64,000 nucleotides of DNA. Origin: a virus. Its lineage: Duplodnaviria; Caudoviricetes. Numbering within the stretch: position 1 is the first letter of the stretch; every line of letters begins with the position of its first letter. The stretch spans positions 32,001 to 96,000 of IMG/VR virus record IMGVR_UViG_3300029305_003246; one strand, 5' to 3'. The position numbers were made by a program, and so were the translations under genes. Under the pieces are notes generated by a model. The model worked only from the letters and a program-made list of their open reading frames with translations. It was not told the DNA's origin and did no database searches. Below are positions 1-64,000 of the stretch, piece after piece.

Positions 1-2
1 AG

Positions 3-395
3 ACGATAAAAAATGATGCATTAATAGATATGCAGGCCACATTAAATACTTCATATTCCTATATGGCGACTATAGATTTGAGCACTTCTAAAATAGTACA
101 TGCCAAAGGACAATATATGGTCATAGTTGATTTATCTACTATAAAACTAGATACAATCTCTATAGGACCGATGGATATTAAGTACGACTTAAATTGGCTT
201 AATAGATGGAAAGGCAAAACTCAATCCGAACTTACAGGCACTATAATTACTCTAGCAACCGAAGATATTGAGGCTCATGTTAATGATGATTTTAATACTA
301 ACTTAAGCCTAATAAAATCTAGAGTTAAATCCAAAATTTATTCTATATATGCAGGCATCCCAGTAGAGGTTATCTTTACAGGAGAAAATAATTAA
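3..395 (+). CDS. Hypothetical protein, DUF4230-like, 5'-truncated by window edge
   Basis: Frame is open upstream of ATG30 to the window start; the ATIDLS...IKLD pattern and C-terminal VEVIF resemble DUF4230. Confidence 0.4.
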   Translation, partial: TIKNDALIDMQATLNTSYSYMATIDLSTSKIVHAKGQYMVIVDLSTIKLDTISIGPMDIKYDLNWLNRWKGKTQSELTGTIITLATEDIEAHVNDDFNTNLSLIKSRVKSKIYSIYAGIPVEVIFTGENN

Positions 396-415
396 AATAC
401 AAGGAGGCAAGCCCT

Positions 416-1204
416 ATGAAAAATATAAAAAATACAGTTGTTATATCTACGATAATGAGTACACTTCTTACATCTCCAGTTCATGCAGATGATTTTATTC
501 GTATTAATGTTGATAATAGTCCAAAAAACGTTCAGGAAGCTCCACAAGACGAAGCAGTTAATGTCTTAAATACTTCTAATAATGAACTAGATATAGTCCT
601 TAGAGTAGGCGAGTTTCCTAATAAATTAGGTAAGAGATTAATCTTACCTAATAAAGCCGAAGGTTACAATGATTTACCTATTCAGTATGATGCAGTTAAT
701 GATAATTACTTCATATCTGAATATTACTTTAACTTAAAAATAGCAAAGAAACTTCGTTGGGTACTAGAGCAAAATGGTGTTAATGCTATACTTCAAGATA
801 CTACTTGCAAAGCCGAAGACTTAAATGCAGCAGGACGTATTGCTAAAGCTAAAAACCCACCGATATATTTGTCAGTTCATACTAATGCATTTAAGGAAGA
901 TTCAAGTGGGTACTTCTTTATGACTAACGGTGATGCAGGCTCTAAAGGTATCGCAGATAGATTAAGTTATTCTATACAAGACAATAACTTAATACCTAAA
1001 ATGTCAAATAGAATAAATGATGGTTATATAGGTGAAATGAATGTTAAGCCAGGTGAATTTAATATCTTAGGTGAATTCGGATTCTTTAGTAATCCAGAGG
1101 AAGCGAAAAAATTAGCCAGTGAAGATTATTGCAACTATGTAGCACGTAAGATGGGTGATGAGTTGAAATTAATATTAGAAGAACTTGGTTATTTAGAAAA
1201 ATAA
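416..1204 (+). CDS. Secreted N-acetylmuramoyl-L-alanine amidase (Amidase_3 family)
   Basis: Signal peptide-like N-terminus (..SPVHA); motifs E..FNLKIA, YLSVHTNA, ILGEFGFFSN; RBS AGGAGG. Confidence 0.8.
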   Translation: MKNIKNTVVISTIMSTLLTSPVHADDFIRINVDNSPKNVQEAPQDEAVNVLNTSNNELDIVLRVGEFPNKLGKRLILPNKAEGYNDLPIQYDAVNDNYFISEYYFNLKIAKKLRWVLEQNGVNAILQDTTCKAEDLNAAGRIAKAKNPPIYLSVHTNAFKEDSSGYFFMTNGDAGSKGIADRLSYSIQDNNLIPKMSNRINDGYIGEMNVKPGEFNILGEFGFFSNPEEAKKLASEDYCNYVARKMGDELKLILEELGYLEK

Positions 1205-1206
1205 GA

Positions 1207-1231
1207 GTTCACGAGAACGAATTACATCGTT
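1207..1231 (+). promoter_or_regulatory. Phage promoter motif B, GTTCA-N16-CGTT (first of at least 23 copies)
   Basis: gttca cgagaacgaattacat cgtt; same motif and spacing recur in intergenic gaps across the window. Confidence 0.75.
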
Positions 1232-1254
1232 CTCTACATCATAAAATAAAAGGG

Positions 1255-1656
1255 GTGAAGCCTATGAAATGGAAATATTATTGGTGGAAGTTTAGACAAG
1301 AGTTTTTGGGTGGTTGGGAAGTAATTAAAGAGCTTTGGAGTGAAATAGATATAATCGAAGATGTCAAAGCTACTTATAATAGACTAAAAGAGGATGACGA
1401 ATATGAAGCTTTACAAAACCGTTATCGTAAGAAAGAGATACTACACAAGGGCGATATAATAACTTTTAGAAATCCTCATTGCTATGGCAATGAAATTGTA
1501 GCAAAAGTAGTAAATGTCTATAAGAGTTTTTGTTACGATAAAATGGTAGTTGATATAATAGTTCTATCTTCAGCTCTACATGAAAAAGACACTTTATTAG
1601 CATTTCCTCAAGATGATATAATGAATAATATTATCCAAATGGGAGGTACTTTTTAA
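1255..1656 (+). CDS. Hypothetical protein
   Basis: ORF track; dense gene packing. Confidence 0.7.
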   Translation: MKPMKWKYYWWKFRQEFLGGWEVIKELWSEIDIIEDVKATYNRLKEDDEYEALQNRYRKKEILHKGDIITFRNPHCYGNEIVAKVVNVYKSFCYDKMVVDIIVLSSALHEKDTLLAFPQDDIMNNIIQMGGTF

Positions 1657-1883
1657 TGAATAGTGATTTAGAGTATTTTAATAAAATAGAAGAGATGTTT
1701 AATGATAGCAAATTCTGTGATGAAGAAATTGATATTCTATTCCATTACATGTCTTGTCATATTAATAATAGTGTTTATGAATGCATATTCTTAGATGAAT
1801 ATGAAAATATAAGGGGCACTAGAAAGCATAAAGATATTCTAAAAGCAATTAATGATATGTATAATGAATATAAAAATTTATAG
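1656..1883 (+). CDS. Hypothetical protein
   Basis: RBS GGAGG; overlapping stop/start. Confidence 0.7.
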   Translation: MNSDLEYFNKIEEMFNDSKFCDEEIDILFHYMSCHINNSVYECIFLDEYENIRGTRKHKDILKAINDMYNEYKNL

Positions 1884-1894
1884 GAGGTAACCTT

Positions 1895-2203
1895 ATGAAA
1901 ACTAAAAAAGAGTATTATGAATTTGCCGATACTGAAGCAAGAGAAATAGCTTTAGCAATGCGACCTTGTTTTGCATCTTATAGTCCTACTTCTTACGTTA
2001 AAAGATTCGCCGATAAAAGATATGAAACTTGGGTCTTAACTCTAAAAGATAAAGATATAGTAATACCTTCTGATATACAAGATAAAGTCCATAGAGTATT
2101 TGTCTCAACGTTTACTAATGTAATAAAAGATTATATAGAATCGTTACCTAAGACGACTAATCCTTATGTTTTAAAAGTCTTAAATAAAAAGGAGGGCAAA
2201 TAA
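1895..2203 (+). CDS. Hypothetical protein
   Basis: RBS AGGAGG. Confidence 0.75.
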   Translation: MKTKKEYYEFADTEAREIALAMRPCFASYSPTSYVKRFADKRYETWVLTLKDKDIVIPSDIQDKVHRVFVSTFTNVIKDYIESLPKTTNPYVLKVLNKKEGK

Positions 2204-2204
2204 T

Positions 2205-2435
2205 ATGGTAATACTTAATAGAGATGCATATTGTGATTATTGTGGAGCTTATCTTCCAGATAAAGATGATTTTGTAGAATTTAGACGATATTGTTATTGT
2301 GATATAGATTGTTGGGAAAAATACTTAGTGAAAAACTCCATCCGTTATCCTTACGGGGTACTATTCGGTGATGAAATGTATAACTCATTTGACCACCTAT
2401 ATATAGAATGTTACGATGAAACAATTCAGAGATGA
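2205..2435 (+). CDS. Small Cys-rich (putative Zn-binding) protein
   Basis: CDYC and CYCDIDC motifs; RBS. Confidence 0.65.
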   Translation: MVILNRDAYCDYCGAYLPDKDDFVEFRRYCYCDIDCWEKYLVKNSIRYPYGVLFGDEMYNSFDHLYIECYDETIQR

Positions 2436-2517
2436 TAATTTACATCTCTGAATTTTATGTGTATAAGAAAAATAAAAAGCTAAAATAATAAAGACGTAAA
2501 TATTAGAGGAGGATGAT

Positions 2518-2910
2518 ATGCATATGTCAATTAATCCAAGTTTAATAGTGTATATAGATATTATGAATAATACTGAATTACATTTAGAGGTTCTATCGTA
2601 TGATGACGAATATGTTCACGCATTAGAAGTAGGCAATCCATTTGAATATTCCTTTAATGAATATGGCGATATGGATTTATTACAAAAGTTTACTAAAGAC
2701 GAAGAGTATAGCGAAGGTGAGTTCTTCCTATACGACGAAGAGTTATACATTGTAGACGATTACTCTTATCACTCAGGGAGTATATTTGCTAGAAAAGTTC
2801 ATAATGCAGTTTCTATTCCTTTAACGGATGTTGAAATCATCGAAGAATTTGATGATTTCTGTGATTACTATATATCACAAGACAAACTTATTTACAATAA
2901 GGAGGTATAG
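2518..2910 (+). CDS. Acidic hypothetical protein
   Basis: RBS GGAGG; ORF track. Confidence 0.7.
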   Translation: MHMSINPSLIVYIDIMNNTELHLEVLSYDDEYVHALEVGNPFEYSFNEYGDMDLLQKFTKDEEYSEGEFFLYDEELYIVDDYSYHSGSIFARKVHNAVSIPLTDVEIIEEFDDFCDYYISQDKLIYNKEV

Positions 2911-2911
2911 A

Positions 2912-3718
2912 ATGGATAATAATGAATTTTTATTCGAGGGTATGGTTGAACGTATGAATACCGTATCTATTTATAATAAATCACCCTACATCTTATGGGA
3001 ACAGCACGCTACGGAAAGAATATTTAAGCATAGGGATTTCATAAGTATCGCTCAAATACATTCTCTTAATCCTTCTATTATAGAAGAAGATTTAGTAAGA
3101 GAATTAAAGACTAATTATGTAGATATCGAAGTCGAGTGGATGATGGCCAATCCAAAAGTGACGAACACGAAAGTCATGCCACGCTTTCAAGAGGTCAAGT
3201 GGGTCATTCGTAAACCCTATAAATTAACCTACTTCGATAACAGGACTAATAAAAAAGAGACCGTTATGATAGAAGCTACTATGCAAGGCTCATACAATAC
3301 TTTATTTAGTATGAAACATAGAGATGCAGTGAAAAACATATGGTATAACACCGAAGGCGACGCCAATATGAAGTTCGACGCCATTAATAGGTTTTTAGCA
3401 TCCAAGTCCCCTACATTCAAGTCAGATATTCTCCAAGGTAGATTAGGATTTAATAAGCCTTACCTATTTATAGAAACATTTGTCCTAGCACTTATACATC
3501 CGACGAAGTTTCCTATTACATTCTCAGGTGCATCGAAGGACGGCAAGAATGTAAAATGGACGTACTATAACACGACGCCTAAACATATAGATGTTACCTT
3601 CTATCAATATATGACTATGTATAAAAAGGCACGAGGTTTAGTTAAAATGAAAGGCTTAATAGACCTAGTTCCAGCGAAAGAAATCAAACAGTTAATAGAC
3701 GCTAACAAGGAGGAATAA
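2912..3718 (+). CDS. Hypothetical protein, first gene of the DUF2156/MTase run
   Basis: Start moved to ATG2912 behind AAGGAGG; in frame with track ORF 2828..3718. Confidence 0.75.
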   Translation: MDNNEFLFEGMVERMNTVSIYNKSPYILWEQHATERIFKHRDFISIAQIHSLNPSIIEEDLVRELKTNYVDIEVEWMMANPKVTNTKVMPRFQEVKWVIRKPYKLTYFDNRTNKKETVMIEATMQGSYNTLFSMKHRDAVKNIWYNTEGDANMKFDAINRFLASKSPTFKSDILQGRLGFNKPYLFIETFVLALIHPTKFPITFSGASKDGKNVKWTYYNTTPKHIDVTFYQYMTMYKKARGLVKMKGLIDLVPAKEIKQLIDANKEE

Positions 3719-3719
3719 T

Positions 3720-4673
3720 ATGAAGTTAGATTTTAATGAAGGTTATAAACTAAAGGGGGTTAATCAAGATTTTTATGAAGAGTGGGGTCTTAAAGATTCC
3801 CACTCTTTGATGTTCATCTCCGATGCTAAAATAAAAAACACGAGCCAAGTTATGTATCTTACAGTCAACTTGGCCAACCACGAAGTTCTCCTAATCTATA
3901 AATATGTTAAGCTAATGAAAGTGCAATTTGTGAGACTTCTCCACACTCCTATAACGAAGCCACGTAACCTTAGTCTAGAAAATAAAATATTAAAAAGTTT
4001 ATCGAAGCATCCTCAAGTACAGGAGATAGTAACTTCCGAAGAAGATTATCTACAGCATAAAATAACCATTCCTACTACTCCAGACATCTATGCCGATGAC
4101 TTTTATGATACTTTAGATGAAGAATTAGTACAAAAGGTTAATAAAGGTAAAAGACGAAGTAAAATTAAATATACTAAGTATAAGGATAGAATCAACTTCC
4201 GTAAGGCTAATCAAGACGATTATTTAGATATTATTAACCTTATGCAAACTTGGATGAAGAATAAGGCCGACCGTAATGACCTATTTAATAAGAAAACATT
4301 CTCTACAGTAGAAAAGAAATTCCCTATGCTATTACAAGACCCATTCTCGATATATGTTACTACTTTCGACGATGAAATAATAGCATTTGAAGTATTCGCT
4401 AGGGAAGGAGATAAGGTAGTTCAGTTAGTTAATCAAGCTCATCCTTCGCCAGAGTGCCTACAGTGGGGCGAAGATTTAAACAAAGAAATATATGCTTATG
4501 CTCTAAAATGGCATCACCTTCTAACAATTAATGAGTTTACAAAAGATCCTTCTATACGTTTAATACATTATGAATATGCTAGTAATTTAAAAGGAGGCTT
4601 ATGGAACTTTAAAAATATGATGTATTCTAGCAAAGTTCATTTAATAAGAATGAAATTTAGGAAGGAGCGATAA
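3720..4673 (+). CDS. DUF2156 / aminoacyl-phosphatidylglycerol synthase C-terminal-like GNAT protein (paralog 1)
   Basis: KGKRRSKI..., W in helix after 'DDYLDII', FDDEIIAFEV, VVQLVNQA, GGLWNFKNMMY: layout of the DUF2156/FemX-like double GNAT fold. Confidence 0.6.
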   Translation: MKLDFNEGYKLKGVNQDFYEEWGLKDSHSLMFISDAKIKNTSQVMYLTVNLANHEVLLIYKYVKLMKVQFVRLLHTPITKPRNLSLENKILKSLSKHPQVQEIVTSEEDYLQHKITIPTTPDIYADDFYDTLDEELVQKVNKGKRRSKIKYTKYKDRINFRKANQDDYLDIINLMQTWMKNKADRNDLFNKKTFSTVEKKFPMLLQDPFSIYVTTFDDEIIAFEVFAREGDKVVQLVNQAHPSPECLQWGEDLNKEIYAYALKWHHLLTINEFTKDPSIRLIHYEYASNLKGGLWNFKNMMYSSKVHLIRMKFRKER

Positions 4674-4674
4674 T

Positions 4675-5577
4675 ATGTTAAGTGATGCCCAAGCTTTAAG
4701 ATTTATGAGTAGAGAAGAGTTCAATACCTTCCCTACTTCATCGGTATTTGGAATGTCCACACCAGGTTATGCGATAGCGATTAACTCACCTTCTTTAAAA
4801 TATAAGATATTTAAAGTTAAAGATGATGAAGTACTTGTAATATTTAAGCAGGTTAATATGTTTCAAACTCATTATAAGAGGTTATTAGGTTTCCCAATCT
4901 CTAAGAAAGGCGACGTTAAATTAGAAAAGGCTCTATTTAAGAAGTTATGCACCCTTGATGATGTTACGGAAATGCAACTTCTAGAATCTGACGCTATTAT
5001 ACATGGTTTAGATACTTCTAAACTTGAATATGAAAATGTAGAATTTTTCGTTAATCCGAAGGAGCTTTCGCCTACTATGAATGGAAAGTATCGCCAAAGA
5101 TATCAAATATCTAAGTTTATAGATGATTTGGTATATAGGGACGCGACGTCAGATGATTTTGAGGCCATAATATCTCTACTTAATAGATGGATGTTATTCA
5201 AAGACGATTCCGAAGGTGTCCATTCTAAACCTATCTATAAAAATGTGATTAAGAACCCTAATAAGTATCTATTAGGCGACTACACTACAAAAGTTCTCTA
5301 CTATAAAGACGAGTTATTCGCTTTCAGTGTCAATTATGTAACCGATTCTAAGGTTTATCAAATCACGAATATAGTAGATACCTTCTCCGATACTTTCCCA
5401 AAACATCTAGTAAAAGGTGGAAATCGTATACCTTTTTACTATTTAGTTAAGTCATTTGAGGATTATGAATATATTTCCTTTATGGGTAGTATTAATCCGA
5501 AGTCAAACGTTTTTAAGAATAAGGAATTAGTATACAAGACTTATGAAAAGTTCTATAGAATAAAATTAAAGAAATAG
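4675..5577 (+). CDS. DUF2156-like GNAT protein (paralog 2)
   Basis: Colinear with 3720..4673 (VLVIFKQVNM/VLLIYKYVKL, YRDATSDDFEAIISLLNRWM/FRKANQDDYLDIINLMQTWM, DELFAF/DEIIAF). Confidence 0.6.
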   Translation: MLSDAQALRFMSREEFNTFPTSSVFGMSTPGYAIAINSPSLKYKIFKVKDDEVLVIFKQVNMFQTHYKRLLGFPISKKGDVKLEKALFKKLCTLDDVTEMQLLESDAIIHGLDTSKLEYENVEFFVNPKELSPTMNGKYRQRYQISKFIDDLVYRDATSDDFEAIISLLNRWMLFKDDSEGVHSKPIYKNVIKNPNKYLLGDYTTKVLYYKDELFAFSVNYVTDSKVYQITNIVDTFSDTFPKHLVKGGNRIPFYYLVKSFEDYEYISFMGSINPKSNVFKNKELVYKTYEKFYRIKLKK

Positions 5578-5589
5578 GAGGAATAAAAT

Positions 5590-6801
5590 ATGTATGGAAT
5601 AAATAGTGAGAATAAAGGTATTATAAACGGTACTGAATGGATGTACCAGTGTCCAGAGTATGTCGAATGGACGCGAGGCTATAATGATTATGAGCATATA
5701 TTCGCCAAATATAGAGGTATACACGAGGAGTTTCCTAACTATTCAGAACAAAGGAAGAAAGATATAGTAGAAGAATTATTTGAAATATATCGTTCTGTCA
5801 ATATATTCCCTATAGCATATTACAGTCAATATGGGGTTGAGAAGGCTATTCAGCAGTTATATAATAATCAGGTTTATTATGACGGGAAAGTCCTTCAAAA
5901 TAAGAGCAACGTTGGATTAAAGCTATGCAAATGGACGCACCCTATTCAACATCAGATAACTAGAAATGATAAAGACCCTAATATGATAGATAAGTTCTAT
6001 AATGATGAAATTTTAAAGAAAGCAATTAAAGGTTCTATAACTACAAATAAAAGTGCCGACCCAGCTCATATATTAAATTTCTTAACATTAATAGGGTCTA
6101 CAGCCACTAACTTTAAGCCATTATCAGCTCAAGCTATGGTAGAAAGATACACGCCTTTTAATGGAGTAGTATTCGATTCATCTCAAGGTATAGGTGGTAG
6201 AATACTTGGAACTTTAACTTCTCAAAAGAATTTAACATACATTGGTTCTGACCCATGGAAGGAAACAAATATATGTAATGCGAAGCTTGGTCAATATTGT
6301 GAGGATGTTTTGGGTAGAAGTAACTCATACAAATTATTCTGTATAGGTTCTGAAAAGATGCGATTATCTAATGAAAATATAGCAGACTTCTCATTCACTT
6401 CCCCACCTTATTTTGATTTAGAGCATTATTCTGATGACGCTACTCAATGTTATAATGCCTATCCAGAGATAACGAAGTGGTTCAAGGCATTTTGTGGAAT
6501 GACTATTAAAAATACTTTTAATATATTAAAACCAGGTGCATTTTACTGTGTAAATATCGCCGATTTTAACTATGGAGGCAAAGTTGTAAACTATGTTAAT
6601 ACATGGAAAAGATTAGCAGAACAAGTAGGATTTGAATATATCCATACGGGTAGAATGCTACTTACTTCTAGAATAGGTGCAGGAGTTTCCAACTCTAAAA
6701 GGGATGTTGAAACTACGAAATCTGAACCTATTTTAACATTTAGAAAGCCGTTGGATATGAATAACTTCGGTAATAATGTGAAAATAGATGTAGATTTTTA
6801 G
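5590..6801 (+). CDS. DNA methyltransferase (N4-C/N6-A amino-methylase)
   Basis: Motif I VFDSSQGIGGR, motif IV FTSPPYF, upstream NFKP motif typical of phage amino-MTases. Confidence 0.85.
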   Translation: MYGINSENKGIINGTEWMYQCPEYVEWTRGYNDYEHIFAKYRGIHEEFPNYSEQRKKDIVEELFEIYRSVNIFPIAYYSQYGVEKAIQQLYNNQVYYDGKVLQNKSNVGLKLCKWTHPIQHQITRNDKDPNMIDKFYNDEILKKAIKGSITTNKSADPAHILNFLTLIGSTATNFKPLSAQAMVERYTPFNGVVFDSSQGIGGRILGTLTSQKNLTYIGSDPWKETNICNAKLGQYCEDVLGRSNSYKLFCIGSEKMRLSNENIADFSFTSPPYFDLEHYSDDATQCYNAYPEITKWFKAFCGMTIKNTFNILKPGAFYCVNIADFNYGGKVVNYVNTWKRLAEQVGFEYIHTGRMLLTSRIGAGVSNSKRDVETTKSEPILTFRKPLDMNNFGNNVKIDVDF

Positions 6802-6825
6802 AATTATTTCCTTTATAAATTCTAT

Positions 6826-7008
6826 ATAGATGTGAGCGACGCGAAATCGCTCACCCATATTTTATGGTTTCCTCCATTCGGAAGTTTTGAGCGGTGAAAC
6901 TTCCAATTCTCTACATTTTTTATTATTCTCATATTTCATATATATTTTTCATATTCATTCCTCCCTTAATATTATTTTTTAAGAACCTCAAATTTGGGGT
7001 TCTTTTTT
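6826..7008 (+). ncRNA. Candidate small RNA: two GC-rich hairpins, two CCUCC tracts and a terminator
   Basis: gtgagcga/tcgctcac and ggaagttt/aaacttcc stems; no + strand ORF; could instead be short - strand ORFs. Confidence 0.3.
6981..7008 (+). terminator. Rho-independent terminator
   Basis: aagaacctc-aaattt-ggggttctt followed by T run. Confidence 0.75.
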
Positions 7009-7056
7009 ATTCTTTAAATCGTATAATATATTATAAAATACTTTGGAGGTATTAAT

Positions 7057-7245
7057 ATGAATAAAATAATAAATGAAGCAAAGTTATCTATGAAATTAAA
7101 AGAAGTTGAATTAAATATTAAGTTGTTAAATTTAGTATGCCAAGATGATAGTCTTAATGATATTTTATTAGAGGATATTAGTTATGATTTAGATGTTCTA
7201 CTAGATAAAATTGAAAGTTATAAAAATAAATGCAAAAGAGGATAG
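7057..7245 (+). CDS. Hypothetical protein
   Basis: RBS GGAGG. Confidence 0.65.
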   Translation: MNKIINEAKLSMKLKEVELNIKLLNLVCQDDSLNDILLEDISYDLDVLLDKIESYKNKCKRG

Positions 7246-7286
7246 TTCACTATCCTCTTTTTAATCGTTTAATATAGTAAAGGAGA

Positions 7287-8336
7287 GTGATGTATAGCAT
7301 GTTAAGTCAAGAAGCTAGACCTCAGACATTTAGGGAGGTAGCAGGTCAGAAATTAGCTAAAGAATTATTAATTTCTATTGTTAGAAAACCGAATGAATCT
7401 CCACGAAGCTTACTCCTAACAGGTGAATATGGTACAGGGAAAACTACTACTTCAAGAATATTCGCTAGGGGATTAAATTGCCCTAATAAAAAGGATTATG
7501 AACCTTGTAATAAATCGGATTGTCCTATATGTGGGCAAGATATAAATAGTGCGAGTTTTTATCAAGAATACGATGCGACTATAATAGGTAATGTGGAAAC
7601 AATAAGGGAGTTGAGGGATACCTTCTATTATAATATTAAAGGGCAGTATAAGGTTATAGTATTTGACGAATGTCATAGTGCATCGAAATCTGCTCAAACA
7701 GCTCTTTTAAAGGTTATTGAGGAGGCACCTCAAGGTATATTCTTCTTATTCCCTACTACTCATGCACATCAATTATTGCCTACTATAGTGAGTAGATGTC
7801 TTGAAGTTCCTTATAATTTAATACCATCTGATGCCATTATTCCTAACTTATTTCAAGTGGCTTTAAAATATAATTTAGGTCTAGATAAGAATAATGAAGA
7901 TGACGTTCGCCTAATGACTACTATAGCACATAAATCAGGAGGCCATATGCGAAATGCTCATATGCTTTTAGATAGTCTTCAGTTATTAGGCAAGGATATA
8001 TTTCTAGAGACTGTTACTTCTATTAGACCAGCTATATGCAAATACTTCTTATCTATACTTAAAAAAGATAAGGACTTATTATTTAACTCGATATCTGAAA
8101 TGTTGACGCATCCTTTAGCCGATGTTGTATCTGAATTTGATGAAGTTATTCTAAATGTTATGAAGTCTTTAATAGATAAGAATGAAACACCCGAAGGAAA
8201 ACTTGCCAAAGCCTATGGTATAAACTTTATAAAAATAATGAAAGTTACTCAAGAAAGTTGGTTTAGAAATTCGTTAAGTAACGATATTTCCTTCCAATGT
8301 GCATTACTTAGTATCTATCAAATGTTGAATAAATAG
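7287..8336 (+). CDS. dnaX: DNA polymerase III gamma/tau-like clamp loader subunit
   Basis: RPQTFREVAGQ, Walker A GEYGTGKT, Cys4 Zn module, DECH, SRC motif, GHMRNA. Confidence 0.9.
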   Translation: MMYSMLSQEARPQTFREVAGQKLAKELLISIVRKPNESPRSLLLTGEYGTGKTTTSRIFARGLNCPNKKDYEPCNKSDCPICGQDINSASFYQEYDATIIGNVETIRELRDTFYYNIKGQYKVIVFDECHSASKSAQTALLKVIEEAPQGIFFLFPTTHAHQLLPTIVSRCLEVPYNLIPSDAIIPNLFQVALKYNLGLDKNNEDDVRLMTTIAHKSGGHMRNAHMLLDSLQLLGKDIFLETVTSIRPAICKYFLSILKKDKDLLFNSISEMLTHPLADVVSEFDEVILNVMKSLIDKNETPEGKLAKAYGINFIKIMKVTQESWFRNSLSNDISFQCALLSIYQMLNK

Positions 8337-8347
8337 GGAGTGATTGA

Positions 8348-8974
8348 ATGGTAGTTCATGAGGATGAATATAAAGTTAATAAGAAATTAAAAAGATTTCC
8401 TAAGATACACGAGTTACTAAAGTATGATGAGGCAACTAACACGTATGAAGTTATATGGAACGATAGAAATATCCAGGCCATTACTAACATTGTCAAAACA
8501 GTTGTAAATAAACATTTTATGAACCCAGAGATGTATGAGGAGTACATCTCTCATGCATTAACTAAAGTTGTAGATGTTTTAATTTCAGGTGAATTTAATT
8601 ATAGAGATTATGGCACGACGGCAGGCTTAAAAAATTTCCTCTATACTTGTGCAAGAAATTCTCTAACTGATTATACTTACCATTTTAAAAATTCTAAAAA
8701 GGAAGTATTTTATGACTCAATTCCCGAGTCTATCGAACGTGACTCCTTCTTACCATCGCTTTCAGAACACGATATAGACAAGTATCTAAAGTTTTACTTT
8801 AATAAGTTTTATCTAGTGCCACAGACGTTCGATAAGTCCGAATTTGTATTCCTTGTAAAAGCAATGGGATATGAAGTCGATGCTCCATTCTCTAAACCTA
8901 AAGAAGAAAATATTTATGCTCTAGAAAAGTGCTTGAGTTTATTTTCTAAATATTATTTTAATAGAATGTTATAA
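8348..8974 (+). CDS. Sigma-70 region 2-like protein (putative phage sigma factor)
   Basis: EEYISHALTKVV...EFNY...LKNFLYTCARNSLTDY resembles sigma region 2.2-2.4. Confidence 0.5.
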   Translation: MVVHEDEYKVNKKLKRFPKIHELLKYDEATNTYEVIWNDRNIQAITNIVKTVVNKHFMNPEMYEEYISHALTKVVDVLISGEFNYRDYGTTAGLKNFLYTCARNSLTDYTYHFKNSKKEVFYDSIPESIERDSFLPSLSEHDIDKYLKFYFNKFYLVPQTFDKSEFVFLVKAMGYEVDAPFSKPKEENIYALEKCLSLFSKYYFNRML

Positions 8975-8984
8975 GGAGGATACA

Positions 8985-9386
8985 ATGGTAGAGAAAAATA
9001 GCGATATTAAAATAGGTTATGTGAGTTTATTAGATATGTCCGATGATGAGTTTAATACCTTATTAGATTACTTCGAATTTAAGAAGAAATCTCCTAGTGT
9101 TAGATATTTAGCATCTTTAATAGGGAAGGAAGCTTTTTTAGAGTTAATGGACTTATTTGCATCTGATACGATTAAAATACCTACTAGAGCCGAGTCTATA
9201 AAAATATTAAATTATATCTCTATCTATCATTATTTAAAAGATAGAGAATTCTCCGATATGGCCTATCAAAAGGCCAAAGGTCTATATAAAAGAAAAATAG
9301 ACTCCTTACAGTCTATTGTTAATACTATAGATAACTTAAATGCTATAGATGATTTTGATGATGTAGGTGATGAATTTGAAGAATAA
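8985..9386 (+). CDS. Mor-like transcription activator
   Basis: LIGKEAFLELMDLFASDTIKIP resembles the Mor family L..FGG..IYIP motif. Confidence 0.4.
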   Translation: MVEKNSDIKIGYVSLLDMSDDEFNTLLDYFEFKKKSPSVRYLASLIGKEAFLELMDLFASDTIKIPTRAESIKILNYISIYHYLKDREFSDMAYQKAKGLYKRKIDSLQSIVNTIDNLNAIDDFDDVGDEFEE

Positions 9387-9804
9387 CGATTTGGCTAAAA
9401 TAGAGGCTTGGCTAACAGGTACATCTGATGTTTTGCCTACTGATTTGAAGTTGGCAGTTAAAGACCTTATGACCAAACTTCAATTTTCTCAGGGTTCTCT
9501 AATGGTAAGCCAATTAAAAAGAAGTATGAGGTTAATCCAAACTATTAACCTATTAGAGCAGGAGCTTATGTCACCTCAGTATCTCTTAACATTAGATGCT
9601 GAGGCCAAAATGGAAATACTTAATTATTGCACGTCTAACCTTAATAAGAATCTAGATTCTATTAATAAGTTTATGACGGCTAATCAGGAGACAATGAATT
9701 ACATTGACCCTAAGACGAAATCCTTACAAAATCTATTGATGAGTCTATCATCCGATGATATAGATAATTTATTAAATATGTTAGATACAATGAGTGATAA
9801 TTAG
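9367..9804 (+). CDS. Helical hypothetical protein (possible terminase small subunit)
   Basis: ORF track; all-helical character; function is a guess only. Confidence 0.5.
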   Translation: MMNLKNNDLAKIEAWLTGTSDVLPTDLKLAVKDLMTKLQFSQGSLMVSQLKRSMRLIQTINLLEQELMSPQYLLTLDAEAKMEILNYCTSNLNKNLDSINKFMTANQETMNYIDPKTKSLQNLLMSLSSDDIDNLLNMLDTMSDN

Positions 9805-9899
9805 TTCACTCATTGTATTTTAACCGTTATATAATATGTATAAAGAACAAAAGATTGGGGTATAATTAGAGTATTAATTATGGAAAAGGGGGTCTTTAT

Positions 9900-10175
9900 A
9901 TGGACGATATCTTAAATTCTATTAAAAGAATGTCATCTATGTTTGGATTTAAGCAAATAGGTGACGAAGTATACTTAAGACCTGCGATGAACGGTCTTGG
10001 TGAAGTTTACTTATCTTTTTTAGATGAATACTTAATATTTGTTACTGATGATAATTCTCTTCATATGTCTTATGAAGATATAATATACAATATTGAACTT
10101 TATAAAGAAAGTCATATGCAAGGATTTAATGAGAGAACTATATTCACTCAAGCATTAGAAATGCTTAAAAAATAA
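9900..10175 (+). CDS. Hypothetical protein
   Basis: ORF track; RBS AAGGGGG. Confidence 0.7.
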   Translation: MDDILNSIKRMSSMFGFKQIGDEVYLRPAMNGLGEVYLSFLDEYLIFVTDDNSLHMSYEDIIYNIELYKESHMQGFNERTIFTQALEMLKK

Positions 10176-10191
10176 TATTAGGAGGTATTCT

Positions 10192-10974
10192 ATGTATACT
10201 ATAAATGATATTAAGGTTGAATTATTGAATCCAGAGGAAGTTAAAAACTTTATAAAGAACCACGGGATATTTGCATGTCAGTGTTATATGACGCCAGAGA
10301 AGTTCGCCGAAAGAGTTGGAATATCTTGTTTAAGAGAAGGACATCGTTCAGGTTCTAGAGGTGATATGTTCAAGTTTAGAATTACTTGCCCTAGATTTTG
10401 TGCAGACCAAATAATGAGACATAGTGTTGGTACAGCTATAAATTGTCAATCTCAAAGATATGTAGATATGGATGATAATTTCTCAATATATGTCCCACCT
10501 TTCGTTGAAAATAATGAAGTTTTAAGTGACTTCTATAAAATATATGAGGATAATTGTAAGTTAGTTTATGATAAAGTAAGAAATTTAATGACTTCTAAAG
10601 GTATCACAGGTGAAACAGCTAATGACTTAATGAGAACTATGTTACCGATAGGAGTTGAGTGCAACTTAACTATGGGATTTACTATTGAAGCCTTAATACA
10701 TTTTATGGAAAAACGTTTATGTGTAAGAGCCGATGCACCTATTCGCAAAGTAGCCCAATTAATGAGGGAAGCAGTCCTAGCAGTTGAGCCTAGATATGAA
10801 GAGTTCTTTATACCACAATGTGAAGCTTTAATGTATTGTCCAGAGAAGCATACTTGTGGTGCTTACCCTTCTAGAGAAGAAGTAGAAAGATTACTTAAAT
10901 TAGGTAAAGATTGTTGCAAAAATAACCCTTTAGACGAGTTCTGTAATGGTGATTGTTCTAAATGTAATAAATAA
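10192..10974 (+). CDS. thyX: FAD-dependent thymidylate synthase
   Basis: QIMRH...SQRY signature, GHRS, F...RL. Confidence 0.92.
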   Translation: MYTINDIKVELLNPEEVKNFIKNHGIFACQCYMTPEKFAERVGISCLREGHRSGSRGDMFKFRITCPRFCADQIMRHSVGTAINCQSQRYVDMDDNFSIYVPPFVENNEVLSDFYKIYEDNCKLVYDKVRNLMTSKGITGETANDLMRTMLPIGVECNLTMGFTIEALIHFMEKRLCVRADAPIRKVAQLMREAVLAVEPRYEEFFIPQCEALMYCPEKHTCGAYPSREEVERLLKLGKDCCKNNPLDEFCNGDCSKCNK

Positions 10975-10979
10975 TAATT

Positions 10980-11007
10980 AAGGTGAGGAAAATTCCTCAC
11001 CTTTTTT
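10980..11007 (+). terminator. Rho-independent terminator
   Basis: aaggtgagga-aaat-tcctcacctt plus T run. Confidence 0.8.
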
Positions 11008-11017
11008 CGTTCAAATA

Positions 11018-11047
11018 GGTATCATTTTCCGTATAAAAGTATATAAT
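11018..11047 (+). promoter_or_regulatory. Phage promoter motif A, (GGTATC/GTAATC/GTAAAC)-N17/18-TA(T/C)AAT (first of about 18 copies)
   Basis: Repeated upstream of small accessory ORFs, usually with TTTCAAGA in the spacer and AGAAGTATA after the -10. Confidence 0.75.
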
Positions 11048-11077
11048 GAAGTAAATAAATATTTAGGAGGTAATCTC

Positions 11078-11905
11078 ATGGAAAATAAAATGAATGTTTA
11101 TTATGCTAAAGGTAATATAATAGAAATAGCAGATTGTGATATATTAGCTATAGATAGTAAGGGAAATGCAAATGTTAGAGAAGTTTGTCCTAAGTGTGGA
11201 GGCACAGGTGTTCTTCCTTGTTATAGACATATCCAAAATGGAATTTGTTTCAAGTGTGAAGGTGCTAGATATTTTGTAAAAAGTAGAAAATTAAGAACTA
11301 TGGAAGAAGCTCTTAAGATGCAAGAAAAATATTTAGCTAAAAAGGAAAAAGAACGTCAAGAGTATTTAGCTAAAAGACGTGAAGAGTTTATAGCTAAATA
11401 TGAAACTTTAACTGATATGTATGTAGTATATAAAAATAGTTATGAAATTAAAGATTATCTAAAAGAATTAGGGTATAAATTTAGTAAGGCATTAAAAGTA
11501 TGGTACGGACCTATTAAGCCAGATAAAGGGACTTTCGTTTTTATACCTAAAGATGAATTTTATGAAATAGAAGAAAATATAAATGAAATTAATATAAATT
11601 ACTCTAATATAAATAGATTTATCGATAATGCAGTATTTGAAAATAGTGAATACTTTGGTAAAATAGACGATAAATATACTAAAGAACTAAAAGTTCTTAA
11701 TGTTAAAATAATAGAAGGCAAGTTCACTACTCACCTTGTTACTCTAACTGATGGCAATTACAAGTTCAGTTGCTTTACAAATGCTTATAAAGTTCTAGAT
11801 AATATCGAAATAGATAATACTTATAACTTTACATTTACTGTAAAAAGTCACGATACTTATAATAGTGAAAAAATAACTTATATAAAAGGTATAAAATTAG
11901 CTTAG
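11078..11905 (+). CDS. Zn-finger protein with probable C-terminal OB-fold
   Basis: CPKCGGTG...CFKCEG; beta-rich C-terminus. Confidence 0.65.
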   Translation: MENKMNVYYAKGNIIEIADCDILAIDSKGNANVREVCPKCGGTGVLPCYRHIQNGICFKCEGARYFVKSRKLRTMEEALKMQEKYLAKKEKERQEYLAKRREEFIAKYETLTDMYVVYKNSYEIKDYLKELGYKFSKALKVWYGPIKPDKGTFVFIPKDEFYEIEENINEININYSNINRFIDNAVFENSEYFGKIDDKYTKELKVLNVKIIEGKFTTHLVTLTDGNYKFSCFTNAYKVLDNIEIDNTYNFTFTVKSHDTYNSEKITYIKGIKLA

Positions 11906-11934
11906 AAGGTTCAAATGAACCTTCTTTTTTCGTT
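11904..11934 (+). terminator. Terminator fused with promoter motif B
   Basis: agaaggttca-aa-tgaaccttct, T run, then cgtt; near-identical copy at 31440. Confidence 0.75.
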
Positions 11935-11967
11935 CTAATTAATACACTAATTAAGGGAGGCTATAAC

Positions 11968-12171
11968 ATGGGAAGATTTGAAATTGACAGAAATAAAGAA
12001 GTTCAAGGTATTCTTAAATTATATGCATTAGATTCTGAGGTTCGTACTTTTATAGATGAATTATACTTCGCCAACTATGTGGAGTATAAAGGGAAATTAA
12101 GATTAGCTATTCGCCATAATATAGATGCTATAAATGAATTTATAGAAAATAAAGATAATAAGGAGGAATAA
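11968..12171 (+). CDS. Hypothetical protein
   Basis: RBS GGAGG. Confidence 0.7.
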   Translation: MGRFEIDRNKEVQGILKLYALDSEVRTFIDELYFANYVEYKGKLRLAIRHNIDAINEFIENKDNKEE

Positions 12172-12173
12172 TT

Positions 12174-12398
12174 ATGCAAATGTATATATACCCAAAATAT
12201 AATATAGGGCAAAAAGTAAAAGCATATCAAAATCCTATAATAAATGGAAAAATAAGTAGTAGAGCTATAGTTGTTTATGGTGTAGTAAAAGAAATTATAA
12301 TTGGCAGAGACTTTATTCTTGACCAACTTTACTATATGTATCGACTTGATTCAGGTGAAGTATTTATTGAAAATAATCTACTAGAAAGACGAGATTAG
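12174..12398 (+). CDS. Small SH3/KOW-like hypothetical protein
   Basis: KYNIGQKV...GVVKEI; RBS. Confidence 0.6.
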   Translation: MQMYIYPKYNIGQKVKAYQNPIINGKISSRAIVVYGVVKEIIIGRDFILDQLYYMYRLDSGEVFIENNLLERRD

Positions 12399-12449
12399 TT
12401 CATAAGTATTCTTTTAATCGTTTAACAAGTAAAGAAAGGAGGTTTAAAA

Positions 12450-12539
12450 GTGGTTATGAAAATTATATTTAGTTTATTTGCATTTTTATTCTTCCTTGTC
12501 TTTATTGATGATTATATAAAAATTAATTTCAGGAGGTAA
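12450..12539 (+). CDS. 29-aa hydrophobic peptide
   Basis: RBS AAGGAGG; MVMKIIFSLFAFLFFLVFIDDYIKINFRR; not in ORF track. Confidence 0.55.
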   Translation: MVMKIIFSLFAFLFFLVFIDDYIKINFRR

Positions 12540-12543
12540 CCTT

Positions 12544-13170
12544 ATGATATACAAACCCGAGCTTACAGCTATTCATTCTGAAAGTCCAAGTGAATCTGCT
12601 AGAATATTAAGCGAGTTAGCTAATGAGTGTGATAAAGTATTAGATTATGGATGTGGATTTGGTAGAAATATTCAATATATGTTAGAAAATGGATTTACTT
12701 ACGTTGACGGAACTGATACTTTAGTCCAATTAGATAAGTTACAAACTGAAATCTTTAGTAATGACCTTTACAAATGGGAATTATTTAAGATGCATAGTGT
12801 TGAGCTTGAGTTAAGTACCTATTTAACGAGTGAATCTTATGATTATGTATTAAGTTCCTTCGTATTAAATGTAGTTACTGACGAGTGGAAAAGTTACATT
12901 TTAGATGATATGAATAGACTTCTTAAACCTAATGGGACATTAATATTAGAAGTTAGAGCTAATGTGAAAGCCAAGTCAAAAGTTCAATTCCATGATGGTT
13001 TCCTTATAAGAAAAGGGAAGTCTAAAACTTTCCAAGAAGTTATCTCTAAAGAAAAGATGGCCACTCTAGTTAGGGAGGCAGGATTCGATATAGAAAAGCA
13101 TATATTTACTTCTAGCAAGCATATAGTTATAGCTAAAAAGATTTTCGATTCTCCGATAGATTGGTTCTAA
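12544..13170 (+). CDS. Class I SAM-dependent methyltransferase (resembles the Dnd-associated putative DNA methyltransferase domain)
   Basis: TAI..S, VLDYGCGFG, FVLNVV, LLKPNG, TFQ. Confidence 0.8.
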   Translation: MIYKPELTAIHSESPSESARILSELANECDKVLDYGCGFGRNIQYMLENGFTYVDGTDTLVQLDKLQTEIFSNDLYKWELFKMHSVELELSTYLTSESYDYVLSSFVLNVVTDEWKSYILDDMNRLLKPNGTLILEVRANVKAKSKVQFHDGFLIRKGKSKTFQEVISKEKMATLVREAGFDIEKHIFTSSKHIVIAKKIFDSPIDWF

Positions 13171-13230
13171 AATATGAATTAAATCGTACAATGAAGTATA
13201 AGTAAATATAAAATTTTAGGAGGTAACCTT

Positions 13231-13539
13231 ATGAAAGATATAAAATGTCCTTGTTGTAATAAGAATATAATTACTGAAAAGAAAATAAAAGATGCAGATA
13301 GATGGGATAATTATGGTGGGATATCTTGGTTACTTGTGGGAGGACCTATTGGATATGGTCTTGGGGCATTATGTTTAGGTACTAAAGCCTTTAAAAAGCA
13401 TATTCAAGATGAAGTAGATGTTAAATGTCCTCATTGTAAAAAGAAAATTACTCTAACTAAAGCACAATGGAAGGAAATTAAGGCTCTAATAAAAGAAGTT
13501 CAAACTAATGAAAGACATAAAAAGCAAAATCGTTTATAA
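13231..13539 (+). CDS. Zn-ribbon membrane protein
   Basis: CPCC and CPHC flanking a Gly-rich hydrophobic segment. Confidence 0.65.
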   Translation: MKDIKCPCCNKNIITEKKIKDADRWDNYGGISWLLVGGPIGYGLGALCLGTKAFKKHIQDEVDVKCPHCKKKITLTKAQWKEIKALIKEVQTNERHKKQNRL

Positions 13540-13611
13540 AAGTTAGTTCACGAGTACTGAAGTACTCGTTATATAATATAAATAAAATTAAATTTTAGGA
13601 GGTATTGCCCT

Positions 13612-13824
13612 ATGAAAAATATAAAATTAAATGATGTTGTTAAAGTTCAAGTAAATGGAAGATTTGTTCAAGGTTATGTTATACAGTTAAATGAAGGCAA
13701 GGCATTAGTTCAAGTTCCAGTGTTCTATGGTGATACAAAATTTATCGAAGTTGAGTCTAAAGTTGAAGATTTAATGCCAGTCTTTAAAGATTTTAATGAC
13801 TGGAAAAAATTTAATGGTAAGTAA
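13612..13824 (+). CDS. Small KOW/SH3-like protein
   Basis: LNDVVKV...GYVIQL..GKALVQV; RBS. Confidence 0.6.
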   Translation: MKNIKLNDVVKVQVNGRFVQGYVIQLNEGKALVQVPVFYGDTKFIEVESKVEDLMPVFKDFNDWKKFNGK

Positions 13825-13841
13825 AATTAGGGAGTACGAAA

Positions 13842-14135
13842 ATGGATATAAAAACTATAAAAATAGATGAGTATAATAGAAGTAACCAACTAAATATATT
13901 AAATATAGTTGGAATGTATATGGTAGAAAATATGTATACAGTAACTTATTTTAAAACTAATGAAGGCCTATATAAATTACAAATAATTAATGATGAAAGT
14001 GTTGAACTTTTAATTGAATATTCGGAACAAGACCGAATATTCAATATTTATGATATAAACTTTAAAGATAAAGAATTATTAGTCGATATAGAAGATATAA
14101 TAGATAGAGAATTCGATTTGGATAGTTGGGATTAA
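13842..14135 (+). CDS. Acidic hypothetical protein
   Basis: ORF track; RBS. Confidence 0.65.
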   Translation: MDIKTIKIDEYNRSNQLNILNIVGMYMVENMYTVTYFKTNEGLYKLQIINDESVELLIEYSEQDRIFNIYDINFKDKELLVDIEDIIDREFDLDSWD

Positions 14136-14235
14136 CTTCTCAACTATCTTTATGTATAATAAGCGAAGACGAAGGTGAACTTAATAGTTCACCTTTTTAA
14201 TGCCTTTCGTTCATATAAGCATAAGGAGTGATAAT

Positions 14236-14388
14236 ATGAAAAAGAAGTTAATCTTAATAACTATACTATGGCATATAATTCTCTTCATATTCTGTTACTA
14301 CACTGGAAAGTTATTCCTATTCTTTATTAAATTAGCTTTTAAGATGATACAATTAGCCATATTAAGTAGATTTATCGAAGTTATATAG
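14236..14388 (+). CDS. Small membrane protein
   Basis: RBS AAGGAG; hydrophobic 50 aa. Confidence 0.6.
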   Translation: MKKKLILITILWHIILFIFCYYTGKLFLFFIKLAFKMIQLAILSRFIEVI

Positions 14389-14400
14389 GGGGGAAGTTAT

Positions 14401-14520
14401 ATGAAGACTATACTATTTATACTTGAGGCAATATTATCGATGTTAATAGCAGGTATTATTTCTTTTATAGTTGCTCTTGTACTTTATGCGATATTATATA
14501 ATGGAGGTTTATTCCTATGA
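14401..14520 (+). CDS. Small membrane protein (39 aa)
   Basis: G-rich RBS; MKTILFILEAILSMLIAGIISFIVALVLYAILYNGGLFL; not in ORF track. Confidence 0.55.
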   Translation: MKTILFILEAILSMLIAGIISFIVALVLYAILYNGGLFL

Positions 14521-14672
14521 TGCAATTATATTTCCTAATGATTCTCAAATTCATATTCGATGTGTTCATAACTTTCCTTTTATTCGTTCTAAATACAATA
14601 CTTACAGTTACAATATGCATCGGATTTGTTGGATTCTTCTATCAAGTATACAAACTATTTAAGAGGGAGTGA
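14517..14672 (+). CDS. Small membrane protein (51 aa)
   Basis: RBS GGAGG; ATGA overlap; hydrophobic; not in ORF track. Confidence 0.55.
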   Translation: MMQLYFLMILKFIFDVFITFLLFVLNTILTVTICIGFVGFFYQVYKLFKRE

Positions 14673-14676
14673 TATT

Positions 14677-14847
14677 ATGATAAGAGCTATTAAAGATGCA
14701 ATTAAGTTCGTATCTAAGATAATTCTTAATATATTTATGTTCATTCTAGCATTATTCAGTCTGATAGGTTCTTTAGCACTTGGAATAATCATCCCAGTCC
14801 TTGTTGTGATAATACTTGGATGCATTGTATTTGAATTACTATTCTAA
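14677..14847 (+). CDS. Small membrane protein
   Basis: RBS GGGAG; long hydrophobic stretch. Confidence 0.6.
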   Translation: MIRAIKDAIKFVSKIILNIFMFILALFSLIGSLALGIIIPVLVVIILGCIVFELLF

Positions 14848-14957
14848 ACTCAAATCGATTCTAGAACTTCCCAAGATAATTTTCAAACTCAAGCAAATCA
14901 CGAGGATATGACGTTCACCTATTAAAAATTCCAAATAAAAATAAGGAGGCAAACCCT

Positions 14958-15749
14958 ATGAGGATAATTAAGAAAAAAGGTCAATTATCTATCCAAAAGG
15001 AGTTGCACGAAGAGTGCAATTCTCCTTCATCTAGTAGTAACAGTATAAACAGTCATAATAACAATCATAGTAAGAACAGTAATAAGAGTGATAGTGTCAA
15101 TTCTAGTAAGAAAGCCAATACTACTAAGAACTTTGATAAGATATTCGGTAAGGTAAGAGGGAATGAGGAGTTTGAAATGCTTATGAGAGACCAGGGGGAT
15201 GCGATTTTGAGGACGAAAGGAGCCTTGATGTATAGGAATAAAGGGAAGATGTCCGATAATGATTTAGAGTCTGCTATTAATATGGGTCTATTTGTTGCAT
15301 TCCAAAAGTTCGACCCTTCACGAGGATATTCATTTGCGACGTTCTTCGGTAAGGTAGCTATCAATGAGATTAAGCAGAACTACAGGGACTTTAAGAGATT
15401 TAATGGGTCTTATACCACTCATTCAGGAAATACGAGGGTGAATGTGAGTTATGATGTCGATAGTGAGGATATCATAAGTGCAATAAATCTTCTAACTTCT
15501 AGAGTTGACGATACTGATGCTATATGTGAAGCCAAGGATGTCTTATCTTTAGTAGACGAGCTTTTAAAAGAATTAAATGACGATAGGTTCACTCAAATTA
15601 TACCTTACGTTCAATTAGAGTATAAGACGAAGGATATAGCCGAGGAGCTTGGGGTAAGACCACCTCAAGTATCTAAAGCTAAGAAAAGATTTGCAACTTT
15701 ATTCTTTGATAAATACCCAGAGTTAAAAGAATATATTGAAAGCTTATAA
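14958..15749 (+). CDS. RNA polymerase sigma-70 family factor with Ser/Asn-rich N-terminus
   Basis: GLFVAFQKFDPSRGYSFATF (region 2); YKTKDIAEELGVRPPQVSKAKKR (region 4 HTH). Confidence 0.85.
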   Translation: MRIIKKKGQLSIQKELHEECNSPSSSSNSINSHNNNHSKNSNKSDSVNSSKKANTTKNFDKIFGKVRGNEEFEMLMRDQGDAILRTKGALMYRNKGKMSDNDLESAINMGLFVAFQKFDPSRGYSFATFFGKVAINEIKQNYRDFKRFNGSYTTHSGNTRVNVSYDVDSEDIISAINLLTSRVDDTDAICEAKDVLSLVDELLKELNDDRFTQIIPYVQLEYKTKDIAEELGVRPPQVSKAKKRFATLFFDKYPELKEYIESL

Positions 15750-15829
15750 GTGTTTAAATGAGGTAAAGCTAAAGGTGAGAAGGCCAAGCAAATAAATGAG
15801 AATATAATTATAATTCGGAGGGAAGTCCT

Positions 15830-16156
15830 ATGAATGATATAAAAAAGGGTGATATACTATTTGTAAACTTTGGTGAGCAAGAAGGTAGTGTCCAAAAGGG
15901 AAAAAGATATGCTATAGTAGTGAGCAATAATGTAGGTAATAAATACAGCACGACTATAATGGTAGTACCAACCACGACTAAGAAGAAAGCTAATCTCCCT
16001 ACACATTTTAATACTACTATTGAAAGGGATAGCACTATACTATGTGAGAATATAATGACTATATCTAAAGACCAAGTCATTAGGAAGTATAATACTTTAA
16101 GCAATGACGATATTAAGAAGCTTAATCATTGCTTAAAGGTAGCGATGACTTTATAA
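15830..16156 (+). CDS. PemK/MazF family endoribonuclease, no adjacent antitoxin
   Basis: KGDILFVNFG..GSVQKGKRYAIVVSNNVGNKYSTTIMVVPTT, S.ILCE.I.TISK. Confidence 0.88.
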   Translation: MNDIKKGDILFVNFGEQEGSVQKGKRYAIVVSNNVGNKYSTTIMVVPTTTKKKANLPTHFNTTIERDSTILCENIMTISKDQVIRKYNTLSNDDIKKLNHCLKVAMTL

Positions 16157-16276
16157 AATAAAGTCATCCCCAAGTACATAGCCCTATGAGTCTAATAACA
16201 TAAATACATAGGGCATATAATATAATAAAGTTATTCAAGAGATAGCTTAACAAATTAAAGTTGGAGGTAATTAAAT

Positions 16277-16663
16277 ATGATATATACTAATAATCTACAT
16301 GAACAAATATGCGACCATAATTCGGAGTTCCGTAACTTGGCCAATACGATATCTTGGTTGACTGATGGTTGTCCTTATATGGTGGCCGAGTTCGACCTAT
16401 TACAAGCTTTTATTTCTAAAGACTATAATCGTATAAGGGAAGAAATAACTCCCTTCTTTTTTAGCGATGATAAGTTTATGGATGAAATAACAGATATGTT
16501 TAATAAGGTACTAGAGGCAGAGATGGAAATAGTCTATGAAAACATTATGCAGGACTTAGTTGTCGAGCTTTCGGAAGATGGTACTAAGGTAGAAGTCAAG
16601 AAGTGGACTGACGAATATATGGAAGACGAAGCCGAGGCAGAGTTTGAGGAGGGTGATGAATAA
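16277..16663 (+). CDS. Acidic hypothetical protein
   Basis: RBS GGAGG. Confidence 0.7.
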   Translation: MIYTNNLHEQICDHNSEFRNLANTISWLTDGCPYMVAEFDLLQAFISKDYNRIREEITPFFFSDDKFMDEITDMFNKVLEAEMEIVYENIMQDLVVELSEDGTKVEVKKWTDEYMEDEAEAEFEEGDE

Positions 16664-16731
16664 TGTGGTTCATAATATTATGTATTCTTATTATGTTTGG
16701 TTTATTTATCCTAACTGATAAAATGGATTAA
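16663..16731 (+). CDS. 22-aa hydrophobic peptide
   Basis: TAATG overlap; MWFIILCILIMFGLFILTDKMD. Confidence 0.45.
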   Translation: MWFIILCILIMFGLFILTDKMD

Positions 16732-16809
16732 TAAATTATCAAGAATAGGTTCACGAATATGAACCTATTCGTTCTATAAGATACAAATAAATATGAGGAG
16801 GCATATGTT

Positions 16810-16920
16810 ATGAGAGGAGAGTTCATGATTAGTGCATTAGTATTCTTGGTAGGTTGTTTTACAGGGGCAAAAGTTCAAGCTTATGTAAGAGCAGGCAAAG
16901 ATAAAAAGGAGGGAAAATAA
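16810..16920 (+). CDS. Small single-pass membrane peptide
   Basis: RBS GAGGAGG after promoter motif B. Confidence 0.55.
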   Translation: MRGEFMISALVFLVGCFTGAKVQAYVRAGKDKKEGK

Positions 16921-16921
16921 T

Positions 16922-17077
16922 ATGGAATATTTTGAATTAGTTATGATTTCACTTATACTTGCAGGATGTGGTGGCCTACTTGGTTACTTATTCGCCGACC
17001 TAAAGTATCAAATAGACTTACTTGAAGCTAGTAGAGAAGATGCTAAAGTATATTATGATGAGGAGGAAGAAGAATAA
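16922..17077 (+). CDS. Small single-pass membrane peptide with acidic tail
   Basis: RBS AGGAGG; TM then EEEEE. Confidence 0.55.
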   Translation: MEYFELVMISLILAGCGGLLGYLFADLKYQIDLLEASREDAKVYYDEEEEE

Positions 17078-17193
17078 TGACTTGGCAGACAGCTTTAATG
17101 TTGACAATTGTAATTACTTTAGCGACTACAAGTTCTGTCCTAATATATACCGATATAAAATCGAAGGAGTTTGATGAAGATGAGGATGAATAA
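17077..17193 (+). CDS. Small single-pass membrane peptide with acidic tail
   Basis: TAATG overlap; RBS GAGGAGG. Confidence 0.55.
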   Translation: MTWQTALMLTIVITLATTSSVLIYTDIKSKEFDEDEDE

Positions 17194-17254
17194 TTCTCAT
17201 CTTTTTTCACGAAAGCAGTAATCATTTCAAGAAAATATAATACAATATAAGTAT

Positions 17255-17360
17255 AGAAGGAAAACTAGTAAAAACCAGTGAGGAAGAGTCACGTAAATCG
17301 TTAGTGGGAAAGTAACCACTCTAAAAAGTTCCCCACGCAAGTGGGCTATACATAGCAGTA
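17255..17360 (+). ncRNA. Structured leader or small RNA candidate
   Basis: Follows promoter A (17218-17246); stems gtga/tcac, agtgg/ccact, cccac-GCAA-gtggg. Confidence 0.35.
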
Positions 17361-17387
17361 CAAATTAAATATTAGGAGGTAGACTCT

Positions 17388-17621
17388 ATGTTAAATAAAA
17401 TAAAAAATTTAGTACCTAGTAAATATGTGAAATTTGAAGAGGCATACGATAAATACGGATACGAAGATATGGTTATAGTTAATCTAGTAAAAGAAGATAG
17501 TTATTTCCTTCTAGCTTATGACGATGAAGATTATTTCCACCTTATAGATGAGGTACATTGTATGGCATGGTATACTAAGGACATAAAAGAAGTTGCACAA
17601 TGGATTGAAAATTATTTATAA
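17388..17621 (+). CDS. Acidic hypothetical protein
   Basis: RBS AGGAGG. Confidence 0.7.
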   Translation: MLNKIKNLVPSKYVKFEEAYDKYGYEDMVIVNLVKEDSYFLLAYDDEDYFHLIDEVHCMAWYTKDIKEVAQWIENYL

Positions 17622-17692
17622 GTGTAACCTTTTCAAGAAAATATAATACAATAGAAGTATAATAATAAATATAATTTTAGGAGGTAATCTCT

Positions 17693-17890
17693 ATGAAAAA
17701 GCTAAGTCCAGAATTATACCTATATAAAGGAGTTGAAGTTCATAAGCTATCTAGTGGAAATTATGAAGCTTTAGTTTATGTTAATGACTATAGACTTCCA
17801 CTTAAAGTTATAGGAGCTACTCAAGCGAGCTTTAAGAAGATATTTAATAAGGTAGTAAAAGACAATGGTGGATTAAAGGAGGCGAAATAA
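17693..17890 (+). CDS. Hypothetical protein
   Basis: Promoter A plus RBS. Confidence 0.7.
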   Translation: MKKLSPELYLYKGVEVHKLSSGNYEALVYVNDYRLPLKVIGATQASFKKIFNKVVKDNGGLKEAK

Positions 17891-17961
17891 TATGATTTAT
17901 TTCATTCTTCTAGCTATTCTGATAATCGATATTAAGTTTATGATATTAAATAACCTTAACT

Positions 17962-17986
17962 AAGATGGACGCAAGTCCATCTTTTT
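17962..17986 (+). terminator. Rho-independent terminator
   Basis: aagatggac-gcaa-gtccatctt plus T run. Confidence 0.8.
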
Positions 17987-18080
17987 AATTGAAAATTTTT
18001 CGAAAAATAGGTATCTTTTCAAGAAAGCAACGTATAATAGAAGTATAATAAGTTATAATAAAATTTTAGGAGGTAGCCCT

Positions 18081-18482
18081 ATGAAAATAAAATTCCATTT
18101 AGATTCTACTGAAAGAAAATATGTATGTGAGTTCTTATTAAATGTTAATAGAGATAAGATAAAAGCTATTATCGAAAATTATAGACAATACAAATATGAT
18201 GGCAATACTACTTTTAATAATCTTGATATAGATGAAGTATTTGCAGGAGTTGTTGATATGGCAACTCATATGATAAGCGAAAAAGAAATAGTCAAGGCTC
18301 CAGTTGATACTACTTTAGCTTTTTATTATTGGTTAGGTGCACAATGTATAGATGATACGTTCTACATTTTAGGATGCGAACGTGATAATAAAGCAGTAGC
18401 CATCGATAGAGCTATGGGTAATCTATATGGCGACCTAGACCAAGCTTTAGAAGCATATAGCTTTGGTTATACTAACTATTAG
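18081..18482 (+). CDS. Hypothetical protein (paralog of 18917..19276)
   Basis: Shared WLG.Q...T(F/Y)Y...IDRA motif. Confidence 0.75.
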   Translation: MKIKFHLDSTERKYVCEFLLNVNRDKIKAIIENYRQYKYDGNTTFNNLDIDEVFAGVVDMATHMISEKEIVKAPVDTTLAFYYWLGAQCIDDTFYILGCERDNKAVAIDRAMGNLYGDLDQALEAYSFGYTNY

Positions 18483-18541
18483 AGCGAGTTCAATACTCGC
18501 TCTTTTTTCGTTTATATGATTAAGCTAAAGGAGGCGATGTA

Positions 18542-18739
18542 ATGAAATTTAATCTTGGGGATGTTGTTAAGATAGCACGTGAAGAATTATTTATGTCAGG
18601 ATGTTATGGTACAATCATAGGTACTATAGAGGAAACAAGAGAATATATCGTTGGGTTCTATATGGTAGACGATGATGGAGTCGTAACTTTATATGATGAA
18701 TTCTTCTACTATGAAAACGAATTGGAGTTGAAAAAATGA
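18542..18739 (+). CDS. Small SH3-like protein
   Basis: FNLGDVVKI...GCYGTII. Confidence 0.6.
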   Translation: MKFNLGDVVKIAREELFMSGCYGTIIGTIEETREYIVGFYMVDDDGVVTLYDEFFYYENELELKK

Positions 18740-18915
18740 ATATAGATTTAAACTATAGGGAGATACAAATGATACTCGAGGCACTTGATGCACACTTATG
18801 CGACTTATATGCTAGTCAAGATATCTATTCTGATAATGAAAAGGTTTTATTTCTACTTAACGAATCTATCGATGGGATAAATCGATTAAGAGCCAAATTA
18901 CAAGGGAGGGAATAA
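18736..18915 (+). CDS. Hypothetical protein (59 aa)
   Basis: ATGA overlap with RBS GGAG; fills the gap; not in ORF track. Confidence 0.55.
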   Translation: MNIDLNYREIQMILEALDAHLCDLYASQDIYSDNEKVLFLLNESIDGINRLRAKLQGRE

Positions 18916-18916
18916 T

Positions 18917-19276
18917 ATGAGAGTGAAGCTAGACCTTATGAGGTTAGATAGTTTTGAGCCCGTACAAGAAACCTTCGAAAGATTAGGTGCGAGGCATATC
19001 CACGATATCTGTATCTTAAAAAACAATAAGGAAATCGATAGGGAAGCAGTATATAGAGCTACAACTCAAATAGCAAGGCATTTGGATGTAGGTATACTAG
19101 AGTTCCTTATGCCAGAGGATGATGTGAAAGCCTTGAAGGAATGGTTAGGCATCCAAGCTATGATAGAGACTTATTACTTAGTAACTGAACTAGATTTAGA
19201 ATATCCTATAACGACTATCGACCGAGCTTTATTTGATTTATTCTATAATTTATCAGTCGAATTAGGGGAGGTGTAA
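18917..19276 (+). CDS. Hypothetical protein (paralog of 18081..18482)
   Basis: RBS GGGAGG; shared motif. Confidence 0.75.
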   Translation: MRVKLDLMRLDSFEPVQETFERLGARHIHDICILKNNKEIDREAVYRATTQIARHLDVGILEFLMPEDDVKALKEWLGIQAMIETYYLVTELDLEYPITTIDRALFDLFYNLSVELGEV

Positions 19277-19277
19277 A

Positions 19278-20201
19278 ATGAGAATATTAGAATTAAATAA
19301 CCTAAAAGTAAATGAAGTAATTAGAGGTTATGCTCTAATTACTTCTTATTCAGTTGCAAGTTATGGCAACCAAGGTAAGTCTAGAGCATTAGGCTCATTA
19401 CAAACGAAGGATAAGTCCATCGAGTGGACGGCATTCGATACTAAGGTAGTCGAATATTTTTCTAGTATGGAGATAAATAATATACTATGTATAGACGCAA
19501 AAGTGAGCGAGTATAATGGGAAGTTATCTCTAGTAATTAATAAGATAGATTTCGAGCCTACTACTTTAACTAAATATGATTTTATGAAGTCAGTTGAAGT
19601 TGGTAGCCTATGTCAAGGTTTACTATATGGAGTTCAGCAGCATCTATCTCCTAATTATCAAAGAGTATTCTCCGTTCTATTAAGGGACTATAGAAAGGAA
19701 TACACTCGTACTTATGCAGGAGCGAAGTATCACGATGCACTTATTGGTGGTCTACTTAATCACTCATATAAGATGTTTAGAATAGCTTTAATACTTCTAG
19801 ATAATGACCCACGATTAGAACCTTTTAAAGACGAGCTTTTACTCGGTACTTTAATACACGACTTTGGTAAGGTTATCGAGCTTAATATAAATAAGTACAC
19901 TAAGAACTCCTTCGTTACTCATAGAACGTTAGGCATTGAAATATTAGCTTTAAGAAGGGATGAGATAGTCCCATGTATAGGCGAAGATGCATATTACAGG
20001 TTGTTGGCCATAGTCCAAGGTCATCACGGGGAGCAGTGGGGAGATGCACCGACTACTATGATTACCCAAGTAGTACATTATATTGACCTTCTAGAAAGTC
20101 AAACTACAGGTTTCCTTGATATCATCGAGAACGAAGCATACCAAGTCCAAGATAATGGCAATAAAGTAATCAAGCATGGAGGGAATAACTTAGTAATTTA
20201 G
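19278..20201 (+). CDS. YhaM-like 3'-5' exoribonuclease (OB-fold + HD domain)
   Basis: N-terminal OB-fold; YHDA..GGLLNH, IHDFGK, GHHG, HYID. Confidence 0.8.
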   Translation: MRILELNNLKVNEVIRGYALITSYSVASYGNQGKSRALGSLQTKDKSIEWTAFDTKVVEYFSSMEINNILCIDAKVSEYNGKLSLVINKIDFEPTTLTKYDFMKSVEVGSLCQGLLYGVQQHLSPNYQRVFSVLLRDYRKEYTRTYAGAKYHDALIGGLLNHSYKMFRIALILLDNDPRLEPFKDELLLGTLIHDFGKVIELNINKYTKNSFVTHRTLGIEILALRRDEIVPCIGEDAYYRLLAIVQGHHGEQWGDAPTTMITQVVHYIDLLESQTTGFLDIIENEAYQVQDNGNKVIKHGGNNLVI

Positions 20202-20254
20202 TTCATGTATCTAAAGAAAAACGTTTTATATAATAAGTAAATAAGCTAAAGGAG

Positions 20255-20386
20255 ATGATTACAGCAGAACCGTTAAAGAGGGTTACTAAAGAAGTTGATA
20301 TAAGAGATAAATATTGGAAGATAGCCGAAGATATTTGGTGCATAATATTTTGGGCAGGTGTCATAGGATACTTCTTTTTTAAATAA
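20255..20386 (+). CDS. Small membrane peptide
   Basis: 43-aa ORF after promoter motif B with hydrophobic C-terminus; start uncertain. Confidence 0.4.
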   Translation: MITAEPLKRVTKEVDIRDKYWKIAEDIWCIIFWAGVIGYFFFK

Positions 20387-20408
20387 TTTAATATTTAGAG
20401 GTAGCTTT

Positions 20409-20985
20409 ATGAATAAAAAATTAAGAACTTTATTATTAGCAGGATTACTTACTTTAGGGATGAGTACCATAGCATTTGCAAATGAAAGCGAATTGCCAGC
20501 AGTTTCTACATCTACGATTACTCATCCAAAATTCGAAGATGGCAAAAGAGTTGTAGAACTTCAAGGTGGACTTATTATAGTTGATATGACGGAAAAAGAA
20601 AATGGCGAGTATGATATAGTAGTAAAATGGAAAGGTGAAAGCATAAAAAATCTTAGGTGTTAAATCTATTTATGAAAAAGGAACTATAGACCATACGAAC
20701 TACTTTGAAGAGTTATATCATTGTAATACATTAGGACAAGAAGGCGAGTTCGTCTTTGGCAAAGTTCTAGGTGGTGGACAAGGATTCTCAGGACCTCTTG
20801 GTAAGTTAGTTGAAGTTGAAATTACTTTTGAAAATCTTACTAAAGGTGGCAACCCAACAGACCCTAAAGAGCCAGATGAAGAAATAGACGACCCAGCTAC
20901 AGGTGACGCGACTACTATAGGGTTCTTAGTTGCAGGAGCATTAGCCACTTTAGGATTATGCACATTAAAGAAAGATGAAGAATAA
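20409..20985 (+). pseudogene. Sortase-anchored surface protein interrupted by a frameshift in an A6 run (20645-20650)
   Basis: Signal peptide at N-terminus; removing one A gives ...ESIKILGV... continuing to DPATGD, a hydrophobic TM and KK, stop at 20983-20985. Confidence 0.8.
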
Positions 20986-21050
20986 GCCAGTCTTGGAATA
21001 TAGACAACAAATATTGAAAGTCCTATAATAAGGACAACAAATAAGGTATA

Positions 21051-21084
21051 AGAGGTGAGTTCATTACTCACCTCTTTTTTCGTT
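21051..21084 (+). terminator. Terminator fused with promoter motif B
   Basis: agaggtgagt-tcatt-actcacctct, T run, cgtt. Confidence 0.75.
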
Positions 21085-21107
21085 CTTCTAAATAAAAAGG
21101 TGATTAT

Positions 21108-21782
21108 ATGAATAAGAAAGTTAGAAAATTAATCTCAAATTTATTAGTAGCAACCTTGAGTATATCTGCTTGGGAATTAGGCAAGAAGCAATATGGTTAT
21201 TTGGAAAACCGTAAGACTTATTCTACTATACAAAAGCAAAAGGATAATACAGGTGATGTTCAAGCTTATCTAAAGGAGCATAATTTCGATTGGATACAAG
21301 TTACGGGTACAGCTATCGACTATACTCTTATGGTAGCAGAAGATAATAACTATTATCTAACCCACGACTATAAAGGTGAGTCAAGCTCAGGTGGTGCTAT
21401 TTATTATGACGCCAGTGATGTCCCTTACAACGGAAGCAATACTGTCATATTTGGCCATTCTATGAGGGATGGTTCTATGTTTAATAACTTACATTACTTC
21501 CAAAAGGACCATAAGCGATTCCAAGAATCCGTTCTAACTATAAGCACGGCCGAAGGTGAAACTAAATACTACCCATTAGCATATTATGTTACTCAAGATA
21601 ATTTTTTCCATAAGGATGTTGATAATATGCCGATAGACGAAGCTCTAAAGGTAATCGAAAGGGATACTAACTATTATATAAAGGATACAAACTATTCATC
21701 CGACTCTCATATAATAGTCCTTTATACTTGTGACTATAGCATAGAAGATGGTCGATTAATAGTATTCTACATTTCTAAATAG
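21108..21782 (+). CDS. srtB: Class B sortase
   Basis: N-terminal TM; WIQV.GT.IDY, DN.YYL.HD, GAIYYD, NTVIFGH.M.DGSMF, catalytic LYTC...GR. Confidence 0.9.
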   Translation: MNKKVRKLISNLLVATLSISAWELGKKQYGYLENRKTYSTIQKQKDNTGDVQAYLKEHNFDWIQVTGTAIDYTLMVAEDNNYYLTHDYKGESSSGGAIYYDASDVPYNGSNTVIFGHSMRDGSMFNNLHYFQKDHKRFQESVLTISTAEGETKYYPLAYYVTQDNFFHKDVDNMPIDEALKVIERDTNYYIKDTNYSSDSHIIVLYTCDYSIEDGRLIVFYISK

Positions 21783-21793
21783 GAGGTACTTTT

Positions 21794-22402
21794 ATGATTA
21801 ATATCCTACTTTCGACGTATAACTTTAATAGTGAGGATTGCTTTCCTCTTTTAAAATACATTCTAGAACCAGGGATGCAAGTTTGTATTCTCCCATATTC
21901 GCATGATGAAGTTTTGTATAGTGATTATGATAAGTTCGATTGGGTCTACGATTATGATGACCCTTCTAGCGATTATCATGCTATAGCAAGAGCCTACAAA
22001 GATTATGGCATAGAAAAAATTCGTATAGTACACCCAAAAGATAATCTATCTATGATAGAGGATAAGATTAGGAAGTCCGATATATTATTCTTTACAGGGG
22101 GCAACCCAGTTCAAGCTATGGAACGAATGGAGCCCATTATTCCTATATTAAAAGACTATGACGGCATAGTGATGGGAGCCAGTGCAGGTGCTATGGTTCA
22201 AGTAAAAGAGTTTGTTATAGACGGCGAAGGATATCCTTATTCCTACTATAAGGGATTAGGATTTATCAAGTACGATATGGATGTGATTGTCCACTATAAT
22301 GCCGACCCACATCTAAAATCTATTATAAGAAGAAGCTTAGATGAACGACCTCTAACTAAAATATATGCGATAAAAGATGGTGAATGTTTAATAATTTATT
22401 AG
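21794..22402 (+). CDS. Peptidase S51 (peptidase E-like) protein
   Basis: FFTGGN, GASAGAM, VHY. Confidence 0.85.
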   Translation: MINILLSTYNFNSEDCFPLLKYILEPGMQVCILPYSHDEVLYSDYDKFDWVYDYDDPSSDYHAIARAYKDYGIEKIRIVHPKDNLSMIEDKIRKSDILFFTGGNPVQAMERMEPIIPILKDYDGIVMGASAGAMVQVKEFVIDGEGYPYSYYKGLGFIKYDMDVIVHYNADPHLKSIIRRSLDERPLTKIYAIKDGECLIIY

Positions 22403-22468
22403 TTCACTATTACATGAAGTATCGTTTTAATCAGTGTAAGATAAATAAAATACTAGGAGGTAAACTCT

Positions 22469-22795
22469 ATGAATATAAATGAGGTATTAAAAAATAAGAT
22501 GCTTAATAACTTTAAATATTATAAAGCTAAATATAATAAAACTTTCAAGAATATGCTTAACTACTCTTTAACTGACCCAAATAATATGGTCGGAGGTTTA
22601 TGTAGATATGTAGCTAGAGAAGATAAGTGGTTACTGACTACAATATTTGAAAGTTGCAATGCCGATTATTCAGGAGTACCCGAAGTTCTTATTATGCAGT
22701 ACAAAGATTATTTCCCTAACGAAATAATCAAGCTAGTTGAAGAAAGGTTAGCATTTTGGAATATAGACCCAAATAAATATATGGAGGTTAAATAG
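22469..22795 (+). CDS. Hypothetical protein
   Basis: Promoter B plus RBS. Confidence 0.7.
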   Translation: MNINEVLKNKMLNNFKYYKAKYNKTFKNMLNYSLTDPNNMVGGLCRYVAREDKWLLTTIFESCNADYSGVPEVLIMQYKDYFPNEIIKLVEERLAFWNIDPNKYMEVK

Positions 22796-22796
22796 T

Positions 22797-22982
22797 ATGA
22801 GACATCTAAGTATAGGCACTACAGTTGTTACTAAAGAAAGATTTGAAGTCAGTCCCGTTGAATACCTTAACGAGGGTCTAATAGGGGAAATTATAGATGA
22901 AACTTTCCCTTATTACTACCTTGTTAAATTTGATTTTGGAGCTTATTGGATAGATGAGATACACTTAGTGGAGGTGATATAG
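22797..22982 (+). CDS. Small SH3-like protein
   Basis: IGTTVV...GLIGEIID..YLVKFD. Confidence 0.6.
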   Translation: MRHLSIGTTVVTKERFEVSPVEYLNEGLIGEIIDETFPYYYLVKFDFGAYWIDEIHLVEVI

Positions 22983-23064
22983 TGAAGAAGTTCTTTATAG
23001 AATTAAAATGGCAAATAGCTAAATGGAGAATGAAAAGAAAAATGATGAGATAGGAGTTGATTAG

Positions 23065-23268
23065 ATGTTACCAAGTACTAAAGCTAGAATAGTGACTTCT
23101 TTGATGAGAGTAGCTAATAACGGGTATAAAAAGCATAAGTATAATAAAGAAAACGAAGTTAAGTACACGCCACCCAAACCTACTGAAAATAACGAGTCAC
23201 CTTTAGACGTGGTAATAGGATTCTTTTTCGCTATTATAGTATTATTTTTATTAGCTTTAGCAAATTAA
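23065..23268 (+). CDS. Small protein with C-terminal TM
   Basis: RBS; hydrophobic C-terminus. Confidence 0.6.
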   Translation: MLPSTKARIVTSLMRVANNGYKKHKYNKENEVKYTPPKPTENNESPLDVVIGFFFAIIVLFLLALAN

Positions 23269-23286
23269 ATATGGGAGGTAATTTTT

Positions 23287-23517
23287 ATGAAAGCAAAATT
23301 AATAAAAGAACTACACGAGATAGGGGTATATAGAGACTTAGTTACTAAAAGAAAATTAGAATGTATGAAGGTAGCAGAATTATTAAACCTAAAAGCATTC
23401 GTTGAAGAGGAAAAAGCTAGAGGAGTAGTATTCGCTAGAAAGCAAGAAGAATATATCTTTGTTAAGCCAGTTACTAAGCAAGAAAAAATAGCTAATAAAG
23501 GTAAAAAGAAAAGATAA
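23287..23517 (+). CDS. Basic protein resembling Fur-regulated basic protein FbpA family
   Basis: LIKELHEIGVYRD...KLE.M...EL pattern. Confidence 0.45.
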   Translation: MKAKLIKELHEIGVYRDLVTKRKLECMKVAELLNLKAFVEEEKARGVVFARKQEEYIFVKPVTKQEKIANKGKKKR

Positions 23518-23559
23518 TCAAGCCCTTCTCATCGAGTTGGCGATGACGAGTCTTGATTT

Positions 23560-23602
23560 TAAAACACCTCTCCTAGAGTCGACTGGGACGGGTGTTTTAT
23601 TT
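23560..23602 (+). terminator. Long hairpin terminator, preceded by a second hairpin at 23516-23558
   Basis: taaaacacc...ggtgtttta. Confidence 0.6.
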
Positions 23603-23621
23603 ATGTAAAGGAGGTAATATT

Positions 23622-24008
23622 ATGCAATACGACCCACATAATTCGTATGAATATAATGGTAACTTATTCACGAAATATTTCTTAATCGAGCTTTATGTCC
23701 TAGACCATTTAGGTCGACCATATAATCCTTGTGGAAGTGATTACACGATACTGTATGACGACTTAAAGACCTTGACGGGAGTTCTTAATAGGTTAAAAAG
23801 GCTCACACCTTTCGATAAGATGCCGATGGAGGTAATCGGATTTAAAATATTCTCTTATACTAACATCTATAATAGAGATGATTATACTAAATATGTAGAT
23901 ACTATAGAACCTTTTAACCGATACGATAATATATATGGCTCTATACTAAAAGCCCAATATGAGCATTATAAAAAAGGACAATGGAAAATTTCTGAAGAAA
24001 AATTATAA
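23622..24008 (+). CDS. Hypothetical protein
   Basis: Start moved to ATG behind AAGGAGG. Confidence 0.7.
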   Translation: MQYDPHNSYEYNGNLFTKYFLIELYVLDHLGRPYNPCGSDYTILYDDLKTLTGVLNRLKRLTPFDKMPMEVIGFKIFSYTNIYNRDDYTKYVDTIEPFNRYDNIYGSILKAQYEHYKKGQWKISEEKL

Positions 24009-24049
24009 AAATTAGTAATCATTTCAAGATATAATCGTATAATAGAAGT

Positions 24050-24200
24050 ATAAGAAGGTTAATTAAATAAGTAATCAAGTTTAGGTAGGACTTCAAGTCA
24101 AGTCCATAGATTTCCTCTAGGGTGTATGATTACTTATTACCTTCTTAAGTTGAAGGCGACCTACTTGTCTAGGTCAGAGATTACCCTAGAGGACGTAAGA
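24050..24200 (+). ncRNA. Candidate pseudoknotted small RNA with its own promoter
   Basis: Promoter A at 24015-24043 and no ORF before the next promoter; stems taagaaggt/accttctta and ataagtaatca/tgattacttat; 11-bp tcctctagggt/accctagagga crossing pair. Confidence 0.6.
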
Positions 24201-24292
24201 AAAAAAGTTCAAAAGTTGGTATCAAATTTAAGATATCAACGTATAATAAGAGTATAGAAGTTAAAAATTAAATATTTCAGGAGGTAAACCCT

Positions 24293-24685
24293 ATGAAAAC
24301 TATAGTTGAATTAAAAAATGATATGATGGAAGTATTCGAACCTATGACTAAGGAAGAAGTTGAAATGTTATGTGGTGACGACTTCGGTAAGTTATTAACT
24401 ATAGAAGCAAATACTACTTACCTTGAAAATGAAAGAGTTATAGTAGTTGCCGATGGTACTTTCTACAACTTAAATAGAAACGATTTTAATAAGTTCAGAA
24501 TAAATACTCTTGAAGGTAGATGTTTCACTTATACTGATTATAAAATGCACAATAATCTAGATGACGCTTTCGAATTCTTAGGTTCTGCAGGTGAAAATGT
24601 AGTTGTAATAACTAGAAATTTATTCCAAGATGAAGATGGCGATTTTACTGAATTAGTTTACTACACTACTACACTTGAGGGATAA
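24293..24685 (+). CDS. Acidic hypothetical protein (paralog of 25082..25480)
   Basis: Shared LENER, YNLNR.DF..FRIN..EGR and VVITRN.FQDEDGDFT. Confidence 0.8.
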   Translation: MKTIVELKNDMMEVFEPMTKEEVEMLCGDDFGKLLTIEANTTYLENERVIVVADGTFYNLNRNDFNKFRINTLEGRCFTYTDYKMHNNLDDAFEFLGSAGENVVVITRNLFQDEDGDFTELVYYTTTLEG

Positions 24686-24735
24686 ATAAATGAAATAATT
24701 AGTTCACTTTTAAGTAGCTAAAACGTATATAATAT

Positions 24736-25035
24736 TATAGGGCAGGGTGGTCGATTTAGATTCACCCGTAAGTCCCACCTAATAGATAGTACACACGAAG
24801 CCTATACCATCCTCGAGTTGATGAGGGTGGCAAGCTGAATAAGGGTGTGGCATATAAAGTGGGCAGGGAGTCGATTTAGATTTACCCGTAAGTCCCACAC
24901 ATAATTGATAGTACCTTCCACGCCTATGCATCGCACGCGGAACAGGGAGAAGGTCGATAGATTTTGGATAGTATGGGATAGCCGATTTAGGTAAGTCCCA
25001 TCATAAGGGTGGAGCCGATTTAGGTGTACCACCCG
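24736..25035 (+). ncRNA. GC-rich repeat-structured RNA candidate with recurring C-GAUUUA-G hairpin loops
   Basis: CGATTTAG at 24752, 24872, 24983, 25016 (variant CGATAG at 24955), each closing a stem; promoter at 24702-24733. Confidence 0.65.
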
Positions 25036-25081
25036 TACATATTACAAGTTAATATGAATTTATTTTAGGAGGTAAGTCCTT

Positions 25082-25480
25082 ATGAAAAATATAGTTGATT
25101 TAAGAAATGATATGTATGAAGTATTTGAACCTATAACTATGGAAGATTATTATAATCTAAATGTTAAAGACCTTGGAGCTTTAGTTACAGTTGAAACTAA
25201 TGCAGGAAAATCTTTCCTTGAAAATGAAAGATTAGTAGTTATGGTAGGTAATAAAACTTATAATCTTAATAGGGATGATTTTACTCACTTTAGAATAAAT
25301 GCTTGTGAAGGTAGATACTTTACTTATACAGGGCATAAGTTGTTCAAAACTTTATTTGATGCCGTTCAATACGGGGAAGTTCTTAGAAATGAAGTTGTTG
25401 TTATAACTAGAAATATCTTCCAAGATGAAGATGGTGATTTTACTGATGTTTGGTATTGTGCTTGTACTTTAGAAGCTTAA
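25082..25480 (+). CDS. Acidic hypothetical protein (paralog of 24293..24685)
   Basis: Colinear similarity over full length. Confidence 0.8.
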   Translation: MKNIVDLRNDMYEVFEPITMEDYYNLNVKDLGALVTVETNAGKSFLENERLVVMVGNKTYNLNRDDFTHFRINACEGRYFTYTGHKLFKTLFDAVQYGEVLRNEVVVITRNIFQDEDGDFTDVWYCACTLEA

Positions 25481-25557
25481 TCTCAAGTAAATAAAACGGG
25501 TTGAGAAACTATCAACTCGTACCTTTAATAAAATATATTATATGGAGGTAAGCCCTT

Positions 25558-25977
25558 ATGGAAAATAAAACTATATTTGAATGTTTAAAAGAAGCTTGTT
25601 CACGCTCTACTCTAAATATGTTAGATATTAACCCAAATTATTTCTTTGGTGAAGTTGTACCTTACCCAATTCCATTCGACGATGGCGATATACTTGATTA
25701 TATAAGTTCTTTAACTGATGGATTTATGGAATCTGAATATAAGATGGTTCTTTATAACGGCACAGTAACTAAGCTAGATATTGATATGCAGGATTGTATG
25801 ATTGATACTGAGGATATCGAATGTTATCCTTTAGCGATATTAGAGTCTTATGAAGAAATGGTTCGCTTATGTTATAGCCAAGGTCAAAAGGACTTCGTCT
25901 ACTTAATATCTAAAGATTACGACGCTAATGATGATACTACAACTTATAGCCTATCTAGATTATTAAAGATAAAATAG
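25558..25977 (+). CDS. Acidic hypothetical protein
   Basis: RBS GGAGG; similar size and possibly distant relative of the two preceding paralogs. Confidence 0.7.
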   Translation: MENKTIFECLKEACSRSTLNMLDINPNYFFGEVVPYPIPFDDGDILDYISSLTDGFMESEYKMVLYNGTVTKLDIDMQDCMIDTEDIECYPLAILESYEEMVRLCYSQGQKDFVYLISKDYDANDDTTTYSLSRLLKIK

Positions 25978-25997
25978 AAGCCCTTCAGGGGCTTTTT
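25978..25997 (+). terminator. Rho-independent terminator
   Basis: aagccc-ttca(g)-gggctt plus T run. Confidence 0.7.
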
Positions 25998-26077
25998 ATT
26001 TTACTCAAATTTACATAGTTCATCATTCCCACTTCTTTCGTTTAGTATACCAATAAAATAAAAAAGGAGTGAATCTT

Positions 26078-26671
26078 ATGAACCTAGATATTGAGTTTCT
26101 TTATCACGATATGATGAAATATATTACTTACTTTAAAGCTAAATACCCATCTATACCACTAGATGATTTAGAGGACGAACTAAGATGGAGCTTTTTTAAG
26201 ACGTATAGAGTATTTGATGAATCCAAAGGTGTCTTATTCAAAACTTTGTTCTTTAATATAGCTAATAATGGATGCAAATGCATTTTGAGGTATCGTTCTA
26301 ATAGGAAGGGATTACTAGATGCCAAGTCTTTAGATTATATTAATGACGAAGGTGATACGTTCTCCGAATATTATGATTATATGATAGTTACTAATAATGG
26401 TGATGAGGATAGACTCTTAAGTATTAATATATTAGAGTCTTTAGCTAAATTCACCGAGACATTACCACGAAGTCAAAAAAGAGTTATGGAGTTGTATCTA
26501 GCAGGTTATTCAAATGGAGAAATAAGCGATATGTTAAATCTACAGCATAACAACGTGAGCACGCAAAAGGCCAGTGTCTTGAAGAAGTTTGTTAAGCAGT
26601 ACAAGGATGAGTTCCCTATGCTTAGAGAACATAGAACTTCCAGAAATATAATAAATAGATTAGAAAAGTAA
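26078..26671 (+). CDS. RNA polymerase sigma-70 family factor
   Basis: DDLEDELRWSFFKTYRVFDESKGVLFKTLF (region 2); LPRSQKRVMELYLAGYSNGEISDMLN (region 4). Confidence 0.85.
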   Translation: MNLDIEFLYHDMMKYITYFKAKYPSIPLDDLEDELRWSFFKTYRVFDESKGVLFKTLFFNIANNGCKCILRYRSNRKGLLDAKSLDYINDEGDTFSEYYDYMIVTNNGDEDRLLSINILESLAKFTETLPRSQKRVMELYLAGYSNGEISDMLNLQHNNVSTQKASVLKKFVKQYKDEFPMLREHRTSRNIINRLEK

Positions 26672-26687
26672 TTAGGAGGAAAATACT

Positions 26688-26966
26688 ATGATGAAAAAAT
26701 TAGAAGCTTTAATGAAGGAAAATAAAAGGGTATACTTAGAGGTAAATGATAATCAAGTTGTCATCCACGTCAAAACTAAAGGAAGAGACTTTGGACGTAT
26801 AAAAGGTTATAAACCAGTTGAAGTTGTTACTAGCCCTATTGAAATAGATGAGCTTGTTAACATATTAAGAAATAATTACTTAGTAAACTACCTTGAAAAA
26901 GGAAGTAATATATTATTGATAAGAAATTTTAAAAATATGGTATCTTTTCAAGAAAATAACGTATAA
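26688..26966 (+). CDS. Hypothetical protein
   Basis: RBS AGGAGG. Confidence 0.65.
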   Translation: MMKKLEALMKENKRVYLEVNDNQVVIHVKTKGRDFGRIKGYKPVEVVTSPIEIDELVNILRNNYLVNYLEKGSNILLIRNFKNMVSFQENNV

Positions 26967-27016
26967 TAGAAGTATAGAAAGTTAAATAAAAAATTAAATA
27001 TATGGAGGTAAACCCT

Positions 27017-27349
27017 ATGAGATATGAAAGTATAAAAGAGTTTAACTATAGAATAATAAGTGAGGACTTTATGGAAAATCGTTACCCTATAGTAAAATAC
27101 TTTAACTTCATTAATAATAAGGACTTAGATGGCAAGTTAGTTCGTAACTCTAAGCTAGATAGAAATAGAGAGCCATGGAGAGTTTGGGTAGAAGATACTG
27201 TAGTTGGTTATCGCCATAATTTAAATTTCGATTCCAAATTCGAAATGCTTAACTTCCTAATAATGCTAACTGAAAATAATACTTTAAAAGTCCTTGGTTA
27301 CTCTACTATAAAAGAAAAAAATTGTGATAGTTATACTTTAATAGATTAG
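27017..27349 (+). CDS. Hypothetical protein
   Basis: Promoter A; RBS ggaggtaaaccctATG. Confidence 0.7.
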   Translation: MRYESIKEFNYRIISEDFMENRYPIVKYFNFINNKDLDGKLVRNSKLDRNREPWRVWVEDTVVGYRHNLNFDSKFEMLNFLIMLTENNTLKVLGYSTIKEKNCDSYTLID

Positions 27350-27575
27350 GAACTGATTTTCAGTTCCTTTTTTATTTGTATATCGTTCTATAATAAAGGA
27401 GGTTATAGTATGCGAATAGTTATGAGAGATAATTACAAGAGACAAAAGGACGTGCTTATAGCCGAAGTATACGATAAATGTATAGCTATTAACTTATGCA
27501 GGATGTTAAATGCTAATGCACGACTTAATGGTTCACATTATTACTATCAAATAGTATCTGATAAACATAAGGTAG

Positions 27576-27767
27576 GTGAATAAAATGGAAGATGAAATGA
27601 TAACTATATTAAATGATTTAGTAACTTTAGCTAATAAAAATAAATGCATCCTAATAAAACTAAATATAGATTTACATCAGGATTTAGTTCAAGCAGAGAT
27701 GTATCATTATAGAACTGGCGAAAAATTCGTTTTACATTATAATGGAGCCGAATGGAAAAATAGTTAG
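27576..27767 (+). CDS. Hypothetical protein
   Basis: ORF track. Confidence 0.55.
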   Translation: MNKMEDEMITILNDLVTLANKNKCILIKLNIDLHQDLVQAEMYHYRTGEKFVLHYNGAEWKNS

Positions 27768-27833
27768 TTCACGAATAGCGACTACTTCGTTCTATACTTC
27801 AGAAATAAAATTTAATATATGGAGGTATGCCCT

Positions 27834-28172
27834 ATGTTATTAAATTTAAAATTAGTTAATGTGATTGAACTAATGGAAGCGAATAATGTTGACGAAGTTA
27901 ATTATGGATTTATTGGTTTACCTTTTACTGATGCAGGTTTGTCTCATATTATGCAAGAGTTAGGAGTTGATGTCCCTTCTGATTTAGGCATAGTTGAATT
28001 TCAATCTGATTGTTTAAATATTGACGTATGTGGTGATGACGATATAATTCTTCTAAACGAAATGATTAAGTATATAGATGAAGAATTAAATTATGCCGAA
28101 GATTATTGCTCTATGTTAGACGAAATAAATGAAGCTTTAGAGTCAGGTATTCTTAATATGTGGGACTTTTAG
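27834..28172 (+). CDS. Acidic protein resembling the N-terminal part of ArdA antirestriction proteins
   Basis: FIGLPFTDAGL..IMQELG...IVEFQSD...DIILLNEMIKYIDE pattern; highly acidic. Confidence 0.45.
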   Translation: MLLNLKLVNVIELMEANNVDEVNYGFIGLPFTDAGLSHIMQELGVDVPSDLGIVEFQSDCLNIDVCGDDDIILLNEMIKYIDEELNYAEDYCSMLDEINEALESGILNMWDF

Positions 28173-28301
28173 TAGTAAAGGGAACGATTTTTCGTTCCCT
28201 TGAAATTTTTCGAAAAAATTTTTAAAATATGGTATCTTTTCAAGATAATTTAATACAATATAGTATAAATAAAAAATATTAAAAACTTGGAGGTAAACCC
28301 T

Positions 28302-28457
28302 ATGTTAAATAATATAATAGAATATGTTATAAGTGTTGGATTAACTATGAAGGATGCAGACTACTATATAAATAACGGTTATACTTTCGAAGATACTGTA
28401 AATGCTATAGAGGAAGTAAATAATAACTTTATGGATTTCGATTTCGACGAGTTTTAA
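28302..28457 (+). CDS. Small acidic protein (51 aa)
   Basis: Promoter A, RBS and terminator cassette; not in ORF track. Confidence 0.6.
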   Translation: MLNNIIEYVISVGLTMKDADYYINNGYTFEDTVNAIEEVNNNFMDFDFDEF

Positions 28458-28516
28458 AACTCGTCTTTTTTAATGCTTAAAATCTAAGGTATATAAAAGG
28501 TCGTTAAATAGTTAGT

Positions 28517-28556
28517 AAAACCCGTAAAACCTTTTTAATTAGCTTTTACGGGTTTT
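28517..28556. repeat. Perfect 13-bp inverted repeat in an AT-rich gene-free stretch
   Basis: aaaacccgtaaaa ... ttttacgggtttt. Confidence 0.7.
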
Positions 28557-28639
28557 CTGTAATTATCTATTCTAAAAATATTTAAAAAATATTTCTAAAA
28601 AATAGGTATCTTTTTTATAAAAATGTATATAATATAGTA

Positions 28640-28729
28640 TATAAAACTTAATAAAACTTTTAATAATAATCTAACCCGTTAAAATAATGTGGTTAGGTGG
28701 TTAAGGAAAAAAGTTTAAAAAGTTTTATA
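28640..28729 (+). ncRNA. Candidate ORF-less hairpin transcript
   Basis: Promoter A at 28605-28633; tataaaactt/aagttttata and atctaacc/ggttaggt pairings; next promoter begins at 28736. Confidence 0.35.
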
Positions 28730-28840
28730 AAAAGTGTAATCTTTTCAAGAAAATGTAATATAATAGAAGTATAAAAGGTAATAAGTTTTAAGGTACTTTG
28801 ATAATTAAATAAAATATAAAATTTTAGGAGGAATTGCCCT

Positions 28841-29122
28841 ATGTTAAATAATATGATAATTGATAAAATAGTTGAGTTTGGATTTGGAAAATATATCGAT
28901 AATATAGGATATAACGTTATGGAAATGCCTTTCGATGTATATAAAGCTAAAATAGATAAAGTTGGTGCATTCTTACTAGCAGTCCCAGGTTTAAGAGTTA
29001 TAACTGTAAACGAATACGGTGACGAAATAAAAACTTTCGAAGAAGCTAAAAATTATAAAGACGACGAATTATTAGTAGTATTCTACGACCCTAAATATTG
29101 GGAAGAAAACGGACTTATATAA
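28841..29122 (+). CDS. Hypothetical protein
   Basis: Promoter A plus RBS. Confidence 0.7.
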   Translation: MLNNMIIDKIVEFGFGKYIDNIGYNVMEMPFDVYKAKIDKVGAFLLAVPGLRVITVNEYGDEIKTFEEAKNYKDDELLVVFYDPKYWEENGLI

Positions 29123-29231
29123 GTCCGTTTTTTATTTGCCTTAAAATTATACCTAAAGCTAAATAAAAAGGTTCACAACGGGCGAATTCTTCGTTATATA
29201 GTGTAAATATTAATATATGGAGGTATACTCT

Positions 29232-29777
29232 ATGTTAAATAAAAAAGAATTAAAAGATACTTTAAGTTCTATAATAACGAAAAATTCTGTATTTGTTTGT
29301 ATTGGTACTACACGAGCTTTATTCGATGCATTTGCTCCTTGGCATGGAGATTACCTAAAAGCTAAAGGGATACCCGTTTATGGGACTTCTGATAAAAATG
29401 TAAATGCTTTGACGATGTACTCTAGCTTAAATAAAATCTATAATAAAGATAAAGTACCTATGGATAATATAATCGCTATAGATTCAGCCGTAACCTATAC
29501 GGAAGAAAAGAAAAATAAAATGGAAGTTCGTATCGATGCACCGATATATCCAGGTGCAGGTGTTGGGAAGCAATTTCCGACGATAGGAAAGCATTCTATA
29601 GTGATGTATACTTTAACTAAAGACGAAGTTAATGATGTAATGAATGGGTATAAAGGTGGATTTGGTACTTTAACTGACATCGCCGATGTCGAAAAGATTA
29701 TGGACAATGCAAAAATGTTAGCCGATATAATTGAAGAAATTTATTTAGAAAAAGGTGGAAAGTTAGTTCACGAATAA
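29232..29777 (+). CDS. YyaC-family spore protease (DUF1256)
   Basis: VFVCIGT...D..AP, VYGT...VNA, IIAIDSA, PIYPGAGVGK..P.IG..SI. Confidence 0.8.
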   Translation: MLNKKELKDTLSSIITKNSVFVCIGTTRALFDAFAPWHGDYLKAKGIPVYGTSDKNVNALTMYSSLNKIYNKDKVPMDNIIAIDSAVTYTEEKKNKMEVRIDAPIYPGAGVGKQFPTIGKHSIVMYTLTKDEVNDVMNGYKGGFGTLTDIADVEKIMDNAKMLADIIEEIYLEKGGKLVHE

Positions 29778-29833
29778 GAAGTTCTTCGTTCTAGTAAGTA
29801 TAAATAAAATCTAAAATTCAGGAGGTAGTCCTT

Positions 29834-30004
29834 ATGATGATATTAAAAAGAGATATGAATTTATTTGTTGAGGAAGTAATAGAAAATAATCTTAATGAAT
29901 TAGTTGCCCTTGATAAATGCGAAGAATTAAATGAAGCTAATAAAGAAGATGGAGTTTACTATATGGTAACTACTGATGATTATGTAGTATTTAATAGGAA
30001 GTAG
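29834..30004 (+). CDS. Small hypothetical protein
   Basis: Promoter B plus RBS; not in ORF track. Confidence 0.55.
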   Translation: MMILKRDMNLFVEEVIENNLNELVALDKCEELNEANKEDGVYYMVTTDDYVVFNRK

Positions 30005-30112
30005 AGGAAAAAAATTCCTCTACTTTTTTCACGAAAAAGTGTAAACATTTTTATTATTCTTAATACAATATAGTATAAATAAAAAATATTAAAATTTAGG
30101 GGGATATCTTAT

Positions 30113-30403
30113 ATGTTAAATTTATTTGCTATAGGAGCTTTAGTTAGTATATATTTAGTTGGTAAAAATACTGAAAACGGTGAGCAAGTTGATAATAAAG
30201 CCAAAAACGAAGATGCTACTTATGAGTATTGGAAAGATTTATCTTACGAAGATCAATTTACTTATTTCTCTACTAATGAATATTTAAAAGATTATATGAA
30301 GAATGATTATTATAGTACTAATAGAGAATTGACTGCACGCCACGTGCAGGCGATAGCAGATAAGTTAAATAGAGAATTTACTAATAAATATAATAGATAT
30401 TAA
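30113..30403 (+). CDS. Protein with N-terminal TM
   Basis: Promoter A; hydrophobic N-terminus. Confidence 0.65.
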   Translation: MLNLFAIGALVSIYLVGKNTENGEQVDNKAKNEDATYEYWKDLSYEDQFTYFSTNEYLKDYMKNDYYSTNRELTARHVQAIADKLNREFTNKYNRY

Positions 30404-30467
30404 GACGAGTTTACACTCGTCTTTTTATTCGTTTATAAGGATAATAAAACTAAAGGGAGTTGATAAT

Positions 30468-30632
30468 ATGTTAGAAGGTATACTTGGTTTAGTAGGTCTT
30501 GGATTTTGTGTATTTGCAAAGTTAGCCGAAAATGATTTTGATGTAGAAAAGATTATGGATGACGAAATTAAAAAGCAAGATGAGGCTATCGAAAGAAAAT
30601 TTAAAGAATTCGAAAAAAATTCAAGAAAATAG
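30468..30632 (+). CDS. Small protein with N-terminal TM
   Basis: RBS AGGGAG; MLEGILGLVGLGFCVFAK...; not in ORF track. Confidence 0.55.
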   Translation: MLEGILGLVGLGFCVFAKLAENDFDVEKIMDDEIKKQDEAIERKFKEFEKNSRK

Positions 30633-30713
30633 GTATCTTTTTTAAGCAAATGTATATAATAAGAATATAAAGAACCTTTAAAATTAAATATAAAATTCTA
30701 GGAGGTAAACCCT

Positions 30714-30929
30714 ATGGAAAAAATGTTAAATCTTAAAAAGGAAGAAATAGAAAGATTAGAAGAAAGAGCTCGCAGATATATGCTAGATATTCAAAGTTTA
30801 GATACTCCATATGAATTAGCTTTATTCGGCAAAGGGACAATGGATAAATTGGTTGAAGTTCAAACTTTATTAGACCAACTATATGCAGATGTTAGGATGA
30901 TAGAGTATTTCATAAAGGAGGGAAAATAA
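30714..30929 (+). CDS. Hypothetical coiled-coil protein
   Basis: Promoter A plus RBS. Confidence 0.65.
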   Translation: MEKMLNLKKEEIERLEERARRYMLDIQSLDTPYELALFGKGTMDKLVEVQTLLDQLYADVRMIEYFIKEGK

Positions 30930-30930
30930 T

Positions 30931-31104
30931 ATGGATTATATTTTAGTTCTAAGGGTTAGGGACAACAAGTCCAAAACCCTTCTTGGTGGCAAAGTTTACA
31001 AAGCAAGACGTTGGGGACTTAATAATTATAAGGTTATCGACGAGAATGGAAATTGGAAGCCAGCTAAAAGAGAAAACTTTTTAGAAATTTTAGTTCACGA
31101 ATAA
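30931..31104 (+). CDS. Small basic protein (57 aa)
   Basis: RBS AGGAGG; not in ORF track. Confidence 0.5.
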   Translation: MDYILVLRVRDNKSKTLLGGKVYKARRWGLNNYKVIDENGNWKPAKRENFLEILVHE

Positions 31105-31164
31105 GAAATAACTCGTTCTAGTAAGTATAAATAAAATATTATAAAAATTCAGGAGGTAAACCCT

Positions 31165-31437
31165 ATGAGATTAAGAAATAATGATGTTTTAGATATGTTT
31201 ATAAATAGAAGAGGTATGGCAGAGAACCATACTCAAAACCTTTACATCGATGAACGTGGAGTTCTTTGGAACTATGCAACTCCTATAGCTTTATACTATA
31301 ACGGTGAGCTATACTTAAATGCAACTAAATACTCAGTTACTACTAGCAAGCATCAAAATTATCTAAGACGCAATGCAGTAGTTACTGAAGTTAATGAAAG
31401 CGAATTAAGAGATTTAGTATTTGCACTAAATTATTAG
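31165..31437 (+). CDS. Phage hypothetical protein (Y.T.IA ... YS.TT.KH type)
   Basis: NYATPIA and YSVTTSKHQ motifs. Confidence 0.7.
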   Translation: MRLRNNDVLDMFINRRGMAENHTQNLYIDERGVLWNYATPIALYYNGELYLNATKYSVTTSKHQNYLRRNAVVTEVNESELRDLVFALNY

Positions 31438-31495
31438 AAAGAAGGTTCATATGAACCTTCTTTTTTCGTTATTTAAAGAAAAGGGAGGCGATATT

Positions 31496-31693
31496 ATGGA
31501 TTATTCTATAAAAAGAGCTATCCATACGAAGTATGGGGTATTTAATATAGGGGATACTATTCTAGTCTATTTAGAGGATAACCGACCTATCAAGACTGAA
31601 TTGATTGATATATTTTGGGCAGATGAGTATAATGCTTATATCGTAACGACGGAAGGAAATTTTTTACTAAAAAATGTATTAAGATTGGTATAA
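31496..31693 (+). CDS. Hypothetical protein
   Basis: Start behind GGGAGG. Confidence 0.6.
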   Translation: MDYSIKRAIHTKYGVFNIGDTILVYLEDNRPIKTELIDIFWADEYNAYIVTTEGNFLLKNVLRLV

Positions 31694-31755
31694 TTTCAAG
31701 AAAATATAATATAATAGAAATATAATTAAATATTAATTTTTAGGAGGTAATCTCT

Positions 31756-31965
31756 ATGAGATACAGTGCTACTTTATTAATAAATGTTTGTGATTTATTA
31801 GAAGGAAAAGAACTTAATAATTTAGGTAAACTTAACGACCTACTACATCGAGTTATGGGTATGGATTATGCACTTATGGATGGCAAATTAAGATGCAGAT
31901 TAAAACGAGATATAAGAGATATGATGATAATTGAAAACGGTCGCCTAGTATATAAAGAATTTTAA
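31756..31965 (+). CDS. Hypothetical protein
   Basis: Promoter A plus RBS. Confidence 0.65.
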   Translation: MRYSATLLINVCDLLEGKELNNLGKLNDLLHRVMGMDYALMDGKLRCRLKRDIRDMMIIENGRLVYKEF

Positions 31966-32170
31966 AAGAACCAAATATTTGGTTCTTTTTTATTGCTTTT
32001 ATCGTTCTATAACTCAGGAGGTGATAGGGTGGATAAGTATAAGGAATTAAGAGAGTTAGTAGAAAGAGTAGTAGCTATAACGGGAGTTGGTACGATAGAT
32101 TTTGCTAGATTAAAAGACGTGTTAATAGAGTTAGCTTATGAAATCGATAGATTAGAGGAGGATAGATAAT

Positions 32171-32407
32171 ATGTCTTGGGAAGAAAGAAAGGAACTCGAT
32201 AGAATATATGCTAAATTAATAAATTATCAACTTGAAGGGAAAGGAGAACCCGACTTACTTCTGATAAGCCAAGATACTTGGAACGAATATTCTACTGAAC
32301 TAAAAGATGAAATCTATAATCTAGATTATGATTTACTTCTGACTAACCACCCTTACAAATTAAAATGGATTAAGAAGTCCGATATAGTTATTGACGATTT
32401 ACTTTAA
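32171..32407 (+). CDS. Hypothetical protein
   Basis: RBS GAGGAGG. Confidence 0.65.
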   Translation: MSWEERKELDRIYAKLINYQLEGKGEPDLLLISQDTWNEYSTELKDEIYNLDYDLLLTNHPYKLKWIKKSDIVIDDLL

Positions 32408-32584
32408 GATGAATTATTAATATATTATTTCTTACCTTTTAAAATATTTGATAAATTCTATTTGCTTGAGTTGGGAAAAATTTCTCAACTTTTTTTTATT
32501 TTTTAGGTATCTTTTGAAGAATACAACGTATAATAGAAGTATAAGAAGTTAAAATTAAATATTAAATATTTAGGAGGTAGCCTT

Positions 32585-32881
32585 ATGAAATATAATTATA
32601 TGGAAAATATGATAGGATACGAAATGAGAGAAGAAGAATTCTGCAAGTATGGATTCAAATTAGTAGGGTTAAAAAGAGTTGATACTGACGATTTCGATAG
32701 AGTTTCTCCTACTGAATATTATACTGATGAGATATTCGTTCCTATGGATAAAAACTCTGAAGATATGTTTAGAATAACTATTTTCCACGATTCTGAAAAG
32801 GAAATAATAGAGGTTACTAATATAGTTAGAGTTGTTATAATGCATAACGATTTCGGTGGATATGAATATATAGAAAATTAA
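32585..32881 (+). CDS. Acidic hypothetical protein
   Basis: Promoter A plus RBS. Confidence 0.7.
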   Translation: MKYNYMENMIGYEMREEEFCKYGFKLVGLKRVDTDDFDRVSPTEYYTDEIFVPMDKNSEDMFRITIFHDSEKEIIEVTNIVRVVIMHNDFGGYEYIEN

Positions 32882-32958
32882 TGGTATATTTTTTCACAGG
32901 TTCTTATATAATAGAAGTATAAGAACCTTAATAATTTAATTTTAGGAGGTAAAGCCTT

Positions 32959-33156
32959 ATGATAACTATTAACGACGTTTATAAATGCTTAGAAGATTGT
33001 TATAAAGTTGACGTATGTATTCTAAACGAATGCGAAGATAGAACTTACTTTGGAGTTACTGAATATTCTCCTTTAGGCGATAAAGAATCTTACGTTCTTT
33101 ATTCTATCGACGGCGATATTTATAACGATTATGGAAGTATAATATATAGTATATAA
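32959..33156 (+). CDS. Small acidic protein
   Basis: Promoter A plus RBS. Confidence 0.65.
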   Translation: MITINDVYKCLEDCYKVDVCILNECEDRTYFGVTEYSPLGDKESYVLYSIDGDIYNDYGSIIYSI

Positions 33157-33179
33157 TTAAAATTCAGGAGGTAAGCCCT

Positions 33180-33404
33180 ATGCAAAGTAAAAGATTATTA
33201 AACTTATTAAGCCAATATGATGTTAATGTAGATTGTGTTTTAAGTAACGAAATACTAATGCATTATAATGACGCTAAATGTAGAATCTATTACAGTGTAA
33301 CTGATAAAACTTATTGCTTATACTATGGAAACGAAATAGTTATCGAGCACCTTCCTTATATGAAGTTTAAAGTAACTATGGAAGATTTTTTAATAAATTT
33401 CTAA
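33180..33404 (+). CDS. Hypothetical protein
   Basis: RBS. Confidence 0.65.
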   Translation: MQSKRLLNLLSQYDVNVDCVLSNEILMHYNDAKCRIYYSVTDKTYCLYYGNEIVIEHLPYMKFKVTMEDFLINF

Positions 33405-33479
33405 AATGTGGTATATTTTCCAAGTAAATATACTATAATAGAAGTATAAATAATAAAATTTAATTTGGAGGTAAGCCCT

Positions 33480-34115
33480 ATGAAAATGAATAAATTAGTT
33501 AAAGGATTATTAGTTGGATTTATAGCTTTACAAATGGTAGGATGCGAGGAAGCTAAAGAAGTTGAAAATCTTAATATACAAGATACTAATCCAGTTGTTG
33601 AAGAAGTTAAACCTACTTGTAAAAATTGTGGATTTGAACTTTTAGAAGAAGATGCTTTAAATAAGTTCGTTGCCGAAACTCAAGAGTATATAGCTAATGA
33701 AAAAGATGAAGAAAGAGCTCACGTTTTACAATTAAAAGTAAATGCTTTATTAAAATATAATGGTTGTAATATGTGTGCAGATACCGAAGTATTAAAAGGT
33801 GAAGAAAAAGTCGAAGCTCCAGTTGTTAAGGAAGAACCTAAAGAAGTTGCTCACGATGAAGATATAGAACCTTGTGTTATCTGTGGAGAATTTGAATTTA
33901 AAAAAGATATGATTCGTATGGGCGATGGTTATTACGATGAATTTTGTTATAATGAAGTAACTAAAGTTGAGGAAGAAGTAGAAGCTACTCCAGAAATAAT
34001 AGAAAAAGCAGTTAGCATAGATAACTGTGAAGCTTGTGGTACTACTAATATAGAGTGGATGACAAATTGGGATTATATGTGTCACGATTGTGGACATTGT
34101 GGAAGTGTTAATTAA
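33480..34115 (+). CDS. Lipoprotein with several CxxC motifs
   Basis: MKMNKLVKGLLVGFIALQMVG-C lipobox; CKNC, CNMC, CVIC, CEAC, CHDC. Confidence 0.7.
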   Translation: MKMNKLVKGLLVGFIALQMVGCEEAKEVENLNIQDTNPVVEEVKPTCKNCGFELLEEDALNKFVAETQEYIANEKDEERAHVLQLKVNALLKYNGCNMCADTEVLKGEEKVEAPVVKEEPKEVAHDEDIEPCVICGEFEFKKDMIRMGDGYYDEFCYNEVTKVEEEVEATPEIIEKAVSIDNCEACGTTNIEWMTNWDYMCHDCGHCGSVN

Positions 34116-34215
34116 GAACCCTTGATTTAGGGTTCTTTTTTATTGCTCTAAACGTTTATGAGTTTAAGAGCGCACTTTATATAATAACATAATTAATCTA
34201 AAGGGAGGATGAGAT

Positions 34216-36582
34216 ATGAGTAGCCATCGACAAATAAAAATAACTTTCGGCAATACTGAATTTTTCGTTGATTCTATTCAAGAAGCTATTGAAAAAACGG
34301 GTTGCTCAAAAACTAGCATAAGAAATTGTCTTAATGGGGATACGAAGTCTTGTAAGGGTTATTGTTTTAAGTATGCCCAAGTTAAGCCAACCGATGTAAT
34401 AGCTAAAGGACAAAAAGATTCTGCACAAGAAGTAAATCAAAATCGTAAATGTAAGAAAATAAAAGTAACAGATACTAGCACTGGACAATTCAGAATAAGT
34501 CCATCACGTACCAAATTGGCCGAGGAATGGGAAGTAAGTTCCTCTTATATAAATAAACTAATAAAAAATAAAACTCTTTACAAAGGCAAATTTCTAGTGG
34601 AACATTACTCTATCGAGGACGAAGAGGAAGTGCATTTTAAAAGAGCCGAGGAGGCAATATCTAAAGTTCAAGATGACGATATACGTTCTAAACTAGCAGG
34701 ATTATTATCTCAAGTAAGATATGATAAATTCGAGGCAGTTAAACCTCGACAAATAAGGGAAGTTTTGCCTTTCAAACAATGGATAAATGATACCTACTAC
34801 TCAGGACCCGATGCTCTTAACCTATACCCATATTGGAAAAATAAACTGAGTGAGGTATTCGATACTGATAAGAATATTACTGAATTTGTTTTAGCAGGTT
34901 CTATAGGTACGGGGAAGACGACTGCATCTTTATATGGTCTTATGTATAAATTATATATGTTATCTTGTTATGAAAATACAGCAGGTTTGTTCAATCTGAT
35001 GGTTACTTCTAAAATAGCCATAATGTATTTTACTATAAACTTAAAACAAGCCGAAAAATTAGGATATGGACAACTAAAAAATATGATAGATAATACTCAA
35101 TATTTTACTGACCATTTCCCACGTGTACAAAGGATAATCACGAAATTAATATTCCCAGAGAACGTTGAAATTACTTATGGTTCAAACTCAAACCATGCGA
35201 TAGGTCTTAACCTTATAGCATCGCTACTAGACGAAGCCAACTTCTTTAACGAGTCATCGGCTACTGACGAAAGAACTGTCAGTGCAGTTTATCAATTATA
35301 TTCTTCTATAGTAGCAAGGGGACGTTCGAGATACCTTCACAACGGGTGGAACCATTCACTTTGTTTCCTAGTATCTTCATCAACTCACGTTGGCTCATTT
35401 ACGGAAAAACGTATAGCCGAAGGACGTAAGAATAATTTTGCGAATATGGTAGTGGCAGCACCTAGATTATGGGACGTTAAGCCTAAAGGGACTTACTCCG
35501 ATGATAGATTCTATGTATTCGGAGGGAATGATGCGATTGACCCATTTATAGTAACTAATATAAAAGACCTTAATACAGTTAGAGGTGCATTACTTCTAGA
35601 AACTTATCCTATAGATAAAGACGTTGAAGAAGCATGTCTAGAAACTATAGCCGAATTAAAAGACGAGTTAATTATACCCGTACCAACTGACTTTAGAAAA
35701 GACTTTGAAAATGATATAATAAAAGCCTTACAAGATATAGCAGGTTATTCTACTTCACCAAGTGGATATCTATTCTCAAGTAGGCCGACATATAATAAAT
35801 GTGTTAATTTAAACTATGTCCATCCATTCGTAAAAGACGAAATAGAAATTTCTACTAATGACGATACTCAACTTTGGGATTATCTAATAAAGGGTTATAG
35901 ATTTGAAGATATCCAAGCACCTCACTTCGTATCAGTTGACGCCAGTACGAAAAACGACTCTACAGGAATAGCGATGTGTCATCTTAAATCTATAGAGTAT
36001 GATAGATTTGGTAATGCTAAACCTATTATAATGATAGATTTTATGCTTAGAATTACTCCACCTTTAAAACCTTACGAAATAGATATCTCTAAAATTAGGG
36101 AATTTATTCGCTATTTAAGGGACGAATATAATATTCGTATAGATGGAGTTTCCTATGACCAATATGCTAGTACCGAGTCTTTACAGTTATTAAGACAACA
36201 AGGATTTAATGCGATACAGCAATCTGTAATTCGAAGCGATATACCTCATAAAGATTTCGTACATTTAATCCAAGAGCAACGTTTAATAACTTATAAGTAC
36301 AAACCATTCGAAAGTGAATTATTTAATATGATGCACGATAGGATTAAGCATAAAGTTACTATAGCACCAGGTACTACTGAATATCATGGGGATACTTATA
36401 TGGCGACTATAGGTTGTGTTATGCATCTAACAAGTGTAATCGATTCATTACCTTTAACAACTGAAAACTTAACTGTAGGTGAAGATGAATATGAAGATAT
36501 TCGTACTCTAGACGCAGATGATATGTTAGAAAACTTAATGGATAACCTAATCGAAGATGATGACGATGATTTCGAATGGTAG
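34216..36582 (+). CDS. terL: Terminase large subunit with N-terminal NUMOD1-like DNA-binding repeats
   Basis: Walker A AGSIGTGKT, Walker B LLDEANF, nuclease VSVDASTKNDSTG, YDQYAS; directly upstream of portal. Confidence 0.9.
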   Translation: MSSHRQIKITFGNTEFFVDSIQEAIEKTGCSKTSIRNCLNGDTKSCKGYCFKYAQVKPTDVIAKGQKDSAQEVNQNRKCKKIKVTDTSTGQFRISPSRTKLAEEWEVSSSYINKLIKNKTLYKGKFLVEHYSIEDEEEVHFKRAEEAISKVQDDDIRSKLAGLLSQVRYDKFEAVKPRQIREVLPFKQWINDTYYSGPDALNLYPYWKNKLSEVFDTDKNITEFVLAGSIGTGKTTASLYGLMYKLYMLSCYENTAGLFNLMVTSKIAIMYFTINLKQAEKLGYGQLKNMIDNTQYFTDHFPRVQRIITKLIFPENVEITYGSNSNHAIGLNLIASLLDEANFFNESSATDERTVSAVYQLYSSIVARGRSRYLHNGWNHSLCFLVSSSTHVGSFTEKRIAEGRKNNFANMVVAAPRLWDVKPKGTYSDDRFYVFGGNDAIDPFIVTNIKDLNTVRGALLLETYPIDKDVEEACLETIAELKDELIIPVPTDFRKDFENDIIKALQDIAGYSTSPSGYLFSSRPTYNKCVNLNYVHPFVKDEIEISTNDDTQLWDYLIKGYRFEDIQAPHFVSVDASTKNDSTGIAMCHLKSIEYDRFGNAKPIIMIDFMLRITPPLKPYEIDISKIREFIRYLRDEYNIRIDGVSYDQYASTESLQLLRQQGFNAIQQSVIRSDIPHKDFVHLIQEQRLITYKYKPFESELFNMMHDRIKHKVTIAPGTTEYHGDTYMATIGCVMHLTSVIDSLPLTTENLTVGEDEYEDIRTLDADDMLENLMDNLIEDDDDDFEW

Positions 36583-36639
36583 TTCAATTTCACCTTTCAA
36601 ATCGTTTAATAAAAAGTAAAACTAAAAGGAGGTTAATTA

Positions 36640-38163
36640 ATGAGAGAGTTAGACGATAAATTATTCGAATATTTTAATCTTAATGAAAAGATGAAGGATA
36701 TTACTCCTAACAATCCAAGTCAACCTAATAGAAATACTCAAGTTGATGATAAAATACCCTTCATAGGTTCGGACTTAGAGCCTTCTCAAGTAATGGCTCT
36801 TATACAAAAGTTAAAAGATTTCTCCACAACTCGTAAGGACCTATATAACACATACATGTACATGATGAAGGATTCAATTATAGGTTCTGCAGTAGAAATG
36901 ATTGCCGAGGATGCAGTGCTAGTATCTGAAGTGACGGATATGTCATTTTGGATTACTTCTGAAAATAAAGAGTTTGAGGAATTTATCAACCATTGGCTAA
37001 AAGATATAATAGGTATAAATCAAGAAGCCTTTCGTTGGGCTTACCATTTAATAGTATTTGGTGAGGTATTCCTAGAAACTTTCGACGCACACGAGGACGC
37101 GAAGACGAAGTTAGTATTCCCAGGGAATTACTTTGGTATAGTTGAAAAGCCTTACCTTGTAAATGACCTAAAAATATATGGAAAGACTATAGGTTATCAT
37201 GTTATAAACGAAATTGACCATCAAGATAATAAAATATATAATACTAATGAATTCATTCACGTTATGAGAGATATGGGCGATTTTGAAGAATTCGTAACTG
37301 AATTTAAGGATAAAAAGAACGTCACAGTTCGAAGAGTTCTAAAGGCTCATTATGGACGTAGCCTACTATATAATGCAGTACAAATCTATAATATAATAGA
37401 CTTAATAGATACTTCGCTACTTTCACAATATATAAACAAAACTCAAATAACTAGATTAGTGAAGATAGAAGTTGGTTCTGCTAATAAGAAAGAAACTCAA
37501 AATATAGTATCTGAAATAAAACGTTCTTTCAAAATCTCTAGATTGGACTTAGATAAAGCATATAAAGAAGGTTCAAAATCTTCAACTATCTCTAATATCT
37601 ATATACCTATAAGAAATGGAAAGGCCGATACTAATATAGAAACAGTCGGTGGAGATAGTAATATCCAAGATATCTCAGGCCTAGATACTTACTTAAATAG
37701 ATTATTTAGTGCTTTAAGAGTACCGAAAGAGTTCTTAGGCCTTGGTGAAAATGGTGGATTCCTTGATGCATCTATGAAGAAAAAAGACCTTAGATATGCT
37801 CGTATGGTTACTAGAGTACAAGATTTAGTATGTAGAGTAATAAACGAAATGATTAAATTCAAAGTAGGCAAAACTGAATTTGCAGGAAAAGTGCCAGAGT
37901 ATACTATAGAATATACTCCTACTTCTACTATAGAAGAAATAGAAAACTTAGAAGAAATGAATCTACGATTAGGCATAGCGACTACATTATCTGATTTCTT
38001 AGGTAAAAATAAACATGTTAATCCAGACGAGTTTGCCGAATATATCGTAAATAAACTATTACAAATAGAAGGTTCTCACGACTTCTTTGATAAGACTAAG
38101 GAGTTCCAAAAGCCACCTACACCACCAGAGGAAGATACAGGTGGTGAACATAGTTACTATTAG
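36640..38163 (+). CDS. Portal protein (T4 gp20-like)
   Basis: M..DSII.SAVE.IAEDA, FGEVF, YGRSLL, KIEVG, YL..LFSALRVPKEFLG, D.RYAR.V.R.Q. Confidence 0.85.
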   Translation: MRELDDKLFEYFNLNEKMKDITPNNPSQPNRNTQVDDKIPFIGSDLEPSQVMALIQKLKDFSTTRKDLYNTYMYMMKDSIIGSAVEMIAEDAVLVSEVTDMSFWITSENKEFEEFINHWLKDIIGINQEAFRWAYHLIVFGEVFLETFDAHEDAKTKLVFPGNYFGIVEKPYLVNDLKIYGKTIGYHVINEIDHQDNKIYNTNEFIHVMRDMGDFEEFVTEFKDKKNVTVRRVLKAHYGRSLLYNAVQIYNIIDLIDTSLLSQYINKTQITRLVKIEVGSANKKETQNIVSEIKRSFKISRLDLDKAYKEGSKSSTISNIYIPIRNGKADTNIETVGGDSNIQDISGLDTYLNRLFSALRVPKEFLGLGENGGFLDASMKKKDLRYARMVTRVQDLVCRVINEMIKFKVGKTEFAGKVPEYTIEYTPTSTIEEIENLEEMNLRLGIATTLSDFLGKNKHVNPDEFAEYIVNKLLQIEGSHDFFDKTKEFQKPPTPPEEDTGGEHSYY

Positions 38164-38174
38164 GAGGTAATATT

Positions 38175-38567
38175 ATGAATAAGTACAACTTAAAAGAGGT
38201 ATTACAAGTTCTATATAAAGACCTAGAAAGTGATGAGTCTGAAATTGTCTTACAGGCTAATGAAATGATTGACCGAATATTATCTGAAAATTTCCAAGTC
38301 TCAGTTTTGGCTCTATTCCTATACGAGATAAGGAATAAAGATTGCATTAAAAACTTACGAAAATTATTAATAGGTCTAGAAGTTACCGATTTCGAGTTAG
38401 CGAAAGCCTTATCATCTCTAGTAACACACTTGATTATAGCTACGGAAAAGGATATAAGACGTTATCACGAATTAAGGATATCTGATGTAGTTCTTCTATT
38501 AAATGGCTTTATAACAGGAGAGATAGATAGACCAGAAATAATAGAATTTTTTCAAGATTTATTGTAA
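38175..38567 (+). CDS. Hypothetical protein
   Basis: RBS AGGAGG. Confidence 0.75.
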   Translation: MNKYNLKEVLQVLYKDLESDESEIVLQANEMIDRILSENFQVSVLALFLYEIRNKDCIKNLRKLLIGLEVTDFELAKALSSLVTHLIIATEKDIRRYHELRISDVVLLLNGFITGEIDRPEIIEFFQDLL

Positions 38568-38598
38568 ACATTTTCGCTACTTAAACGTATAATGAAAT

Positions 38599-38665
38599 TG
38601 ACAGTACCCTTCGAGCCTATACTTTAGCATACTAAAGCAAGCAGAATACTGAAGGGTCATCTTTT
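38599..38665 (+). ncRNA. Candidate small structured RNA between two promoter A copies
   Basis: acccttc/gaagggt enclosing ctttag/ctaaag; no ORF. Confidence 0.35.
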
Positions 38666-38777
38666 AAAATAAATTGAAAAAAATTAAAAAAGATGTAAAC
38701 TTTTCAAGAAAAAGTAATATAATAGAAGTATAAAGGTAATAAAAATAAAAATTAAAAATTCTAGGAGGTAAGCCCTT

Positions 38778-39194
38778 ATGAAAACTAATAAAGAAATGTA
38801 TAATGAATATAAAGAAGCTTTAAGAATGGTAGAAAGATATAGACATTGGGATTATATAGATAACTATAAAGATATGAAACGTGAAGAAAAATTATTCGAT
38901 AAATACTGTGGTATAGCTGAAGTATTAAGAGAAAAAATATTAAAACTTAAAAAATATGCTAAACTTACAGTTTATAAAGATTTTCCAGTTTACGATTTCG
39001 AAACGGGAGAATATACTGACGAAGTTAAAACTGAAGAAATGCAACTTTACGTTATAGGTAAGCAAGCTAAAGATGATATAGCATTATTCTTCTGTGGCAA
39101 CCACATATACACAGGCGAAGAAGTTAAAGAGTTAGGTTGGAGCACTAAAAGATTAAATGGGAAAATAGTATACGACGCAGTATATAATTGCTAA
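38778..39194 (+). CDS. Hypothetical protein
   Basis: Promoter A, RBS and terminator cassette. Confidence 0.75.
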   Translation: MKTNKEMYNEYKEALRMVERYRHWDYIDNYKDMKREEKLFDKYCGIAEVLREKILKLKKYAKLTVYKDFPVYDFETGEYTDEVKTEEMQLYVIGKQAKDDIALFFCGNHIYTGEEVKELGWSTKRLNGKIVYDAVYNC

Positions 39195-39400
39195 ATTAAA
39201 AGAAGGGTTCACACCCTTCTTTTTTATTTATTGACGAGTTCAACTCTGATGTTTTAGTCGTTAATAAGATTATAAAATAAAAGGAGTTGATTATATGTTA
39301 TTAAAAGCATCCTTAACTATTTTATTTATGATAATATTTCTTATAGCTATACTTGTTGACGCTAAGAAAAATATATAATTAAATATTAGGAGGAAGACTT

Positions 39401-40147
39401 ATGAATAATATAATATCCACTGTATTTGCGACTACCCAATGTCCGAGCGAAATAAAGGTCTTTGGAATATATCATCTTTCATTCTTCACCTTGAGTTTTG
39501 TTTTTACCTATTTAATGATTAAGTATAAATGGCAGAACGACCTAATCGAAAAGATAGCGACGTTGGTTACTTTGGGACTCCATATTCTCTTGTATATATG
39601 GTATCATTTTAGCCCAGAACACCTAATCCTAAAAGGATTACCGTTATACACTTGCAGGTTAGTCCTTTATTTGTATTTTATAGGTATTTTCTTTAAGAAG
39701 CAAGGATGTCTGAAACTTGCATCTTATTGGGGATTTTATGGTGGTATAGCAGGATTAATATTCCCAACGATATTCAAATATCCATTTCCTCATATACTAC
39801 AAATTTCAACTTTCATACTACATGTCTATATATTCACCCTTTCAGGAAATTATTTATTCATTAAAAAGATAGGAATGACGAAAGCCGATACTATCAACTG
39901 TTGCAAGTGGACGGTACTTCTATTAACTTTTAATACGATATTTAATATGATATTTGATACAAATTACACTTCTACATTTAAAATGCCAGCTCATTTAATA
40001 ACGTTAGGTATAGATGTCCCAGCAGCATTTTGTTATCTCGCAGTTACAAGTGGTTATATATTCATCACTTTTGTCCAATACTTCTATGTGAGTTATTATG
40101 AAAAAATCACTTCTGAAAGCGAGGCTATAAATTATGATTCCAACTAG
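39401..40147 (+). CDS. YwaF/TMEM164-family integral membrane protein
   Basis: Multiple TMs; FGIYH, LPLYTCRL, FP....YPFPH, H, TNY motifs. Confidence 0.7.
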   Translation: MNNIISTVFATTQCPSEIKVFGIYHLSFFTLSFVFTYLMIKYKWQNDLIEKIATLVTLGLHILLYIWYHFSPEHLILKGLPLYTCRLVLYLYFIGIFFKKQGCLKLASYWGFYGGIAGLIFPTIFKYPFPHILQISTFILHVYIFTLSGNYLFIKKIGMTKADTINCCKWTVLLLTFNTIFNMIFDTNYTSTFKMPAHLITLGIDVPAAFCYLAVTSGYIFITFVQYFYVSYYEKITSESEAINYDSN

Positions 40148-40372
40148 TATTTTAATATCTTTAATAATCCTAATAATTATTTACTTTATAGGATTAGGAT
40201 TAGATTTATACTTATTATACTCTTATGCAAAAGATAAAAATTTCAAAGGTTTTTTCGGAGCTTTAATAGTTCTAATAGTATATATTTGTTTTGCATTAGG
40301 TTTATTATAGAAGGGTTCACACCCTTCTTTTTTACCGTTCAAAATATCAATAAAATATAAGGAGGTAGTAAT

Positions 40373-40570
40373 ATGACAGGAAGATGCAGTTGTTGTGGTA
40401 AACCAGATAGCAAGTTTGGTTATATAGGTACAAATGTTAGAAGATTTTATTGTAGCGAGGCATGTAGGGAGCAGTTATTACATGAATATTACGAGAATAA
40501 ACGCAAAGCCGATGAAGCATATTATAGTAATATTCCACAATATGATGACGATGATGGGTGGGGTTATTAA
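40373..40570 (+). CDS. Small Cys-rich (TRASH-like) protein
   Basis: CSCCGK...FYCSEAC. Confidence 0.6.
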   Translation: MTGRCSCCGKPDSKFGYIGTNVRRFYCSEACREQLLHEYYENKRKADEAYYSNIPQYDDDDGWGY

Positions 40571-41112
40571 TGAAGGATTTTATTCCCTTCCATACTATTA
40601 AGAAACTTTATGAAAAATCGTATAAAGAATTATACAAACTCTTTGATAAAGCTAGAATCCAACGTTCTTCTAAGTGCAAGGCAAGTTATGCAGGTATTAC
40701 AAAAACGGGCGACATTCTCTTCAGAGTTACTTCCCAATATACTAAGGGTAAATTATATACCGTAACAGTTAGACTCCTTGATTTGGAAGATGCTAAAAAA
40801 TTAATTATAGATGATAAGCCACTTAACACGACTCAAATTCTCCAATTGGCCTTGAGTGGTGATATAGAAATCCATTGCACTTGCCCAGACTTCAAGTATA
40901 GATTTTCATATCTAGCTTTTAATAATAAGTATGGATTTTTTAAGGAGACTAGATTTCCGAAAAAGCGAAACCCAGAGTTAAAAGGATGTGCATGTAAGCA
41001 TTGCTATTCAGCCTTGAAAGCTATGCCGATGTATTTTAAGAATATCCAGTCTGACCTTATGAAAAAGAAGATATTAATGAACCCTAAAACTAAAATTAAG
41101 CCTTTGAAGTAG
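40570..41112 (+). CDS. SWIM zinc-finger protein
   Basis: CTCPDF...CKHC. Confidence 0.75.
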   Translation: MKDFIPFHTIKKLYEKSYKELYKLFDKARIQRSSKCKASYAGITKTGDILFRVTSQYTKGKLYTVTVRLLDLEDAKKLIIDDKPLNTTQILQLALSGDIEIHCTCPDFKYRFSYLAFNNKYGFFKETRFPKKRNPELKGCACKHCYSALKAMPMYFKNIQSDLMKKKILMNPKTKIKPLK

Positions 41113-41203
41113 GATATTAATCCTACTTTTTTATTTTGAAACTCTTATATTATAGGTGACTTACACTCGAGTTATTCTATGTAGAAAGGGGTGATAGTTA
41201 GCC

Positions 41204-41929
41204 TTGAGTAATTTCGGAAAAGGAATTCCCTTATCTATAGGATTTGACCTTGGTGCTAAAATTCCTATAGATTCAAGAACTGTTGTTGATTCTATTATAG
41301 ATAGAGATTTGCTTGTTACTAGAAATCTAGCATACGAAGGTCTTACAGTATACGTTAAGGATATCAAGAAAGAGTTTCGTTACGATGGCACGAATTGGAT
41401 AGCACTTGACGATTACTACTCTAAAAGCGAGATAGATAACAAGTTAAATGATGCAGTTATTGGTAATGTCAATTTAACAAACTATTACACACGAGGTGAA
41501 GTCGATTCTAAATTAGCCGATATTGACGATTGTTTTTATGTAGGTGATGACGAGCCTATAGACGATAAGATTTGGTTCTCCAGCTCTACTCCATCTTCAA
41601 GTCCACCTACTTATGATGACCCGATAATATCCGAACTTTTTTCATGCATTCAGTCTTTACAAAATCAAATTAAGTCTTTACAAGCCGAAGTCGAATATCT
41701 GAAGATTCATGGTGGTGGAGGTTCTACTCCAGACAAGCCAGATATTGGTGACGATGTGAGCTATTATGCTTTATTACTTGAGGATGGAAGTCCACTTATG
41801 CTTGAAGACGGTGGATTACTATTACTTGAAAATGATTCTTCAAATATTGTCATCGAGGATGCTCTACTTCTAGAAAATAATGAACTTTTATTAATCGATG
41901 ATAATACTTATCTTAAAATAGAAAAATAA
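41204..41929 (+). CDS. Tail fibre-associated protein
   Basis: N-terminus paralogous to 57189..58337; YYSKSEID repeats; LLLEDG repeats. Confidence 0.6.
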   Translation: MSNFGKGIPLSIGFDLGAKIPIDSRTVVDSIIDRDLLVTRNLAYEGLTVYVKDIKKEFRYDGTNWIALDDYYSKSEIDNKLNDAVIGNVNLTNYYTRGEVDSKLADIDDCFYVGDDEPIDDKIWFSSSTPSSSPPTYDDPIISELFSCIQSLQNQIKSLQAEVEYLKIHGGGGSTPDKPDIGDDVSYYALLLEDGSPLMLEDGGLLLLENDSSNIVIEDALLLENNELLLIDDNTYLKIEK

Positions 41930-41940
41930 GGAGGTACAAA

Positions 41941-44316
41941 ATGGCAGATATAACAGGAAAACGTATTGACCAATTAACTCAAACAACTATCTTATCTGAA
42001 GATGGATTAATACCAGTTATGATAGATGGTCAAACGAAAGCAGTTAAGGTTAAAAACTTAAAAGGAGCCGATAATTTAACTGAAGGGCATATCGACCTTA
42101 TAGGTGATGACGGAAAAGAATATAGATTGAAAGTTGTTAATGGGCAACTTGTTGCATTCCCAATAGAAGCTTTTACTTCCGAAGATGCTCAAGTTGAATC
42201 TTTGAATCCAACTTCTTTTACGGGCTTAATAATCAACCAAATGTATGGTGGAGGTGACGCTATAGAGGGGACTCCAGTATCTCATGGTTTTATTGAGCTA
42301 TATAACTTCACGAAAAAAGATATTAACCTAAAAGGAATATATCTATGGTATAGAGCATTATCAGGGTCTTGGCAATCTTTAGCTTTAGAAGGAATAATAC
42401 CTTCTAGACATTCTTTCCTAATAAGATGCTCACAACATTCTGAACTTTATGCAAATACAGTTCGTTGCAATATAGTTAATTACGATATGAGTTGGGATAT
42501 AAAATTATCTGATAAAGGATTTAGTTGTTATTTAAGTATAGGAAATGAAACTCCTATAGATAACCCAGTAAGAAATACTAAGGACGCCGAAGGAAAAATA
42601 ACTTCTGTAAATGGAGCTTATATAGACCTACTTGGTGCAGGTGGTTCTGAAGGTGAAGGAATTTGGGCATACGAAACTAGATTCTTAAAATGTATGAATA
42701 AAAATACAGGAGTTAGAAGAATTGACTTTAACAATAGCGATACTGACCAAGTAACAGCTATGGGATTAGGTTCTAATGGTTCTACAAAAGGATTTAACGA
42801 TATTGACTGTGAACCTATAAATTTCAAAACTTGTAATATTGAATTCTATAGACCTAGATGTCTTAAAGACGGAAGATGGACTGAATATATAGATAAACCT
42901 AAACAAAAGGAAACTATTCCTTCTATGATTAACGTTATGTATGGGGAAGATGGAGAACATACTAGAACTTTTACTTTCCAAACACCTCTTACTGATAATG
43001 GTTTCGTTAAAATAAGAAAAGATGGCGAAAACAAGTGGGAAAGTTTTGAAACAAGTATCGAATTATTTAGTAATGTTGACGGCGACGTATCTGTTCATAG
43101 ATGTATTATCCACGATTTAGAAGTTGGATTCTATGAATATCAAGTAGGTTGCGAAGGTTGTACTTCCGATACTTATACTTTCGAAATAAAAGAATTTAAT
43201 GAAGAAAATTCTATGAGAATACTTTGGACTACAGACCAACAAGCTTGGTCAAAACGTGAGTATGATGTATGGCAAATGTGTGCAAGATTCCTAAATAATA
43301 AGCAACAAAATCTTGAGGTTCCATTCGATTTCCATCTAAACACTGGGGATATATCTCAAAATGCAAATAGACGTTTCGAATGGTCTTACTACTACGATTA
43401 TGCAAAAGATATAACAAGAAATATACCTCATGTAATTACTTGTGGTAATAATGACTTAATAGATAAAAAATTCTCCGATGCATTTAACTACTATATAACA
43501 GCTGAAAATCAATTTGCGAATTCTGTATATGCTTTCGATTTAGGATTTGTGCATTTCGTATCATTAAACTCAAATACTGACTCTACTTATGTAGACGGAG
43601 TAGGTACTGTAGGTGGATATGCAAATACTGATGCATTCTTAGAGGCTCAAGCACAATGGTTAGACCAACATTTAACTGAAGTTGAGGCTAGGGAAGTGAA
43701 GCCAAGATGGGTTATAGTATTCGCTCATCTAGGACCTTTTACAGTTGGTAGAACTAAACGTTTACAAAGATGGATTGCACCGTTAGAAAAACATAAAGTA
43801 GATATGTTTTTATGTGGCCATAACCATGCTTGGTCAGTATCTAAACCTTTATACACTGGATTCGATTGGAATGGCTCAAATGCTTACAACGATTATGTAA
43901 CTACTGTATCAGGAAGTACTGATTTAAAAATAGTTAACGAATTCCAAGGCGATGGTGTAACTGAAATAAATAGAGCTGAGGATAAAGCAAATGGAACTTA
44001 CTACGTTCTAAACCAAGCTACAGGATTCAAGTTATCAGGTAAAGAAAAACCTTTAACTTTAACAGGAAAAGTTGATGAAAAACATATAAATGTTGATGGT
44101 TCTCCATGGTGGATATCTGCTCAAGGTTTACCTTCAAATCCAGTGTATATAGATTTACAAATATCTTATGATGAAATAGTTTGTAACTCTTATGAAATAA
44201 AAGGTATAAAAGGAGCAGACGAGTTTAAGAATGCGACTCTCAATACTGATTTATCTAAAGTATCTGATGAGTTATTCCATACTTTAACTATAAACTACAG
44301 CGATAGAAATAAGTAG
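41941..44316 (+). CDS. Lamin-tail/FN3/calcineurin-like metallophosphoesterase (purple acid phosphatase-like)
   Basis: IINQMYGGG..FIELYN (LTD); TTDQQ, NTGDISQ, CGNND, AH, CGHNH. Confidence 0.8.
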   Translation: MADITGKRIDQLTQTTILSEDGLIPVMIDGQTKAVKVKNLKGADNLTEGHIDLIGDDGKEYRLKVVNGQLVAFPIEAFTSEDAQVESLNPTSFTGLIINQMYGGGDAIEGTPVSHGFIELYNFTKKDINLKGIYLWYRALSGSWQSLALEGIIPSRHSFLIRCSQHSELYANTVRCNIVNYDMSWDIKLSDKGFSCYLSIGNETPIDNPVRNTKDAEGKITSVNGAYIDLLGAGGSEGEGIWAYETRFLKCMNKNTGVRRIDFNNSDTDQVTAMGLGSNGSTKGFNDIDCEPINFKTCNIEFYRPRCLKDGRWTEYIDKPKQKETIPSMINVMYGEDGEHTRTFTFQTPLTDNGFVKIRKDGENKWESFETSIELFSNVDGDVSVHRCIIHDLEVGFYEYQVGCEGCTSDTYTFEIKEFNEENSMRILWTTDQQAWSKREYDVWQMCARFLNNKQQNLEVPFDFHLNTGDISQNANRRFEWSYYYDYAKDITRNIPHVITCGNNDLIDKKFSDAFNYYITAENQFANSVYAFDLGFVHFVSLNSNTDSTYVDGVGTVGGYANTDAFLEAQAQWLDQHLTEVEAREVKPRWVIVFAHLGPFTVGRTKRLQRWIAPLEKHKVDMFLCGHNHAWSVSKPLYTGFDWNGSNAYNDYVTTVSGSTDLKIVNEFQGDGVTEINRAEDKANGTYYVLNQATGFKLSGKEKPLTLTGKVDEKHINVDGSPWWISAQGLPSNPVYIDLQISYDEIVCNSYEIKGIKGADEFKNATLNTDLSKVSDELFHTLTINYSDRNK

Positions 44317-44319
44317 GAG

Positions 44320-47300
44320 GTGATATTTGTGGGTGTTATTAGAAAGCGAAATCCAGAGACAGGCGAGTGGGAAGTTTATGGGTCATCTGATGCTAAAGAT
44401 ATTAATTTAGTCGATGTTGGCGATAACTTCAAAACTAAAAATGTCGAAGGTGCATTAAGAGAAATATCCACACAAATTAGCGAGGCCAAAGCCAGTTTAG
44501 AGGCCTATAATAATATATTAACCGAACATTCTACTGATATACAATGGTTGAAGTTATATGGAGGAAGTGGTGGGGGTTCATCTCCCACTATCACTTCTAC
44601 TTTCAAAGATTGTATAGTTAGTAGGGAAGAAGATGTTAAAATACCGATATTTTTTAGTTCTCCCAACCTTGGTGAAGGGACTGCTTATGTATTAATAGAC
44701 AATGTCGAAGTAATGTCCGTAACAGGAATAAAGCAAGGAAATAATACTATTAATATAGGTAAATTAACGAACTTAAATAATGAAATATCCATCTATGTTA
44801 AGGATAGAACTAATGCATTATCAAACCAATTAACTTGGAATGTTATTGCAGGAGGTATCGACCTGGAAGTTACTTTCGACGATACATCCGATTATTTTAT
44901 TACTGATATAATAGCTATGCAATTTAATATATCTAGTGCAAGTGACGAACCTATACTAATGCACTTAACAGTGGATTATGATACTTATGAAGTAGTATGC
45001 AACCAAGGATTTAATGAGTATATATTCGAAAATCTTGGAGTGGGTATTCATAAAATATCCTTCTATTTCACGAGTGGACCTTACTCAACTTCGGTCACAA
45101 ACTATAATATCATAGTTGTAAGTTCTAATTCCTTATATATCTCATCTACGTTCATAAACGGAACAGCTTTCAAATATGGTATACCAGTTCCAGTACAGTA
45201 TCGTATATCTAAAAACTCATCTGAAGTTTTTACTGTTAATATGTTTATTGATGGAACTTTATCTAAAACAGTCGAGTGTACTCCAGGAACTTACTATTGG
45301 ACAATAAACAATTTAGAAGTCGGTACTCACGATTTAACGATTGAAGTTAGTGGTGCGAATGACGAAACTCAAGTATTAGATTTTTCAGTAGTCATTGAAG
45401 TATCTGATTATATTCCTCTAAAAGTTGAAACAGGAGGACTACTTTATAGATTATCTGCTAAAGGAAGAACGAACCAAGATAGTGATAGAGAATTACCTAT
45501 AGATAATAGTGGAAATAATGTTATAACTACTTTACACAATTTTAACTTCTATACTAACGGATGGATTGATGACGAATTAGTTTGCGATGGAAATGCTTAT
45601 GTAGAAATTGATTTAAAACCTTGGGAAAATAATGCCTTATACGGTTCTACAATAGAAGTACAATTTACAGGCCTTGATATAGGACTTAGTGATGCAAGAA
45701 TATTTGACTATACTGATGTTGATGACCCATACAAAGGTATCTTTATAGACCTTGAAAATTCTAAGATGAAATCTTTAGCTAATACAGGTGAAATTACTTT
45801 AGATAAAGACGAAGAAACGACTCTGACTTTCGTTATAGATAGAGCTAATAAATTTGGTAAAATCTATATAGACGGTATTTGTTCAAGAGCTTTCAGCTTA
45901 TCTGATACGGGTTCAGGAACTAATGCAGTTAGGGAAGATTTTACTCATTCTCAAAAGATATACTTAAATAGTAAAAAAGGATTAAGCAATTTTGGTGCTT
46001 GTAAAATAAAAGATGTAAGAGTATATAATAGAGTATTATCTGATGATGAAATAGTTAAAAACTATATATCTCAAGTTTCGGATTTAGCTAAACAAGAAGA
46101 ATTATACAACTTTAACTTCCATAATACTTCCTTACCTACGATAAGAATGTATGGAGATATGACGAATATGACTCTAGAAACTCCAGTATCTATGAGGATA
46201 AAATATACTTCCCCTAACGAAGATAAATATGGTATGTCATTTGACCTTCCATTCTGTCAAGTCAATTGGCAAGGTACATCTTCATTACAATATGTATTAA
46301 AGAACTTTACAGCTAGACTAAAAGACGAAAGTCTTAACACATTCGAATACACTCCATATCCTAATGGTATACTAGAAGATGTTTATTGTTTCAAATGCGA
46401 CTATATGGAATCTACTCACTCAAGAAACGTTGGTATAGCTAAGTTCGTAAACGATTGTGTTTACGATACGAAGAATCCAATGCAAGTAAAAGACCCTAAT
46501 ATAAGAAATGCAGTAAACGGTTTCCCTTGTATACTATACATTAATGACGAATTACAGGGTATATACAACTTCAACTTAGACCGTTATTCAACGAAGTCTT
46601 TCGGTTATGTTGACGAAAACTCGACTTTAGTTTACGAAGTTTCGGCCAACTCCGATACTACAGCAGGTGCATTTTTCTCTTGGTCTGAGGGAAGTGGGAA
46701 AACTGAATTAGATTATTACAAGTCCGACTTCGAGTGCTTATATCCCCCTACACGAGCAGCAGGAAACGATAATATGTCCGAACTTATAAGATTAATCCAA
46801 TGGGTTGATAATAGTTCTGACGAAGATTTTAAAGATAATTTTGGTAACTATTTTAATTTAGAATATGTATTAAGATACTATTTAACAGTTCTAGTATTTG
46901 GACTAGTCGATTCATTAGGTAAGAATATGAAATTAACAAGTTTCGATAGAGGACTAACTTGGATGCCACAAGTATACGACGCCGATACATCTATAGGTCT
47001 AGATAATACAGGTTTCCTAAAGTTCGACGCCGATATCGAAATGGGCGACCAAAATGTGTTCAATACTACGGGTTCAAGATTATGGCAAAGAGTTGTTTTT
47101 CTATTCCAAGCAGAATTACAAGAGCAATATGCTTTAATGAGACAAGATAGATTTACTGTAGATAATATAATGAAGTATCTATATGGAGAACAAATATCTC
47201 AAATACCAGCTACTTATTATAATAAAGATATGCAATCTAAATATTTGAACTTTGGTTCTTCTTATCTTTATGCATTACATGGTAGTGGCGAAAAGCACAT

Positions 47301-50300
47301 AAGAAAATGGATACGTGAAAGAATAATGTATTGTGATACCCTTTTAAAATACCAAGTTTCATCATCTGACTACATTACTCTACGTTCAAGCAAATTAGGA
47401 TATGTTTATTTAGATATCCAAACTTACATTCCGATGTATGTCTCAGTGAAGTGGAGGGACGAGGTAAATAATACAGGTCTACAAACGAAGAGAGTTGGTA
47501 GAGGCGAAACTGTAAGGTTCGAATATAATATGCCTACAGCGACTGACCAAGAGATAATCGTATATGCAGGATACTACTTGAAATCTTTAGGCGATGTATC
47601 TAACTTACAACCGACTTCGATGCTTATAGCTAATGCAAGCCGACTTACTGAAATCGAATGTCATTCTCCTAATCTAATAAATACTGACTTATCCGAGTGT
47701 ACAAAGCTACAAAGTATAGACTTAAGTGATTGTACAGCTTTAGGTACAGGAATAGGAGCTCAGCCTATACTTAACATCCAAAACTGTAAATACCTTAGAA
47801 AATGCGATTGTAGAAATACTCAATTAACAGCTATTTATACTATGCAAGCAGGTGGTAACTTAGAAGAAATATACTATCCAAGTACTATACAGGTTATACA
47901 ATTAACTAACCAAAAGCACTTAAGAATTGCAGGTGTGCCACGTGACGCACACGCACCTAAGGCACTCGCACAGGTAGAAATAACTAACTGTAATAATATA
48001 GAGTATCTACAATATCCTTATACTGAAGGTGAAGAAATAGTATTCGAGTCCTTTAAGTACCTACAAACATTATTAATCGAAAACTCTTTAGATAAATTAA
48101 AAACTATGTCATTTAAAGGATTTAGCAAATTAAAATCTGTTGAGTTAAGTTCTTTATTAAGTCTTGAAGAACTAGACTTCGAAGATATGTTACCTTCTAC
48201 TGACGAACCTACTCTTCAAAATATCTTGATATCTAACTGTCCACGAGTAAAAGATTTATCATTTAAAGTAAGTTCCGACGATTATAAGATAGCCTTTTTA
48301 CCTAATGGCCGAGTTGATATAGGTGGAATGTATTCGTTAGAAAAAATAGAATGTAATACTGATATAATAGGACTAGATACGTTAATTATTCCTACAAGTT
48401 TAAAAGAACTAAGATTTACTGATAAGTTTGGTACAGGTAAAAATGATATTAAGTCGATTTGGTCATCTAGTGCCAATCATACTTCCGATGGTTTCGTTGG
48501 TATGGACTTATTAGATATAAACCTAACTTATTTAGATATGTCTAACTCTACTATAGAACGAGGTATAAACTTCCATATATCTCCTATTGACCAACATCCG
48601 AATTTAAACACTAACAGGGACGGAATAAAAGTACCATATTTCATTCCAGAAGGTAGTATGGATTTAACTAACTACGAAGGTGACGTTGAATACTTATATA
48701 AAGGACTTGATTTTAGCAAGTTAAAAATAACTACACCACCGAATGTTAATACTTTTATACATTCTATTACAGGATTATTTGAAGGAGCTAAATTCTCTAA
48801 AAGTATTATTGACGTTAATAAAGAGTTAGCAAAATATCCGAATGTATCTAATTGGAGCAACTTGTTTAAGAACTCAGTATCTGATTTAGAGCCATCTGAC
48901 GTTAATATTCCTATCGATAGACCTATGGTTTTAACAAGTATGTTTGAGAATACTTCGGTTACACAAGATATTGAAATTCCTTCTAATGTAATAAATGTAG
49001 ATAGTATGTTTAAGAATTGTAAGTCTATGAAAAAGTACAAGGACAACTGGGATAAAACATTCGATTCTAAAATATCTCATATTGATACTTATAAAGATAC
49101 AGGCAATGATAAAATAGTTCCATTATCTTGGGGTGGCCAAGGATATGTTACTAAATATATAAGTGAAATAGCCATCGAAATACCTTATAATAACTACGAA
49201 TTTACTTTAACTGATTACCCAGAGTTCCATATAGTTGGGGATAGAATAATTAGTTGGGGTGACGGTACTGAAGAAATTCTTACTGATAGTTATACTCATA
49301 CTTATAGCAAAAGAGGAAAATATATAATCTCAGGTAACTTCTTACTAGGTAACAATTATGAACCTTCTGCATCTATGAAAGAATGCTTAACAGAGGTTCG
49401 TTCATTAGCTAAAGTTAATCCAAATCTATCGTATGCATTCATGGGTTGCTCAGCCTTAAAATATCTAGATTGTGATACTTCCCACGTGACTTCTTTAGCT
49501 TATGCATTTTATCAATGCTCTACTCTAACAGAGTTAGATTTAAGTATGTGGAAAGTTGATAATGTTACTAGCTTATATTATACATTCCATTCATGTTCAG
49601 CTCTAGAAAAACTTGATTTAACAGGATGGAATATTAAAAATGTTAATACTATGCGAAATACATTCTATGGATGTGTATCATTAACATCTTTAGATATAGG
49701 TCACTGGGATGTGAGCAAAGTTAAGAGTATGTATTATACGTTCTACAATTGTAAGTCCTTAAAGAGACTTGATTTAAGTAAGTGGGATACTAGACTTGTT
49801 GAAGATATTAGAGCATGTTTCCAAAACTGTGAGTCTTTAGTTGAATTGAATGTATCTGACTGGAAGTTGGATAATATTACAAGTCTATTCTATACATTCG
49901 CAGGATGTTCATCTCTTACATCTCTTGATTTATCTACTTGGGATATAACTAATGTCGAAACTTTACAAGGATTATTCTATAACTGTATCTCATTAAGAAA
50001 TATTCCAATAGAAGATTGGAATTTAGTTAATGTTAAGAGCTTGTATTATACATTCTATAGATGCCTTGGCTTAACCGAGTTAGATTTATCAAGATGGGTG
50101 GTTGACAATGTTAATAGTTTACGTTCAACATTCTATGGTTGTAGTAATTTAGTTACTTTAAATATAGGAAATTGGAATACAGGAAATGTGACGACACTTC
50201 GTTCTACTTTCCAAAACTGTAATGCTTTGGAAAATTTAGATGTTTCCGAGTGGAACGTAAGTCAAGTTGAAGATTTACTTTATACGTTCTATAATTGCGA

Positions 50301-51138
50301 ATCTTTAACTGAATTAAATGTGAACGAGTGGAAAGTCAATAATGTTAAAGAATTACATTATACATTCGCAGGTTGTTCTGCATTAACTACTTTAGATTTA
50401 AATAATTGGAATATTGAAAATGTTGAAAGTATAAACTACACATTCTATGATTGCAAATCTTTATTAAGTTTAAATATAGCATCTTGGAATACAAGCAAAG
50501 TTACTACTCTACAAGGAGCATTCTATAACTGTATTAATCTAATCGACTTAGATGTTTCCGAATGGGATACTCGACAAGTTATAAGTCTATATTATACATT
50601 TGCAGGTTGTTCTGCATTGACAAGTATTGACTTAAGAAAATGGGATATAGGAAATGTTAATACATTATACTATACATTCTCTAGTTGTTCATCTTTAGTA
50701 AATCTTGATTTATCAACTTGGGACGTGACTAATGTTGAAACTATAGCATATACATTCTATGCATGTACAAACTTAACTAATCTTAATATTTATAATTGGA
50801 ATATAAATAGAGTAGCATCTACAGCATATTGTTTCTATAATTGCAAGAAATTAGAGTCTTTAGATTTATCAACTTGGGATTTAGACGATACTGAACTTGC
50901 TCAAGATATGCTTTATGGATGCGAAAGTCTTACAAATATTGAGCCACCATCTAACTTAATGGTATCTCATGGATTATCTACTTCAATTTTATTATCTAAA
51001 GAAAACATACTTCGTTGGATTAACAAGTTACCTTCAGTGAATACTGAAGTAATATTAACTTTAGGTCAAACATTACGAAATAAACTTACTGATGAAGAGT
51101 TATTAGTTGCTATTAATAAAGGATGGTCGATAATATGA
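44320..51138 (+). CDS. Giant multidomain tail-region protein: Ig-like, LamG, CotH-like kinase domain, LRRs, PKD, BspA/DUF285 repeats
   Basis: IKDVRVYNRVLSDDEI (LamG); GFP...GIYNFN, DSLGKN, YDADTSIG.DN (CotH-like); WGDGTEE..THTY (PKD); C-terminal ~26-aa W.V..V..L..TF..C..L..LD repeats. Confidence 0.75.
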   Translation: MIFVGVIRKRNPETGEWEVYGSSDAKDINLVDVGDNFKTKNVEGALREISTQISEAKASLEAYNNILTEHSTDIQWLKLYGGSGGGSSPTITSTFKDCIVSREEDVKIPIFFSSPNLGEGTAYVLIDNVEVMSVTGIKQGNNTINIGKLTNLNNEISIYVKDRTNALSNQLTWNVIAGGIDLEVTFDDTSDYFITDIIAMQFNISSASDEPILMHLTVDYDTYEVVCNQGFNEYIFENLGVGIHKISFYFTSGPYSTSVTNYNIIVVSSNSLYISSTFINGTAFKYGIPVPVQYRISKNSSEVFTVNMFIDGTLSKTVECTPGTYYWTINNLEVGTHDLTIEVSGANDETQVLDFSVVIEVSDYIPLKVETGGLLYRLSAKGRTNQDSDRELPIDNSGNNVITTLHNFNFYTNGWIDDELVCDGNAYVEIDLKPWENNALYGSTIEVQFTGLDIGLSDARIFDYTDVDDPYKGIFIDLENSKMKSLANTGEITLDKDEETTLTFVIDRANKFGKIYIDGICSRAFSLSDTGSGTNAVREDFTHSQKIYLNSKKGLSNFGACKIKDVRVYNRVLSDDEIVKNYISQVSDLAKQEELYNFNFHNTSLPTIRMYGDMTNMTLETPVSMRIKYTSPNEDKYGMSFDLPFCQVNWQGTSSLQYVLKNFTARLKDESLNTFEYTPYPNGILEDVYCFKCDYMESTHSRNVGIAKFVNDCVYDTKNPMQVKDPNIRNAVNGFPCILYINDELQGIYNFNLDRYSTKSFGYVDENSTLVYEVSANSDTTAGAFFSWSEGSGKTELDYYKSDFECLYPPTRAAGNDNMSELIRLIQWVDNSSDEDFKDNFGNYFNLEYVLRYYLTVLVFGLVDSLGKNMKLTSFDRGLTWMPQVYDADTSIGLDNTGFLKFDADIEMGDQNVFNTTGSRLWQRVVFLFQAELQEQYALMRQDRFTVDNIMKYLYGEQISQIPATYYNKDMQSKYLNFGSSYLYALHGSGEKHIRKWIRERIMYCDTLLKYQVSSSDYITLRSSKLGYVYLDIQTYIPMYVSVKWRDEVNNTGLQTKRVGRGETVRFEYNMPTATDQEIIVYAGYYLKSLGDVSNLQPTSMLIANASRLTEIECHSPNLINTDLSECTKLQSIDLSDCTALGTGIGAQPILNIQNCKYLRKCDCRNTQLTAIYTMQAGGNLEEIYYPSTIQVIQLTNQKHLRIAGVPRDAHAPKALAQVEITNCNNIEYLQYPYTEGEEIVFESFKYLQTLLIENSLDKLKTMSFKGFSKLKSVELSSLLSLEELDFEDMLPSTDEPTLQNILISNCPRVKDLSFKVSSDDYKIAFLPNGRVDIGGMYSLEKIECNTDIIGLDTLIIPTSLKELRFTDKFGTGKNDIKSIWSSSANHTSDGFVGMDLLDINLTYLDMSNSTIERGINFHISPIDQHPNLNTNRDGIKVPYFIPEGSMDLTNYEGDVEYLYKGLDFSKLKITTPPNVNTFIHSITGLFEGAKFSKSIIDVNKELAKYPNVSNWSNLFKNSVSDLEPSDVNIPIDRPMVLTSMFENTSVTQDIEIPSNVINVDSMFKNCKSMKKYKDNWDKTFDSKISHIDTYKDTGNDKIVPLSWGGQGYVTKYISEIAIEIPYNNYEFTLTDYPEFHIVGDRIISWGDGTEEILTDSYTHTYSKRGKYIISGNFLLGNNYEPSASMKECLTEVRSLAKVNPNLSYAFMGCSALKYLDCDTSHVTSLAYAFYQCSTLTELDLSMWKVDNVTSLYYTFHSCSALEKLDLTGWNIKNVNTMRNTFYGCVSLTSLDIGHWDVSKVKSMYYTFYNCKSLKRLDLSKWDTRLVEDIRACFQNCESLVELNVSDWKLDNITSLFYTFAGCSSLTSLDLSTWDITNVETLQGLFYNCISLRNIPIEDWNLVNVKSLYYTFYRCLGLTELDLSRWVVDNVNSLRSTFYGCSNLVTLNIGNWNTGNVTTLRSTFQNCNALENLDVSEWNVSQVEDLLYTFYNCESLTELNVNEWKVNNVKELHYTFAGCSALTTLDLNNWNIENVESINYTFYDCKSLLSLNIASWNTSKVTTLQGAFYNCINLIDLDVSEWDTRQVISLYYTFAGCSALTSIDLRKWDIGNVNTLYYTFSSCSSLVNLDLSTWDVTNVETIAYTFYACTNLTNLNIYNWNINRVASTAYCFYNCKKLESLDLSTWDLDDTELAQDMLYGCESLTNIEPPSNLMVSHGLSTSILLSKENILRWINKLPSVNTEVILTLGQTLRNKLTDEELLVAINKGWSII

Positions 51139-51407
51139 TAATAACTGAACAAGGAGGTTTGAGGGTGCTAACACCATCCTCAAACCGTTACCTAATAAGG
51201 GTAAAAGGAACTGATACTTATACTGATAAAGTGTATTTAGGAAAAAACGGTAAAATAAGTAATTATGAAGAAGTTGATAAACTAACTCTAGATGGATATG
51301 ATGTATATGATTTACTACAAGAAGATATTAATAAAATAAGAGATAACTATGATAGAATAATAGTAGAGCAGGCACTACAAATAGCATTAATACAACTAAC
51401 TCTATAA
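51135..51407 (+). CDS. Hypothetical tail-associated protein
   Basis: In-frame ATG overlapping the upstream stop. Confidence 0.65.
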   Translation: MIITEQGGLRVLTPSSNRYLIRVKGTDTYTDKVYLGKNGKISNYEEVDKLTLDGYDVYDLLQEDINKIRDNYDRIIVEQALQIALIQLTL

Positions 51408-51418
51408 GGAGGGGTAAG

Positions 51419-51565
51419 ATGATTTATTCTGTACTATTAAGATGTATTGAAAGGGAAAATTATCAAAACAAAGAGGATTTCAAAGAAACTATTGCAATTC
51501 TCTTTGCTAATGGTCAATTAACTAAAGAGGAGTATGAAGAGTTAATACAATTAATAGGAGGTTAA
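51419..51565 (+). CDS. XkdX-like small protein
   Basis: RBS AAGGAGG; FANGQLTKEEYEELI; not in ORF track. Confidence 0.6.
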   Translation: MIYSVLLRCIERENYQNKEDFKETIAILFANGQLTKEEYEELIQLIGG

Positions 51566-51567
51566 AT

Positions 51568-51762
51568 ATGAAATGTGATTGTTGCAAAGAAAATATTCAG
51601 TTCAATCCAAACGAAGAATCCGTTCCTATTAACATAATAATGATTAATACTTTATTATATCAATTTTGTTCTAAGAAATGTTATGAAGAATTTATTAAGA
51701 GAATAACGTATGAAGCAAATATGGATAAAGCAGGTCATATCTCTATTAAAGGAGGTGAATAA
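51568..51762 (+). CDS. Small Cys-rich protein
   Basis: CDCC...FCSKKC. Confidence 0.6.
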   Translation: MKCDCCKENIQFNPNEESVPINIIMINTLLYQFCSKKCYEEFIKRITYEANMDKAGHISIKGGE

Positions 51763-51763
51763 C

Positions 51764-51913
51764 ATGAAAGAGGTATTTAATGAAATCTTTGGTATGTTAA
51801 AAGAATTAGGAAATGCATTATGTGAAGCAGTTAAAGAAGGTGTGAAAACTTTCAACGAGGAAATAAAAAAGTTAAAAGAAGATATAAAAGAAAGAGATAA
51901 TAAGGAGGAGTAA
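51764..51913 (+). CDS. Small hypothetical protein
   Basis: Start behind AAGGAGGTG. Confidence 0.55.
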   Translation: MKEVFNEIFGMLKELGNALCEAVKEGVKTFNEEIKKLKEDIKERDNKEE

Positions 51914-51917
51914 ATCT

Positions 51918-52154
51918 ATGGTATTACCTACTGATAATGAAAGTAATTTAAGTTCATTCCTACATCCCATAGAGCAAAAAGTTAGAGGACGATATTTACA
52001 GTTAGTAGATAAGCATGGTGTTGGTAAGTGGGCATTTGATGAGCTTGAGTGGGAAATATATGTTAAAAATATAGATGCATACGAAGCCTTATCCGATGAA
52101 GAAAAAATAATCTTAAATAATTACATGTTTGCTTTTAGAAGTTTATACAAATAG
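51918..52154 (+). CDS. Hypothetical protein
   Basis: RBS. Confidence 0.65.
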   Translation: MVLPTDNESNLSSFLHPIEQKVRGRYLQLVDKHGVGKWAFDELEWEIYVKNIDAYEALSDEEKIILNNYMFAFRSLYK

Positions 52155-52212
52155 GCGAAATCTAGCCATCAACCTCACTTGGTATATATTATACTGAGGA
52201 GGTTGTTATTTT

Positions 52213-52512
52213 ATGAATGAAGAAAAAACTCAAGAGCTTTTACTTCAGCTGATAAGGGATATGTCGTATGTAAAAGCTAAATTAGATAACATAGACGAAC
52301 AGAAAATATCAAGTAGAGTCGATGCATTAGAGGCTCAATGCAAAGAACATGATAGAATAATTAAGGCTTTAGAGAATAGAGCCAATACCATGGAACAATT
52401 TACTAGAAATAACATGGTGGATGCTAAAAAGCAACAAACTTCAGTATTTATATCTATGGGACTTGCAGTATTCTCAGGAATTATAAGTCTTTTATTAACG
52501 TTTTTAAAATAA
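52213..52512 (+). CDS. XhlA-like lysis protein (coiled coil + C-terminal TM)
   Basis: Architecture and position before the endolysin. Confidence 0.6.
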   Translation: MNEEKTQELLLQLIRDMSYVKAKLDNIDEQKISSRVDALEAQCKEHDRIIKALENRANTMEQFTRNNMVDAKKQQTSVFISMGLAVFSGIISLLLTFLK

Positions 52513-52534
52513 TTTTCAAAGAGGTGATAGTACA

Positions 52535-53317
52535 ATGATGAACTACAAATTAACTGAGGCTAGAATAGGTTCAGCTCAAGTTATAGTTGATATACTTCCA
52601 AAAGGCAAAGTCATTCCTAATACTTCTATTAAACCGACTAGTATAACTATCCATAACACTGGTAATATAGGAGCTCCAGCTAGTAACAACCATAAATATA
52701 TGGCTAATCTTAACAAGAATGGTGGCCGTACAGCAAGTTGGCATTTTACTGTTGACGATAAATTTATTTACCAAGCAGTCCCTACTAATATGAAGGCATG
52801 GCATGCAGGTACAGCAGCAGGAAATAATTCTTCTATAGGTATCGAAATATGTATGTTTAACGATGCCGAACGTCAGAAACAATGTTATCTAAATGCAATA
52901 GCACTTGTAAAAATTTTAATGAGTTATCATGGATTTACTACAAGTAAAGTTAAAAGACACAAAGATTGGTCAGGTAAAGATTGTCCTACATGGCTAATCA
53001 GTGGAAAATTCGGATATACTTGGAATTGGTTTATACAATCTTGCAGTGGCACATCCGTTCCTAATGTAACCACAACTAAACAAAACACGTCAAAATCTGT
53101 TCCAAATGGTGCTTTAAATAAAAAGGGTAAGGTCACAGCATCCTCTTTAAATGTTAGAAAAGGTAGACCAGGTTCGAAAGAATATAATACTATCTTAAAA
53201 TCACTTCCAAAAGGAACTATAGTAACAGTCAGCTATGTTTTGGATGGTTGGGGTTCTATTTACATTACAGGTGCCAACCCAGGATTTATTTCTCTTCAGT
53301 ATATTGAATTTATTTAA
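52535..53317 (+). CDS. Endolysin: Amidase_2 + SH3b
   Basis: ITIHNTGN, ASWHFTVDD, AWHAG, SIGIEIC, HKDWSGKDCP; VTASSLNVRKG. Confidence 0.92.
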   Translation: MMNYKLTEARIGSAQVIVDILPKGKVIPNTSIKPTSITIHNTGNIGAPASNNHKYMANLNKNGGRTASWHFTVDDKFIYQAVPTNMKAWHAGTAAGNNSSIGIEICMFNDAERQKQCYLNAIALVKILMSYHGFTTSKVKRHKDWSGKDCPTWLISGKFGYTWNWFIQSCSGTSVPNVTTTKQNTSKSVPNGALNKKGKVTASSLNVRKGRPGSKEYNTILKSLPKGTIVTVSYVLDGWGSIYITGANPGFISLQYIEFI

Positions 53318-53343
53318 GAGTAGAACCTAGGTTCTACTCTTTA
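53316..53343 (+). terminator. Rho-independent terminator
   Basis: aagagtagaac-ctag-gttctactctt. Confidence 0.75.
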
Positions 53344-53374
53344 TTTTTATATCAAGTCATTCAAATTATAGGAG

Positions 53375-53842
53375 ATGATTAATATGAAAAAGAAAGCTAA
53401 GAAAAGAAGGAAAATAAATTGGAGTAAAAGATTGAGCAATAAAGTATTCTTAATGTCTTTAGTATCTACGATATTACTATTGATTACTCAATTAAATTTA
53501 TTCCCTATACCAGAAAATCTTGAGGCAATTATAAATTCTGTACTTACCTTATTGGCACTAGGTGGAGTACTTGTTGACCCAACTACTGATGGAATGTGGG
53601 ATAGCGATATGGGATTATCTGATGAAACTTCTTATGAACACGATTCTATTATGTTTGAAAATGCAGGACGTAGATTAGCATCTTTGGATGGATTAACTGA
53701 TAAATTAGACGAAATTGGAATATCTGAATATTTTAATTATGAAGAGTATGGCCGACAACAACTTACTAATGAAATGACTTCTTATTCTGCTTACCCAGCT
53801 GATTCTTCGTATTCTCACGAAGATAATGAACCTTTAGGATAG
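53375..53842 (+). CDS. Holin (phi LC3-like) with acidic C-terminal extension
   Basis: INW..RL.NK.F, two TMs, G.LVDPTT.G..DS. Confidence 0.8.
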   Translation: MINMKKKAKKRRKINWSKRLSNKVFLMSLVSTILLLITQLNLFPIPENLEAIINSVLTLLALGGVLVDPTTDGMWDSDMGLSDETSYEHDSIMFENAGRRLASLDGLTDKLDEIGISEYFNYEEYGRQQLTNEMTSYSAYPADSSYSHEDNEPLG

Positions 53843-54370
53843 GTGATAATTATGCTTTTTAATATGGATTCGATGTATGACGCCAGTAAAAAGTTATTTG
53901 ATTATTTAACTAAATATTTTAGATATAATGCCTTTTTAATAGATGAAATTCCTACTGAATTAGTTCAAGAACTTGGTAGGGCTATACAAGCAAACGATAG
54001 GATTAAGTCTGTACAATTATACTTAAAGATAGACGCACGCATGGACGCGATACGTGATGAACATTGTTATAATAATCCTTCACTTCCTTTTAAAAGTTCG
54101 TTCAGGAATATAGCAAAAGATGCCTTTAGGGAGCTCAAAGATTCTTGGTTAATCTACAATGATGATTTCAAATATATAGCGAGAATACTTCGCTTTATAA
54201 GTACGAGCGACTATTATGCAATAAGAGAGTTTTTAATCAAGCGAAGTCATACAATGTATAATTACTGGGATATTCCCCTAGACCCAGATGATTTTTATTG
54301 TGGATATATTCCTTTAGAGGCCATTTTAGATTATTGTTTGAAGATGATTCGAGTTCAGCTTAAAGAATAA
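53843..54370 (+). CDS. Hypothetical protein
   Basis: ORF track. Confidence 0.65.
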   Translation: MIIMLFNMDSMYDASKKLFDYLTKYFRYNAFLIDEIPTELVQELGRAIQANDRIKSVQLYLKIDARMDAIRDEHCYNNPSLPFKSSFRNIAKDAFRELKDSWLIYNDDFKYIARILRFISTSDYYAIREFLIKRSHTMYNYWDIPLDPDDFYCGYIPLEAILDYCLKMIRVQLKE

Positions 54371-54413
54371 ATTCGTTCTTATAATTACAAATAATATTAA
54401 GGAGGTAATTCCT

Positions 54414-54767
54414 ATGGCTATAAAAAGAGAAGATGTTATGAAATTAGATAAAAATTTAATGCATTCACTTGATTTTGACGACTCTTTATGTTTAGCATTT
54501 CAAAATGTAAGGGAAGCGATGCCTAGATTATTAAACGAATTATCTTTAGAATGGCAACTTACTTCTATGACTGAGGATGAATTAGATATTAAAACTCAAA
54601 GAATAGTTGGCATGATGTTCAGAAGATTAACTTCTGTAATAAAATATTATTTAGATGAAGAATATATAGGTGTTTACGAAGCAAATTATAATTATCTAGA
54701 ATCTAAATACTGCGAAGCTTTGTATGACACTATTTTTACAGAAACTTATAATTTAAGGGAGTATTAA
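54414..54767 (+). CDS. Hypothetical protein
   Basis: Promoter B (54353-54377) plus RBS. Confidence 0.7.
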   Translation: MAIKREDVMKLDKNLMHSLDFDDSLCLAFQNVREAMPRLLNELSLEWQLTSMTEDELDIKTQRIVGMMFRRLTSVIKYYLDEEYIGVYEANYNYLESKYCEALYDTIFTETYNLREY

Positions 54768-55015
54768 GAATATTTGAAGAGGAGGAGTGAAAATGAAAGT
54801 TAGATGTATAGAGGCAGTATCAGTATTACTTGAGGAAGGTAAGGTTTACAATGCAGTTCTTATACAAAATAACTTTGTTCTATTAGAGGATTTTCCTTTC
54901 AACCATTTTAATATGAAATACTTTGAATTATTGTAATTTTAAGAAGGTTGGTCATTTTGTATATCACAAGTGACCAACTTTTTTATGGTCAATTTCTAAA
55001 GAAAGGAGTAGATTT

Positions 55016-55875
55016 ATGGATAAAAAATATATGCTTGAACTTGATTTGGTTGTAGGTTTATTCAATCCTAAAATGCGATTCAACCAAGGCGATAAAGATA
55101 CTTCGGATTTTTATATAAAACTTACTAAAAATGGTGAAGTTATTGAAAATCTAAATAGAGCTATGGTCACTTTAGTAGCAATCAAACCCGACAAATCGGT
55201 TGAGGCTCAATTTATTGAGGTAAATAATGGCTTAATATATGCCGATTTAAAACGTTGTATGAGAGACCAAGTTGGTATCTATAGAGCTAGAGCGATGATA
55301 ATCGTTGAAGGTGAATCTATAATGACGGATATGATAAAATATCAAGTAGATGACGATGGTTATATAGATGACCCAGATGATAATGTTAATGATAGTATTG
55401 CTTTAGGTAAACTAGAAGAACTTCTTAAAAAGATAGAAGCGATAGAAACTTCGTCTAAAGAACGTTTAGAGTTGTTTGATTCTCAATTAGATTTACTTAA
55501 TACACGCCAAGACTTATTCGACGAACGTTTATCTATGCTTAATGATAAAGTAAACAATCTAAAGCCAGGAACAGGCTCAAGTGGAAGTTCTCATACACAT
55601 TCTAATAAACATGTATTAGACCAAATTACTCAAGAACTTATAGATGCCATTGGTTCTGCTCAAGTTGATTTAAGTGCTTATCAAACGAAGCGAGATACTA
55701 AGTTAGCAACTGACGATAAATCGATAGTCGGTGCTATAAATGAAGTTTATAAGAGGTTAGATGATTATATAAATCGCTCTTATGATTCTGAAAGCGAAGA
55801 ATTAATGATTTCTGAATTTAGCGAGTTAATATATAATCCAGACGACGAAAGTCTAGAGATAGGAGGTCTTAATTA

Positions 55876-55876
<1 letters not shown>
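55016..55876 (+). CDS. BppU-family baseplate upper-like protein
   Basis: FNQGDKDT..FYIKL, KPD; HTHSNK and LATDDKSIVGAINEV fibre motifs. Confidence 0.7.
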
Positions 55877-57123
<1,247 letters not shown>

Positions 57124-57188
57124 AATTGTTATATTCATAGAGAGTGTTCAATTAGAACACTCTAGTATTTAGCAAAGGAGGTTTGTAA

Positions 57189-58337
57189 ATGAGCAATAAT
57201 TACTTCGGTAAGGGTATACCATTGGCATCAGGTTTTGACCTTGGAGCTAAAGCACCTTTGGATTCTCGTATAAAGGTTAAAACTATTGCAGAAAGGGATG
57301 CCCACGTAACTAATAACCGAGCATACGAAGGTATGCGAGTTTTCGTTATTGACGAAGGCAAAGAGTATAGATATAACGGTTCTGAATGGGAGTTTATGCC
57401 TTCTGAATCTGATGTACAACTTATGATTGCCGAAGCTCAATTTAGTGGTGGCGATATAGATTTAAGCAACTTAGCAACTAAAGACGAGCTAGATGAAAAA
57501 GCGAACTTATCTGATATTCCTACAAAAGTCAGTGATTTAGAAAACGATTTAAACTATCTAGTTAAGGAAGAAGGAAAATCTCTACTAGATGATACTGAAA
57601 TCGAACGTTTAGCGACTCTAGAAAATTATGATGATACTGACCTTAGAAATGAATTAAATAGCAAAGTAGATTTAAGCTATGTACAACAAAACTTTGCAGA
57701 TAAGTCCTTCGAGCACGAGCATGATAACTTAGTAGATTTAAATTCTATTACATCTGAAAGAATTGAATCTTGGGATAATAAATCTGATTTTGATGGTAAT
57801 TATAGCAGTTTAATTGGTGCACCTTCTATACCAAACAAAGTTAGTGAATTATCAAATGATTTGAGTTTCATAACTGAGGAAGTTCTAAATTCAAAGGGTT
57901 ACTTAACTGAGCATCAAGACTTATCTCATTTGGCTACTAAAGAGGAGTTACATTCTCATTCTAATTATGAGGTATTAAACTCAATTACCCTTGAAAAATT
58001 ATCTGAATGGGATAGTAAGTCCGACTTTGATGGAAGCTATACTTCTTTAACTAACAAGCCAGAAATTCCTTCAAAAGTTAGTAACCTTGAAAATGACTTA
58101 AGTTTTGCAACTGAGGCATTTGTTCAAAATAAAATCGCCGAGGCTCAATTAGACCAAGGTGGCGAAGTAGACTTAAGTGGCCTAGCAACTAAAGATGAGT
58201 TAAATGCTAAAATGGATAAATTTGATTTATCTATATATGCAACTCAAGAATACGTTGAGGAACGTATAAATAATCACGACCATAATATTATATCAAACAA
58301 TGAAGTCGACTCTTTCGTTGACGATTTATTTTTATAA
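57189..58337 (+). CDS. Tail fibre-like protein
   Basis: IP.KVS.L.ND and FDG.Y.SL repeats; N-terminus shared with 41204..41929. Confidence 0.7.
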   Translation: MSNNYFGKGIPLASGFDLGAKAPLDSRIKVKTIAERDAHVTNNRAYEGMRVFVIDEGKEYRYNGSEWEFMPSESDVQLMIAEAQFSGGDIDLSNLATKDELDEKANLSDIPTKVSDLENDLNYLVKEEGKSLLDDTEIERLATLENYDDTDLRNELNSKVDLSYVQQNFADKSFEHEHDNLVDLNSITSERIESWDNKSDFDGNYSSLIGAPSIPNKVSELSNDLSFITEEVLNSKGYLTEHQDLSHLATKEELHSHSNYEVLNSITLEKLSEWDSKSDFDGSYTSLTNKPEIPSKVSNLENDLSFATEAFVQNKIAEAQLDQGGEVDLSGLATKDELNAKMDKFDLSIYATQEYVEERINNHDHNIISNNEVDSFVDDLFL

Positions 58338-58383
58338 TTCTAAATCATATAGAAAACTAATATAGAAAGGTGATGTTTAAATA

Positions 58384-59865
58384 ATGGCAAATATACAATA
58401 CATTGATGCAGCAGCATTAAAACGTGCATTGGTTAAATTCTTAGAGGGAGCTGATGCTAGATTCTTAGGAATAGACGCTAATGCAGTATCAGCTAGTAAA
58501 TTACAAGTAGCAGTTAAAATCAACGGTATAGACTTTGATGGTACTCAAAACGTTGATATCAAAGCAGATAATATCGAAGATTTCGAAGCAAAAGTTGCAG
58601 AAATATTAGGAGATGCAGAAACTACTCACGTACATGATAACAAAGGTGTACTTGATGGTATAACTCAAGAAATGCTTGACGAGTTTGCAGCAAAAATAGG
58701 TGTTGAAGACGTTGAATTATTACTTTACACTAATGCTAACATGTCTGAAGTTAAAGACGTTAAAGGTGCATTAGATACTATAGTATTAAATGTTGTTGCA
58801 TTAACTAATAGAGTTAAAGCATTAGAAGATAAAGACGTTGAAATAGCAGGACAAATAGAAGCTATAGAAGGCGAAATAGACGGTATAGATGAAGCTATAG
58901 TACAAATAAATGCTAAAGATGGAGAACAAGATGGCAAAATACAAGCTTTAGAAGGTAAAGTTGGAGAAGATGGCGAAAATGCTAGTGGATTATTCGCTAA
59001 AATAAATGCAGTTGAAGCTAAAGCAGACCAAGCTCAACAAGAAGTTGACGCAGTTGAAGGTAGAGTTGGAGCTTTAGAAGCTAAAGACGAAGAAGTTGCA
59101 GGAGAATTAGAAAGAATAGAAGGAAAAGTTGACGTTGCTCAAGGCGAAATAGATGCTTTAGAAGGTGTAGTAGAACAAGTTAAAAAAGATTTCGCAGCAG
59201 GTGACGCTCAAGCTTTAGCAGATGCTAAAAAATATGCAGATGAAGAAATAGCTAAATTAGTTGATTCAGCTCCAGATGCTATGAATACATTAAATGAATT
59301 AGCTAAAGCAATAGGTGACCATCAAGATGTTTATGATGCATATGTTGCAGAAGTTTCAGGAGAATTAGCTAAAAAAGTTGATAAAGTTGAAGGAAAATCT
59401 TTAATAGATGACACAGAAATAGCTAGATTAAAAAATGTTGATAACTACAATGATACTGAAGTTAGAGGTTTAATAAGTGGTCTAGAAGGAAAACATGACC
59501 AACATGTTCAAGATATAAATGCTAATTTAGATAAAAAAGTAGATAAAGTTGAAGGAAAATCTTTAATACTAGATACTGAAATAACTAGATTAGCTACTCT
59601 TCATAACTACGATGATGCAGAAGTTAGAGGATTAATAGATGCTTGTGAAGCTAAAGATGTTGAGCAAGATGGAAGATTAGATGCAATAGAAGCTAAAGAC
59701 GTTGCTCAAGATGGTAGATTAGATGTTATAGAAGCAGCATTACCATTAAAAGCAGTTAAAACTGAAGTTGAAGCAGCATTAGCATTAAAAGCAAATGTAG
59801 CAGACATAGTAGCAATAACTGAAGCAGAAGTTGACTCTATAGTTGGAGAAGTATTCGGAGAATAG
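58384..59865 (+). CDS. Coiled-coil tail fibre-like protein
   Basis: INGIDFDGTQN, LVDSAPDAMNTLNELA, KVDKVEGKSL repeats. Confidence 0.75.
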   Translation: MANIQYIDAAALKRALVKFLEGADARFLGIDANAVSASKLQVAVKINGIDFDGTQNVDIKADNIEDFEAKVAEILGDAETTHVHDNKGVLDGITQEMLDEFAAKIGVEDVELLLYTNANMSEVKDVKGALDTIVLNVVALTNRVKALEDKDVEIAGQIEAIEGEIDGIDEAIVQINAKDGEQDGKIQALEGKVGEDGENASGLFAKINAVEAKADQAQQEVDAVEGRVGALEAKDEEVAGELERIEGKVDVAQGEIDALEGVVEQVKKDFAAGDAQALADAKKYADEEIAKLVDSAPDAMNTLNELAKAIGDHQDVYDAYVAEVSGELAKKVDKVEGKSLIDDTEIARLKNVDNYNDTEVRGLISGLEGKHDQHVQDINANLDKKVDKVEGKSLILDTEITRLATLHNYDDAEVRGLIDACEAKDVEQDGRLDAIEAKDVAQDGRLDVIEAALPLKAVKTEVEAALALKANVADIVAITEAEVDSIVGEVFGE

Positions 59866-59876
59866 TATAATTTAGG

Positions 59877-59907
59877 GAGGTGGGAGTTGTTCTCCCACCT
59901 CTTTTTT
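59877..59907 (+). terminator. Rho-independent terminator
   Basis: gaggtgggag-ttgtt-ctcccacctc plus T run. Confidence 0.8.
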
Positions 59908-59935
59908 ATATAAATCAGTTAAGAGGGGTGATATA

Positions 59936-60187
59936 GTGGTTGGATTTGAAAATCTAAATACATTCAAACATTTTGTTGAAAAGTTGAAAGATATTTTAGC
60001 GACTATCTCTTATGTTAACGAGTTAGATGCTAAAAATCTAAAAACAGGAAATTATAATTCTCTAAACACTTCTAATAAAACAGTTATTGGTTCAATAAAT
60101 GAAGTAAATTCGTTTTTACAAGTAGACTACAATGATTTAATGCAAGATATTAATGAAATTGGAGCATCATTGCCAGATAATAGTTAG
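59936..60187 (+). CDS. Small fibre-related protein
   Basis: LNTSNKTVIGSINEV motif. Confidence 0.6.
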   Translation: MVGFENLNTFKHFVEKLKDILATISYVNELDAKNLKTGNYNSLNTSNKTVIGSINEVNSFLQVDYNDLMQDINEIGASLPDNS

Positions 60188-60229
60188 TATATATTAAGTA
60201 AGTAAATAAAATTGAAAGGAGTCGATTAA

Positions 60230-61732
60230 ATGGCAAACTTAAATGATGTATTACAAGGTCTAGTCAACTTGAACTCCAAGATGGCAAATAATATAAATAG
60301 CATGTTAGATAGTATTGGTGAAGGTTTCCTTGATGTTGGGGAAATATCTTTTAATGGCAATACTGTAACATTGTCAAATGCAGTAGTTCTTGTAAATGGT
60401 TCAAATAAACAAGTTCCAAATCTATCTGCAACATTTACGGGCAATCAAATATGCTTTTTAGAGTTTAAAGCCAATAAGAGTTTCGCTTTAAAATTAGTAA
60501 ATGTTACTGATGCGAATTTCAATTATAATTCTTCATCATTAACATCTACATCCAAACATTTCGCAGTAGCACGCCGTTATGGTAGTGTTATTGAAGATGT
60601 TAGAGTTATTGGAATGGTGTCTGATGATAAGACTATAGTAGGAGCTTTAAATGGAGCATTAAAAGCTATCGATTTAGATAATAGTGCAGATTTAGAGCTT
60701 AACTTAGATGCATTATCTAGAATATCTGCATTAGAAACTAACAAAGTCGATAGAACTTATGTAACTAACTATGTTAGTACAGCAATAAAAGATAAAATAG
60801 AAAAGTCTTATGTTGATGATAATTTTGTATCTAAAACTGATAATAATTTCGTATCTAAAACTGATAATAATTTAGCAACTACTGATAAGACTATAGTAGG
60901 TGCGATTAATGAGGTTTTTCAACGTGGCAATAATGTGAAACAATTGTTAGTAGACGCATTAATTGCCAAAGATGTTACAGCATCTACTGACGAAAGTTTC
61001 GAAAGTTTAATAGGTAAAATTAGTGAAATCCAAGGTGGTTCAGGAGGTACTCCTATAACAAGTTATGCGACGATAACCGTAAATTCATCTGATTTAGTTC
61101 TAAATGGTGATTACTATTACTACTCAATAGAATCTTTTGATTGGGATAATATAACTCTTATTTTAGCCGATGTTAAAGCAATTGATGACGATATAGGATT
61201 TACTCAATATTATACCAATATATTATATCCACCAGAAAGATTTGCAGGGAAATATACATTCTTTGTAGGAAATTTTAATGGTAATGGAGGAACAAGTGTT
61301 TATGAGGGTTCAAGTTGGGATTCAATACCAATAATGAAATCAACAGATAACTTTAGTAATGGGACTCTAACTATTTTTTACAAAGCAGGAACAGTTTCAA
61401 ATTCTCGTGGTCTAACTTCACTTAGTCAAGAAACCACTCAATATCGTTCTGTTGATTACAATACTATTGATTTAAATTCTATACCAGGTAAATTTGATTA
61501 TATTATATTTGATTTTTATGCTCATACAGTCGATGCCGACGGATGTAATATGACTGTAATATATGATTGTAACTCCAAGAAATGTTGTTACATGATTCGA
61601 GGGTATTATAAGTATTGCTATCAATTTGATAATGTACCTTCCAATTTAATTCCTATATTACGTTCAGATTTATCTTCAATAGAGCAGGTTTATTATACAG
61701 GTTTCATTGCAAATAATGGTACGATTGGATAG
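60230..61732 (+). CDS. Tail fibre-like protein
   Basis: DKTIVGA.N motif twice; KQLLVDALIAK...SFESLI.KI. Confidence 0.7.
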   Translation: MANLNDVLQGLVNLNSKMANNINSMLDSIGEGFLDVGEISFNGNTVTLSNAVVLVNGSNKQVPNLSATFTGNQICFLEFKANKSFALKLVNVTDANFNYNSSSLTSTSKHFAVARRYGSVIEDVRVIGMVSDDKTIVGALNGALKAIDLDNSADLELNLDALSRISALETNKVDRTYVTNYVSTAIKDKIEKSYVDDNFVSKTDNNFVSKTDNNLATTDKTIVGAINEVFQRGNNVKQLLVDALIAKDVTASTDESFESLIGKISEIQGGSGGTPITSYATITVNSSDLVLNGDYYYYSIESFDWDNITLILADVKAIDDDIGFTQYYTNILYPPERFAGKYTFFVGNFNGNGGTSVYEGSSWDSIPIMKSTDNFSNGTLTIFYKAGTVSNSRGLTSLSQETTQYRSVDYNTIDLNSIPGKFDYIIFDFYAHTVDADGCNMTVIYDCNSKKCCYMIRGYYKYCYQFDNVPSNLIPILRSDLSSIEQVYYTGFIANNGTIG

Positions 61733-61799
61733 TATTAAATAATATATCAAAAGGGAGGAGAAATTTCTCCCTTTATTCTTAAAAAGAGGTGATAATTAA

Positions 61800-64000
61800 A
61801 TGGCAAAGCCAAAGTTTATACAAGAAAATGGTGAAACTATTATACCAATTACGCATGAAGATGCCGTACTTGATAATAATGGTCAAAGTATCTCATCTAA
61901 ATATGTACAAAGAGAAGATTCATCTTTAATGACTACATCTAAAAATGTAGTTGATGCTATAAATGAATTATCTATGGAATCTGTCACTACTGAGTCTTAT
62001 ACTAACGGTGATGATATCCAAATAGAACAAATAGATTATTCTGATGTTATAGATGATGTAACTTCTTTACAAACTGATGTAGGTGATTTAAGTTCTTTAC
62101 AAACTAAAGATAAATCGAATTTAGTCGGTGCATTAAACGAGCTTTTTCAAGATGTCGATAGTGGAAAACAACTCATAGCCGACGCTATCGACGATGAGAA
62201 TATTACTAAAAATTCTACATTTAGTGCTATGAGTGAGGCAATAACAAATATAAAACAGTCAGCAGGCTCAGGTTCCCCTACTGATGGAAGATTGGCTCTT
62301 TATTATGAGATGATAGATAAGGGATACGTTGAAGCTAATGAAACTATGTCTATTAATGAGTTAGTTAATTTACTTGAAGAATGTGACTTTGACCCTAATG
62401 AAGTTAAACAAATTTTTAGTGGTGACCAACATACATTCCTTATAAAAAATGACGGAAGTTTATGGGCATGTGGATATAACAGTTATGGTCAGTTAGGGCT
62501 AGGTACTACTTCTACTAAATACACATTTACTCAAGTTACTGAAAACATAAACAACGATGTTGAACGAGTATTTTGTTTTTCCAGTCATACATTCATTTTA
62601 AAAACTGATGGTACATTATGGGCTAGTGGTTGGAATTCACATGGTCAATTAGGATTAGGTGATAATACAAATAGGAATACTTTCACTAAAGTTGAAGGTA
62701 TGGACTCTAATGTTAAGGAAGTTGTTTGTGGGTCAACTTATACATTCCTTATAAAAAATGACGGAAGTTTATGGGCAACTGGGGGTAACAGTTATGGATA
62801 TTTAGGATTAGGGGATACTACTAATAGAAATACATTCACTAAAGTAACTACTAATATAAATAACGACGTGAAACAAGCAACTTTTGGGGGTGGTCATGCA
62901 TTTATAGTGAAGACTGATGGAAGTTTATGGGGTTGTGGTCTTAATAATGTTGGACAATTAGGGTTAAATGATGCTACTAATAGAACTACATTCACTAAAG
63001 TAACTACTAATATAAATAACGACGTGAAACAAGTAGTTTGTGGAGATAGACATACTGTTATATTAAAAAATGATGGCAGTGTATGGAGTAGTGGTAGAAA
63101 TGCATATGGAAGTTTAGGGCTAGGTGATACTTCTAATAGAACTACATTCACTCAAGCAGTAAATAATGTTAAACAAATATCTTGTCATTGTTATACGACA
63201 GTAATACAAAGAAATGACGGAACTTTATGGGCTTGTGGTTATAATGATTATGGGCAATTTGGTATAAGCGATACTGATTATAAGACTACTTTCATTCAAA
63301 TTGCTCAGGATATAGGTACTAATATTAGAGAGGTAATAGTAGGTTATCGTACCACTTTTATTATTATGAACGATGGTACGATATATGCAGCAGGTTATAA
63401 TTATTATGGACAACTAGGGTTAGATCCAAACACTGAACGATATAAGACATTCACCATTACATTACCACTTGATACTTCTCCAGAGTATCAAGATAAATTA
63501 AAGGTATATCAATTCTTAAAAAGTGCTATAGGTTTACCAGTTAGAGGTTCAATGTCTATTGAAGAACTGTTGGAAATTCTAATAGATAAAGGAGACCAGC
63601 TTGAAGATGTTTTAGTTGATGTTAAAGATACTTTAATTAATCTAATGCAAGATAATAACCATATTATTACTGATGAAAGTCTTGATAGTCTATTAGATTT
63701 ATTGAAAAAAAGTAATATTGATATTGGTGGTATTAAACAAATAGCTTGTGGTAGTTATCATGCAGTTGTATTAAAAAATGACGGAAGTGTATGGACTACA
63801 GGTTATAATAATAGGGGTCAATTAGGAGTAGGTGATACTAGTAATAGGACTACATTCACCAAAGTAACAACTAATATAAACAATGACGTAAAACAAATAG
63901 CTTGTGGTAATCAACATACATTCATCCTAAAGAATGATGATAGTGTATGGTCTTGTGGTTATAATGTTAGTGGACAATTAGGATTAGGTAATATTCCTAA
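61800..64000 (+). CDS. RCC1-repeat receptor-binding protein, 3'-truncated by window edge
   Basis: ATG61800 behind GAGGTG, open to the end; repeated HTF.LK.DG.LW..G.N..GQLGLG; absent from ORF track. Confidence 0.85.
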   Translation, partial: MAKPKFIQENGETIIPITHEDAVLDNNGQSISSKYVQREDSSLMTTSKNVVDAINELSMESVTTESYTNGDDIQIEQIDYSDVIDDVTSLQTDVGDLSSLQTKDKSNLVGALNELFQDVDSGKQLIADAIDDENITKNSTFSAMSEAITNIKQSAGSGSPTDGRLALYYEMIDKGYVEANETMSINELVNLLEECDFDPNEVKQIFSGDQHTFLIKNDGSLWACGYNSYGQLGLGTTSTKYTFTQVTENINNDVERVFCFSSHTFILKTDGTLWASGWNSHGQLGLGDNTNRNTFTKVEGMDSNVKEVVCGSTYTFLIKNDGSLWATGGNSYGYLGLGDTTNRNTFTKVTTNINNDVKQATFGGGHAFIVKTDGSLWGCGLNNVGQLGLNDATNRTTFTKVTTNINNDVKQVVCGDRHTVILKNDGSVWSSGRNAYGSLGLGDTSNRTTFTQAVNNVKQISCHCYTTVIQRNDGTLWACGYNDYGQFGISDTDYKTTFIQIAQDIGTNIREVIVGYRTTFIIMNDGTIYAAGYNYYGQLGLDPNTERYKTFTITLPLDTSPEYQDKLKVYQFLKSAIGLPVRGSMSIEELLEILIDKGDQLEDVLVDVKDTLINLMQDNNHIITDESLDSLLDLLKKSNIDIGGIKQIACGSYHAVVLKNDGSVWTTGYNNRGQLGVGDTSNRTTFTKVTTNINNDVKQIACGNQHTFILKNDDSVWSCGYNVSGQLGLGNIP

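Follow-up and report, generated by a model that had tools for sequence, protein, structure and literature searches.

A candidate structured RNA with two duplicated hairpins, carried by a promoter cassette in the hyper-variable early region of an uncultivated phage

Few structured RNAs of phages are understood, among them the phi29 prohead RNA (pRNA), the RNA anti-CRISPRs and the pseudo-antitoxins, and each of these has shown a new role for RNA in assembly or in counter-defence. Protein-titrating and mimic RNAs of phages sit in accessory early or anti-defence regions. Sponges of the CsrB/RsmZ type, Racr RNAs and pseudo-ToxI are promoter-driven non-coding RNAs that present repeated hairpin units. 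RNase III sites and 5' stabilisers, such as the T7 R sites and SP82 early RNA, comprise an interrupted helix of ~20 bp within an early polycistronic transcript, or a structure at the extreme 5' end. Substrates of bacterial RNase III have the size of a bulged 21-bp helix, and a topology of a double helix plus hairpins is common among small ribozymes. The pRNA of phi29 is made from an early promoter, and combines a bulged end-to-end helix with two loops that share four complementary, non-palindromic nucleotides. Finally, in T4-type phages, shuffling of promoter cassettes (PeSL) has been described, in which the indels that separate related phages are flanked by copies of an early-promoter motif (PMC2839356).

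Here, a locus is described that shares features with each of these systems. It lies in an uncultivated IMG/VR phage (record IMGVR_UViG_3300029305_003246; 135,413 bp with direct terminal repeats), of which bases 32001-96000 were analysed. This stretch of 64,000 nucleotides is called the window, and positions are counted from its first letter. The genome has a G+C content of 31%, and a rough gene call places 165 of 166 predicted genes on the + strand. Its 788-aa large terminase (34216-36582) shares no more than 32% identity with the terminases of 50,697 GenBank phage records; judged by this identity, the phage is an uncultivated lineage without a cultured close relative. The strong, near-perfect AGGAGG ribosome-binding sites of its genes suggest a low-G+C Gram-positive host. 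One relative from JGI metagenomes, contig L009, has the same gene order, with genes 67-97% identical at the nucleotide level. The RNA locus is placed in the early, hyper-variable region of the phage genome.

The best explanation overall, with a probability of roughly 0.5, is a selected, structured early RNA that forms the cargo of a promoter cassette and displays two hairpins, acting as a decoy or scaffold, or as a leader. That the stretch is a selected RNA structure seems slightly better than an even bet. The features of the locus are as follows.

24015-24043, + strand: promoter A, with -35 box GTAATC (24015-20), a 17-nt spacer and -10 box TATAAT (24038-43); predicted start near A24050.
24051-24059, + strand: 5' strand of predicted helix P1, UAAGAAGGU, 9 bp with 24139-24147; belongs to the conserved promoter leader and starts 1-4 nt from the predicted 5' end.
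24060-24065, + strand: one-sided bulge UAAUUA, 6 nt and self-complementary, between P1 and P2.
24066-24077, + strand: 5' strand of predicted helix P2, 12 nt, pairing with 24127-24138; a perfect inverted repeat.
24078-24112, + strand: module 1, 35 nt, made up of a 10-nt flank, hairpin H1 and a 7-nt flank.
24088-24093 / 24100-24105, + strand: hairpin H1, 6 bp, loop CAAGUC.
24113-24123, + strand: 5' strand of the candidate crossing helix PK, UCCUCUAGGGU; a perfect inverted repeat with 24183-24193, duplex -19.4 kcal/mol.
24127-24147, + strand: 3' strands of P2 (24127-38) and P1 (24139-47), contiguous; contains the anti-Shine-Dalgarno-like UUACCUUCU.
24148-24182, + strand: module 2, 35 nt, a direct repeat of module 1 (22/35 identical), carrying H2.
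24158-24163 / 24170-24175, + strand: hairpin H2, which can reach 6 bp, loop CUUGUC.
24183-24193, + strand: 3' strand of the candidate crossing helix PK, ACCCUAGAGGA, pairing with 24113-24123.
24194-24217, + strand: A-rich unstructured tail without a terminator; a possible 3' end if the RNA were released by processing.
24218-24247, + strand: promoter B, with -35 box GGTATC (24218-23) and -10 box TATAAT (24242-47); normal short leader to gene 24293-24685.

The gene-free stretch of ~145 bases behind promoter A holds five perfect helices of 9, 12, 11, 6 and 6 bp that have no nucleotide in common, and all 44 base pairs are intact and Watson-Crick. P1 and P2 together make a 21-bp clamp helix, the sole interruption of which is the one-sided bulge UAAUUA. 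The layout is pseudo-symmetric and runs clamp strand, module, crossing strand, GUA, clamp strand, module, crossing strand. With the clamp as S1 and the crossing helix (11 bp, 6/11 G-C) as S2, the strands follow in the order S1 5', S2 5', S1 3', S2 3', which is that of an H-type pseudoknot, without shared nucleotides. On the continuous side, 3 nt lie between the strands of the two helices. As in H-type pseudoknots with coaxial stems, such a linker permits end-to-end stacking, and the clamp and crossing helix can, as their pairing is read, stack into a quasi-continuous helix of ~32 bp. The knot also appears sterically plausible, with 17 unpaired nucleotides in each 35-nt loop to span its helix. 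In contrast to H-type pseudoknots, the stems, at 21 bp with a bulge and at 11 bp, are of unusual length, both loops are 35 nt, each with a hairpin and mutually homologous, and the fold is read from sequence alone.

These complementarities had been listed in a first-pass annotation of the DNA, and all of them are present, with two corrections: P2 has 12 bp rather than 11, and H2 can reach 6 bp. The perfect match that it placed between an 11-mer and approximately 24183-24193 proves to be an exact 11 bp at 24183-24193, in pseudoknot strand order. A nested fold with the clamp and hairpins has an energy of -32.2 kcal/mol, a fold with the 11-bp helix and hairpins -30.2 kcal/mol, and the best nested fold -40.6 kcal/mol. 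For the knotted form, a rough estimate that adds the clamp to the 11-bp helix under a knot penalty of 9.6 kcal/mol comes to ~ -46 kcal/mol, which would favour it over the nested form. The chance that the crossing helix forms is put a little short of even.

The locus is the most self-complementary of its genome. Its five best non-overlapping perfect stems sum to -53.7 kcal/mol, compared with -11.6 +/- 6.0 kcal/mol in dinucleotide shuffles, none of 1000 of which reach it. Among 5411 sliding 147-nt windows over the 135,413-bp genome (mean -8.5, sd 5.6), it takes rank 1, and the next stands at -40.0. The self-complementarity of the segment is thus a genome-wide extreme. The runner-up by this perfect-stem statistic, at 16076-16222 (-40.0 kcal/mol), lies directly downstream of a MazF-like gene. 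Ordinary nested minimum-free-energy z-scores are modest (-2.2, -2.6 and -3.2), because a nested fold can take just one of the two long-range helices, and the choice of the nested model between clamp and 11-bp helix switches with the flanks included. In a genome so rich in A+T, chance yields perfect 11-mers with long loops about every 6-7 kb, but these are A+T-rich and isolated, whereas the G+C-rich 11-mer here interleaves with the 21-bp helix. The RNA body has a G+C content of 41% in a 31% genome, within the top 2.5% of windows.

Since the helices are purely Watson-Crick, the minus strand folds at least as well as the + strand (z -4.8 vs -2.6), and folding is silent on which strand is active and on whether RNA or DNA is concerned. 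The + strand is provisionally assigned to the RNA, solely from the orientation of the promoter and the genes.

The two modules are diverged direct repeats, with 22 of 35 positions identical (63%), a level that shuffles attain once in 300. Both are built alike, from 10 nt, an 18-nt hairpin and 7 nt, and they are spaced 70 nt apart. Between the stems of H1 and H2, three of six pairs have changed on both sides, with no mismatches. When the 13 observed differences are placed at random, a test that assumes both modules to be diverged copies, all six pairs are kept in 0.34% of trials, and are kept with at least three double changes in 0.01%. This internal covariation argues for selected pairing within a single strand. 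Moreover, two palindromes with different half-sites are unlike the target of one DNA-binding dimer, which would likewise favour a single-stranded fold. The internal loops of the modules were also considered as a K-turn, and the required tandem G-A pairs are missing.

Promoter A belongs to a + strand promoter family of at least 10 copies with a common motif of ~45 nt (GGTATC-N17-TATAAT-AGAAGTATAA; window 17635-38706), each copy lying 30-65 nt upstream of a AGGAGGTAAnCCCTATG start region. The unusual -35 box and the conserved transcribed start may indicate a sigma factor of the phage's own, for example the product of gene 26069-26671. At every other promoter of the family, a strong ribosome-binding site follows after 30-65 nt; behind promoter A alone, the ~170 nt up to promoter B contain none. 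The segment directly behind it had been described as ORF-free, and this is borne out. The sole + strand ORF of at least 25 aa (24126-24257, 43 aa) has no Shine-Dalgarno sequence, although phage genes carry a near-perfect AGGAGG; its ATG is buried in P2, it crosses promoter B, and neither Pfam and PHROGs nor sequence searches gave a homologue. A 9-bp hairpin (GUUGGUAUC / GAUAUCAAC, one G-U pair) at 24214-24239 covers the -35 box and spacer of promoter B, and is absent in promoter A.

On the + strand between 23588 and 25976, including beside promoters A and B, there is no terminator-like site. Consequently, transcripts from promoter A should read on into gene 24293-24685. The idea of a stand-alone RNA of ~150 nt finds no support, as neither a terminator nor another 3'-end signal precedes promoter B. 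Without a terminator, the structure would be the 5' leader of the downstream gene, and this leads to the strongest rival explanation, a cis-acting one. In it, the 21-bp clamp at the 5' end would shield transcripts of promoter A against 5'-end-dependent decay, or would form an RNase III site, and would tune gene 24293-24685 alongside the unstructured promoter-B transcript. The clamp begins within 4 nt of the predicted 5' end, and its 9 + 12 bp with a 6-nt bulge correspond to the ~two turns of mostly regular double-stranded RNA expected of an RNase III site. Its 3' arm, with UUACCUUCU, complements the AGGAGGUAA ribosome-binding sites of the phage itself, and ribosome-binding-site-dependent stabilisation of phage SP82 mRNA (reviewed in PMC7509114) supports the same reading. 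In addition, the orthologous promoter in L009 drives the downstream gene family directly. However, a stabiliser or RNase III site needs neither covarying duplicated hairpins nor a second helix of 11 bp, features that set the locus apart from the T7 R sites and SP82 early RNA, as does its position between two promoters rather than between two genes. Promoter B intervenes before the gene and gives it a normal short leader, and nothing similar is seen in other members of the promoter family. A purely cis-acting leader is thus judged unlikely, if still a serious contender.

Comparison with L009 bears on both the promoter and its cargo. Promoter A and the start of its leader (window 24006-24070) are identical to L009 at 59 of 65 positions (91%), which places the promoter under constraint; it is conserved and probably functional. 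After the leader, L009 passes straight into the ribosome-binding site and start of gene 24293 (29/30), and from there on matches the paralogue at 25082 in its body (100/103 at the junction). It is without block 24071-24270, which comprises the RNA body and promoter B, and without block 24301-25089, which comprises the first paralogue and the next promoter with its non-coding stretch. The breaks in homology (24070/24271 and 24300/25090) fall within repeated stretches of promoter, leader and gene start. Across L009:1-1754, aligned with window 23949-26700, there is a single hybrid gene, with a start like that of 24293 and a body like that of 25082. Recombination between the paralogues and between the promoter leaders thus made or removed ~1 kb. 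As L009 is without the element, the RNA is accessory and dispensable for the phage lineage and, on this comparison, is the accessory cargo of one promoter cassette. The borders of the indels with L009 resemble PeSL shuffling (PMC2839356), in that a repeated early-promoter motif bounds them and the RNA would be the cargo of one unit. Unlike PeSL cassettes, those here are without the stem-loop terminator half, and in place of an ORF the cargo is a non-coding structure.

The same indels raise the alternative that the element is a functionless by-product of recombination among repeated promoter-leader cassettes, with young inverted and direct leader copies that are still perfect. Its absence from L009, together with indel borders in repeated promoter, leader and gene-start sequences, would fit such an origin. 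One arm of the clamp is the conserved leader itself, and the other is antisense to it, with 12 nt forming the exact antisense of another family leader, so that the clamp could have begun as an inverted leader copy. Positions 24065-24077, moreover, repeat the -35 context of promoter A. Nevertheless, the order X, L, Y, rc(X), L', rc(Y) would need at least three independent events, and no single rearrangement yields it. The direct repeats are 37% diverged, yet all of the base pairs are intact, three of them compensated. The rank of the locus as the genome-wide extreme of self-complementarity and the G+C enrichment of its body also stand against an accidental origin, which is considered improbable.

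An intron- or transposon-like reading was considered as well, since 24113-24147 splints both flanks and the modules resemble the subterminal hairpins of IS200/605-type elements. It was rejected: the splint is the pseudoknot restated, group I and II introns are far larger than 105 nt, the homology with L009 breaks off at 24070/24271 and not at the module ends (24078/24182), and the hairpins differ at three pairs.

Searches for relatives yielded no homologue of the RNA, so that covariation support is confined to the duplicated hairpins. Rfam gave no relevant match at gathering score for the whole window, nor at E up to 10 for 23500-25600, with models of ribozymes, phi29 pRNA (RF00044), riboswitches, and 6S and Y RNAs among the negatives; ARAGORN found no tRNA or tmRNA. 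In the GenBank phage collection, megablast gave no match, and blastn just 30-nt chance matches. In IMG/VR, there was no match for the exact 11-mer pair, for the pattern of positions common to both modules, or for either flanking protein, the sigma factor or the protein-family profiles. As to targets in trans, no complementarity longer than 12 nt was found elsewhere in the phage genome, which is about chance level. The first-pass annotation had recognised no ribozyme consensus, in agreement with the Rfam result, and had offered a ribozyme or an antitoxin-like RNA as examples of what the element could be. Neither suggestion is supported, as no Rfam ribozyme model matched even at E up to 10, and no neighbour is toxin-like. 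The self-cleaving families concerned are hammerhead, twister, twister-sister, pistol, hatchet, HDV-like, hairpin, VS and glmS; for HDV-like ribozymes, the helix order here also differs from their nested double pseudoknot. Readings as a 6S-like RNA, a Y-RNA-like RNA or a riboswitch are without Rfam support. A type III toxin-antitoxin RNA (ToxI-like) would call for tandem, near-identical repeats, then a terminator and an endoribonuclease gene of the ToxN/AbiQ type; here there are two repeats at 63% identity and 70-nt spacing, no terminator, and a downstream 130-aa protein without a Pfam or PHROGs family.

The loops of H1 and H2 differ at just two positions, which are those that make them complementary. 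Kissing between them had been proposed over five nucleotides. Complementary loops do exist, but the match is 4 nt, CAAG (24094-97) with CUUG (24164-67), and extends to 5 nt only with the top pair of H2 opened. Two random 6-nt loops of local composition show 4-nt complementarity in 3.9% of trials. If CAAG of H1 and CUUG of H2 paired between molecules, the RNA could assemble into dimers or rings like the phi29 prohead RNA. Assembly of pRNA is driven by four pairs, 45AACC48 with 82GGUU85 (PMC7357161), the same number as here, and the end-to-end bulged helix with two hairpins recalls its architecture. On the other hand, neither a sequence match nor, at E up to 10, a hit of the Rfam pRNA model was obtained, the loop complementarity is expected by chance at ~4%, and one hairpin lies outside the end-to-end helix. 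The phage is also not a phi29-like podovirus: its genome of 135 kb has direct terminal repeats and encodes a conventional large terminase, no link to a connector, an ATPase or other packaging gene is seen, and the locus is dispensable in L009. A pRNA-like role is, overall, very unlikely.

With two 35-nt hairpin repeats around a 35-nt spacer directly behind a promoter, the locus also has the geometry of a CRISPR-repeat mimic (Racr) or a mini-array. In each repeat, the hairpin is followed by 7-8 nt, as in Cas6-type repeats, with promoter A immediately upstream; the neighbours are without a Cas-like Pfam match. The repeats, however, are just 63% identical, and nothing in CRISPR systems corresponds to a 'spacer' that pairs with the flanks of its own RNA. 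A strict module pattern (16 fixed and 2 two-fold positions), searched in one genome per species across 185,579 species, gave 55 single matches, which is the chance number. None of these was array-like or on a multi-copy contig, and none kept more than 4 of 6 stem pairs; the search brought up no CRISPR repeat or host RNA that could be the original. Compared with CsrB/RsmZ sponges, Racr and pseudo-ToxI, there are no GGA loops, no CRISPR-repeat resemblance was found, no toxin gene lies nearby, and the two units, only two in number, are locked by long-range helices. This reading is very unlikely. Equally unlikely is that the locus is a small self-cleaving ribozyme of a new kind, a gene for a 43-aa protein or a site acting at the DNA level (origin or operator): a compact double helix with hairpins, an ATG-initiated 43-codon frame and inverted repeats that can serve as protein-binding sites speak for these in turn, and the Rfam ribozyme result, the shortcomings of the frame given above and hairpin palindromes with differing half-sites speak against them. 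The pRNA-like, Racr-like, ribozyme, peptide and DNA-site readings are thus each given a few per cent.

Genes 24293-24685 and 25082-25480 encode paralogous acidic proteins of 130-132 aa, and the family of the 130-aa downstream protein has six representatives among 1.8 billion proteins. Public contigs encode relatives of this protein: P0002, P0008 and P0009 (87% identity for the representative P0002) on contigs of up to 8,174 bp, P0003 on one of 145,575 bp, P0004 and P0010 on JGI contigs of 7.6-9.1 kb, and P0005 on one of 99,970 bp. No family (Pfam, PHROGs) and no clear fold match was found for the neighbouring proteins. For the product of 24293-24685, an AlphaFold2 model (mean pLDDT 91) matched nothing at E <= 0.001 in Foldseek searches of PDB and BFVD. 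A wide VIA-align search gave a best Z of 5.0, with GyrI-like and eIF4E-like rows at Z 3-3.5, below the meaningful level. The next promoter cassette (24702-25060) holds an ORF-free stretch of ~330 nt with a G+C content of 47%, upstream of the paralogue at 25082. This stretch contains four hairpins with the same GAUUUA loop, each followed by a GUAAGUCC-like sequence, and its motif had one chance match in IMG/VR, inside coding DNA. Positions 24081-24093 of the RNA are 12/13 complementary to 24770-24782 in this stretch.

For the preferred reading, that of a selected structured early RNA, the following course can be proposed. Transcription from promoter A, as we infer, would begin near 24050, and the first nucleotides of the transcript would pair with 24127-24147 to form the clamp, with its 9 + 12 bp and UAAUUA bulge. 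The 11 nucleotides just 5' of the clamp's 3' arm could then pair with 24183-24193, extending it across the 3-nt linker to the helix of ~32 bp. Each of the 35-nt connecting segments would bear one copy of the duplicated hairpin module, and the whole might be a compact, nuclease-resistant scaffold that presents two related hairpins in a fixed geometry. Its likeliest purpose would be to bind and titrate a dimeric host or phage protein early in infection. In the absence of a terminator, the RNA would be the 5' domain of a transcript that runs into gene 24293-24685, and might either stay as a leader or be freed by processing in the A-rich tail. Such a display or decoy role is favoured because covarying modules and a second long-range helix would be superfluous for a mere stabiliser, and because the region is accessory, early and hyper-variable, with an adjacent cassette that shows four hairpins with identical loops. 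In itself, this specific role is nonetheless speculative, and is considered unlikely.

From the earlier description of a compact, tertiary-folded RNA, the self-complementarity, the strand order of a pseudoknot, a favourable if rough energy and the covarying hairpins are retained; the ribozyme, stand-alone or antitoxin-like character that it suggested finds no support. A bolder, and distinctly doubtful, possibility is that the locus represents a new class of phage early non-coding RNA. Such an RNA would be a pseudo-two-fold, pseudoknot-clamped scaffold with two covarying, possibly kissing hairpins that binds a dimeric host defence or RNA-binding protein, or that self-assembles, and it would be the sole cargo of a mobile promoter cassette beside a four-hairpin RNA cassette.

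Several points make the locus a clean candidate: no other 147-nt window of its genome is as self-complementary, it has internal compensatory changes and a conserved early promoter, it is absent from a close relative, and its neighbours are another repeat-hairpin RNA and a very small family of orphan proteins. Should it lack a function, it serves as a warning that cassette recombination could yield statistically extreme 'structures'. If it is functional, it would offer a compact natural pseudoknot scaffold for structural study, and would mean that RNA genes, and not ORFs alone, are moved about by promoter cassettes in the hyper-variable regions of phages.

What the first reader, a model, noticed from the sequence alone, without database searches (positions are those of the whole stretch)
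24702..25040. Repeat-structured RNA displaying the same GAUUUA loop on four covarying hairpins
Seen: a ~300-nt GC-rich, ORF-less island directly behind a promoter (GTTCA at 24702, TATAAT at 24728). CGATTTAG occurs at 24752, 24872, 24983 and 25016, with a shortened CGATAG at 24955. Each full copy sits at a hairpin tip while the stems change but still pair: ggtc/gatt, agtc/gatt, gcc/ggt; outer arms gggtg/caccc, atgggat/gtcccat, gggtgg/ccaccc. Units 1 and 2 are ~120-nt-spaced copies with an A/GUAA internal loop, different closing helices (tatagg/cctata versus gggtgtgg/ccacgcct) and a downstream GAUAGUA that appears three times. Many pairs are G-U. Inference: conserved loops on variable stems is the architecture of multivalent protein-sponge RNAs such as CsrB/RsmZ. 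This could be a phage decoy RNA that titrates a host RNA-binding or defence protein, or an antitermination leader. I do not recognise it as a known family.
Basis: partly seen in the sequence, partly recalled or inferred. Interest (0 to 1): 0.85.

Follow-up and report, generated by a model that had tools for sequence, protein, structure and literature searches.

The report
Orphan repeat-hairpin RNA in a phage
A 396-base GC-rich gap between two duplicated small genes of an uncultured 135-kb phage most likely folds into an RNA showing the same six-base loop on four hairpins. It matches no known RNA family, no second copy could be found, and its job remains a guess.

Summary
Window 24686-25081 is the GC-richest and second-longest of the phage's 37 intergenic gaps (41% against a median of 28%). 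It has no supported ORF. It holds 4 of the genome's 12 CGATTTAG (Poisson P about 5e-9), all 3 plus-strand GTAAGTCCC and 3 GATAGTA.

Each CGATTTAG sits on a hairpin tip. All hairpins are 3-6 kcal/mol more stable on the + strand, because of G-U pairs.

"Covarying" is overstated. One tip pair changes U-A to C-G and one H1/H2 pair changes G-C to A-U; with four copies this is not significant.

Rfam, tRNA scans, INPHARED, IMG/VR and GTDB genomes gave no relative. Three related metagenome contigs carry a single P0002 ortholog behind an ordinary promoter, with no island. The island therefore belongs to an accessory insert of about 1 kb: RNA1, a promoter, P0001 and the island.

No terminator separates it from P0002, so it is a leader or intercistronic RNA rather than a free-standing sRNA. 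The flanking proteins are acidic with no known fold, so they are unlikely partners.

Best reading: an accessory, multivalent protein-binding RNA of unknown partner. A sponge role is possible but untested. Other first-stage notes on this same genome flagged the stretch; none did on other DNA.

The parts
24702..24733 (+). Promoter-like site: CTTTTAAG ... AACGTATATAAT, with TATAAT at 24728-24733
   Evidence: Read from the sequence. By eye it resembles the phage promoter class ..TCTTTTCAAGAA-N4-AACGTATAAT. It is not recovered by the nhmmer class profile or by the sigma-70 scan. A start about 7 nt downstream would fall at the base of H1.
24740..24776 (+). H1: outer helix GGGC/GUCCC, internal loop A/GUAA, inner helix GGGUG/CACCC, tip GUC-GAUUUA-GAU
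   Evidence: MFE -13.8 kcal/mol, z -2.2; -10.2 on the minus strand. Loop unpaired probability 0.97.
24785..24791 (+). GAUAGUA copy 1, in the single-stranded tail of unit A
24808..24829 (+). Middle hairpin CAUCCUC / GAGGGUG with an 8-nt loop
   Evidence: -10.1 kcal/mol, z -3.1; -5.3 on the minus strand
24843..24925 (+). Unit B: closing helix GGGUGUGG/CCACGCCU around H2 (24860-24897) and GAUAGUA copy 2 (24907-24913). Unit B is a 120-nt-shifted copy of unit A, 86% mean column identity over about 75 nt.
   Evidence: -22.4 kcal/mol on +, -16.9 on -
24950..24965 (+). Short hairpin AAGGUC-GAUA-GAUUUU carrying the shortened CGAUAG
   Evidence: pairs only on the + strand (two G-U pairs)
24967..24973 (+). 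GAUAGUA copy 3
24974..25000 (+). H3: outer helix UGGGAU/GUCCCA, internal loop A/AA, tip GCC-GAUUUA-GGU
   Evidence: -11.0 kcal/mol, z -3.7; loop unpaired probability 1.00
25007..25034 (+). H4: helix GGGUGG/CCACCC, internal loop A/GUA, tip GCC-GAUUUA-GGU
   Evidence: -13.9 kcal/mol, z -3.3; loop unpaired probability 0.99
25035..25084 (+). Unstructured AU-rich linker, Shine-Dalgarno AGGAGG (25067-25072) and the P0002 ATG (25082). There is no terminator here.
24293..24685 (+). P0001, an acidic 130-aa protein and 53%-identical paralog of P0002. It is part of the accessory insert.
25082..25480 (+). P0002, an acidic 132-aa protein. Its orthologs in relatives are single-copy and have no island upstream.
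24078..25081 (+). DNA that is extra relative to the related contig L003: RNA1, a second class promoter, P0001 and the island
   Evidence: Comparison

Best explanation
The island is a + strand structured RNA. It is made as the long 5' leader of the P0002-gene3 message, and as the intercistronic part of read-through transcripts coming from the P0001 promoters.

It folds into a string of hairpins. Four of them (H1-H4) present the identical C-GAUUUA-G hexaloop on a 3-bp tip helix, above an A/(G)UA(A) internal loop and a GC-rich helix. Three single-stranded GAUAGUA motifs lie between them.

Shown: the sequence anatomy, the strand asymmetry, the lack of a terminator, its accessory status and the absence of any known family.

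Inferred: the repeated loops are binding sites for one oligomeric RNA-binding protein, from host or phage, and not the acidic neighbours. Binding would set the stability, processing or translation of the downstream P0002-gene3 message. The same architecture would titrate that protein as a side effect or as its main effect.
For: - GC island: 41% against a median of 28% for 37 intergenic gaps, and the second longest of them. Long GC-rich gaps in AT-rich genomes are enriched for structured RNAs (PMC6429828, PMC8723152).
- Motif enrichment at P of 1e-5 to 5e-9.
- Every hairpin is 3-6 kcal/mol more stable on the + strand because of G-U pairs. All four tips keep a G-U pair.
- The loops are unpaired with probability 0.81-1.0 in the ensemble of the full leader.
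- The tip pair U-A in H1/H2 becomes C-G in H3/H4. G-C in H1 becomes A-U in H2 (read).
- TATAAT with the same ACG context as the phage's CGTATAAT promoters would start the RNA at the base of H1.
- There is no terminator between P0001, the island and P0002. The first one lies at 25978-26000, after gene3.
- The island is not a decayed copy of the paralogs and has no coding support.
Against: - Only one sequence exists, so no phylogenetic covariation can be computed. The internal compensatory change is not significant.
- H2 alone folds no better than shuffles (z -0.9). The whole-island z is only -2.2.
- The island's own promoter is not recovered by the class profile.
- Relatives express P0002 orthologs without any such leader, so it is dispensable for that gene.
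- No candidate binding protein was identified. P0001, P0002 and gene3 are acidic, pI 4.1-4.6. The phage encodes no CsrA.
Confidence: 0.4

Rival explanations
1. Trans-acting decoy or sponge. The RNA, perhaps after processing from the longer transcript, titrates a host RNA-binding or defence protein through its four identical loops.
For: - Four identical exposed loops on different stems.
- The island lies in an accessory cassette among small acidic early genes, which is typical anti-defence territory.
- RNA-based counter-defence is known: Racrs (PMC10651486).
Against: - No terminator, so no defined 3' end.
- No GGA-type or any other recognised protein-binding motif in the loops.
- The unit does not occur as a CRISPR repeat or any other repeated element in 185,579 representative genomes.
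- No host is known and there is no expression evidence.
Confidence: 0.2
2. A cluster of RNA-processing or stabiliser hairpins, such as RNase III-type sites or 5' stabilisers. They would uncouple the fates of the P0001 and P0002 cistrons, as in phage T7 early mRNA and Bacillus phage SP82 early transcripts (my own knowledge, not tested here).
For: - Intercistronic position in a terminator-free early operon.
- Hairpins with asymmetric internal loops and conserved sequence.
- A stable hairpin at the predicted 5' end.
Against: - The helices are short, about 9-13 bp, below the roughly 20 bp usual for RNase III.
- Four sites in 300 nt is excessive for processing.
- The motif occurs in no other intergenic gap of the phage, unlike the dispersed T7 and SP82 sites.
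Confidence: 0.15
3. A DNA-level element: iterons or an array of binding sites for a phage or host DNA-binding protein, or a strand-specific single-stranded DNA structure.
For: Direct repeats of an 8-13 bp core at spacings of 120, 111 and 33 bp. G-T pairs could also form in single-stranded DNA.
Against: - The stems need G-U pairs and are weaker on the other strand, which is irrelevant to double-stranded DNA recognition.
- The repeat core is short and not helically phased.
- There is no AT-rich unwinding element inside the island and no replication initiator nearby.
- A GC-rich island fits folding rather than melting.
Confidence: 0.1
4. A functionless passenger: foreign GC-richer DNA brought in with P0001 by recombination, internally duplicated, and merely tolerated.
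For: It is absent from the three related loci. There is no homolog anywhere. Units A and B are a recent-looking duplication, 86% mean column identity.
Against: Neutral DNA in a 31% GC phage should drift toward AT. The enrichment of identical loops at hairpin tips, together with the strand-specific pairing, is hard to get by chance.
Confidence: 0.12

Closest known systems
CsrB/RsmY/RsmZ protein-sponge sRNAs
   Same: Many hairpins presenting one repeated loop motif on variable stems, giving a multivalent design.
   Different: The loops are GAUUUA, not (A)GGA. There is no intrinsic terminator. No Rfam hit was found. No CsrA is encoded in the phage. The RNA is fused to a downstream ORF.
RNA anti-CRISPRs (Racrs; PMC10651486)
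   Same: Small phage-encoded structured RNAs in accessory regions that act as decoys. The island has a 29-nt near-identical unit and 27-28-nt hairpins, which are CRISPR-repeat-sized.
   Different: No CRISPR array or any repeated occurrence of the unit was found in GTDB representative genomes. The units are embedded in a larger fold, and the host is unknown. The first 8 nt of the loop motif (GAUUUAGA) match the start of the Leptotrichia Cas13a repeat, by my recall and as seen in the hits, but the repeat's own hairpin is absent.
Type III toxin-antitoxin RNA antitoxins (ToxI, CptI)
   Same: A promoter, then repeated structured RNA, then a small gene.
   Different: The repeats are imperfect and spaced 120, 111 and 33 nt apart, not tight 34-45-nt tandems. 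There is no terminator. The downstream protein is not ToxN-like.
Phage early-mRNA processing hairpins (T7 R sites, SP82 Bs-RNase III sites) and HK022 put-type leader RNAs
   Same: Conserved stem-loops with internal loops inside, or at the 5' end of, early polycistronic transcripts.
   Different: The helices are shorter. The hairpins are clustered at one locus rather than dispersed. No functional data or homology were found. The comparison rests on my own knowledge.

Membership tests
Any Rfam 15 family | Covariance-model score at or above the gathering threshold | tested here: not met
   No hit over the whole window at gathering. Only noise at E of 3.4 and above in 24500-25300 with permissive filters.
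CsrB/RsmZ sponges | GGA motifs in hairpin loops | tested here: not met
   All four repeated loops read GAUUUA.
CsrB/RsmZ sponges | Independent transcript ending in an intrinsic terminator | tested here: not met
   No terminator-like site in 24200-25600. The next one lies at 25978-26000.
CsrB/RsmZ sponges | Cognate CsrA/RsmA protein present | tested here: inconclusive
   None in the phage genome. The host is unknown.
Racr (RNA anti-CRISPR) | Mimics the CRISPR repeat of a host array | tested here: inconclusive
   An exact-pattern scan of 185,579 genomes gave 29 single chance hits and no array. Diverged repeats and unsampled hosts are not excluded.
Type III TA antitoxin RNA | Near-identical short tandem repeats followed by a terminator and a ToxN/AbiQ/CptN-type toxin gene | tested here: not met
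   Repeat spacings are 120, 111 and 33 nt with 68-97% identity. There is no terminator. There is no Pfam hit for P0002 and no ToxN in the phage, although the ToxN control search rang nowhere.
Retron msr-msd | Adjacent reverse transcriptase | tested here: not met
   No RVT_1 match in the 135-kb genome.
Replication-origin iterons | 17-22-bp direct repeats in helical phase, next to an AT-rich unwinding region and an initiator gene | tested here: not met
   The core is 8-13 bp at spacings of 120, 111 and 33. The region is GC-rich. The neighbours are unknown small genes and a sigma factor.
tRNA / tmRNA | ARAGORN detection | tested here: not met
   None in the window or in the genome.
RNase III processing sites of phage early mRNA | About two helical turns of double-stranded RNA with an internal loop, cleaved in vivo | not testable with these tools
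   The helices are 9-13 bp. Cleavage needs end mapping.

The most novel reading that the evidence does not exclude
The island is the founding member of a new class of phage decoy RNA. It would be a multivalent array of C-GAUUUA-G hexaloop hairpins, carried on a mobile accessory cassette together with an acidic protein (P0001), that sequesters a host RNA-binding immune or regulatory protein during early infection.
Probability: 0.15. Interest if true: 0.85.

Novelty: new variant of a known kind. Interest (0 to 1): 0.45.

Why it matters
If the RNA is real and functional, it adds a new structured RNA, with no detectable relatives, to the short list of phage-encoded regulatory or counter-defence RNAs. 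It would show that such RNAs travel as accessory cassettes between closely related phages.

Its clean modular design makes it easy to test. Four identical loops, two hairpin sizes and natural strains that lack it all help. Pull-downs with loop mutants could identify the partner protein directly.

If it is only a leader or processing cluster, it is an ordinary feature of phage early operons.

Tried and rejected
Homolog hunts, all negative:
- blastn of the island against INPHARED phages.
- Exact or gapped motif scans of IMG/VR. Every hit was coding or low-complexity.
- A motif scan of GTDB genomes gave 29 chance hits.
- Protein-anchored searches with P0002, its alignment and the terminase in IMG/VR and in phage records.
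- This scan's own index.

The single JGI metagenome scan found three related contigs, all without the island.

The ENA and Logan contigs that hold the 15 P0002-type clusters and the one other P0001-type cluster (P0017) could not be read.

Ideas rejected:
- A decayed third paralog.
- A minus-strand protein gene.
- Hairpin units derived from copies of the phage promoter: the nhmmer profile does not hit them.
- A regulon of the same hairpin elsewhere in the phage: the other stem-plus-GATTTA cases are coding or a terminator.
- A MITE: no inverted repeats.
- Hammerhead, group II domain V or T-box look-alikes seen by eye: no Rfam support.
- P0002 as an RNA binder or a phi29-type SSB. It is acidic. 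No fold match was found (best Z 4.4). The Atlas lead was at chance level and was not backed by Pfam.

Full report
**Setting.** The window is bases 32001-96000 of a 135,413-bp IMG/VR phage record with direct terminal repeats and 31% GC. All genes around the finding are on the + strand. The portal protein is only about 27% identical to those of Bacillus, Listeria and Streptococcus myoviruses, so the phage is remote from any cultured one. The finding lies in a block of small genes of unknown function next to a sigma-factor gene.

**The observation.**
- The gap 24686-25081 (396 nt) lies between two paralogous ORFs. P0001 (24293-24685) and P0002 (25082-25480) are 53% identical.
- It is the GC-richest of the genome's 37 intergenic gaps of 80 nt or more (41.4% against a median of 27.8%) and the second longest. 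The other GC peaks of the genome that I checked are coding.
- It has no + strand ORF of 30 codons, and all three frames are full of stops. The two minus-strand ORFs have no Pfam or PHROG family and no homolog among 5.8 billion proteins.
- It is not a decayed copy of the flanking genes.
- Motif enrichment is far beyond chance: CGATTTAG occurs 4 times (expected 0.018, P=5e-9), GTAAGTCCC 3 times (there is no other + strand copy in the genome), and GATAGTA 3 times (P=7e-6).

**Anatomy.** Four hairpins carry the same hexaloop, closed by a C-G pair, on a 3-bp tip helix G-Y-C/G-R-U.
- H3 (24974-25000) and H4 (25007-25034) consist of the tip, an internal loop A/AA or A/GUA, and a 6-bp GC-rich helix.
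- H1 (24740-24776) and H2 (24860-24897) are longer: tip, bulge, helix GGGUG/CACCC, internal loop A/GUAA, and helix GGGC/GUCCC.
- The H3 helix matches the outer helix of H1 and H2. The H4 helix matches their inner helix. The modules are therefore mosaics of the same parts, read.
- H1 and H2 belong to two 75-nt units, 120 nt apart and 86% alike (mean column identity).
- Between them lie an 8-nt-loop hairpin (24808-24829), a short CGAUAG hairpin (24950-24965) and three single-stranded GAUAGUA.

**RNA or DNA?** Each element is 3-6 kcal/mol more stable on the + strand than on the complement, because every one contains G-U pairs.
- The whole island scores z=-2.2 on the + strand and -0.9 on the - strand.
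- The loops stay unpaired with probability 0.81-1.0 in the ensemble of the full leader.
- Of the eight CGATTTAG elsewhere in the genome, all inside + strand ORFs, seven fold at -6 kcal/mol or weaker and one reaches -9.6.
- This favours a + strand RNA over double-stranded DNA repeats. It does not exclude a single-stranded DNA structure.

**Covariation.** This is weaker than the title says. In the tip helix one pair switches U-A (H1, H2) to C-G (H3, H4), and the other two pairs never vary. With four sequences, 91 of 500 shuffles do as well. Between H1 and H2, one G-C becomes A-U. The different outer stems may come from different partial duplications rather than from compensatory change.

**Transcription.** The phage has a clear promoter class, ..GGTATCTTTTCAAGAA-N4-AACGTATAATAGAAGTATA.. 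.
- Five strong copies lie at 18006, 24009, 24213, 26935 and 32503, with weaker ones elsewhere. Each strong copy except the one at 24009, which is followed by RNA1, sits about 45 nt before a Shine-Dalgarno sequence and an ATG.
- The island's site (CTTTTAAG..AACGTATATAAT, 24702-24733) resembles this class by eye. It has extra spacer bases and is recovered neither by the class profile nor by the sigma-70 scan.
- There is no terminator after P0001 or between H4 and the P0002 ATG. The first terminator is at 25978-26000, after gene3.
- The island is therefore transcribed, if at all, as a 340-nt leader of P0002-gene3 and as an intercistronic segment of longer messages.

**Relatives.** P0002 has 15 homolog clusters at 74-86% identity. 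P0001 has only one other. The whole family has six representatives at 50% identity among 1.8 billion proteins.
- Three JGI contigs (L003-L005) show the arrangement gene X, class promoter, a single P0002 ortholog, gene3, sigma factor. The leader is a 45-150-nt AT-rich stretch and there is no island.
- Their 5' UTR and first codons match those of P0001 in the window.
- The window's phage thus carries about 1 kb of extra DNA (24078-25081): a second structured-RNA candidate (RNA1, z=-2.4), another class promoter, P0001 and the island. The island is accessory.
- No copy of the island was found anywhere else.
Conservation and expression therefore remain untested.

**Possible partners.** P0001, P0002 and gene3 are acidic, with pI 4.1-4.6.
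- P0002 gives a confident model (pLDDT 91) with no match in the PDB or BFVD. A language-model lead to the phi29 SSB is at chance level and is not backed by Pfam. These proteins are unlikely to be the RNA's partners.
- The phage encodes no CsrA, ToxN or reverse transcriptase, but it does encode a PemK/MazF.

**Verdict.** The feature is real and is most likely a structured RNA of an undescribed type. The identical loops point to multivalent recognition by one factor. Whether the RNA acts in cis on P0002-gene3 (my preferred reading, 0.4), in trans as a decoy (0.2), as a processing or stabiliser cluster (0.15), as a DNA element (0.1), or not at all (0.12) cannot be settled with one sequence. It fails the defining features of CsrB-type sponges, type III antitoxins, retrons, iterons and every Rfam family. 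The test for Racr membership is inconclusive.

Noticed in passing
window 24052-24215: A second ORF-less structured segment (RNA1) lies behind the class promoter at 24009-64. It has a long helix CCUCUAGGGU/ACCCUAGAGG and folds with z -2.4. It is an insertion relative to the related contig L003, where the promoter runs straight into the ribosome-binding site.
   Followed up: partly
window 18006-18059, 24009-24064, 24213-24267, 26935-26986, 32503-32555 (weaker: 17217, 17623, 28735, 31683, 38695): A phage-specific promoter class, GGTATCTTTTCAAGAA-N4-AACGTATAATAGAAGTATA(A/G)G, with no canonical -35 box. It is confined to the 17-39 kb early or middle region and may be read with one of the phage's own sigma factors.
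   Followed up: partly
window 38586-38680: CGTATAAT is followed by a hairpin of about 60 nt (ACCCUUC...GAAGGGU around CUUUAG-CAUA-CUAAAG) and a U run, with no ORF. This could be a small RNA or a terminator module between two genes. The fold z-score is only -1.1.
   Followed up: partly
window 25063-25087 and the ribosome-binding sites at 18070, 24280, 25545, 26990, 32570, 38765: The early genes share an extended Shine-Dalgarno context, GGAGGUA(A)RYCC(Y)UAUG. At P0002 it can fold into a mini-hairpin that pairs GGAGG with CCUU and covers the AUG. The 3' arm of H3 (UUUAGGUAAGUCCCAUCAUAAGG) resembles this ribosome-binding site, and the H3-H4 linker UCAUAAGG is complementary to CCUUAUGA at the P0002 start.
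   Followed up: partly
window 15842-16141: A PemK/MazF-family toxin gene in the phage (80 bits, E=1.6e-23). Whether an antitoxin gene sits beside it was not examined.
   Followed up: no
window 25082-25480 (P0002) and 24293-24685 (P0001): A tiny family of acidic proteins of about 130 aa, with six representatives at 50% identity in 1.8 billion proteins. The AlphaFold model is confident (pLDDT 91) and matches nothing in the PDB or BFVD.
   Followed up: yes
genome 116032-116424 (outside the window, about window coordinate 84032): The strongest GC peak of the genome (52%) is a Gly/Ala-rich coding stretch, not an RNA.
   Followed up: partly
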